DNA from: Adineta vaga
Lineage: Eukaryota > Animalia > Rotifera
Reading direction: 5' to 3'
Assembly: GCA_021613535.1 (NCBI GenBank)
Contig: CP075493.1
Location: 5,766,001 to 5,830,000 of the forward strand
DNA length: 64,000 nucleotides
The translations under genes and the position numbers were made by a program. Positions 1 through 64,000 of the stretch are shown here, one piece after another (position 1 is the first letter of the stretch; every line of letters begins with the position of its first letter). The notes under the pieces were generated by a model. That model was not told the origin of the DNA. It searched no databases and saw only the letters and a list, made by a program, of their open reading frames with translations.

Positions 1-1901
1 ATGATCATTTTGTCATTATATATATATGTCACTTCTATCATGTTTTTCTTTTCTTTTTTAAATAAGATCAAGATACTGTATTTAATGAACAATTTTGCAT
101 GCATATGTGTATGTTAGTCGATGAATATACTAATAAAGATTCTTTATACTAAATATCAAATGTTTATAGATTGAAAAAAGGAATTCTTGTTTTAGTATCA
201 TGACAACGGTTGCAAAATCGATCTCACTTATATTGTTGAGATGACATAACACGATATTTGAGGAAACACAGACTATTCTATAATCTACAGATTAGAATCA
301 GTAACAAATTTATCTGAATCCCGATAAATAATGTCTGAATCTCATCAGCAATAAAATTATATATGAGTTTTTCTTTTTCTTGATGACGCACGAACATTAT
401 TATTCTTTTCTTAATAATAAATCAAGAAGATAGCTTGCAGACTATAATATTCTTCATTTTTTCCTCTTAAACTAGAAATAGAATTGCGTGAGTATTAAAA
501 CGTTTCAAAAATAACTGAAAGAAAACAAACTCTAGACGTCACTCAATCGAGTAACTAAAAGACAAGATATAAACAACGAAAGAATGAATATATCTTTACA
601 CATGATGTCACAATTCTATTTCCTTTATTTATATCCTGTTGTAAGCTGATAATCTAGTATTTCGTATCAAGGTTGATTTGTTATAAATAGAAAAGCGAAA
701 TAACCTATTTATGATTTTTGTTATCAACAACTATATGCCAATAAATTGTGATAATTTTTCAAGATGCAAATGTCAGATGACGTTTATCTGATATTCATAC
801 AGAAGTTATCATTGAAAGTAAGTATAGAAAAATGACATATATACATATAGCACACCTACAATATTATTGATTTTAATCGTATACGTCCTCGTAACACTAT
901 ATCATAAGCGCTTGGTTTGCATTCTAATTGATTCACTTCTTTGTATCTAGACACTATGTGTAGCTTTTCTAATCCTTTTTCACACTTAAACAGATGTGAG
1001 AAAATGGTCACCATGCTCGAGGGCTCTCTTTTTTTTTCTGTGTCATTCGATCATTACAGTTAAACGAAAGCAGAAGAAGAGAAAAAGTCATAACTGTTTC
1101 AAACATCTGGTGTCCGTCTGATTTCAACTGATACCATGTCAAATTTACTAACCATCAAAACCAGATGGGTAAAATAGAAATTGCTTTCTTAAAATAAAAA
1201 GAAAACGAGGCCGATGAATCAATAATGATATTTCGATCACATGGAATCACTTTTCTTTACCACTCATCGTTCTGTATCTGCTTAACTTTATGTATAAAAT
1301 ACGGTAAACTAATTAGTCTTTTCTTCTATTGACTACAAAATACGCAATAGATTCGTACATATTACTATCATCATTAACATCATCAGACTATATTTTGTCA
1401 TAGGCGTAATACTATACGCTATCGTTACTGATCAACTGATATATAAACAATCAACCACGTGTTTATATATGTCTCTCGATTTATCTTTTTTCTCATGTGT
1501 ACCACACGCGAGATATATCACATACAAAATTCCAGCGAATAGTCTTATGACGCCGAGCAATAGCAAATCGTTGAGCGGGCATCATTTTGCCCGGGTAAAA
1601 AGACGAGAAAAAGAACGAGAAGGGAAAGCGAGAGAGGGGAGAGAGAGAGAAAAAAAGGAGAGCAGAGTACATCACGACTGACGCCGATATAAATGGCAAG
1701 CGCTCTGTTCTATTTAGCTTTTATTTCTATCGTGCGCGCGCACGGCGACTAACGAAAGTGTGTGTGTGTTGTGAGTGAGTGAAAGAAGAAAGAAAAAAAA
1801 GAAGATCGTCCATCAGTTAACAAATATTTGATGGGACTAAATTTATTCGATACGAAAACTTAATTCACTTATTATTACAATTAATTACACAAAAACGAAA
1901 A

Positions 1902-4908
<3,007 letters not shown>

Positions 4909-7500
4909 GGTTAGGAACAAAAATATCTTGATCAACACGTCATTTTGTTTCTTTGTTTTACTTTTATATACTTTTCCTTTCTTATCCTCTACAATTAGAA
5001 GAACTTTCTTTGTTATATCCATATACACCTTGAGTAGGATAGGTTATTTATCTTACCCAGTGATGATTTTTCTTCACCTTCTTTCCTTTTCCGTTCTACG
5101 CATTATTTCGATCTGACTTTCAGTATTGTTATTCTACTTCGTGGTTTTTTTTCTTTCTCTCTCACTCTCTTCATTTGTGAACATCAGGGTAGTCGCGATG
5201 CGTTTTTCGCAGTTGAAAGGTTGGGTTGTACACTTGACTAAGGAGGTGAATTATTGTTTAATTTGAGACGTTAAGTCTCGGATTCCAATCATTTCTTCGA
5301 TGTGTCTCTCATTCATTCTGTAGTGCGCGGTCCGACATTATATATATATATATTTGTTATAGTCTTGTTCCATATCTATTGTATATATTTCAAACATCTT
5401 CTCTTTCTCTTTCTCTCTCTTTTTCTTCTCTGTTCGTTGCCATTTTTGTGCCATTTCTTGTTCTTGCTCGAAGCATCAAAATGTAGTTAGGCAGCGATGA
5501 TATGATATTTTCATTATGTAAATATATATATGTTTCTGTATGTATCTGGATTCTTTTTGCGAAGCATAACACATTCATATAACTTGTGAATATCTACTCT
5601 TCTCTTTTTCTCTTTCTTTTTTTTGTTTGTTTTCACCTATACCGGTCTTTTGATCTTCTTTTGTTATAAACTTGTATTGATGTTTCCTTTGCGTTTTTTT
5701 TCTTCTTTTCTTCTCATGTCTGGGATGAAATTCAAGCGGACAGAGAAGTTTTCTGCGTAATGATGACCAAAGGCCATGTGCGGCATTATGTGTGATTTGT
5801 CGTCATTTTGTCACTTTCTTTCTCTCTTTTTCCTTCTTCTTCTTCTTCTTCTTCACGTCTTTATTCTTTTTTTTGTACGTAGATTGTTCGAGTTATTTCA
5901 TGGACTACACGCGAGATGTCTGGATAAGAGGAAAGAACTTGTTGTAGCGAGACAGATGAGTAAATGGAATTATTATTATTATGATTTAGTTTAAGTTAAC
6001 ATTTAAGAAAAACCAATAAAAGAAAGAAATATAGGATAAAAAAGAACTAAAATCGTTTCTTTCATTATTGATGGACATGAAGAAAGATAAGGAACTAATT
6101 TTAAGCTTAATATTATGCTGACCTACTTATGAAAATACAATTGTGCAATTACAAAACAAGCAACATCACATGCTTACGTGATAAGAAGAGAGTAGGAAGT
6201 AAATTGCGTCGATAAGAAAAATAACTAAGTTATAAATAAAAAGTATAATATCAATTTCTCACATGAGATTGATGAGTGGTTTTTTGATATTTCGTTGCTT
6301 ATTGTCGTTATCTTTTATGTTTCGAGAGAAAGAAATCAAGGCATACAAGACAAACAAAAAAGTCGTTACTATTTTCCATTGATTTACCGTCCGAACTAGT
6401 AATAAAACTTAAGATTGTCATTCTCACCTAGATGGCATAATATTATTCTATATACAATACTAGCATAACTTGAATACTTTGAAATGCACTCGATTGATTC
6501 AATACCTCGATGTAAAATATTACCATATTTGTTTTTTACTCTTTCATTTGAAATAACAAAATACTTATGAAAATATAGCAAAACATTTGAGATCAACGAT
6601 AATATGTCTTTTTATAGAAATCTATTAAATAATTTTAGCAATTATCAACATTCCAATAGAAGAAACAAAAACATAAGCAATTATTTTGTTTAATGTTAAT
6701 CATAAACGACACATTCATCGTTAAATCTGAATTGCGATCGATATTTCTTTTCATTTATCACGTAGAAAAGAAAGCTTAAATTATATATACATCTCTTCAT
6801 AGGAAGAGACGAAAGAAAAACAACCAGTTTGATAGCTGGATCTTATTGTACTTTTGACATTTAGTCGATTGTTACTCAATTGCGCAGATAGAAAATATAC
6901 ACGTGATGTTATTCAAAAGTCATCTACGCATGACCAGTATTAAGGAATGTTATTGATTGTACACCTATAACTATAATCGGAGTACAATTAATGAATGATG
7001 ATATCTATTGTAGTTTTGTTGATGAAGAAAAAAGAAAATGTTTTTTTGTTCCATGTAAATATAATGTCCGGAAACAACTTGAATACATTCGATTGATTGT
7101 TTTTCTTTAAAACGCAACCTCTGATTATAAAGATTGATCTTATGTTCTATAGGCACGACCTTTTATCATGGTAATAGTACATCCATAATCGTCATGAATA
7201 TTACTTCAATCCTACACATCGATATTGCTTGATATATATATATATTCAATAAACATTGTCCTTCGTGCTAATCTTGTTCCTACAATCGTTTTTCCAATTA
7301 ATATGACACAATAACACTCATATCATATAACAAGATTTCAATATCATGATTTATATTTATCATAGTTTTTCATGGACGATCAGAGGAATTGATTGAAAAT
7401 GTTTATTTCGATTATTAATCTCAATGACAGTATAAAATCAGTCGTTTGCTTTCATTTTAAAACATCTATTTCAACGATAAAATAACTAAAACATCATATC

Positions 7501-8202
7501 ATGTTGATTCTTAAAAGTACGATTATTATTCTTGTTGCTTTATTAGCGACAGTTCGTGGACAAAATCAATGTACAGCAGCAGCTATAGCAACATGTGGTA
7601 CCAATCCATGTGTTCAAACAGGTACTGCTTTCTCATGTCTTTGTCCCGATATGACATTGCAACCATCGGCAGCCGCTTGTACTGGTGGAGTAATTATAAC
7701 AACTACACAATCTCCAGTTGTTATACCAAATCAATGTGCTAATGCTGTTTGTCCTGCTGGTGCAACATGTATACCAACAAATCAAAATCCATCACTCTAT
7801 GTTTGCCTTTGTCCAAATAATATTATTGCAAATCCAGATTGTCCAACAACTCCATTACCGAATAATCCATGTTTAACGAATAACCCATGTGGCAACGGTG
7901 GAACTTGTGTTGTCAATCAATTGACTCTTCAAGCAGTTTGTATTTGTCCAACCGGTACTTATGGTCGAAACTGTTCTTATTCATGTCGTCCAGCCTGTGA
8001 TGTTAATTGGTAAGATTAGTTTAAAGAAAAAGAGACAAATTTTTTTCTACATTAATATTAAAGGTGTTACAATGGTGGTCGATGTGCTAATGCCTATGGT
8101 CAACCATACTGCTCTTGTGGACGAAATTATCGTGGTCGACGATGTGAACTTCGATATGACAACCATAATTATGTTTATTTATATCAAAATCCACGTTGGT
8201 AG
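7501..8202 (+). CDS. Small secreted EGF-like repeat protein (~215 aa, 2 exons)
   Basis: Signal peptide MLILKSTIIILVALLATVRG. About four EGF-like Cys modules (e.g. CLTNNPCGNGGTC..CICPTGTYGRNC; WCYNGGRC..CSCGRNYRGRRC). Intron 8010-8063 keeps frame; TAG at 8200-8202; no TM segment. Confidence 0.85.
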
Positions 8203-8631
8203 AGAAAAAAAGTTTCAGTTTTGATGGAAAAATTGTCGAATTTGATGAATAAATGAAAAAAAAACTTCGTTTAATTATTGTACATTTCATCTTTAAGAAA
8301 CTAACTCTTACAATCTAATTTTCCAATACATGTTACAAACGTATTTCTTCTCGAAATCAGTATTCTCTATTTGAAATTCCAAAGGTTGATATCCATTGAA
8401 ACAGAGAACGTCTAAAATTATCTCAAGTAATTTACTATCCCACTATCATGGCTATGTCGAACAGTCAATGAGAGATGATCGTTTAGACTAAAAATAAATG
8501 AAGATAGAATGCTGTAAGCAACATATTTTCGTGCGACATCTATATGTTTAGTTGCCAAGTAGCAAAACTGATGCGATGACTTCCATTTTCATATATTGCT
8601 GTCGGCATTCGATAAATATAACGAAAAAGTA

Positions 8632-10091
8632 ATGGCAGGAAATAGTCGTGGACGTGCACCAGGTGATTATATCAGTGTACCTCCAAATGCAGCTGCACAT
8701 GTTGATGCCTATTTTGAATATCGAGCGTAAGAATTCATTAGTAAATTATAATATTCTAATATTTATTTCCTGATAGGATTGTTGGTGATGATGATGGAGG
8801 GAAATTGTTTACACCAGAAGAATATGAAGCTTACAAGAGACGAGTTTTGCCAATGGTAGAAAGTGATTTATTGATTTTTTTAAGACAGATATTAAATTAC
8901 ACGAAAAAGAAACGAAGACAAATATTGACTGAAATCATAGTGTTTTTCAGTTTAGAAGATTGATCTTATACTAAGTTTCTAATTTGAATATTTTAAGCGC
9001 TTACACAATCGCGTATTCGTGGCATGGGTCAATCCACAAGGAATGGATTGTATTCTTATCGGACCTCAACATAAATGTCTTTGCCGACACAAGTAAAATA
9101 TTATATTGAAATTATCAAGAATTATTCTGTTTTTCTTCTTCTTTTGTTCAATCCAGATTTTCTGAACATAAAACTGATTTTCCAGAAATTCCACATGAAC
9201 GACCTATTCTCATTTCATGTCGTCAACCCGGTTGTCGTTGTGTATCATTTGAATATGTTGCTAATGCATCCGGTACAAGTGATCCTAATTGTCGTTGTAA
9301 ACATTCACTTGATACACATGGTACGAGACCACCTTACAAATGTCAAAAAAGTATGATAAATGAAGCACAAATTTCAATCGAATGTTAATAATAAAATTCT
9401 TATTTAAATTTTCTTGATAGATTGTAATTGTACTGGATTTAGTGCACCATTTACATGTACTTGTGGTGAATCAGCTAATAAACATATAACATTAGTTGAA
9501 ACAAAAGAAGAAAGAGAAAGACGTGGTCATCCAACTGGTTATGCTACACCTTATAAAGCTATGGGTGGTTTAACAGGTTTTAGTTCATTAGCTGAAGGTT
9601 ATCTCAGACTTGATCCAAGTGGTCGAGGTTAGAAAACGAGGGAAAAAAAGCACGTCCATGTTTCGTTTCAATGCTCTCTTTTTGTATAGGTCGACCCGAT
9701 GACGATTTTCTCAATCAACCAATTACAGCTATGGATCATCCAATACTTCGTGCACATGCATCTATGGATCCTAATAGTAACTATCGTGCTTCTACATACA
9801 AAATTGGATGATTTTGTTTTTCTTTTGCGTAAAAAAAGGTGCTGAAGCACAGTCGCAATTACGTCGTCCTGGTGAATCTGAACTCGATTATTATGAACGT
9901 CGCTATCAAGAACGAGTACAATCTATAATTCTTTTCTTCTGATAGTGTTATATTTTCATTGTTTTATTTAGCAACGTCTTTCACGTGGTATTCGTCCAGC
10001 ACCGAATCCATATGATACAAATGCACAATTGAAAACAGGCGTTCGATATGATCGATCACCACCACGACGTATTACTGGTAGTAAAAAATAA
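8632..10091 (+). CDS. FAM221A: FAM221A (DUF4475) protein, multi-exon
   Basis: Spliced translation AAHVDAYFEYRAIVGDDDGGKLFTPEEYEAYKRRVLPMRLHNRVFVAW..GMDC..IGP; C-terminal ETKEERERRGHPTG..PYKAMGGLTGFSSLAEGYLRLDPSG. Both match FAM221A as recalled. Confidence 0.9.
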
Positions 10092-10408
10092 AAAATAAAA
10101 CAATATTCACTTCGAAGAGAAAACTGGGTCGCTTTTGTATATTATTTTTCATTACTTTCTCAATAAAAGATAAACAAGCCGGTGATATAAAATGAATTTT
10201 TCTTATACTGCATCATTCTAATCAAAAAGTTTTTATAGGTATTGCAGAATACTAAATAAGTTTATTTCGAGAAATAAATATCACTAAATAGTCTTCATAT
10301 TAATTCATCAATCTTTTTTACGATATCATCATGTGTCATTTATATGACCGATGAACTTCTTTTCTTACTATTCATCGTCAAATTTCTCTCCTCTAACTTA
10401 CCCATAAG

Positions 10409-13400
10409 ATGAAACTGTTCAAATATTTATGTCATTTAAACTTATTCAAAAATGTAGATGATAATGAATATCAAAATCGTTCAAATATAGTTGCTACACG
10501 AATATATATCATAACATTTCTATTCGTTCTTATTAGTATTATCGTTACTCTTTGGTTAACTGTAGAAATCAATAGTATAACAATTAATAATCCAACACAA
10601 GAACAATTTCATACTTTTCCACATGATTCGCAATGTCCCTGTTCGCAATTATCTCTTTCCTATGGAACTTTCGTTACATTGAATGAAAAATTCCATCAAG
10701 TATGTTCAAGTGATTTTGTGTCTGATCGGTGGATTCAAATGCTCTTTACCGGTTCAAATACAAGCAATTTTTATCAATCGGATATTCGATTAATGGGTAG
10801 TTCATCATTTCAAGTGCTTGCTAGTCTTTGTCATCTGGCAAAGAAACGTGTTCAAGCTGATTTAAATTCTCTCTATGCTAGTCAATTCATTAGTACAAAC
10901 ATTCTCTATGATAATTTACTTCAATTAACAGTAGAAGCATCGATTCTTGAATTTAAATTAACAATGTCATTTCTATTTCAATCTCAACTTCATTTAATCA
11001 ATCAAATGATGTTTGCAAATCAATTAATGCCTGCACGAGAAACAACTTTTCATCTTTATTTTTATGATCAACTATATGCTGAGTCGACAACATTATCAAT
11101 TATCGAACGTGTATTCTTAGGAGCTAATAATTCTTATTGTTTGTGTTCTGGGAATTATTCTTGTAGTGAACAATCAGGAATATATTCTATCAATATAACT
11201 AACAACAGTTTAACAAAATCTTCTATTGTATCATTGATGACCATTCCAGGTTTTCTGGCTGGTTGTACATCGATTCATTCACTTATGCAATCAACTCTCG
11301 AATGTTTTTATGATCAATTATGCTTAAATACTATTCTTTCATATATAACTAATGAAGACAATTTTACTGCAATGTCTGAATTTGAATTAACTCATTTTCA
11401 AACAAATTCAACTATTCAAACAATCGTTGATCAGATGATGTTAGAAGATTTGACATATAATATATCTTATGAGAAATATTTTGCGCAATGTAAACCATTA
11501 ACATGTACCTATATGAATATGAAACGTCGAGATTTTGTTTATATTCTAACGAAAATTATTGGTTTACTTGGTGGATTAACAATCGTATTAGGATTGCTTA
11601 TTCCACTAATTGTTCGGTATATTCGCAATCGACGATTACAAAATGAATCAACACGTAAAACAAGTTGTAAGTGAAAATAAATTTCTTCAAAAATCTTCTA
11701 TAATTTTCTTTTTTCTAGTACGCATCAAATTTATCGAATATAAATCACGTATGAGTCATATTTTCAAAGAATTGAATATCTTCAAAACGAATTCTAATAA
11801 TAATTGTTACACTAATTATGAACGTCAAATTACACGAATATTTATACTTCTTCTTATAACATCATTTACAACTATCATTATCTATCTTCTATCTACTGAA
11901 GATATTTATCGCAAAAGTATTGTAAATCCAAATGAAACAACTTATATGAAATTAAAACAACAATATCATGATTATGTTAGTTGTCCATGTACACAATTAT
12001 CAACATCCTATGAGAAATTTCTTTCTATTACTCCAATTTATCATGAAATCTGTTCGAGTGATTTTATTTCATCTGAATGGATGGATTTTCTTGCATTATT
12101 TACATCATATACAATGGTAGCTGATTTACGGTATGAAATTAATTTACTTGCACAATTTAATATTCTTAATACATTTTGCATGAGTACTGCTCAGACAATT
12201 GAAGATGCTCGACGAATTTTTCTTCAAAATCAATATGTTACTTCGGAAATTATTGATGAAGATATCTTTCGAAATCATATATCTTCGTTAATTGATAATT
12301 GGAAAGCAAATATTCAGAATCAATACGTACGTTTAATTGATTTCATTCGAGAAACAAATCAAGGAAATAAATTGATTAATTATTTACATAATATCGATTT
12401 TAAATTAAATTTAACGACAAAAGAAATGCATTATAAATCTCTAAATTATTCAAATTGTTCTTGTGATTTATTTAGTTCATGTACGATGCCTATAGTTAAT
12501 GCATTACCAAGACGACTTTCTTTTGGTTATAGTCCTTCTTCTTTGAATATTCCTAATTTTTTCATTGGTTGTTTTCCTACGGAAGCACTTTTTCAATCAA
12601 CATTAGAATGTTTTGCTAATCAAACTTGCTTAAATAATATGATTGAATATATTTATGCAATTTACTTTGATTATGTCGTACCGAAAAATTTTATCATATT
12701 AAATATAACTGATCAACAACAAAATGAAACGATTGAAACAATTATTAATCGATTGATGGTTAATTCTTGGATAGAAAATATATCATTTTCTTCATATTAT
12801 AATTCATGTGCTCCAGTTTGTACGTATGAATATAAAAGTTATCGTCGTCTTATTGTTGTTCTTTCAACAGTAATAGGCGTATTTGGAGGATTAGCAAAAG
12901 GTTTAAAACTTCTTATTTCGATTATTATTATATGCATTGAAGATTTAGTCACTATCAATTCATTTGCTTCCGTGACACAACTAATGAAATGTATTTTTTA
13001 TGTAAATAATGATCAAACAAGAATGAATCGATTACATTTTTTATTCTTACTTATTACTTTAATAATTCTTTATCTTGTTTCATATTTATCTATACAAACA
13101 AAGACCATTGAAATCAATCAACCATCACTTTCTATTTATGAAGATTTAGTAAGACAATATCCGGAAAAATTAGAATGTTCATGTTCAAAAATATCCATTG
13201 AATATGAAACATTTTTTAGAATAAAACCACGTTTTCATCAATTATGTTCGAGTGATTTTATATCGAACGATTGGATTGTATATATTTATAAAAATAACAA
13301 TCAATCAATTTCCGAAGATTCTCAAAAAATCCTTCTTGGACAATATCAATTATTAGCATCATTTTGTCAGTTATCGAAGGAAACAGTTGAGAATGCAATT

Positions 13401-14096
13401 TTACAATTAGCTACAACTGATTATATTAATATGAAATTGATTCCTATTAATAGATTCTATGAACAAGTATATAAAATAAAGGATGATTTTGAACTACGTA
13501 CTGTTCAATCTTTTATCAATATTCTTGATCTTATTCGAGAAATGACTGCAAATAATCTGTTAATGACTATGCATTCAACAAATTGGAAGCATACTTCGAT
13601 TCAAAGAACTGCTCGTTATTGGGATTATCAAACAATTTCAATGAAATATAATCAATGTGATTGTGGATTATCACCGAAATGTATTCATTCATATAGAAAT
13701 ATGACATTTGGTTGTTATTCTTTAGAAACATTACTTCAGTCTACACTTCAATGTTTTTATAATCAAGAATGTATTGATTCAATGCAGTATTTTCAAGCAT
13801 TAAATTTTTCCACTAATAAAAGTCAATTTGATATTAATTCAACGGTAGAATTTATCTTAGAAAAACTTTTTATTGAAGAATATTATCTTGATATATCTTA
13901 TGATAATTACTTCAATCAATGTGCTGTATCATCATGTAGTTATTCATTGTGTGGAAATGGAAATCCGATCGATACGGCAGTTATGTTAATCGAACTTTTT
14001 GGTGGTTTATCAATAATTTCTCATTGGCTAATTATTGGAATTGTTCGATTTCATCAATATCTTAAGCAACGACAAATAAAATTAGAGATGTCTTGA
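10409..14096 (+). CDS. Uncharacterised ~1211-aa membrane protein built from three tandem TM-Cys-rich ectodomain-TM units
   Basis: ORFs 10409-11674 and 11610-14096 join in frame via intron 11667-11718 (gtaagt...ttttctag). Each unit repeats the motifs TR/NR-TM1, CPC/CSC, H(Q/E)xCSSDF, CxC..C, GC, QSTL(E/Q)CF, Y(F/Y)xxC..C(T/S)Y and xxGGL-TM2. Confidence 0.85.
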
Positions 14097-15524
14097 TAGT
14101 ATATATATATATATCAACTTTTGCGAAGTAATCATTTATTTGTTGTGTAAAATATGAAAATGTGAAAAGTATTTAATAATAATAATTTTTAATCAATAAA
14201 TATGATCGATACTTATGAAATCGTCCTCGTATAGCAATCGAATGAGTATGTGTGAGTGTGCCTATAGTTTAATATAACACCCTTACATCCTCTCCCGAGC
14301 TCAATGAATGCTCAATGCTAATATAGTGGCACATGTATATAGGAGGTAATACTTATAAACTCAACTCGTTTAAATGAATTTATGTATGCGGTATTCGTTC
14401 GCAACTGAATACGATTGCGCAGGGTGCTTTAAGACTGAGTGTGTTTGGCCGAAGATGATTTATTGACTGAATTTGAATCATTTTCAGGAATATTATCAAA
14501 AATATTGTTCAAATTTAAAACTGTACTCCATTAATCTTACGAGTTGTAGAATATCTTTGTTTGAATTTATTGATTTTAATATCCATCTGTTCAAGAAAAA
14601 GGATGAATATGGTTTATTGGAAGCAAAGAGTACATATGAAAAACAATTATATTTGATATAACAAGAAGAGATATTTCTAAGCATCTCTTCATATACGAGA
14701 TTCATTTCTGGATCACCATGAAGAGTAGATTTTTTACTTTCAGAGTTATTTCAGTCTTATGAAAACATTAACAGCATTTGCAGGGTATGTATAATTTGTA
14801 TGATTGGGCATACAAAGAAACATACGAAAATGAATGACAAACTTAAATGAAGAATGTGCGCGTGGGTATTTATATTAATCTATAGGCATACTCATCCCAT
14901 CTCGCTATTATTAGGAAATGGTTTACTGCCACGGATGGGTGCATTTAGAATGACTGATCTACTATCAACAGCACACGTATAATACTAAAGATGAACAATT
15001 TATCGTAATGTTCTTTATACTGAAAAGATTCAATGATTCAAGTACCAGTACATCAACGTTATTGTAAAACGAATATCTGACTAACTTCACTCTTGGGTAT
15101 TGCACTATATAAATTGTTGACATTATACTTTACTTTATATATACAAATGAACTGTGTCATCATGCTGATCCTGAATGCACGCATCGAATAATGAAGCGTA
15201 GATGGCGTTATCATCTAATATATAAAATATCTAAAGCCATCTATCACTTTGAAAGAAATTTCAACGAAATATTGTTAAAAAACATCTTCTCATGCAAAAT
15301 AATTAAAAGAAAAAAAATTAAAAAAATTGAAAAAAAAATATATTGTTTGTTGACTTCGGTTGCTCACCTACCATCGATATGGCTCCTTTGATCATCACCC
15401 ACCATCGACAACGACAAGATGAAAGAAATAAGCAATACACCCACATGATTCTTAACAAAAGATGATAATGGATGAATAAATCTTATAAACTTTGTTTTCT
15501 AGATCATTTCCTTTTTAGTTTCAG

Positions 15525-16274
15525 ATGAATCATCCAACAACTGCAACAATCAATAAACTAACAGACTATGATAAACTACAACAAATCCTGGATAAAGTAC
15601 GTGATATGAAACAAGCTCTTGCTGGCTTCTTCATTGAATATGAACGTGGTCAACTATCATGGCCAACAATTCTTGATCAAATGAGTCTTCTGTCTTCACA
15701 AATTACAACATTACGTGCATCAGTACGACATATTTTACCATCATTACGTACCAATTCTATTGTACCTATGTGTTTATCACCTGATAATGATGTAAATGTT
15801 GAACATTTAACTGAAAGACGTCTCTCAGTATTTAATCATGATTTCATGCCTCAATTATTACGTACCAAAAATTTACCTGAAATTGAAGAACGTGAACGTT
15901 TATTAAATGTCAATTCCACTAGTAATAATCTCGGTAGTACATATGGTCGTCCAATGTTAAATCCAAATGAAATTCAAATGCGTATACAAGAATTAAATTC
16001 AGCTTTACATAGTACAACTGATATTCTTCTACAAACGAAAGCAGCAACAGAGAAAACAGAAAAACAATTTGATTTACAACGTTTTACGAATCCAGCTGAA
16101 ACAAAACAATTATTAGACGCAATGAATTATGGTACAGTTCTTAAAACACCGGATACATCCGCATCTATAGCACGAAATGAACAAGCTAATATGAATCAAC
16201 AAATGTCAACTCAACCACAACGAGCAGCAGCTCCATCTCTAAGAATAAAAACAGTTGCAAAAGCAAATCGATGA
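15525..16274 (+). CDS. MED8: Mediator of RNA polymerase II transcription subunit 8
   Basis: Single-exon 249 aa with LSWPTILDQMSLLSSQ, VPMCLSPDND..LTERRLSVFNHDFMPQLLRTK..PEIEE, matching MED8 as recalled. Confidence 0.88.
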   Translation: MNHPTTATINKLTDYDKLQQILDKVRDMKQALAGFFIEYERGQLSWPTILDQMSLLSSQITTLRASVRHILPSLRTNSIVPMCLSPDNDVNVEHLTERRLSVFNHDFMPQLLRTKNLPEIEERERLLNVNSTSNNLGSTYGRPMLNPNEIQMRIQELNSALHSTTDILLQTKAATEKTEKQFDLQRFTNPAETKQLLDAMNYGTVLKTPDTSASIARNEQANMNQQMSTQPQRAAAPSLRIKTVAKANR

Positions 16275-16514
16275 AACAATAAATACCAATTTCTTTATGA
16301 TCATTTATGTACATGTTTATTAACTCAAGTTTTTTTTCTTCTTCTTCTAGATTTAAATATTTATCTCTTTTTATCAACGAGATATCAAGTATGAGAGAAA
16401 AACGAATCTTTCTCTAAATATATATATACATATATATATAAATACGTATATATTTATTTTATTTGATCAACATCAATTAATTAAAATAGAATATCGAAAC
16501 ATAGAATTATCAAT

Positions 16515-18502
<1,988 letters not shown>

Positions 18503-20378
18503 ACCTTCGATCTTATTTCCCTTACTCCTTCTTTCTCTCGTTCTCTCTCTCTCTTTTACTTTTCATTATTGTCGTATAAACGTGTGTGCGTCTGTGTATC
18601 AGTGGCTTCTTTTAATTCTTCATTTTGATTGACAAAAATACAACATCATCAATTCCGATCAAACTCAACTGCTGCTCTAATTTTAATCATACTTTAACAA
18701 AATAACAACAACGATAACAACAATTCAATACGTGATGAGAATAATCACCACTCAGCTTTAGTATGCATCTTCACCGTCGCATCTTTATTTCTTTCTTCTT
18801 TTTTTTTCGTTTTTCAACGTGCTTTTGTACACTATTCTCTTCTTTCTCTTTTCTATCCTTATCTCTTCAAACCTAAAACTATCCTTGTGTGTGCGTGCGT
18901 GTTTCTCTCTCTCTCTCTATATATTTTTTCTCACATTCATGTTGCTGTTCTGCGTGCGTGCGCGTGTGAGTGTTCAGTTACCATCTGCAAAAACAATAAC
19001 AACAGCTTCATTCTGATGTTAATACATACATGCACATTCATTACACTCTTTTTGATCCTCCACTTCGTCTTTTTTTCTCAACTTCCTTCATTCTTTCTTT
19101 ATCTTCATTTTGCTGTCATTCGCTTCTTTTTCTCTCTTTTTTTTCAGCCCATATACATTATAAAGAAAAGTCTGCAGCAAAAATAATGAACGAAACTGAA
19201 AAAAAAACTTACAACCACCAAAATATATTATCTATAATGACTTTGAATTTTGAATTATTTCATGTATACATCTATGTCTAGAAATAGAATTTCGGTACAT
19301 ATCGGAAAAAAAACAATCGTCGTTTATCTTCGACTAGAAGGAAAGATTCACTTTTCAATTCAGTTGATTAGTATTTAAACGCAACAGAAACCGGAATTAA
19401 GCTCACCTATAATCTACTATATACAGGAATACATTACATGTAACCAGGTAAAACTATACGAAGCACTTAATTATATATGAACTTGAACTTCTCTATACAT
19501 TCTGATTACTTATAATGACGAGTATTCAGTGTGAAGAATTGATCACGTGTACGAATTCTAAAAGACCTTTCTATGGATAGTCATTGGGGTTTAATTTGTG
19601 TTGAATTTTCAAATATAAGAAAAAATTTCATTTTATATTTTATCAAATGAGAGACATCTTTCGAACTAGTGTGATCATATGTGTGTGTAAAAAAATAAGA
19701 ACGACGATATATTCACTATTGGTGAAAACCAATAGAGATGGAAGTCGTACTTGTCATCAATCAATTTTTATTTATTTATCGAATCCTTTTCTTTCTATTC
19801 AAAGTAAACAATAGATTCAATCGTGTCGAATGATCAGTTTCTGCCTATAATATCCAGATGGTTCACGATATTACGACTGTAGAAGATGAAATTCAAGGGT
19901 AGATTTTATCGATGTTCGTTTCCAAAATAATCCTTTTCTATTTATACTGAATTTACCCTATTGCGTGTTGTAAGTATCGTGACCATACTTTTTCTCCGTA
20001 CTAATAACTGGAATATCTGTTTTGCAAGCGTATACAAAATAATAACATCTTGTTGAAAATCTAGACGGAAGCAGAAGGTTATTAAACATCGATCGAATGT
20101 CATCCGGAAGCTTTGTGATATTCTAAAGATAGTTTATCCATACGTCGATGAAAGAATATTAAACTTCCATATCTTTGAATTTTAATATTTATTCGAATTG
20201 TTTATTGGGTCGACATGAAAATAATAGTAGGATCGAATCTACTCCATGTCTGTGCGTCAAGAGGATGAACATAAATCTCTACCATCTTTCGTCTGATTCA
20301 TCTTTGCTGTATATCTATAGTTCTGATTGACGTTTTAAATTTCTATTAAAACAATTCTTGTTTTTAAGATTTACAAAA

Positions 20379-22053
20379 ATGAATTTGTCGAAACATGTTA
20401 TCAATTGTTTGATTGTACTCATTCTTATTGATTCATATCACCATCGAGTCAACTCTCTTGAAAATGGTCTTCTACGACAGCCACCAATGGTAAATTGAAT
20501 ATCATAATTTTTAGAAAAATAGAGAAAACGTGTTCATTGATATCTAGGGTTGGTTAACTTGGCAACGATTTCGTTGTGTTATTGATTGTCATCAAAATCC
20601 GGATTCATGTATTAGGTATAATCATAAGGATTTCCGAAATGATCGTATGAATGAAAAGAATACTTACCATATTTTTAGTGAAAAATTAATTCGAACACAA
20701 GCACAATTACTTGTTGATGGTGGTTATTTAGCTGCCGGCTATGAATATATTATTATTGATGATTGTTGGTTGAATAATACACGAGCAGTAGTAAGTTGTA
20801 ATATCAAAACAAAACAAACATATGTATATACATATTATAGGATGGTTCATTACAACCAGATTATGATCGTTTTCCAAATGGTATTCAAGCATTGTCTGAC
20901 TATGTACATTCATTAGGATTAAAATTCGGTATTTATGAAGATTATGGTACAGAAACATGTGCTGGATATCCTGGTGTTTTAGGACATTTAGAACAAGATG
21001 CGCAAAGTATTATAAAACAAAACAAAAAGATTTTATTAGCAGTCTTATTTATATATTCTAGCATTTGCGTCATGGAAAGTTGATTATTTGAAATTAGATG
21101 GATGTAATGCTGATATAAAAGATTATGATACTGGTTATCCATCCATGGGAAAAGCATTGAATGCAACTGGAGTTCCGATAGCATATTCATGTTCTTGGCC
21201 AGCTTATCAAGAATATTCTAAAATGAAACCAAATTATTCTGCTATTGCTCAGACATGTAATTTATGGCGTAATTGGGGTGATATTGATGATTCATGGGAT
21301 AGTGTTTATTCAATTATACAATGGTTCGGAGATAATCAAGATCGTTTAGCACCATTTCATGGTCCTGGTCATTGGAATGATCCTGATATGGTAAAAGAAA
21401 TGTTTCAGCTATTGATGACGATTTATTTGAAAGTATATTGTTTTTAGATAGTTGTGGGTAATTACGGTTTAAGTCCAAGTCAATCACGTGCACAGATGGC
21501 ACTTTGGTCAATTATGGCCGCACCTTTGATACTATCAGTTGATTTAAGAACAATCAGTGATTGGGCACGTGATATTATTCTCAATAAAAATCTAATTGCT
21601 ATCAATCAAGATCCACTTGGAGCTATGGGTCGACGTATTCTTAAAGTAATTATTTCATTCTAATCAAAATCTTCATCATACAAATTTCAATACATTTTAT
21701 TGTCTAGTTAGATGGTAATGTAGAAGTATGGAGTAAATTATTGAAAGATGATCGTACAGCAGTAAGATTCTATTGAGACAAAATATGTATATCTAATTCT
21801 CATTGATATTGATTTTTAGTTTGTTGCACTTTATCCTGAACCATATGGAACACCGATCCGTATGAGTATTCTTCTCAGTGATCTTGGTTTAGGTCGTTTT
21901 GAGGAGTATGATTTTTACGAAACATTCCATGGTGAATTTCTTGGTAAATATCATAAAACGGATCGATATAATTTTACAATCAATCCATCCGGTGATGTCC
22001 ATGCATTTTATGTTGAATCGGGACTGATGAAATCGCACAAGATTCAATCGTGA
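20379..22053 (+). CDS. NAGA: Alpha-N-acetylgalactosaminidase / alpha-galactosidase (GH27), multi-exon
   Basis: Signal peptide then [21 protein letters not shown]; YIIIDDCW; [17 protein letters not shown]; YLKLDGC; YSCSWPAY; [14 protein letters not shown]; [10 protein letters not shown]; IAINQDPLG. Confidence 0.92.
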
Positions 22054-22775
22054 ACTTTCATTTAAACTGAATATTCATTTTTTCTATATTTATAATCACT
22101 CATCTCTCTTTTATGTTTGTGTTCATTTCTTTATACTTGGTAATCTTTGTCTTATATATATATATATTCATGCTCAAATATGGTGAAACTACTTTTATGA
22201 TAAAACAATAAAGTTTATTTAACAACCGAACAATTTGTCAAGAAAACGTTTCCATTCTATTGTCTGAAAATGTGTTGTCGTCACTAAATAGATTTGATTA
22301 TCATAATTGTCTACAACAAAATCATATTTTTCATGCGTGATAATGTAAAAAGTTTTGCAAGTATCTACTCACCATCTGTTAGCAATATACTCTTACATAT
22401 CTCGATCGTACGTTGTTATTGAATAAGAATTAATTATTTCATCAATAAAAACAGTTTTCTCAAAGATAATTGTTTGTAAATAAGATAGAATATGTCATAA
22501 TACAACATCCATAAAAATAGATCAAAAGGTCTTGAAGCATATGAATTATAAGCATAGAAAATGAGTTACATTAAGCATGAAAAACAAGCAAAGTATACGA
22601 TCTTTCTAATGTTCTATCTGACCAGAACATTGTAAACAATATTATTGATTACATATTGTTATTTTCAGGTACAATACGTCGTCCATTACTTCCTCCGTTA
22701 TGTAAATTAGCTCTTTGATGTTGTGGATGTTGCATAGATGAAACATTTTCACTATTCGTTCGAGTCACAGTGCCA

Positions 22776-25700
22776 TTACGAGCACGTCATTGTTGGTGAA
22801 TGATTTTGATGATTTATAGTTTCTAATTGTATATGATCATTTGAACGTAAAGCACCACTTTGTTTTGTTTCAACTCCAGGAACTTGAATACGTTCTTCTT
22901 TCGGTAAACGATCTTTTTTTGTTTCTTCTTCCGTTTCACAATATACACTAAAACTCCATAGATATGTTCCAACACGAACTGCCTAGATGATTAAATAATA
23001 ACACATCATTTAATAGTTCAAGTCTCGTATATGTTTCGATTTTACTTACAGCAAAGACAGCAATACAAAATCCAATGATTGCTCCACCGATAACATCTGT
23101 TGCATGATGTTTAAAATCAGTTACACGCGATAAACAAGTAAAGAAAGCAACAGCAATACATAAACATTGAAGAAATGGTTTGAGAAATTGTAAATTAGGA
23201 CAAACAAGACGTGCTTCGAAATAAACCTATGAGAAAAAGAAAGTATGCGATTAGTTTAGTTTGATAGGACTAAACTTACGAAGAGAAAAACGAATGCATA
23301 TGTTGAATAACTTGAATGACCTGATGGAAATGACAGCTTTGCTTCTTGAAGTTCACTTTCCGATGCTGTTGTATTACAATGATGATCAAGAATATATCTA
23401 ATAGATAAATACATACATCTCTTTTTCTACAAAGTCATTCTAATAAGAAAATTTACTGAGAAATCTGTATAACACCACTGCCTGTTGATACACTTTTTGT
23501 ACATTGAATATTCATCCAAATTGGATTGCAAATACTTATATAATATGGTCTTAATCGACCAATCGTACCTATACGAATGTTCTATGTTAACAACAATAGA
23601 TTTGATATTTTATTAAACTCTTACGTTTGCCAACTTCTGTAATTAAAAAACAGATTGCAATACCAAGAAGAAATAAAAATGTTGATTGAAGAATTGTTTT
23701 AATATAATCCACTTGTCGTTGTCTCAAACTATTTCTACTTGGTCCCCGGCCACAATGAAACGGACGAACAACCCATATTTCCACAATACAAAACTATACA
23801 GAAAACAGAAAAACACAACGTATTTTCATTTTTCTATTCGAAAGAAAGTAAAGTACAAAAAAAGTTCATCAATGCTATAATATGAACATATCCATAGTAA
23901 GACAAGCTTTTTCTAATTGATACTAACATACTGACTAATACTTTTGTTACATAATGAAATACTTACAATAACAACCGGTCCGATTCCTCCATACACACCC
24001 AATAACCACATTGGAATAGTATCGTGTTTAAACGGATATTGAATCGATGTATCGTCACAATAAAATCCACGTTGTACTGGTTTAATTAATAAATATACCA
24101 ATCCGAAAACGAGACATGCTATACGGCAAAAAAAAGAAGAAAAGAATGTTTTGGATGATCAATTATGGACATACTTGCTGCAATTGCCAAAAAATCGAAT
24201 AGATTATTTAATAAAGCTCGTCGTTTGGGTTTTTTAGGTTGACTACCATGTTCGACGTCTTGATTGACATTTTTATCACCACCTAATTTATCCATAATAA
24301 ATTCTACTTCACTTGTCGGGGTTGATGCTGAAAGAAAAGAATTTTATTGTAAATTGAAACCTTCACTAGAAAAAAACATGAGAGAATGCTGTTTTTTAGT
24401 TTTTGTTTTAAAAAAAAGAAAAATTTTAAAGGAAAAAAGACTACTTGAGCATTTTTAATAGTTTTTTTCTCATAAATGTTTGTACTAAAGAAAATTAGAA
24501 CAAGAAAACAATGACGTCTTTTTTTTTACAGTGCTTCGCCTTCAGGAAATGTAAACTAGTCGTCTGTAATCATTGTTATTTCTTTTCTTTCTTCATATTT
24601 GATTATATCACTAAGTAACAATGATATTTCAAAATATCATTCGACAACTACGAGACAAACCTGAATAAGGCATTAAAATCGATTAATTCATACCAATTTT
24701 CACAAACGTTTCGTTTTTATTTGAAAAATTCTTTTATTTTGATAAACTGATAAGTAAAAATGATGTTTTTTTGGGTTGGTTGCTATCTAACTATTTATTT
24801 ATCTCCTTCTATACTTGTTTTTATCGTCATCTGAGTATATGAATAAGAAAGATGACTTTTTTTGTATCAAGCTGGATTACCTGATGAAGATCGAATAACT
24901 TACGAAAGAAAAAAATGAATTGTCAGGTGTTTTTTTCTAATACGTTTTTTTATTATACATATTCAATGATAACATGGAGAGAGAGAAAAAAAGGGTGAAT
25001 AATATGTAGGTAAAGAGTGACGTAAAACAGCAGAAGAGGTAAAGTATAGTTCGACGAGAACTATTAATCATCTCTTACTTACCAGCATTTCGTGATCGGG
25101 AAATGATCTGTTGTTGTGGTGGTGGTCGTTGGTCATTATCGTAATAGAATGCATTCGGTTTTTCATAGATATTTCCAGATCGATTTTGTCTTGGATAATT
25201 AAAATTAGATGTCAATGGGGGTGTTAATGGTTGAAATGTATCATATAACGGATTATATTCTGCTGTACCACGTTTTCGTGATGGATATCTTTCGAGAATA
25301 TATCGTTTATTTGTAGCTGAAGAAAGAAAAAAATCAGATCCATAATAATGACGATTCTCCGGGATGGAGAAGATCATGTTTTGTGTGTCAAAATGAAAAT
25401 GAAAGAGATAAAATGTAATGAATTTATAAATATAATTAAAATTCGAATATCATTGACATCTACTCACCATCAGAGGATTCATTCGATGGTGAAATCATAT
25501 AAATAATAGGTTTCATTTCGTCTGTTAGACTAATGTCATTCAATGTAACTCGATTAGTTTTATAATTTCAACGATTGCAATTCAAACCACCTACTTATTT
25601 GACATTTTATAACGGTTTTATTCATCTAGTCTTCTTTTTTTCTTCTTCTTCTTCTTCGTATGTCTCCATTCAATATGGTTCGTGTATTACAATCATAAAA

Positions 25701-26745
25701 GTTGGTGTCATCGGTTCCTTTTTTTTCTCTTCTTCTTCTTCTTCATCAGATCTTAAAGACTATTCAGAATGCAAATACCATCTCGAATTTCTCCTATCTT
25801 GAGTAAATAAAACAAATGATGTTGTGATACTAATGACACACTAATCATCGATTTGTTGTTTCTATGCAGATATATTCTCAATACACTTCTCACATACACA
25901 CAGATATGCTGGAAATTTCGAAAAAAGTGTAATCATTTTACTATAAGAATTATCTTTCTTTCAACTACTGATGTATATAACAATGCATACTGAATGAGTA
26001 GAGAGTACCTTCAACATCTTTATGAGAGCATTATCTTCTATGTTTCAAGGGTAAAGATTAGACAAAATTTGTTGGCTAAGATGAATAATGATGTACGCGT
26101 GTGTGTGATTTGATTGACATTGATGTATTTTATTAAATGCAACTACTCTGTCGATTTGAATCACTTGAACAAACATCAAGAGATTTGATTATATATGCTT
26201 GTATGTCTAATTCAAAGTCCTCAAAAAGAAATGATTGTAAAGACAAGTATTTTGTATAAACAATCAAGAAAAAGTAAATATTCGAGGAATAAAACGAAGG
26301 TGAAAGATTTCTTAAAAGTCTACAATCAAATTTTAACTAAGAATATCTTTATCAGACGATTTTTTGATACGCTTTAAAAAAAACTAGAACATGAATAAAT
26401 ATTCGCATACCTTCATCGAGTAATAACTCCATATTCAATCGGTTTGACAAATGTGTCGATAATGATGATCAACATCAATTCTTCTATCTTTCTTTTTTTT
26501 TCATTCTCTTTCTCCTTCTCTTTCTGCATGTATACAGACAAAAGAATAAATCAATTGCGATTAAATACTAGTTTACGAAAGTACATAGACAAATGAGTAT
26601 TCAACCATAATATAAATGATCACTATAGGTTATTGTTCTATCTTCTGATATATAATTTACCTGGTAATTGTCGTGTATGTTCTCGATCATAATTCGTTTC
26701 ACTAATAAATAATAATGGACGATCCGTTGGTTGTCGATCAGACAT
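22776..26745 (-). CDS. PLPP1: Phospholipid phosphatase (PAP2/wunen/PLPP family) with alternative first exons
   Basis: RGFYCDDTSIQYP; catalytic motifs K(R)TIGRLRP, SFPSGH and SRVTDFKHHATD. Two phase-1 first exons (26745-26661 and 25377-~25083) can each splice to the acceptor at ~24338. In-frame stop at 22776-22778 (see the frameshift finding). Confidence 0.88.
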
Positions 26746-27040
26746 TACAAATCAAGAATGAATAAATTTAGATGTACGATTTTCGTTGATTAATAAAAAA
26801 AGGACTTTTTTCGATTCAAGGTATCTTCACCTTTTTTTCATCCTTCCTTTGCTTTGCTTTCTTTGCTTTACTCTGCGTGGGCGGCTTTTTTGCATTCTGT
26901 TCTGTTTTTTTTCAGTGGTTTGTACTTGCACAACAGATTTGCAAGAACATGTTGCTGTTAGTTTTAAAAAAAAGTATATATACGCTTGTGAAGAATAGCT
27001 TTTCTCATACAAAATATTAATTTGAACAATATTATTCATC

Positions 27041-28788
27041 ATGTGTAGTGAAGCTGCTAAAGTTCTTCTTGCTGAAACATGGTCAGAAGATATTGATCCG
27101 ACAGGATGGTGGATGAGTGAAAAACTCGATGGTGTTCGGTATGAGATTTATTTGGAAAGAAAGAAAGCAATGCTTTGATTTTTGTTTTTCTTTTATAGAG
27201 CATACTGGAATGGAAAAAATTTTTATTCAAGACAAGGAAATCTTTTTCATGCACCTGATTTTTTCAAGGCTGCACTACCTAAAGTTCCACTCGATGGTGA
27301 AATATGGTAAAGTTGTTTTTCTTTTTTTCTTCTCCTGTAGTTATATATTTACCATTTCCTTTGCTTTCAGGTGTGGCCGGGGTTTATTTCAAAAATGTGT
27401 TAGTATTGTCAAAAAACAAGCAAATAAAGTGGTGCCTCAAGATTATAAACTACTGACGTATCTAATTTTTGACGCACCAACTCAAGGAGGAAAATATGAA
27501 GATCGTGTCAAATGGTTACAAGCAAATATTCCACAAGATGATGATAACTGTTATGCTACAGTTGTTGGTATTAAAAAATGCGAAGGTTTAGCACAATTAA
27601 AACAATATTTAGCTGATGTGAACAAAGCTGGTGGAGAAGGTATTATGCTTCGTAAACCAGGTAGTCTTTATGAACATAAACGTTCAACTACTTTACTGAA
27701 AGTAAAAACGTTTTATGACGAAGGTAAATAGAAGATAATACGAAAGAAACAATGAGTTTTTTTCTCTCTATTGTACTTTTATAGAAGCTCATGTCATTGG
27801 TCATAAACCGAGTAAAAGCTTAATTGGTATGACTGGTGCTCTTGAATGTGAATTACCGAATGGAAAACGATTTGATGTTGGTAGTGGACTTACTATGGAT
27901 CAACGACGAAAACCACCAAAAATCGGTTCAGTCATTACATTTAAATTTCAAGAATTATCCAATAGTGGTAGCCCACGATTTCCGACATTTCTTCGTGTTC
28001 GTACTGATCTGACATGGAATGATGTTCTTGAAGCAGCTAAAACAAAAAAACCTGTCAGTGTCATACAGAAAGTGGTTCCATCGGCAAAATTATCTAAACA
28101 ACATTCAATATTATTTTCTGTTATTCCATCACGTGATGCCAAAACCGATAAGAAAATCGTCACATCCGATGACGAAGATGAAGATGCACCATCTACATCT
28201 ACATCCACATCGACAAAGACGAATGATTCTCGACCGATGTGTAAATTTGGTGCAAAATGTTATCGAACAAATCCTGATCATCTAAAACAATATCAACATT
28301 CGTCATCCAGTACGAAACCTGCCAAAACTACGGAAGCTGAATCGACCAATAAAACTGCTAAAACTGCAGAAGCAGAATCTACAACCAAACCGCCCTGCAC
28401 ATTTGGTGCGAAATGTTATCGTACAAGTTCCATTCATTTAGCTACTTATTCTCATCCATCTAAAAATGGAACAAAGGAAGCGAGTGAAGAAGATATACTT
28501 GATACTCGTGAATTAGTTGAAGCTGAAGAACCTGCTTCACCAACCACAACTGATAATTTATTAGTCAAAGATAAAAATAAAGGCCTGACATTCGACGATG
28601 ATGATGATGAAAGTAATGATCAAGAAATGGTTAGTCGTTCTAAAAAAGATTGGACCAATCTTGAAAATAAATGCAAAGAACAAAGCAAACGTTTAGCATA
28701 TCTTGAAGAAATGTTTAAAACGACAAAACGATCGAATTCAACAACTGATAATAATGAAGAAAGCAACAAACGTATGAAAACAGATTGA
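27041..28788 (+). CDS. ligE: Bacterial-type ATP-dependent DNA ligase (ligase E-like) with two C-terminal PBZ zinc fingers; 4 exons
   Basis: Exons 27041-27138, 27199-27306, 27371-27723 and 27785-28788. Ligase motifs WWMSEKLDGVRAYWNG (KxDG), LDGEIW, IFDAP, GEGIMLR, LLKVK; OB domain FDVGSG..PPKIGSVITFKFQ..PRFPTFLRVR. PBZ fingers CKFGAKCYRTNPDHLKQYQH and CTFGAKCYRTSSIHLATYSH. Confidence 0.93.
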
Positions 28789-29234
28789 AACATTTTTTGT
28801 TTGTTGTATTTAATTACTCAACTAGTACATATTATCTTATTTTCGTTGTATTGTAATTTTGTTTTTTGAAAAAAAGAAAAGAAATCAATCTCATTATTTG
28901 AGATACATATAGACAAACAAAGAAATAATAATAATAATCATAGTAATAATTTAGAAGACAACAGATACATAAAAATAAAATAGAAAGAAATACATTTCGT
29001 TTATTTTCCTTTCTATCAGACAATGATTGTCATTAGAGAGAAAAATGTCTTATTTACACACAGGGATTCTCGCAAGACAGGTGACTAGAGTGCATAGATA
29101 TATGGCATATTTATGTGCGGTATGTATTCAAAGATGAGAAGATAAAAGAGAGAGAGAGAGAAGAAAGAAAGAAAGAAAGAAAAAAAAAGAAAACAGCAAC
29201 ACAGGGATATTGGCAAGCGTTGTCACATTCACTG

Positions 29235-32200
29235 TCATACCGTTTGTTTGTCATCTGTTGTTGGTTTATTTGTTATATCACTAAGGTTTGTTGGTATTGT
29301 TATAGTACGTGAATCATCTCCTAATAAATCATTTGTTGAACCTTGTTCTTCTACAGGTGTTAAACTATTTGTTTTTCGTCTTGCTAAACTTCTATCATCT
29401 GTATCGGCTGGCAAATTCAAATCATAACGATGTGTTGATGATTCACTTTGAGTGGAATGAAGAAGGACAATATTATGTTGTATAGATGCAGATGATGGTC
29501 GATGTTGTATCACATTCATTGTATTTATGGTATGACCAGTCGATGCTGATGCACGTGGTGTTAATGAAAGTGGCAATTGAAAATCACCCAATTCTTCATC
29601 TAATTCTTCTTCATTTGTTGTCGCATTCGTATTATTCATACGATCCTTTGAAAACATAAAAAGAATCAATAATAATATTATTCATCTAGTTGAGATGCCA
29701 CTAATACTGAATAATTATTCTCTTTCAGATAATAAAGATCTGTTTTTTTTTAATCGGAAATGAATCTTTGTAAGCTTAACAAAAGAAAAAAGTAATCAAT
29801 TTATAATCCATATCAAGGACTTCTATTCATCAGATGCCAAGAAACGATATGTAATGGAGTTGGGCAAAAATCAGTTTTGTTTAATATCCTTCTTTGCATA
29901 GAAATCACTAACGTTCCTGAAAAGTCCTAACATCTAATTCAAAGAGGTTAATTCGATCTCAATTGAATGTTGATATGATTTGAAATAACAAAGTTCTCTA
30001 TTGCTTTGACTATATCTTGTCATTTTCATTGAAAATTACCGTATTATTTTTCAAAGTGCTCTTCTTTCTTCTTCGTACGCTACAACACCACCATTTTCGA
30101 CGATTTAATATAAATTGTCTTGCAGGAGAACCTAATCGAGCGATACCAGTTGCTGGATGGCCACCAGTTGCAGTATTTGCACCGCCACCACCCATTAATA
30201 CATCTGGACCCATTTCAACAAATTCCCGATCCTGAACGAAAAAGAAAAAGCCCCAGGATGATGAATGAATTATTACGAAGAAAATTTTTTATTCTCTCAT
30301 ACAGTTGTTAATTCTAAGCAACGAAGTAAATGATGATGTTGTAATTCAAATGGATTAACAAGATTTTTGTCAACAGGTCTATCAGGATCATCAAGATATT
30401 GTTCATGACGTCGTTTAGCAGCAACAAATGCATTACTGGTTGCATTTCGTGCTAGACGTATTCGTGTTTGACGTGCTTTTCGTTGTGCTTTCATTTTATC
30501 CGCTCGTTGACTTTGATGATAAATTCGACTAAAATTTGATACAATAACAGGAACAGGAAGAGCAATCACCAGTACACCACTTAAACTACATACACCACCA
30601 ACAATTTTACCAGCCCTAAACATTTCATAGATGTTTATATTCTAAAGATTATTGCATTACTCACCAAGTTTTTGGTACTATATCGCCATAACTAAAGTAA
30701 ACAGAAAGAAAACCAATCAATTTCAATGCCTAGACAAATGCTCTTTCTATCATCAGTATTATAAGCAAAATTGTTTATTTTCTGTCAGATTTAGTATGTT
30801 TTTTTTTCGATGATATGTATGTTATATATCATTTCGAAGATATTTTACTCAATATGACAAGAATCAATTAATTATGTCCTTTGTATATAATTATAATCAA
30901 TCATTTTTTTTCACATGCTCAATTCTCAATAGAAATAAAGCTGTTATTCTCTGTAGTATATCAGATATAATAGAATAAACATTACTATCTGTATACATAT
31001 ATATTTATATATATATATATTAAATTAGTTAGTTCACACGTAATTCTAGCTCGAGGCGTTGACAGGATCAGTTTTGTTTAGATTTATCTGATAATTGTTG
31101 TTTTTTCATTATAGTATGAAACTATCCAATTCCAAATCGAATTTTTCTTTTCTATGTAATCTAAGGATTATGAATGAGATCAAAGTATAGTTGTATATCT
31201 ATCAAATGTGAAGTATCTAAAAATAATAATAATAATAATAATGTAAGAAAACATGAGGGATTTGTTTTTGTTTGCACCTTTTCTTTTGTTTCCATGAACA
31301 AGAAATATAATAAGTGATGATAACTATTTAATTCAATTACAGATTGACTTGTTACAAGTTATATATCGTAAATGATTTGCATCAATGATTTTATCATGTT
31401 CAAAACTCGAAACAATTGAATAAATATATTCTTTATAGACTTTGACATTATTAATGAATGTCAAGCAATCAATAATAATAATCAGTTTTTTTTTATCATA
31501 GCTATTTGTCTACCTTTTCAACTCTGTAAGAAAATCAATCATTTCTAGCTTCTTACATTTTATATATATACACATGACCTTTGAAAGCTACAGATATAAT
31601 CGTATGTTATTTATAGTTATTGAATAAGATCATGTATCCCTAGGATCCCTATTATTCAGTTCTATAATTATCTTCATATTCATTCTTACCCAAGTGTTGT
31701 CATTGTAACAATAGTATACCAAAATGCAGCTGGTATCGATGTAAATTTTGTATTTACAACACTTTTTTCGGCATAATACATAACAGTAGCAAATATAATA
31801 ATAGCCATTGTTAATGAAAATAAGAGAAAACCAAGTTCACTAGCACAACTTTTTAATGTATAACCTAGGACTCTTAAACCTTGGCTATGTCGAGAAAATT
31901 TAAATATACGAAATACACGAAATACACGAAGAGTAACAAATGCGCCACTAACTTCGCCTTTCTGATGCATAAATAATCCAATATAATACGGCATAATTGC
32001 AACGACATCAATAACAGACTAGAAAATAAGATAACATAAGAAAAGTCAAGTACATGTTTTTTTCTGTTATAAATAAATCTATTTTACCATAACAGATCGA
32101 ATAAATTTCAATCGATCAGGTGCAGCATAAAGCCGAAGAAAATATTCAACAGTAAATATCATAACACAAGCCGTATCAAGACAAAAGAATTGCCGAGAGA

Positions 32201-32897
32201 AACGTTCGCCACATGATCTTGCATAACCTGTTTCAGGATCTGTTCCACACGTGACTGTATCTAAGACATTGGCAATAACACTAACGGCAATAAAAAATCC
32301 AGTCACATAATAAAAGACAGATGCCATCGTTGATACTTGTGGATTTTCAAATGCACGCCACATTGTTTCACGTATTGATTGAGGTTTCGGTTGGGCTTTA
32401 TCTTCATCTTCATGTAGACGATCATCAATTAATCTTTCATTATTTTCACGTTTACGATCTCGATAATCTTCATAGCAACAATCGCCAATAATATCAGGTA
32501 GAATACCAAAGAATGCTAATTCTTCATCATATGCTGCAATACATTCATGTTTTGGATAATGTAATTTACCAGTACGATAAAAATTTAATATAACACGAAA
32601 TACATCAGGATCACGATCGAAGAAATATTCACGTGTATCTTCATCATAAAAGAATTCTTTTTCATTCGAGCCTAATAATGATTCAGGATATTTTTCTAAT
32701 GTTGAACGCCAACATTCAAAACGACGACCACTAACATTGATAATGATTTTTTCATCGCAACGACGATCATTTGTACTTGGCGATGCACCATTTGTTGGAA
32801 TACGAAATGGAGGTGGTGGTAAAGGGTTTTTTGCCAATGGAACCCAACCAATAGCTGCTGCACGAGCAAATGGAAGCCATGCAGCTACACTAGCCAT
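29235..32897 (-). CDS. KCND2: Voltage-gated potassium channel Shal/Kv4, multi-exon
   Basis: [19 protein letters not shown]-terminus, T1 domain, S4 [15 protein letters not shown], pore TMTTLGYGDIVP, S6 [29 protein letters not shown]. The KCND paralog number cannot be determined. Confidence 0.96.
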
Positions 32898-33885
32898 TTT
32901 ACGTCTGTTGTTCCTTGTTTATCCTAAATCATTAAAAAAAGACATATATATATATATATATATATAATATAGATATGTTTTATTACTCTTGCTTCTCGCC
33001 ATTTACTTTTATAGCAATGTTAATAATAATAAGTAAAGCAAAAAAATGTTCTAATTACGAACTCAAGATGAATGAATAGAAGAAATAAATAACATCTCAT
33101 ATGAAATCGTGTCGATTAGACAATATGGTTATATATGAGATGCTTTTAGATTAATGTAGATTGATATAAATCTTATACATATATAATAAGATCTAATTTT
33201 TCCTGTTTACATTAAACATATGTTCATTATATTGATGTCTGTGTGTCTTCATCATCTTATTTTCTTATCGAAGTCTTTCTTTTTCTCTTCTTCTTTTCTT
33301 CTGACTAGAGATGTCTTTTCCTTTTTTGTTGATGCCTATCAGTTCTTCTTGAGAGACTAATACTCATCTTACAGAAATTGACAAGGAAAAAAAATGCTCT
33401 AAACAATAATCAGGATCATGGAAAAATGTTGACAATTGCTAATTAACAGTACGAACCTACTGTGCGCCTATGCGCACCTCACAACTTGATTTGTAACAAT
33501 GTATAGTATGTGTGCCGTTGATTTGATTGTTATTACAAAACATTAAATTTCATAAGAGAACAGATGTTCGTCGTCGATCAACATAATATAAATGTATCTT
33601 AAAAGAAGAAGAAAAAAAACGACAGAAAAAAGTCGGTGTATGTGTATACACGTTCGTATTTGTATCGTGTGAATTGGATGGTAGGAGACGGACAATAGAA
33701 TAAGGAAGAAAAAGCAAAAACGAAGGAGAAAAAGAAGAAAAAGAAGAAGAAGAATGGAAAGACGAAGAATTCTGCCACCACCCTAGTGAGTGTCAATTCG
33801 AGGAGACGTAACGACTGCTAGTAACAACATACATAGAAGGAAACGAAGACGAAGCGAGATAGAGAACGTTGAGAAGAGCTGACGT

Positions 33886-33888
<3 letters not shown>

Positions 33889-33923
<35 letters not shown>

Positions 33924-33994
33924 ACTCGTTCTAGATAGAGGAAAAGCGACAAGATATCTCAATCAATGTTATGTGTGTGTGTGTGTGTGTGTGT
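33889..33994. repeat. (GA)n and (TG)n microsatellites upstream of Shal
   Basis: About 15 GA units at 33889-33918 and about 11 TG units at ~33972-33994, read directly. Confidence 0.9.
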
Positions 33995-36267
33995 ATCTAT
34001 GTACCGTACTTCGAACGAACGCTATGAAGTAGAACTGAAGAGACCTTTGTCTGTGTATGTGTGTTCCATTATGATTGTTTTCCGGTAGCCTCGCTTTTCC
34101 CGTATTCTCGTTAATGCTACGACTAACGTCGTCGACATCTCGTCAAGCACGACAACCTTCAAACCACATGTGCCAACTTTCTCTCTTTGTTTCTCGTCGG
34201 CGAATGCTCAACCAGAACAACAAGCAAACGAACTGATTTTTTTCCTTCTTGTTCTTTTCCTTATTTTTCTTTCTATTCACTCGGTATTTTTTGTTTGGTG
34301 TTTGCGTATGTGTGTGTTCCCTTCTCTTTTATTCCGTACATTCATCATTTACTAAAGTCGAGTGACAATAGTGCCTTGTTGTCCTTAAGGATATTTTTGA
34401 TTATTGAGTCGACATTGTGACATTAGGTTTAAGATAATGACGAATATAATATGAATGTAAATTCACGAGATAATTATAACTATCATTTAGAATAAAAATC
34501 ATGAAATAATTATATTGTATTATCATATTTAATAACCACAAAATCAAAAGATACGAAGCGTCATCATGTGTTTGCAACCAAAAACATCTGAATCTTTCTT
34601 TTCCTGATTTGTTCTGTTCTTTCCAGCATTTTATTTTCGTTAACGAAAGAACAAAAATCGATTATAGGAATCTTTGAAGATGACGGGCGAAAGATATATA
34701 TTTTCTATGCATAAGATGTCTTGACTGGTCCTTTAATTATGTGACGAAAGTGCTTTAGTTAATCAGACTCTATTGACGTGCCCTAGAAACAGTAGTGACA
34801 GCCATGATAACAACAATAACAAACACTATACCATCTAAGGAGAATAACAACAACAACAGGAATGACACCGCGCTTTTTGCAAACAGTTGGATGATCTACT
34901 GGTGCTTGGATGTCATTATATAAATTTCCATCATTGGTCTGTTCTATGTCGTTTCTGTTTTGCTTTCATGCCATTCCAGATGATTGAATGGGTGAATGAT
35001 TGTATACAGACATGTATACGCAGATACATAGATACAATATTATATACTGAGTACTTGTTAAAGCCTGTTACGACCTTGATGGTTTACTATCTTTTGATTT
35101 TGTCATCTTAGCACGACACGATTTATCAATCAATCAATCAATCATAAACATGCAACTCTTGCCTGTAGCATTGTCAACATTTTACTTGCTCACTAAATAG
35201 TGTCATTATTTTTAGTAATCGTGCGAGCACTCGCGCACAAACTCACATACACAACCAGTTAAAGTCAACAGAAAAAAAAACAAACGGAACAAAATGAACA
35301 GTCAATTATTCGATTAATCATTGTGTTCTTTTCTTTTTTTGTTGATTGTTATTTATCGACGTCAGCAAAATACGATAAGATTAAAAAAATTGGTCACAAG
35401 TGACCAACTATACTTAAAGATCTCTGGAGAATTTCCTGTTTACAATTAAACTGTCTATTTATCGGACAAAAACATTGATATAATATTATCAACCGATCAA
35501 ATGCCTGTCATCATTAACAATAAGATAGTAAACAATCAATCTTTTGACATGTTACCTCTCATGTTAGAAAATCTTTGAAATGCCAGTATTAATACTAGTG
35601 ATAAATAATTAGTTTACTTTCGAATTAAGAAAACGGATGTCGAGCAAAAAAAGATTATATTGTATTCTTAGCAGATACGAACACTTACTTGGGTCGATTT
35701 CTTTTCTTTTTTTGTCTTTGACTACATCGACGTCGAGCAACGTCAATACTATTTCTCATCTCGAGCTCGTTCAGTCGTTCGTTCGCGTTCTTTCTTCTAT
35801 TACATTATTGTGAATTATTTGAGATAGTAATAGTTAGTTCAGTGAATAAAAGAAGAACGAGCAACGGATGGATATGAAACGACTCGAGTCGATCCGATCC
35901 GATCGGAATCGAGTTCAATACTATAAGAAAGGATTACATGAAGCGTTATTGATATGAATGTGCTGCCAATGTTCTAATGATTTGAATATACGCTTCAATA
36001 AGCAACAATATAAATACTATTGAGAAAGATAAGAAGAAAAGTATTTGTGTTGGATTAGTAGGACATCTATCGATAAACAATTGTATCATTGGTTATTCTG
36101 AACGAGCAAAGAAAAAAATGGCTTTGTCGTCAGCAACAACGTTTTCCTAGACATTGACATTAGCGCGATGAACTATAGAATAGAATAATGTCTTATTTGT
36201 TTTTTTTTGTTGAACTCTTCTAGATTCTGTATTGAAGTGAACATTGTTATCCTGAAACAAATATCAG

Positions 36268-38644
36268 ATGTCTCAAAATTCAGGACCATTTCTTGTTTCT
36301 TCACATGGTCATCCTGGATTTAATCCTCGACCACCACTACCACCGCCACCACCATCATCATCAACAACAGCATCATCATCTAAACGAATAAGCAATGGTT
36401 TAATGACTGGTACTAGTCCAGGAAATACATCTATGGGTCCTAATATGGGTCTTTCATCTTCACCTTCACCAATGCGAACAACTGCTTCAATGGGTCCAAT
36501 GAAACCGGGTGGTGTTGCTATGAGCCCAATGGATAAATCTAATTCGATGTCATATTCTAATCGTTATAGTCGTAAGCCATGGCCTATGACACGTAGTATG
36601 CATGGTAAGAAGATAAATCCTGTTTTAGATGTTAAGAAAAAACAAAAGTTTGAAATCACTTTTAGATAAAGGTATTCGTGGACATGATGATCATGAAGCT
36701 CCATATCTTCGTCCAGGTATTCCAGGTCATAGTGGTCCTATTGATAGTATGAATAATTCTTCATTTACAATTGAACCATCTACAGATGATGACGAAGGTG
36801 ATGATATATATTTCTCCTCACGTCATATAGCTGCTGCACGTTTTCAACGTAATCAACGTTTATTAGTTGAAATATTTAATGAAGTTTGTATACCAGATTT
36901 ACGATCGAATGTTAGTGTTGATCGTATATTAACGTTACGTCGACAAGTGGATGCACTTAAAACACATCGTGAAACATTTGAAAAAGATTTAAATGAATTA
37001 GAGGAAAAACATCTCGAAAAAAAACGGAAATTTTTAGATGCGAATGAAAAATTTCATAATGAATATGATGAAGCTTCATCAACAAACTTAAGTCGTGAAA
37101 AAATTAATGAAATCTTACAAAAATATGAAGCAATGGAAAAGTTACAGAAAGAAAAACAATTACTTTTACAACAACAACAAGCTGCTGCGACTCCACCTCC
37201 ACCTCCACCTCCACCAACTCCTTCTGCATCTACATCAGCAGCAGTGGTTCCACCTCAATCAACTCCTAGTGTTGCCCAAACGAAAACTGAACCTATACCA
37301 ACAACTGAAGCACCTCAACAACAGCCGACACCACCCCCAGTACTACCGACGCAACCATTACCTACTCAACCACCAATACCAACTCCAATACCCGCTTCGC
37401 AACCTTTACCAACTCAACCACCATCCCAACCTATACCAGCGCAGATACCTCCTGTACCAGTACAGCAACATATGCCAACAGCAGTACCACCAACACCGCA
37501 TGTACCATCATCTGCACCACAACCTCAACATGTTCCATCACCAATGGCACCATCTCAACCTGTACAAACTCAATTACCACCACCGCCGCCACCACCTGTA
37601 ATGCAACAAGCACCACCACCACAACAACCACCACCACAGCAGCAACCACAAATGTTACCTCCGCAACAACAACAACAACCACCACCACCACCGCAGCAGC
37701 AACAACAGCAACCACCTCCACAACCTCCACCACATCAAGGTTATCCAATGATGCATCAAGGAGGTGGTTATCCTCCAGCACCAGGCTATGGTCATCCACA
37801 ACAAGCTCAACAATATCGACCACCACCACCTATGAATCAACGTCCAGGGCAATATCCACCTAACGTTCAATGGCAGCAACAACAACAACCTCTACCACCT
37901 CAACAGCAACAATGGCAACCAAGTGCATATGGTAAGAAGTCTGGAACTTTTAATTTAGTGATAATATTCGTAAAGATACGAGTCAGAGACGTTTAAAATT
38001 GATAAAGATTTCAGGCATTGAATACAAGTTTTTTTCATTGATACGATCGAGTTTCATCAGAAAACATTGTCTTGTAATTTATAGATCCTCGATATTATAA
38101 TCCTTATCCTCCTAATGCGCAATGGCCTCAACAACCACAACAGCAACAACAATGGCCACCAAACCAAATGCCACCTCAACAACAACAACAACAAATGGGT
38201 ATGATTCCACCACAGCAACAACAACCTATGGGTGTTGTTCCGCAACAACAGCAACAAGGACCACCGCAACAAATGCGTGGTCCTCCTCAACAACAACAAG
38301 GTCCACCACCACAAATGTATGTTAATGGTGTTAATTACGGATATGGTGGTGCTCCTCCTGGCGGTTGGAATGGTGGTGCACCTCCACCTCCCCATCCATC
38401 TCAACAATATGGTTATCCACAAAATCCTCCATACGATCCATCGGGTGTTTCTGGACCACCACCACCACAACAACAACAACAACAATATTATCAACCACCT
38501 CCACAAGGTTATGATTATGGTCCACCACCTCCTCAACAACAACAGCAACAACAGGTTCCACTTGTTCCTCCTCAACAACAACAACAGCCACCACCACCTC
38601 AGCAGCAGCAGCAACCACCACCCTCGTCATCACAGATGAACTGA
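36268..38644 (+). CDS. SMARCE1: SWI/SNF subunit SMARCE1/BAF57/BAP111-like, HMG box largely absent, Pro/Gln-rich tail; 3 exons
   Basis: GPFLVSSHGHPGFNP N-terminus; NHRLI-like domain FSSRHIAAARFQRNQRLLVEIFNEVCIPDLRS; coiled coil LRRQVDAL..EEKHLEKKRKFL. Confidence 0.88.
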
Positions 38645-38784
38645 TAATACTTATACATTTGTTTGTTATATAGAACGTTTTTTCCTCTCTGTATCTGTAC
38701 AAAAAATATTTGTCTGTATATCTTCAAAAGAAAATATTTCATGCGATATGTTCTAGATTTGTTTGTTTTTTAAATATTTCATTC

Positions 38785-39100
38785 ATGGCATCATTACGTC
38801 CATGTCTTAATTTAGTACCGAAAACAGTCGGACGTCGACAGTTTAGCTTAAGTCAACGTAGACGTTTACAAGATAATTGGGATCAAGAAGCTTTACCTGG
38901 TTCTAATGTGCCATTTAACAGTAAGAAAATCTACAAACATGATACGGCTTATCAAATAGATAAAAAAAACCTTGTTATTTTTCATTTTAGCAAATAGCAA
39001 ATGGGGTTTAGCAACAACTTTAATCCTCTATATATCATCAGCTGTTGCTGTTCCATTCTTTGCCATGCGTTGGCAATTACTCAAAAAACGTGCTGGTTAA
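38785..39100 (+). CDS. COX7C: Cytochrome c oxidase subunit 7C, 2 exons
   Basis: Arg-rich transit peptide then PGSNVPFNTNSKWGLATTLILYISSAVAVPFFAMRWQLLKK; intron 38921-38990. Confidence 0.88.
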
Positions 39101-40592
39101 ATGTGACATTATTCGATCATTTGTATTCTTTCTAGCAAAGATGAATATTAACCATTCTCTGTAGTTAGGAAAGTGATACTATTTGTCCGAATCCATTTCA
39201 TTTCATTTATAGAAATAAACAGTTTTTTCTTGTCTCCTCTCCATAATTTGTTTATGAATAATATATTACCATACTTTTAGTTCAAAACGACCTACATAAT
39301 AATTGTCGGTAGAAAATTTCCCTCGAGATTTCGAGCAATATTGATGTTTATCTGGTCTGCACAGCTAATACGGAAACTATAATTAAAGACACGTTTACTA
39401 GCGAACAGTGAATAAAAATCTCTTGAATAGAACTATCGATCGAAGAAAAGAAAATATTCAAGAGTTATTCGTATTGGCCAAGGTGATCTGTTCTTTAAAA
39501 ATAAGTAATGTACTTCGTACTGAAATCTTCGAATCAAGATCAATCTCATCTGTAGTGTGATGAAGTTGAATGTATTATGTAACGAAATGTATACACGTCA
39601 TCATTGTCCGATTTCGATTAGTTCACAAAATTTTGATGAAATTTCTTCATTATTTTGTTCTCTTTCTTTGCGTTCTGTTTGACTAATACTATCAAAAGTA
39701 AATGAATACATATTGGCATGATTTGATGTTACAACAGATATTGTTTTCTTACTACTTTCAAATATATAGGATTATGATTCAATTTCTTATTACACACATT
39801 TATCATAACACAATATACAGCAATAATCATGTTTCTTTCGTTGTGTATGTAAGTAGGTATGTCATAACACAAAAGAGATTATTGTTCATAGAACCAGAAA
39901 TAACTCTTCACCGTCCATAATCGAGAATAATAATTAGAGTAAAAATTTCTTTGAATAAACTGAATAGATTCGATAGTTTTGTAAGATCAAAACGAGATAT
40001 TTTATTCTTATATCACATCTGATTTTTCTTTCATCATTGATATTTATTAACATGCAAGACCTTGAGATCAGGAAAATGATTACATCATCATTTTAATCAG
40101 GTAACAAATGTTCTTGATTTTAATTTCTATGTTTCTATATCGAGATAAAGAACGAAAACTTGATTTGTCACTTCGACTGGAAATGTTATTTTGTATAAGC
40201 TTACGAATATCACGATGAATCTAAGTATGCTTGCTCATGCATATTCCTATTGACCCCGAATCATTGTGATATAGTGTTTACTTTGAGTATTTAACTGTCC
40301 TTGCGAATAGGCAACGAGTAAGAAGAGCCAGGGACAAATGCGTACGAAAGGAACTTTTCGATTTTTTTTCTCCTACTGGCAAATATGAGCAGATACAAGA
40401 ACAACACAAGAAAAAGAGAAGTGACGAGAGAAAGAGAAATGTACAAACATTTTTTGCATAATCGCTCATATACATACATCTATGTATATATATAGATGTA
40501 CGAATTGAGACGCGTGTATCTTCAATTTCATCATACGAGAAAAAAAGCATTCGACTTTCTTTTATATATATTCTTTCATACAACGATTGTAA

Positions 40593-42939
40593 ATGTCCTT
40601 GACAAAGCGGACACGTTTTATACTTGTACGAAGTACACGCAATGCCAATGCAACTGAAGATAATATTGAACCTTATCATACCAGTATATTTCGTCGTTCA
40701 TCATCGATGCCACCATTACAAAAACGATCATCTTTAAAAAAATTGAATTTTCTTCGACGTGATCAACGACAACAATCCATGGAATCTTCGACGATGCCTG
40801 TAACACAATATCAACAACGTGATAGAGATGAAATTTTAACAAATAAATTCTATAAATTAAATATTCAAACAATGAAAAAGAAATCAGCAAGAATTAGTAT
40901 GCGTTTATCGAATGCATTTGGTTTATCAGCACATACAATTGATGAACATTTTAATTATCAAGAACAACGTTTTCGTGCAATGGAAAAATTTCTAAAATTA
41001 TTTCTACGAAATATTTATATCAATATTGAAGCATTAAGGGTAATGTTATTTTCTTCGAATGAATCGAATGAATATTAACTTTATTCATTAGTAATAAATG
41101 AACTTTTCTCCTAGGAAAGTATTTTAACGCAAGTGGATGTCGCCGAAGATATCGAAGAATTATTAGATGATAGGATTACGGATTTATTTCAACAATTTAT
41201 TCGTTCCAAACGTTTTTTACTTGAAAATATTTTTCTCGAATTTGTAAGTCATTCTTTAATTTGCTTTTTTTTTGAATTTTATTATTCTGTATATAACAGA
41301 GAAATCATATTGAATTGTATGTTATCAATTCAATCAATATGTTATTAAAATTATTTCTTTCACCATTAAATTTAATTGGCAAACGACATAATAAATTATT
41401 AGATTATGATAGTGCTCAATCTGCTTACGAAAAAGTTAAAGATCAACAATTAAAACAAGTAAAAAATGAATGAAATCGAAATTCATTAAAGATTTTTCTT
41501 TTTTTAAATATCTTAGGCAAAACAAGTTCTCGATCTATCCAAACAAACATATGAAATAATAAATAATCAATTACTTGAAGAATTACCTTGTCTATATGAA
41601 ACTAGTTGTGAAATCTTATCTCTTGCTGTCAAAGAATATATTCGAGCATATTATCGTTTAATGCAACAAATGAATACAAATATGCAACTTGTTCTAAATA
41701 AAGTTTGTAGACATTGAAAATTTTATCTTTTCGAAAAAAAACAAAACTCTTTTTTGTCGATCATTAGACAGTGCCATTAATTACTTCGGAAAATTTAAAT
41801 TGGAAAAAGATTTTAGAACGATTTATAGTAAAAAATCATTCTATTGACGAACAATTTTTTCAATTAACAATTACAGCAAAGAATTTTTCTGAACGATTAA
41901 AAACTTTATCAACATCAAGAATTTCCTCGGGAATCAATAATACATATAATTGTGATAAAGTTCGTTGTTAATTATATTTATATATTAGTATTGTGAATGT
42001 TTTATGAATAGGAAACGTATATACAAACAGATGAAATTCGACAATCGATGAAAAATCGATTTCCAGATAACGATTTATTTGTTGTCATTCAAGATTATAC
42101 GGGCTATTCGAATAATCAATCAACGATGGCACGATCAGAATTTACTATTCAAAATGTGAGTAATTCTATAAATGAATAACAAGGACATTTTTTATTTAAT
42201 AGGGTGATCTTGTTGGTATAATTCAACGATATGATGAAGATAATACCGATGAACAATGGTTTGTAGATAATGGAAGTACGAATTTATTATTAATTTCATT
42301 CACATAACAAAACAATTATCTGTTTATTTAGTTACACAAGGTTATCTACCTTCTTCGATTCTTACGCCTTTAATACCAAATAATCAATCAGATTTTCATT
42401 CTATACCACCGCCCATACCAATTCGTCATGATCTACGAACAGCAACACGAGTACCTTTACCATTACCTCGTACAAATATTCGTTCAAGAACAATTCAACC
42501 TCGAACTTCATTATCAAGAGATAATACAGATTCTGAACCATGTTTAATTAATTCTTCACATTATGTCGAAGATGTCAATGAACAACTTTATTTAAATCAA
42601 ACTAACTCTCGAATTTCAACAACAGTAATAACTAATGACTATCATCAATATGCTACCATTGATTTAGAAGATCCAATCACAAATCAATCGAATACAAATG
42701 AACAAGTATGATTTCTAGAGAAGTCTTTCGATATCATTTCTAGATCAATTTAGATCTATACTGCATTATATGACTTTAATAGTACAAGTGATGGTGTTCT
42801 TTCTCTATGTATTGGAGAACGATTGAAAATTTTACAACGTTTCGACGGTGATGGAAATGTAGAATGGTGGTTCGTAGAAAAAATCAACGAAACTAGAGAA
42901 AAAGGTTATGTACCTGCAAATTATATTCAACCAGTTTAA
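40593..42939 (+). CDS. BAR domain plus two SH3 domains (DNMBP/Tuba/ARHGEF37 C-terminal-like), multi-exon
   Basis: TMKKKSARISMRLS..DEHFNYQEQRFRAMEK, PLNLIGKRHNKLLDYD and NNQLLEELP (BAR). SH3 motifs GDLVGII..QWFVDNG..GYLPSSIL and YTALYDF..WWFVE..KGYVPANYI. Confidence 0.8.
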
Positions 42940-43340
42940 AAAGAAAACGCATATGTTTCAATGAATTCAATTATCGGATAATTGTTAAAGTTAACATGAA
43001 ACTTGTTTTATTTATTTTTTCATTTAGAATAAAGATTTCGAAAGAGTGAAATATAATCTAGATGATAATATCTAAATCATGATCTCTTTCAACTATAGTA
43101 ACGATCTTTATGCATGACCTTTTCTGTTGTTATCAATTGAAATTAATAAAACGAAAACATAAACACGTGTTCTAAGTAAAGTTTATTATCGAAGATTTGA
43201 TTTATTATATATGAAGAAAAGGAAAATATTTATCTAATACTTCAATATCGAAACATTCTTCTCACTGTGCAAAGAACACTTTTGTTTTTCAAGGTTAACA
43301 AAAGTAAAGTGTAGATAAGAAAATATTTATTCATTTGAAA

Positions 43341-44727
43341 ATGACGACAAAACATGGATTTTATTATAATGATGATGATGATGATGATCGATTATATATG
43401 GATCAAACTTCTGTTACACAAATTATTGAACGTTTATCTGAACCACCAACACCATTTGTACTCTACAGTTTAAAACAATTTTCTCATAATGTTCATGCAT
43501 ATCAACATGCACTCACCGAACTTGCACCATTACGTTGTCGATTATCATATTCGATGAAAGCAAATTACAATCCACATTTATTAACAATATTAAAATCATC
43601 AGCAGTCATGTTAACAACAGTGAGTGGTGGAGAAATGCAATTAGCACTATCTACTGGATTTGAGGTAAACTTTTGAACAAAACAAAATAATCAATGTATG
43701 TAACATTTGTTTTTAGCCATCATCCATTATCTACAATGGTAATGGAAAAACAGATGAAAGTATTCGTATGGCAGTTGAAGCTGGTGTTTTACTTAATGTT
43801 GATAGTTTATTTGATCTTGAAGTTATTCTTCGATATGCTCATCAATTGAATAAGATTGCTAATGTACTTATACGTGTAAATCCCAATCTAAGTGATTCGA
43901 ATATTCATGCATATAATACGACAGCATCGGCAACAAGTAAATTTGGTACTAATATCGATGAATTAGAATCAATCTATACAATAATTGAGAAAAATCATGA
44001 TAAATGGATTCGTTTATATGGTTTTCATTGTCATTTAGGTTCGACTATATCAAATACACGAGTTATTGTTACATGTATAGAAAGATTAGTGAAATTATTT
44101 GATACAAAACGTTTTCCTCATCTTCGTTTTCTTAATATTGGTGGTGGATTAAATATTGACTATAAACGATATGCAAATCGTACATTGAATCAACCTGAAG
44201 AACATATTTCAATTCCAACTATTGAAGATTATATTCATGCTATTAAACAACCTTTAGAAAAACTCTCGGATTCAATTGAATTGATTGTTGAACCTGGACG
44301 AAGTTTAATTGCAAATGCATGTCTACTAATAACACGTGTCTTAGGACAAAAACAAACAGGTTCAATACGACAACTAGTTGTTGATGCTTCAATGACTGAA
44401 TGTATTCGTCCAGCTTTATATCAAGCCTATCATCATATTGATACAATAGTCCCATCATCAAACAAGGAACGTATTCCATATGATATTGTTGGACCTGTTT
44501 GTGAAAGTGGAGATTTTCTTGGTAAACAACGATATCTTCCAGAAACATTAGAACGTGGAAATTTCTTAGCTGTATTTGATGTAGGTGCTTACTGTTCAAG
44601 TATGAGTTCAAATTATAATATGCGACCACGTCCAGCTGAATATGCCTTAGATGAACATGAAAATATCAAAATATTACGAAAGAGAGAAACAAATGAAGAT
44701 CTTCTTCGAACTTATTATATTGAATAG
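43341..44727 (+). CDS. lysA: Diaminopimelate decarboxylase (PLP fold III), 2 exons
   Basis: YSMKANYN (PLP lysine), VSGGE, IYNGNGK, SKFG, HCHLGS, NIGGG, EPGRSL, VDASM..IRPALY, VGPVCESGD, GAYCSSMSSNYNMRPR; intron 43665-43716. Confidence 0.92.
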
Positions 44728-45544
44728 AATTTTTTCGTTTAGTTTGTGATGAAAAGAATAAAAGATAGTTTGTTGATCGATGATTTTGATGACATTTGTT
44801 AATTGCCTTGATGTGTAAAGAGAAGAAGAAGAAGAAGAAGAAGATAAGACTATATGTAATAGAATTTTTTGGACACTTGATGACAGCATCAGTATTATAC
44901 AACGTTTTCTTCTGTTTCTTTTTTTTTGCTATCAATGTCGATAAGAAAGACATTTCAATTGTTCATTTTTTTTGTTTCGTTGCTCCTACCTTCTAACGTG
45001 AAGGGTACGAAAAATAGACTAAATGGCTATCGGTCACGCATAAAAAATATTCTTTCAATTCAACGGTAGTTTTTTTTCAAGAAAAAAATGAACTGGTATC
45101 GATGTTGAGACAATAACAGTCTGGTATACATCTATTATTTGATGTGAACTTTTATGACAATGTTCAGAATAAGTAAAAAATTCACAATAGAGTTCACCGT
45201 CATAATACGGTCAAATGTGTTGCGACAATAGTTGACCATCAATTGTATGTCTACTTCATAGAAATTTTTCTTTCTGTCTGTCTAGTATACTAAGACCTAG
45301 TTTGTTCTGTTCTATATTGTAGACCATGGTTTATGTATATATATATATATATATATGTATCTGTCCGTCTTTATTCTTGTTTTAAAAGCAAAAAAAGTCT
45401 AGGGAGAGCAAGAGAGAAACTGCGCGCGCGAGAGAGAAAAGAAGATATAAGTAAAGGAGAAAAAAAGAACAATAATACAACATCTATATGCATACATTTT
45501 GTATTATTAAGAGTAAAGATTGAAGTTGATCCGTGAAGAATAAA

Positions 45545-48500
45545 ATGAATCTCATACATTTTTGTATTGTAATAATTATTGTTAATGAATGTTACACTGG
45601 ACCTATTGAAGATTTATCTGCCATGCCAGATTTAAGTTTAGTAAGTTTTTCAATATTTGACTTAGTTTGTTTGTTTTTTGAAATGAAATACTTTGATTCA
45701 GTTTTATCAACAATTAATTCGTCAACCCGATCTACAAGGATTACTGCAGGATGTCTATCAATCTCAACAACCACTTATAACTGGTGATTTTACAATATTT
45801 GCTCCAAATAATGATGCGATGTCACGTCTTAATCGAAGAAATGAAGATCCGAATTTACTTTGGAAATATCATATTGTACCTGGTCGTTATGATGACCAAG
45901 CACTCTATAATATGGCTCAAGACAAAATCAATCAAGCTAATCCACGACAAATGACAGATGTTCGTCCACAGAATAATTTACTAACACTGGCATCACCTTT
46001 TCAGGTACAATGAAAAAATATGAATTTTTTCATACGAATCTCATGGACTCTTTTCTATAGGTCTTCTATGGCGTTGGATTTTATGGTGGAACGGGTCCAT
46101 ATATAAATGTAAGTTTTGATAATACAGGTTATGGCCAGAATGGAATGTCTTGGTCAGGATCTTCTGCACTCAATATAACAAATACATTTCAAAATTCTGT
46201 TCCACTCAATCCATATCTTGGTATGTCAATCAATATTTCAAGTTGCATTGAACTTTACTCATTATTTTTCTTCTTCTTTCTATTAAGTCAATACAAACAA
46301 TTATAATCCAAATCAACATACTCAATCGTATGTTGTTGCACAAGGTAAGTGTAATTTAATGTTAATCAAAATGTTTTCGTTGGTCAATTTTTAGGCAGTG
46401 CATCATCGGGTAATCCGAATTTATTTCCACAGAATTTAACAAATTATTATACGAATGTATTTAATCCTAATGTTAACACACAATTTCTTCAAAATGCGAA
46501 TCCACCAACGACAAATTTTAATCCTAATTTTCAACAACAACAACAACAATTCAATGGACAAGTGAATTATGCTGGAATTGGAATACCGGTAAGTTATCTT
46601 CATAAATACGAAAGAAATTCAACTAGGATTCGATATTTTATTTAAAACTCTTTCAGCGTCCTACAATAAATAATGCTTTTGTATTACAATCACGAATAAT
46701 GAGTCGTGGTATAATCAATGTTGTCGATAATATTCTATGGCCACCTGAACGACGCGATCAAACACAGTTTAAAACGGCTTATGATGCTCTCGATGATCCA
46801 CAATTTTCGTAAGAATTTTCTTTTTCTTCATATTAAATAAAAATTTATTCCGATAATTCTCTCGAAAGGCGTCTTCGATTATTAGCTGATCGTAGTGAAT
46901 ATTTTCAAGCTGAATTACGTTCAATTAATCATCAAACTTGGTTTTTACCAAATGATCAAGCATTTTCTAGTTTTGGTACTGGTTTAAGTTTTCTATTTGA
47001 AGCACCATCGGCCAATAATATACATGATATAAATGATGTAAAAGATTTCTTTCTTTTTCTTCGATTTAAATTGAGATTTTCTAGTTTGTCAAATCACATA
47101 TCCTTCCAATTGTACTTTATCCAAGTGCAATGGATGCAAGTAAACAAATAAGTACATTGAGTCTTGGTAAATGGGTTACATTTCGAAAAAGTGCACAATC
47201 CGATGCAGCTTTTCAAGGTATGATATCTTTATTCTGTCGATTTCTGCCTAATTATCTAATATTATTTATTACTCAGTTGATGTTGTTTCAAATCGACAAG
47301 TTGCACATATTGTAACATCACGTCCAGAAGATATTAGAATCTATGGTAATGGTGTTGTTTATCCAATTACTACAATTCTAAGTGGTCCAGCTCGATCAGC
47401 TGCCGATGAACTTGCTCGAAGTTATCAGTATGTATATCTTAAATAGAATATTGAAAGAATATAATTAAAACTACTTGCAGATATTTTATGGCTTTGATTC
47501 AACAATCTGGCGATACAGAATTAGTTAATTTATTGCAAGGTAATACAGCTGGTTTGGGTAATACAGGACCAAATATATTCAATCCACAAAATTTATTAAA
47601 TGTTACCGTTCTTATCCCACAACAAATATCTGTTCAACAGTTGGGAAATTCTCAAGATTTGAGTAGAGTAAGTCAAATCGATCATATAGATTTCATCATA
47701 TGCTTCTTTACTTATTTAGAATTTGCGTCGACATATTCTACGATTTCCTGTCTATACAGATCAATTATTAACTATGTCGAATGCATATATTCCGCAACAA
47801 CAACAACAACAACCCTATATTCAACAAGGCTATCAAGTACCCTTATATCAAAGATCGGGTGCAGTTCCAAATAAAAAACTACCACGACGTCGGCGTCGTC
47901 GACGACAATTGAATGTTCCACCTAATATGAACTATCAACAACAACAACAACAGATGTTTCCATCTCAACCTTTATTACCCAATGATCAGCAACAACAGAT
48001 GTTTCCATCTCAACCTTCACTACCCAATGATCAGCAACAACAGATTTTACCAAATCAACAATTACCTATGATGCAACAACAACCGCTAAATCCAACACAA
48101 AATCCAAATTACTATCAAATACCAACATTTCCATCTTCAGGCATTTTTCAAGATGGACAAATATATCCAACTATGGATCCCGAATTTTCCATTCAAGCAC
48201 AAATATCTTCCGGTCCAAACGGAAATGGTATGTAAATATCTAATACATCAAAAAAAAAGGTTCAATCAACAGATATTTCCTGTTAAATATCTTAGATTAA
48301 ACACATCTCTTTGTAATAAATATAGCATGTTATCACGCATACAAAAAAATCTTTCCTGTCATCACATTATTTTCAGTTTATAAAGAAAAATTGATATTTA
48401 TTTCTGTGCTATTTTGTTTTAGTGGTAACATTGATTGGTCGGCCAGCAAATTCATTACCATTTACTGCTACAATACTTAATACTGAATCGAATATACCTA

Positions 48501-50019
48501 TTAAAAATGGTGTCATGCATGTTATTCGAGGCATTCTATCTGGAGCAGTTATTCCATTGGATACAGTTCTTTCGACAATGCAAGGTGCAAGGTAAGATTG
48601 ACTGATTCTTTTGATTTGATTTCCTATTAAATATAAATTTAGTTCATTTTCACAATTAATGCAACAAACAGGTGTTATTGATCAATTGAAACAATCTGGA
48701 CGATCGTATACTCTCTTCATCCCAACGAATATTGCTCTTCAAACGATTGGTGTTACAAATGATATTAATCGAATACGACAAGTATGAAAACTATTGAGTA
48801 TAAAATATTTGAACTATGTTTCATCTTTTTTTTTATTCTATAGTTTGTTCTTCGTCATATATGTTCTGATGTTCTTTTGGATCCAATGGCTAATATCTTA
48901 AGTCGTTCTGGAAGTTATATCAGTCGTAGTCAAATGTCTAAACCTCCACAACAATCACAATTATTTACAGCTATGAAACGAAATCGTCGAAAACGACAAG
49001 ATTGGGCTGATACTTGGAGAAATGGTACAGTTACTGGCGGTGGACAAAATTTTAAAGCACCAGATCTTGGTCCAGGTTATTTTCAACCACAACAACAAGT
49101 TTATGGAGGATATCCAGCTGCACCATCACCTTTTAGTTCATATAATCAATTGTATAATCCAGGTTATGTTATGAATGGTTATGCTAATCCAAATTCTCAA
49201 TATTATCCTGGTTATAATGGAACTTTTGCAGGCATGGATTACTTCAATTATCAAAGTTTGGGTGTACCTAATCAAGGAGCATCTGATGCTGTTTGGAATA
49301 ATACTTATGGTGGTTTCTATAATCCACAAGTCAATGTTGTACCTATTGCTGGATCGGGTGTTGGTAGTCAAAGTTATTACACAGGTGCAGGTGGATTTTA
49401 TAGTGGTGCAAATAATGTTCCTGGACCACAGTCATGTACAGCGATGACAGGTGATCGTATTACAATTCAGCCATTACCTGGCCCACAAACAGGAGGTATG
49501 TCGGATGTACAACAGTAAAAAGATTGATAGCAGATATAAATATATAGCAGGAAAAGGTTCAATAAATAAAACAGGTCTATTCTTCATGTTTAAAGACTAT
49601 TATCTCACCAGCTTCATTGAACATTTGCACTATTCAGAGATTATTTTTCACTTTTTATTCTGTAGTTTTTTTTCTAACTTTAATCATCGAACACTAATTT
49701 CTATACATTTCTCTAGGTGTCAATACAGTGTCGTCCTATCAAAGTAAATAAAATGCATTTCGTCTTGCATCCTATAATATGAATAAACATATGTGTTCTA
49801 GATTTCGTGGTGACTTGCTGCGGTGATCAATCTGTTAATGGTGTGATTCAATCATTTAATGTCTATCCTCCAAGTTATGCAGTCTATATAATTGGACGAT
49901 CATTATTAGGTTATGGTCAATCAGTTGGCAATATATATAATCATGCGTTCATTTTATATCCTTCTCAACTTATGCTCTTGATCTTAACTATTTCATTAAT
50001 CTTTATAAAACATCTTTAA
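45545..50019 (+). CDS. Secreted/surface fasciclin (FAS1)-repeat protein, many exons
   Basis: Signal peptide; FAS1 H1/H2 motifs FTIFAPNNDA..YHIV, GIINVVDNIL, TWFLPNDQAF, NGVMHVIRGIL, YTLFIPTNIA. Q/N/G/Y-rich inserts and a hydrophobic C-terminus. Some exon boundaries are approximate. Confidence 0.8.
47948..48045 (+). repeat. 45-bp coding tandem repeat (QQMFPSQPxLPNDQQ x ~2)
   Basis: caacagatgtttccatctcaacctt..c/tacccaatgatcagcaa is repeated directly within a fasciclin-gene exon. Confidence 0.8.
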
Positions 50020-50162
50020 TCATTTGTGTGCTGTGTTCATATGTACAGATATTCCTTTCCTTCTTCTTTCTTTTTTAAATATACATTTTATTATTTTAAA
50101 CCAATCAAAAAGAAAACATAATATTACATAAACACATACACAAAAGAAATGACTCTGTTTTA

Positions 50163-52920
50163 TTAAACAATCAATGAAGTTATAGAAAGATTCGAATTAC
50201 TGGAATAAGAATAAGAAAGTGTTGATACATCACGTCGATCTGTAAATGGACGTTCTTGAATAAATAAATCATCACGTTTGGAATTACTTTTCATATATAA
50301 TTTGTTCTCATTACAATTAATTAACATACAATAGAATGCTGAAGCCAAATCCGATTGAACTGATAAATGGCCATGATCAGCAAGATTTTCACATAGAATA
50401 GAAAATTCTACTGCTATTTGAGTATTGTTAAGACATGATGATTGCTGACTAGAAGTACTTGTATCAAGTGATAATGTACGTTGGTGTTCAACTTTTTGGC
50501 GTGTAAATTCTTCTATCATTTGACGTTTTAAATTTTTAGCATTAACCGATGTTGAACCTTTCGCAAATTCAATTTTTTCATAATGAACAGGACGAACAAA
50601 ATCATAGTTCATTGCTGCTAATGGAGTATCTAAAATGAAAGTATTAATGTAGATTTCATGAGAATGAATTTGATTACATACCGTCATCTTCATCATGATG
50701 TTCGATTGTTATATGAAAATCTTGATCATCACCATCATCGTGATGATATTGTTGTTGAAAACCATTTTGAGATTGTTCTCGACGTCGATTGATCGAATGT
50801 AATTGTTCACAATTTAACTGTGGAAAATTATGTAAATTAGTTAGATCAGTCAAAGGACGTAATTTTCTAGCTAATTGCATTTGATTCAGACTTTTTTCTC
50901 GTATTCGTAAAATGAGTGCACTCTGAGATATACTAATAGCTTTTTTATCTCGTCCATTGGTTGTACCCAACATAATATGTTCGAGAGACATTGGATTAAA
51001 TATATCCACACGAATACTTCGTTTTGGACCGATCAAACCAACATGTCCTCCTTCACCATTAATTTTGTGGCGAGAAGCTGGTGCTTGTTGTTGTTGAATA
51101 GTTGAAGCATTTATTGTTGCTGATTTTGTAGTTGTATCAAGTAAATTTTTATATTTCCATATATTCGGTCCAGCAAAAAGTTTCAATTTAGCTATATCAA
51201 AATATGAATATTCCGATTGAACTTCTTTTGCATGAAGTAAATTTGGCATTTGATCAACAAATGAGATTGTACTCATGAATGAAGCAGATAGGATTTCATC
51301 AGCAGCTGGAAGATTCAACTAAAATAAAGTAAAGCATTTTGAATATAGATTAATCAAAATGTTTCTCATTTGAAAGATGAACAATTGAAAAGACTTACTT
51401 CAGCAGATTGTTGTGATTGATAATTTCCGAGATGCGACATCATACTTGATGGATCTGGATTACTTAGTTCATTCAGAGCATTTTTAAATACTTCATTTGA
51501 ATGTGATGGATCATCATTAAGATCTTCTATAGCTGCATGAACTAATTCATCATGATTATAACCATCATCATTATCTATTTCATCATGATTTGAATATGAT
51601 TTATCATTACTCTCATCAAGTTGTGCAAGACAACTTTCATGAATTGTATCAATAAATGAACCGCTAGGAGTTTCATTAAAGGTAAAATCACGTAATGATT
51701 GACAACCTAGAAAACAAGTTAACAATGAATCATTGAAATATAATAGAGGAAGATATTTACCAAGTATATGATCGGGTATTTCATTTGTTTTCATAACATC
51801 CCGTAATGATGTTAAATCAATCATTTTCGTTACTGTATGATCTAGAATAGTATTAATTTTGGTTTGTTGTTCTTCTGGTCGATTATTTACATTAGTAAAA
51901 CCATCAACAAGTGGATAATCACTTGATGAATACATTGTACTTGAAACCATTTCAGCATAGATAGAGTCTTTACCGATTCCACCACGCCATTGACACATAT
52001 TTGGTGGTTGTAATGGACGAAATTCAAATTCATGTTCAAGAGTTATTTTCGATAAATCAGATGCAATAAATGATGTTGCTTTTGTTTTAACACGTCGTGA
52101 TGGTTTTTTCGATTCAATTTGTTCTGAATCGATATTTTCATTATCACCTTCAATTCGATTTTCTTCTATAATCGCTGCTTGATCTGCAGAGTTTTCTTCT
52201 TCAGTATTTAAAATATTTCCACTTAATTTCTGTGTTTCAGTATGTAAAGCATCAACTCGAAAACCATAGATTTTAGCACTAAAAAAAATAAAAAATAATT
52301 ATTCCTTTGACTGGAAAGTCTTATATCAGTTTAGAACTATATTAGATTAAACTTTATCTTGGAATTCAAAATGTAGGAAACCAATGAATTTTAGATAAAC
52401 TGAAACAATACTATTTTCAGTCAGATTGAACGTGAAAGAAATCAAGTATCGAACGCTAACCTTGTATCAATAACTGAACCAGCTTTAACAAAATTTGGTC
52501 CAAGATGATGATTCTCTTTATCATCAAGTGCAATAGCATTCAAAATTTGTGGTAAACGTTCAACGAGTGGAATACTAAAGGCATTTTTAATATTAATTTT
52601 GCCTTGTGCAGCTAATTCAATGGTCTTTTGATATAAATCAACTAGTTGCGTCGGCGTTTGAGCTGGTTCATCATTGACAGCTTCAATATTGATTGAATTA
52701 TTAAATAAACGTGATTGTCGTCGGCCGGCAAAACTTTCATTCAGTGAATTTTCTTTGTCATTTATATCTTCATCAAATGTTAGAAGTTTCGTTGTTCGAC
52801 GTCGAGCAGCAAGCGATCTAAATTGAAAAAGAAAAGAAAAAAAAGGATATTGAATGTTTAACTAAGAATATTTATCTACCGTCGTGGAGTTGGTTCAGCC
52901 ATTCGCATTGTTAATGCCAT
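50163..52920 (-). CDS. NCAPH: Condensin I kleisin subunit (CAP-H/barren), multi-exon
   Basis: IELAAQGKINIKNAF, NFVKAGSVIDTSAKIYGFRVDALH, EYSYFD..FAGPNIWK, IEFAK..VNAKNLK, SAFYCMLINCNENKL. Confidence 0.88.
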
Positions 52921-55229
52921 TTTTATTTATTCACTTGAAATGATAACATAAATTTTTCTACTATTTATATTCAAGTAATTGAATCGAGAGGTCTTTGTTC
53001 TTTAATCCGCCTTATTGTTCAAATAACCAATTCTATACTAAGCGCTACTATCAATTTATCAGAAAGTGATAAATCAAGTGCATGATTATAGTGCTCGCTA
53101 GAAAAACGAAGGACAAATTTTACTCGAATGATTTTTTCCAAGACAAATAGTAAATTGAGACTATTGAGACGAGATAACTAAATTCTGATAACCATGTCAT
53201 CAAAGTGATAGTTACAATCAATAATAAAAACTATTGATATAGTAGAAAAAGTTATTTTAGTAAAAGAAAAATAAGAATACCTATAAGCATTCAGTGGAAA
53301 GATCACAACAGATGAAAAGTGTTTTTTTAGATATACTTTTTAAACATATTTGTGACAAACATCGAACTTCTATAATCACTATATACTATAATCCTTCCAT
53401 TATTGCATGATCAGGTTTTCCTATGCGTATGATATATATTGATTTCTATCTTTTAGCGACTGTACAGTATTTAATATTCCTTCTCCGTTTTTTTCAATTG
53501 ATTTTTCGCGAATAATTGTTTAGTAACACATTCTTTAAATATTATGTCTTCTCACCATAGGCATAGTATCGAAAGAGACTGATTTCAAAATTGTGTGCGT
53601 AGGATCAATCACAAAAATGTCTATAGTATTCATAGAAATAAAGACATCATGCAAATATCTATCTTTCTTTTCTGTTGTATACTCATTTTTCGTTTTTTTA
53701 TCATAGATTATATCTTATGTCTGCACGTTTTTCCTTCATATATTTATATATTTTAGTCCATGGAAACAGTCGATATTTACTGCAACATCATTAATAAGTA
53801 CAAATATATCTCAATTACTTTTGTGATGAAAGATTATTATTATATATGGTTATCATTTGTAACTATAATCAATGAACAGGTTGAGCGAAATAGTATTATA
53901 TCAGAATACTCTTCATCGAAAAACATCATTTCTCAAAAAAAAAGACCACGTTTAATCAGATCTTTAAAAAAAACTACATAATAGATAACGACATTGCAGT
54001 CGTTAATGAAAGTTTTATAATAATACCAAGTATGTAGAACTATATACATTGACCATCTTCATCTGCTTAATTGTTGACGATCCTAACTAAATACCTATCC
54101 AACTGTTTTTTACACGAATTGAACAATTATTCGACGTTGTAACAAATTCCAGTATTTTAAATCAAGCAACCTTCTATCACTATATAAATTAACGATGTGT
54201 CAAAAATACCCTAATGCGACTTATATTTGTGCCCATATCGGCTATCGTATAATATATTATTTATTCGCTTACTACTTTTTCTGACCTACCATCCAACTAA
54301 GAATTCTCTATTTCTTATCGTGAAAATTTGATCAGATATTTTTTCTCAAACATTATTTCACTTAAAACATTAAACTCGAATTTTCATAATGGAATCCTGC
54401 TCTTTAAAATCTAGTGATATATCAAATAAAATCAGGAAGAAAGTCGTCGATATAGCAGTTGAAGAATTCTTTATTTTTTAATTTAATGTTACATCAACAC
54501 AACGGTTGCCAGGACTATGACTGAAATATAAAGCTGATAATCTTACTTGTTCCCTTATTTAACTATTATAAATTGTTACACTTGTTGAAAAAGTTTTCGT
54601 ATCTGGATCCAGCTGAATAATCTGTCCGACATATCACAATTACATCCTCTTATGAAACGTATTGCACGACCGAGAGTGGTAATATTGGTAAAAAAAGAGA
54701 TTTGCTAGAGATACTGAAATTTATATAAGTGTATTTAGGATGCGATACAATTCTCGCGCTGTTAAACAATGTTACCAACGAGACACAGAAGTAACTGATA
54801 TGCAAGTTGAGTTCATGTTGTACTCTTAACCAATACGAAGCGATTAAAAACATGCTTGTTTCAGATTTTTGGTACGGCTGTAATAATCCTGTTTTCTAAA
54901 TTATTTCTTTATTGTTGTTGATAATATTTATTCATCCAAAAAACAACTTGTTTGAATGTAAAGGATTTTACTCTATCACGAATCGAACTATTCAACTGGC
55001 ATGATAGCGCTTTTGTCGCTATATTTTGTAGACGAATGGATAGCCATTTTATGTAAACAACTTTAGACTGGTGTGATATCATTTTAAAAATTGCCAATGT
55101 CATACTTGAATGATATGTTTCAGAAGATAATGATAATCACTCGTTCAATGACAGAAGTGGTCGTGATCCAAAAAAAGCAGACAACGTGTATTTTCGAAGT
55201 AAAATAAAGTGTTACTTTTAAAAAATACC

Positions 55230-56200
55230 AGTACTTCGTAATCATCTATATTCTGGTACAGAATGAAGAGAAGCTTGGGCCTAAAATACTCCTACAACCA
55301 AAGTCATCGAATTATCAAAAAACCTAAGCGCTGCGCTAATTCAAACGCTAAAAGAACAAATATACAATCACAACCAAACAATTGATATGATGAAGAAAAG
55401 ATAGACCAAAACAAAACGAAGGATATAAGTCATGAAAAGAAATGTTACTGACGAGTCTAATTGTACAGTACGATACAACAAAAAAAAAGAAGGAAACCGC
55501 ACGAATAGCAAATTCCGTTAGGTATCATGATGATGCAAGTGATTCTTGATTCTATACTCAAAATTAATCCGCTAGATTCCTGCCAACTTCCTGACCCTTC
55601 CGGCCGGAATACTGCTTCTATTAAATTATCGGAATTGTTCGAAACACGTCGGCTCCGGGGCGTATGAATCGACCTGGGTTCTTAATGGTCATAATAACTA
55701 ATAAAAATTATTTCAAGCGGTGGTTTCTCCTGTCAATGTCAGTTTCAAACCGACATTATCGATGAATTGACCTAGATGTGTGGTGAATAATTACGTGCCA
55801 TCATCTATTCTGTGTGAATATTAAATAAATTAAATATTTTAAACTTTATTCTTTATTCATTCATTTACATAAAGGTATTCTAAGCGATGGTCGTTCCTCC
55901 ACAAAACAAGTCTTACAGATCAACTTTTACTTGAAGTCAATTTTACCAGTATGGATCAAAAAACTTGGATAACATAGCTTGCAGCACAACATATGAAAAA
56001 TGATCATAATGGCTACCAAAAAGTCCAGATTTGAACCCATATGAAAAATCGAAGGATGATTAACTTAGAACAATTATGGAAGTTTTTAAGCACCGCCAAA
56101 AAAGATGCATTCTATAATATAATCATGGATGCTGATAACAATATTATGTATGAACATCTATTTTTTCACAGTACGAAAAAGAATTAAATATAATACTTTT
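55230..56200 (+). mobile_element. Degenerate Tc1/mariner-superfamily transposase relic
   Basis: Collinear broken motifs: LGLK.Y (~55275), TDES (55447-55458), VW*IIT (~55778), FYLKSILP (~55925), DN (55968) and WLPKSPDLNPYE (56010-56045). Many stops and frameshifts; boundaries approximate; no TIRs found. Confidence 0.7.
55570..55679. repeat. GC-rich fragment resembling the end of a dispersed MITE-like bdelloid repeat
   Basis: Local GC island ccggccggaatactgcttc...ccggggcgtatgaatcgacctggg interrupting the Tc1 relic. Similarity to a dispersed repeat is from recall only. Confidence 0.45.
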
Positions 56201-56469
56201 TAACTTGTATGCACATCATAGACATTAAAAGTCGTAGTATTTTATGTTAGTTTATTCAATAACATCATAATTGATTAATCGTTTCTTGTTTGCTACAAAC
56301 ATTAATCAGACTTTTTCTGTGTGGAAGAAAAGAGAAGATCTTTTTGAGAGATGTATATAACCTTTAGAACTCTCTTCAAGTAAGTGTAGTGATTTTTTTT
56401 CTTCGATAGTATTTATTAAACAATCATTTCAAAATAACAAAAGAAATAATAAACGTGATTATTTTGTTT

Positions 56470-57084
56470 TTAATCCATCGTATTATTAAATGGCCATTGA
56501 TCAATCCATTTTAATATAAATTCCAGATTATTTTTTAAATCATCTTCCGTTACATTATTGAGTTCATGAACAATCGCTTCATCAAATGCTTCACGTGCTT
56601 CAGTTAAACATAAATGGAAAGCTTCTGATTGAATAATTTGTTCAAGTTTATCTTTGGAGTAGTTTCGAGAATTTAAGCGATCCATTAATTTATCACACGT
56701 ACAACGTAAAACAAATATTGCATGTATTTGATTATTATCGGATATTATTCCAGCACTGTGATAATCAATAATAAGACCAGATGATAATGATTTTTGAACG
56801 TATTCATGATCGAAATAATCATTGATAGCATCGTCGTTGAGAATATCACATTGATTTTCTTCATCGTATTCCAATAAAAATTTATGTTGTTTTGCTAAAT
56901 CATTGATATTGATATGTTTCAAAACTGAATTCAATGAACATAATTGTTGACAAAAACGAGATTTTCCCACGCCTGAATCATAGATATTTACATGATACAA
57001 AAAAAGAATTCAACTAAATGTGTAACTATATTTACCTGAAGTTCCACAAATGATAATGTTAGGAAACTGTTTTCTAGATGTCAT
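56470..57084 (-). CDS. AK6: Adenylate kinase 6 (hCINAP/Fap7), 2 exons
   Basis: PNIIICGTSGVGKS P-loop across intron 56973-57035; YDEENQCDIL, IIDYH, FVLR..L..RNYS..KL. Confidence 0.9.
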
Positions 57085-58011
57085 TTTTTAGTCTAATTTT
57101 GAAAAGAATACTCAAAAAAATCTTTATAATAGAGTAAATTAACCAATTATGATAAAGATGATGAAGATGGCGCTTGAGACTGACTCACCATTTCTTAAAT
57201 TGTATTACAGACTATCCCATAGCAAATTGACATGTAGTTAACAAAATCAGAGATATACTTTTCTTCAAGCACTCTATTTCATGTATTAACAAATTTCGAT
57301 AATAAGAAGCTATATAAATGTATTGTTTACTTTGTCTGATTATATGAATAGTAATAATAATGATACTAGAGGACTGATGTTCAGAACTGTGAGATAAAAG
57401 ATCGAATTTAACATTCGAAGAAAGAAACAATACAGAAATTTCAAGGCGATTTTTATTGCTGCATTGTGATTTTATCTGAAGTTCATTACTTCAGTTTGTT
57501 TTGATTTCAATTATATATTGACATTTTTAAGCGATTAACAGTTACGATACAATGGATAGGAAAAAAAGCTACTATAACAATCAACGAAGAAAAGTGCACT
57601 CATTTAGATGATTTAATTTCTTTTTCATTTCGTTTAAGGATTATTTATATACTTCTAAGGAGAATATTTTGTCTAGACGATGGATATTTATTGAGTTTCA
57701 ACTTTCAAACTATACTTTTTCGATAAGTATAATTCTTCGTTTAAACTCAAAAAGGTTTCAGATACAAAGGATAAATAGATTTGCCATTCATTTACTTTTA
57801 AAATGAAAATCAAACAAAAAAAAGAAGGAGAATCAAGTAGTATTGCTCTTTCTCACCTTTCTTTAATGTGTCCTTCGTTGTAAAAAGGCAATACAAACGT
57901 TCAAGAAAAGAGAATAATAGATGGTAGCATTCTTCATTACGTCTCTATTTATTATTGAAAATATAAAAAATCAATACATTCAACAGATTAGTCTCTACTC
58001 GAAACACTTCT

Positions 58012-61000
58012 ATGCCATCATCATTGTCTTTTCTACTATATAACAGTTCAGATTTATTGTTCAAAGCTCCTACAAGAAATATTATCAACAACAATCGTAA
58101 CATCAATCAATACAGATATACTGATAGTATTCTAGAACATCCTTCACAAAATGATAATAATAGTATTGTTTCAAGTACTAACAATATAACTCATGAAAGA
58201 GAAAGTTATAGAGATAGATTAAATACATTAGAGAATATTTGGAGAAGACCGAGTTTACGAAATGAAATTAAATCGACTAAAATCGAACCGCTAAAAATAG
58301 AACAGAATGAAAATTCATTATTGAATCCGAATCAAAACGGTGAAATTGTAAGTAAAACGTTTTAAAATATCGAATGCTAATTGATCTTTCTCTTTCTAAT
58401 AGTTTCCATCTCGTTGGAGCAATTCAATGAATATGTTTGATAACAAATCGCAATCTCGTAGTACTTCACCTGACAATTTCAATCCGATAGCATCATCATC
58501 ACCAACTCGAAGTAGAGCTAATATTACTCTATCACCCATAGGAAAAGCAATTCTTCCTTCAAATAAATTTCAAACTGCGGAAACTCGTCGAACGAATGTA
58601 AAACTTCCAGTACGATCAAATTCATTACCTCAATCAAAGACATCTGATTCAAATCGAACAACAGAAGAAAAGTTCGATTGTCCAAATCTACTTCAAACCT
58701 TCATGACAAATGATCGATGTTCTCAACCGTCACCTATCAGTCATTCAAGGATGCTTTCATCATCCGTAAATAATCATCAGCAACTGTCAAGTAGTGATGA
58801 TGATAATGAAGATGATGTAGAAACAAATCAGCTGAAAGAGGATGATTTAAAACGAAAATTAAAAGAAGAAAAACGGCAGAGTAAAAGAACATCAGAAATT
58901 TTAAATAAACTACATGAAAACTATGAAGAATTATTGGAAAAATATGCACAAGCTGAAAATACAATTGATCAATTACGTTTTCAATCGAATAGCAATAAAC
59001 CTCCTTCAAGATCTAGTGGAATCTGCCATTCAATAATTGATTCACCATTTCCATCTATGCGACCAGTATCACCACTAACAAAATCAGCTGTAAAAAGTAA
59101 GTAATTGTAGATCATAGTCATTTTTAGTTACATTGACTTCGTCTTCTTTGTCCCCAGTAATACACGTCATGATTTTTCGAAACCTACTCAATTATATATT
59201 TACGTGCACTACATTATTATAAAAAAACTGCAATCATATAAGACAAATATCACAATGTAATAACCATCCATTTAAATCGGTTCAAAAATATCTTCATCAT
59301 TCGATGATGTAAGCATACAATAGAACACTTTATACATCTCCTTCCCCTTTGTTCAAGACTGAAGTACATGTTCTATTTGTTCAATTTCTTCCTCTTCTTC
59401 TTACTTTTATATAATGCTTTTTCTTTTGTTATTTTTAGGTATGTCATCCGCCAATTCATGTACGATTGATTCGGTTTTCTATGATGAAAATGTCTCACAA
59501 AAAAATTGTACACAAAATTTAGCAATACCAGAAACAGTAAAACTTGATTTACTTATTCAATCGAAAACTTTAGGAGATAATGTAAGTTTTGCTGGAAATA
59601 AATTTATGTTGAAAACAAGTTTTTATCTTTATTCAAATAGATGAAATCATTCCTTACATTAATGGATGCAAATCAAGTTAATGAAGCAGAACAAAAACAA
59701 GTTTATGAAAATATCAAACAAGATTATGAAAAATTAATTCAAACATTAGAACGAAAAAAACAAAATAGTAATTTAAATGATGTTGATCCGGATGGGTAAT
59801 TATTTATAAATTTGACTTTTTTAAAACTATTTTTCTAAAGACGATTTTGTTCTCCGTAGAGATTTAAATAAAGAATTAGAATTAATGAAACAATTATTAA
59901 AAGAAATTGCAACGAGAATAACAGGAAATTTATTTGGTAAATCAAATAATAATTCACCAATTGATCGAAATACTCATCCAACATATGATGATAGTCATTC
60001 CGTAAGTTTCATGTTTATTCATATATATATATATATACATGTAGACATGAATTATATAATAGAGTCAATATGATCGATCTTCACTATGTAATCATGATGA
60101 TCTTATGGATCAATATAAGAAACTATTGACGGCTGTCAATACGGAAAATACAGATAAAACAGATCGATTGAAATCGATGATGAATGAATTAGAAACAGAT
60201 TTTAAAAAATCGAAAACTACGTATGATGTCTCAATCTTAACTTTCTATTGATATTGATTATCTATTTGCTTATTTTAGTTCTCCTCATATACTTCCATCA
60301 GATTTATTCAATGATCAAATAGTAACAGACAATAAACAAAAACCATATGTTTATACATCTGCGGTATATTTGTTTCAAACTTATTTGAACAACTATGTTA
60401 TAAATACTATTTTGAATATTCAAGGGTTCTGATGATGAACATCCACAAAGCGCAAATATATCACCTATACCATTCACAAAAGGTGTTGAATCAACTTCAT
60501 CAGAACTCAATTACATACCATCGAGTTCCGTTCAAAAACATCAACACACAATTCAAGAAGAACCTCACAAATCTAATATGACAACAGTTGTAGCAAAAAA
60601 GACACGTATTCTAAACAAACAAGAATATCATAGACTTGGAGATATTTTACGACCGAAAGAGAAAGTAAATAATCTACACTAAAATAAAATATCAATGATT
60701 GACATGATTTTGAATAGGAAAATATTGATAATATTGAAGATATCAAAGAATCATCGTCATTGTTAATCACTGATAGAACACGAAATTCAAATAGTTCAAG
60801 TAAAACACGTGCTCATGATTGCGATAGTGGAATTGGAACCAATACAGTAACAAAATTCACTTTGGACAGGTAAATCATTTGATAAAATAAAAAACAATTT
60901 ACTGAATGATTTCTGTTTTCTTAGTAAACATTCTACTAGTCCAATGGATGAAAGTCAATTACAATCATTAGATGAAGGACAAGGTTTATCAAATCTATCG

Positions 61001-62212
61001 ATTACATTCTTCTAATTCATAATTTCTTTTTCTTTTCAGCATCAATTTCATCATCACTACGTTCGACTGGTTCAGATTCAGAAAGTCTGTATGGGTAAAT
61101 AATTCTACATCAGACATATAAAAAAGAATCAAATGTTTCTTTTCTTATTCAAGTAAATACATCAAAAAATTTACTCATCCGACATTACGTCCAAAAAAAT
61201 CATATCAACAATCCGGTAAATTTTTCTACTTTTTCGCATTTTCTCATTTCATTTTCTAAAACAAAATAGATTCAGGTGCATCAGAAATTGAAACTTATGT
61301 AACAACTCATCCGTTTGACTCCCTTAATAAGAAAATGCATCGTAGTAATCAGATTTGGAAATTACAACGAAAATCCAGTCCACAACGTTCACGATTTGCA
61401 TTATTTCATCGAAGTGTATCAATCGGACATGGTGATATTGAAAAATATAAACCAAAATCTCATCAACCATTAATTGCTACTGAAATTCCCTCGAAAATCG
61501 ATACGAAGCAAGAAGATTCTATACCAACTACACATCGAAGTTCACTTGTGATTAATCATACGCAAGATAAAACTAAACAAGATTCACCAGCTAAATTCTT
61601 TGTCGATTCACAAAAAGGTGTTGTTTAGTAAGTTGAAAGATTGCTTCGATAAAACTGTTGACGATTTTTATTTAGTCGATATCGTTTTAATAAAACACAA
61701 AATCCAATTAAAATAGATCAACAAAAATCTATTCAGAAAAAAATCTATCGATGTGGAAAATGTGGAAATGCAACACCCTATCATCATCGGTTCGCATTTG
61801 AAAGAAGCTTGAATTTTATCAATTATGAATGTTTTCTTTTCAGTCATTATGCCAATTCCGTCTCACGAGAAACTGTTGCAACTCAAGCAGATGATCTCGG
61901 ATATGAAAGTGGACATAGGTAAGAATAGTGTTCATTTAAATTTAATTTGTATTTTCTTTTTTGAAGAAAAAGAAGTCAATCATGTCGATATACCGATTCA
62001 ACGTCATCCTCTGATAGTGATTCCGATCTAGTAGGATGTGATTTTTTCTAGAATACACTTGCTAAATAATCACTTTCTCTTAGAGTACAAATTATCTACA
62101 AATGATTGCATTAAATGAAGCTTATGAACGAGCTGAAAAAGTTGAAAACTGTTCACATCGATTATCAAGATATATCACTCGACAATTGAAACTTGCTTTG
62201 ACACTCATCTAA
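58012..62212 (+). CDS. AKNA: AKNA-domain protein, multi-exon; 5' end uncertain (possibly from ~57552)
   Basis: LHENYEELLEKYAQAENTIDQLRF matches the AKNA signature. Many small in-frame exons run to ..LNEAYERAEKV..LKLALTLI* (TAA 62210-62212). Confidence 0.65.
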
Positions 62213-62658
62213 TAAATAGATAATTATACGATGTTTTTTTTTTAATGACTTATAAAATAGATTTTGTATTTTAAATTATTTGCACGTAATTTTAGATTGA
62301 ACTTTAAAAAACGTCTAGCGTACAGTTTTTATTTAGAATAAGACAAAAATTTCCATTGATTTCGAATGAAAACAAATCAAAATACATTCACTAGCGCCAT
62401 CAAATCATTATGTTTATTCACATTTATAGTTCCACTAACGAACGAACGAACGATTATTTCTTTGTCTAATTAAAAACAAACATAATATGATGTCATTTAT
62501 TATTCGTCGTCTATTCTGTGCATGTGCAGTCTAAAGTCTATATATACATCTATGCACTAATCGCTAGTATCTATTGTGTCCTTTGCCTAGTGTAAATAGT
62601 CGGTTTAACTTAGTTTTATTTACAGATATCTTTACATTTTTTTAAAATACAAATAAAA

Positions 62659-63923
62659 ATGAGTAAACGATCACTTGATCCTGAAAATAAAGAAAATGAA
62701 CCTGAACATAATTCAGCTACTATAAATGAACTTATTCCATATAAAAAAGCAAAATTTACTGATCGAACGAATGACGAAGAAGTAGAAGATGATGAAGAAG
62801 AAGACGACGATCAAGAAGAAGAGAATACCGAAGATGAGGATCAAGAAGAAGATACCGAGGATGATGATGATGATCAAGAAGAAAATGAAGAAGAAGAAGA
62901 AGATGGTCCATTATCAATCTCGGCAGTTCTTGAACTCAATGAAGGTACAATTCATCCAACCAATAAACAATATTTCATCTATGAAGGTACTGATCTCGGT
63001 ATGGTTTCTAAGACAGCTCGTTTCTGGAGTCGAAAATATTTAAAAGTGTTTCAACATGTCGATCCTGATGTATATAATGTACGTTAAAAAATTGTCTTTA
63101 GAAAAAAAAACTTCATTGATTTTGAATATTTTCTTTAGATGTACATTCATAATGATTTTCTTTGTTATGGTGAATTAGAAATTCTTGAAAATTGTCTTCT
63201 TGATATAGCAAAAGGAACATTTCTTAAACATAAAGGTCAAATGAATAGCACCAATTGTATTACTGCTTTTCGTCGCTTAGAAGCTTTAACTATTATTCTT
63301 GAACGTGCCGATAGTTTTCCAGGTATGGATGATGGAGAACGTTTTATTGCTATTATGCGTGTTATTGGTGCCTGTTATGTATCAATTCTTGCTAGTTTAT
63401 TACCACCATCATTATTTCATGGTAACTCATTGGATAGTGATGATGAAATGAAAAAAATAAATAAACTTGCACAACAATTACCTAATTTTAAAGAAGTTTT
63501 AAAACGAGCTTTAATTCGTGGTCGAATGTTTTTACAAATCGGATATATTCCAACTGCTTATACCAATTTTTTATATGTAAGTTTTCCATTGAATTCTATA
63601 TCAAATAGTTCTGAAATCTATTCTAGACGATCTATTGTAATTGGTCGTTAGCTATTGATAAAATTCGTATTGATTTAAATGCAAAGCCTGATGACAAAGA
63701 CAAAGACATTTGGGAAGCATTAAAACATGCAGCTCAAATAAAGAGAACATCTTATAAAGAATCATTTAATTTCTTGAAAGAATTAGAACTTTATTCAAAA
63801 ATGCATCCAGATTTAGGTGGTCATTCACATGATCTTCGTAAATGGTCGAAAACTAAACGACAAAGTTATTCTTTCGATAATATGGACGATGAACCTGTGG
63901 ATAACTTTTGGTTTCGATTATGA
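62659..63923 (+). CDS. Uncharacterised protein with acidic N-terminus and a domain resembling fungal hypothetical proteins; 3 exons
   Basis: Introns 63079-63138 and 63577-63626 give a continuous frame. Motifs DPDVYNMYIHNDFLCYGELEILEN, MDDGERF, LGGHSHDLRKWSKTKRQSYSFD. Confidence 0.8.
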
Positions 63924-64000
63924 ATAATCTTTTTTGTGTATAAATGTAAAAGGCTTGTTTTATTTTGATTTTTTTTGAATCGAGATGAAGTTTGTTATTC

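Follow-up and report, generated by a model that had tools for sequence, protein, structure and literature searches.

[quoted passage not shown] The two-PBZ tail and a proposed role of PAR were described in 2018 and 2023 (PMC6264785, PMC10665377), and for LigK-B, which has the same architecture, cooperative PAR binding by the tandem PBZ was put forward as a hypothesis (PMC6264785). Tandem PBZ fingers increase PAR affinity about 1000-fold (PMC4030884). AvLigE-B is induced by X-rays (mRNA 41-fold, protein 6-7-fold) alongside PARP2, pol beta and PNKP (PMC10665377), and a log2 fold change of 7.3 was also reported (PMC10809525). It shows somatic expression together with PARPs (bioRxiv 10.64898/2026.04.30.722046) and is also induced on recovery from desiccation. 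The protein builds up in somatic nuclei and its share of the nick-sealing activity in irradiated extracts is about 35%; moreover, AvLigE protects HEK293T cells (PMC10665377). In human cells the one-PBZ A protected better than B, ligation in human extracts was 5.4-fold for A and 1.9-fold for B, and LIG3 is X-ray-induced as well, 12-fold (PMC10665377). Lig E grips DNA through a ‘lysine fork’ in the OB domain (G-K-G-K-aromatic) and a second motif (F-basic-I-G-S-G-F-x-D), and alanine mutants of these DNA-binding motifs lost 50-80% of their activity (PMC6144786).

The stretch of DNA analysed here (the window) comprises 64,000 nucleotides of A. vaga contig CP075493.1. It contains on the forward strand a gene of four exons (1563 nt, 520 aa), which had zero internal stops in a spliced-frame check:

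27041-27138, + strand: exon 1, with the ATG, the start of the adenylation domain and motif I with catalytic Lys28 (27122-27124); the start of the published AvLigE-B gBlock is identical
27139-27198, + strand: intron 1, 60 nt, GT..AG, which cuts an Arg codon of motif I
27199-27306, + strand: exon 2, with the remainder of motif I and motif III (27290-27301)
27307-27370, + strand: intron 2, 64 nt, GT..AG
27371-27723, + strand: exon 3, with motifs IIIa (27468-27479), IV (27633-27653) and V (27693-27707); PF01068
27724-27784, + strand: intron 3, 61 nt, GT..AG
27785-28788, + strand: exon 4, with the OB domain, linker, two PBZ, acidic tail, helix, basic end and stop
27973-27992, + strand: perfect match to the published forward qPCR primer for AvLigE-B
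28161-28180, - strand: perfect match to the published reverse qPCR primer for AvLigE-B

It is virtually certain that this gene is A. vaga AvLigE-B itself, published by Nicolas 2023 and, as LigK-B, by Hecox-Lea 2018. The two AvLigE-B primers each match with 0 mismatches, where 0 matches are expected by chance, and a by-eye comparison showed that the published synthetic B cDNA (gBlock) starts as the spliced model does. In the exon 4 tree the window sequence falls within the B clade (support 99/96). The window copy is located on C1 of the six-contig, 100.8 Mb genome and the sole other PF14743 gene found is on C4. The earlier note had mentioned a report of a horizontally acquired LigE in A. vaga; the acquisition stands, but the window gene is not a relative of the reported gene, it is that gene. 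The gene and its two-PBZ architecture are thus already published, as are its induction by radiation, its presence in the nucleus and its nick-sealing activity. Neither PMC10665377 nor PMC6264785 describes four observations that are presented below: the linker conserved after the OB domain, the helix near the C-terminus, the loop change specific to B, and protist relatives that carry the tail.

The C1 and C4 ohnolog blocks are collinear over about 40 kb. A Shal/Kv4 potassium channel gene (window 29235-32897, - strand) is convergent with the ligase gene and also neighbours the C4 ohnolog as well as the ligase of Didymodactylos and that of an environmental bdelloid contig. Since this neighbour is shared across bdelloids, the insertion site of the ligase is older than the bdelloid radiation. 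Upstream, a PAP2-family lipid phosphate phosphatase-like gene (22800-24300, - strand) is also present in the C4 block, while the region of about 10100-16500 has almost no counterpart in this otherwise collinear block. Contamination was rejected, because the introns are spliced, the ohnologs are collinear and the Shal neighbour is also found in Didymodactylos.

All three spliceosomal introns that had been noted from the letters alone were absent from contigs of X1 and X3, two runs of a single study that are probably RNA, and intron 3 also from those of X8. The RNA status of these runs is a guess, although contigs derived from DNA would not lack three GT-AG introns. The position of intron 1 is common to the window gene, copy A and Didymodactylos, and motif I straddles this intron (27116-27208); catalytic motifs I, III, IIIa, IV and V are all intact in the spliced model. 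Pfam detected PF01068 in exon 3 (E 7.6e-8), and PF14743 (E 2.3e-25) and two PF10283 PBZ (E 3.5e-23) in exon 4. Since the OB domain and both PBZ lie in one exon and one open frame, they belong to the same transcript, and overlapping RNA-like contigs span 26995-28998. These contigs have one additional Asp codon in the poly-Asp run at 28596, an allele or strain variant. No signal peptide was detected in exon 1 by a crude test (maximum 10-residue hydropathy 1.16), in agreement with the earlier note, and an in-frame stop lies directly upstream of the ATG. Folding of the 3' UTR showed nothing unusual (z -1.4). A Pfam Toxin_24 match was rejected as spurious, being under its cut-off and sitting on a CGRG stretch of the ligase core. 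The joined spliced model was used only for the frame check and pairwise identities. Homology searches were done by single exons, and the A. steineri B orthologue P0003 (96% core identity) was the proxy for the window core in core searches, fold and core trees.

The core is Lig E-like by sequence and fold. Its top PDB matches were Lig E structures (4d05, 8u6x, 6gdr), followed by Chlorella ligase (E 1e-52 vs 1e-13), and human ligases had 15-19% identity in the fold search. With NCBIfam PRK09125 (cut-off 200) the orthologue P0003 scored 296.7 and the window exons separately 82 and 89. The compact architecture described earlier, with adenylation and OB_2 domains only, was borne out: the DNA-binding domain PF04675 and the OB domain PF04679 are absent, which excludes metazoan LIG1/3/4, and conventional ligase loci on C2, C3 and C5 match the window exons only at E 0.004 or worse. 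The earlier note had offered a Lig E/Chlorella-virus type; the Lig E part holds, but the Chlorella part does not, as the latch insert is missing and the short OB loop shows no insert when aligned to Psychromonas Lig E. A canonical proteobacterial Lig E was rejected too, given that there is no leader peptide, that a tail of 260 residues with two PBZ is appended beyond the core and that both DNA-binding motifs are altered. The nearest bacterial kin, with up to about 53-55% identity, are leaderless ligases of Planctomycetota, Myxococcota and Verrucomicrobiota, many of them WGR-fused, and not periplasmic proteobacterial ones. WGR is a DNA-break-binding domain that also occurs in PARPs. A strongly hydrophobic N-terminus was found in 0/66 of these nearest bacterial kin. 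The Planctomycetota/Myxococcota kin (L027-L106; P0152) carry at the N-terminus a roughly 80-residue extension that is conserved and that in P0152 had no Pfam match, and many have a C-terminal WGR. Leaderless Myxococcales ligases had already been linked to eukaryotic sequences (PMC8455567).

Exon 4 encodes the following features:

27802-27828, + strand: remodelled, B-specific ‘lysine-fork’ loop of the OB domain; x-S-K-S-L, one residue shorter, replaces the Lig E G-K-G-K-aromatic
27826-28002, + strand: OB domain PF14743
27871-27900, + strand: second Lig E DNA-binding motif, with Asp at the basic position and Leu for Phe
28000-28173, + strand: post-OB helix and conserved linker, common to Soliformovum and other microbial-eukaryote ligases
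28240-28299, + strand: PBZ finger 1, Cys/Cys/His/His, Phe and Tyr-Arg kept
28321-28383, + strand: S/T-rich spacer with a nearly duplicated 9-residue unit (28321-28347, 28357-28383)
28396-28455, + strand: PBZ finger 2, Cys/Cys/His/His, Phe and Tyr-Arg kept
28480-28623, + strand: disordered acidic region with a conserved EEPASPT (28525-28545) and a poly-Asp run (28594-28608)
28642-28734, + strand: C-terminal helix of 31 residues, coiled-coil-like, pLDDT about 90
28768-28785, + strand: basic C-terminus, candidate nuclear localisation signal

In the structure model of exon 4 the OB domain is folded, whereas the tail is disordered apart from the two fingers, which are small and folded, and a single long helix. 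The two PBZ cores lie exactly where the earlier note had placed them, and the acidic and S/T-rich patches and the basic KRMK end are as it described, while the conserved linker and the helix had been missed. The fingers match APLF PBZ structures (E 1e-11) and retain the zinc ligands and Tyr-Arg; differences from the APLF Tyr/Lys are Phe in PBZ1 and Thr in both fingers. Genome-wide, at least 29 PBZ matches were found, many as tandem pairs.

The ohnologs differ in both DNA-binding motifs and tail. The shortened x-S-K-S-L loop and GSGL are present in the window and in 16/16 B clusters with a readable loop, whereas G-K-G-N and GSGF or GTGF were found in 16 other clusters, every named A copy among them. 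The C-terminal helix is present in B, Didymodactylos and Soliformovum, and missing from the named A copies. The G-K-G loop occurs together with two PBZ and the helix in Didymodactylos, and several early-branching environmental copies combine A-type motifs with two PBZ; this combination is therefore the ancestral state. The ohnologs have divided these ancestral features between them: B retains two PBZ and the helix but has a remodelled loop, and in A the loop is preserved while the helix is gone and the second PBZ has degraded, with remnants in A. steineri A and Rotaria A. Two bdelloid A-clade ligases near the Adineta A copies (P0062 and P0065, Logan) have zero PBZ, which represents either more tail loss or a third lineage. 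With its tail retained and its loop altered, B may lean on PAR tethering. Since the first fork lysine, the most important one, is retained in B, we offer an effect of the loop change on DNA binding by B as a hypothesis only; weaker binding would fit the published difference in ligation between A and B in human extracts.

AvLigE-B is a damage-inducible nuclear ATP-dependent ligase, and we propose that it is of microbial-eukaryote origin and PAR-tethered through its tandem PBZ; we give this whole explanation a probability of roughly 0.78. PARPs would build PAR at breaks, and the tandem PBZ, for which PAR binding is predicted from their likeness to APLF, would tether the ligase to it, with the disordered tail as a flexible arm. 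Once pol beta and PNKP have processed the ends, the nick would be sealed by the minimal core, which lacks both a DNA-binding domain and a latch and whose OB DNA-binding loop is remodelled in B. The A. vaga genome contains two XRCC1 loci and one LIG3 BRCT locus besides conventional ligases, and LigE therefore seems to supplement the XRCC1-LIG3 route; LigE-B would act alongside XRCC1-LIG3 and not in its place, while its independence from XRCC1, which the earlier note had assumed, is plausible. The proposed link to radiation and desiccation tolerance is supported by the published induction. Two PBZ do not predict benefit in human cells, since it was the one-PBZ A that protected better there (PMC10665377).

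Alternatively, PBZ and the acidic and helical tail could mainly form a scaffold or a histone/chromatin module, comparable to an APLF-like chaperone, MDC1-like PST repeats or a dimerising helix, with a ligase that finds nicks itself and PAR as a mere modifier. The idea was proposed in PMC10665377, the acidic tract and conserved helix do exist, Lig E cores bind nicks unaided, B retains the first fork lysine, and the one-PBZ A is more active in human cells. We nevertheless regard it as unlikely, because the PAR-contacting residues are kept in both fingers across B copies and protists, and induction is confined to the two-PBZ copy and coincides with that of the PARPs.

The closest named non-bdelloid relative is a protein of Soliformovum irregulare (EukProt EP01119 P017480, P0060; Amoebozoa, Variosea), and Planoprotostelium, a variosean like Soliformovum, was the closest in Nicolas et al. 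(PMC10665377). About ten further sequences share the post-OB linker, most with two or three PBZ. The linker profile gave 88-115 bits for nine non-rotifer eukaryote proteins; it was built partly from six of the nine, and P0204, P0205, P0206, P0208 and P0211 were not used in building it. One tailed relative sits in a gene-dense non-rotifer eukaryotic contig with 54% GC (GCA_040384145.1) and has a different intron. This contig also carries an MCM6 gene with a weak intein match (L020:15751-18591). P0096, annotated in UniRef as a ‘3-ketoacyl-CoA synthase’ of ‘Hirondellea gigas’, is a misannotated Lig E-PBZ protein in the protist clade and probably comes from a microbe associated with this animal. 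Where measured, GC of the non-rotifer members was 48-64%. No introns shared with protist copies were found in two genomic copies; all three intron sites of the window gene are shared with copy A and Didymodactylos. An Atlas search returned zero for exon 4 and, for P0060, only leads scoring below 0.9.

A core-only tree, from which linker and PBZ were excluded (48 rows, LG+G4; long branches and redundant rows excluded), grouped bdelloids and tailed eukaryotes in one clade of 23 rows (99/99), apart from bacteria, molluscs and fungi. In AU tests bdelloid+mollusc was rejected (p 0.0002), bdelloid+bacteria was weakly rejected (p 0.031) and bdelloid+Mortierellaceae clade was not rejected (p 0.10). 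Because tailed eukaryotes share the linker and tandem PBZ and group with bdelloids on the core alone, the tail looks inherited, and the most parsimonious interpretation is transfer of the complete gene from a microbial eukaryote. The AU test speaks, if weakly, against a direct bacterial donor (p=0.03). The description of a domesticated bacterial ligase fused to PBZ is misleading, as the nearest kin are microbial eukaryotes that already have the linker and tandem PBZ. A single transfer of a ligase-linker-PBZ-PBZ-helix gene would have occurred before the bdelloid radiation, with introns gained later. We infer the donor lineage and the transfer direction, and the tree did not single out a sister of bdelloids within the 99/99 clade; a variosean amoeba is our best guess, based on one transcriptome protein (Soliformovum) and environmental contigs.

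A different origin is implied by the domestication in the earlier note and was also suggested in PMC10665377 (‘later acquisition during metazoan evolution’), which notes C-terminal PBZ in Mortierella and Thecamonas: a ligase of bacterial type would have gained the PBZ tail by fusion within rotifers or metazoans. Bacterial homologs have no PBZ, the PBZ matches in the A. vaga genome (at least 29) are potential donors, and the PBZ of molluscan homologs are N-terminal, so that PBZ seem to be shuffled readily. However, non-rotifer eukaryotes share the whole linker, the tandem layout and in some cases the helix start, and both the 99/99 grouping on the core without tail and the AU tests against bdelloid+mollusc and bdelloid+bacteria oppose such a fusion, which we consider improbable. 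Reverse transfer from rotifers to amoebae or other protists, or contamination as the source of the protist-like sequences, is very improbable: the tree gives no direction within the 23-row clade and most relatives are environmental contigs, but diversity is far greater among the non-rotifer members (core identity to bdelloid B 58-66%) than among bdelloids (83-96%), one relative lies in the non-rotifer eukaryotic contig mentioned above, and monogononts do not have the gene (PMC10665377, PMC6264785).

Transfer of the complete, tailed gene would correct where the PBZ fusion arose, placing it in a ligase subfamily that is widespread among microbial eukaryotes and would already have been linked to PAR. 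The gene is a real, well-studied and published case of horizontal transfer that aids radiation tolerance. A more specific scenario, in which a ready-made PAR-guided ligase came from a variosean amoeba-like donor, the copies split its features after genome doubling and B became PARP-gated with a weakened loop, is tentative and in our view rather doubtful as a whole. If B is indeed PARP-gated, this would explain why it is induced in vivo and yet weaker than A in a PAR-free nick assay. The loop difference offers a residue-level reason for the unexplained A vs B paradox in PMC10665377, which bears on the use of LigE ligases for radiotolerance of cultured cells.

Compared to known systems, the window gene shows no difference in identity from the AvLigE-B records (UJR14855.1, FUN_001822; PMC10665377, PMC6264785), which likewise have two C-terminal PBZ within S/T-rich repeats. 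AvLigE-A (I4U23_019330, P0051) has 83% core identity (72% over aligned columns) and the same three introns and collinear neighbourhood, but has one PBZ and no C-terminal helix, kept the G-K-G loop and GSGF and is not radiation-induced. The Soliformovum ligase (66-68% core identity) shares the linker, tandem PBZ, acidic tract, helix start and basic end; unlike the window protein, it has a third PBZ near the C-terminus and kept the basic residue of the second Lig E motif. Proteobacterial Lig E (4d05, 6gdr, 8u6x) has the same PF01068+PF14743 core with about 37% identity, and 6gdr compared to the P0003 core fold gave a TM-score of 0.87 by target length, whereas the window protein is nuclear and not periplasmic, and has a long tail and altered DNA-binding motifs. 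Lastly, APLF has, like the window protein, tandem PBZ of two C-x-[FY]-G-x-x-C-Y-R...H...H fingers (PDB 2kuo, 2kqb), but in the window protein the spacer is longer (52 residues between the starts of the two fingers) and the fingers are joined to a ligase.
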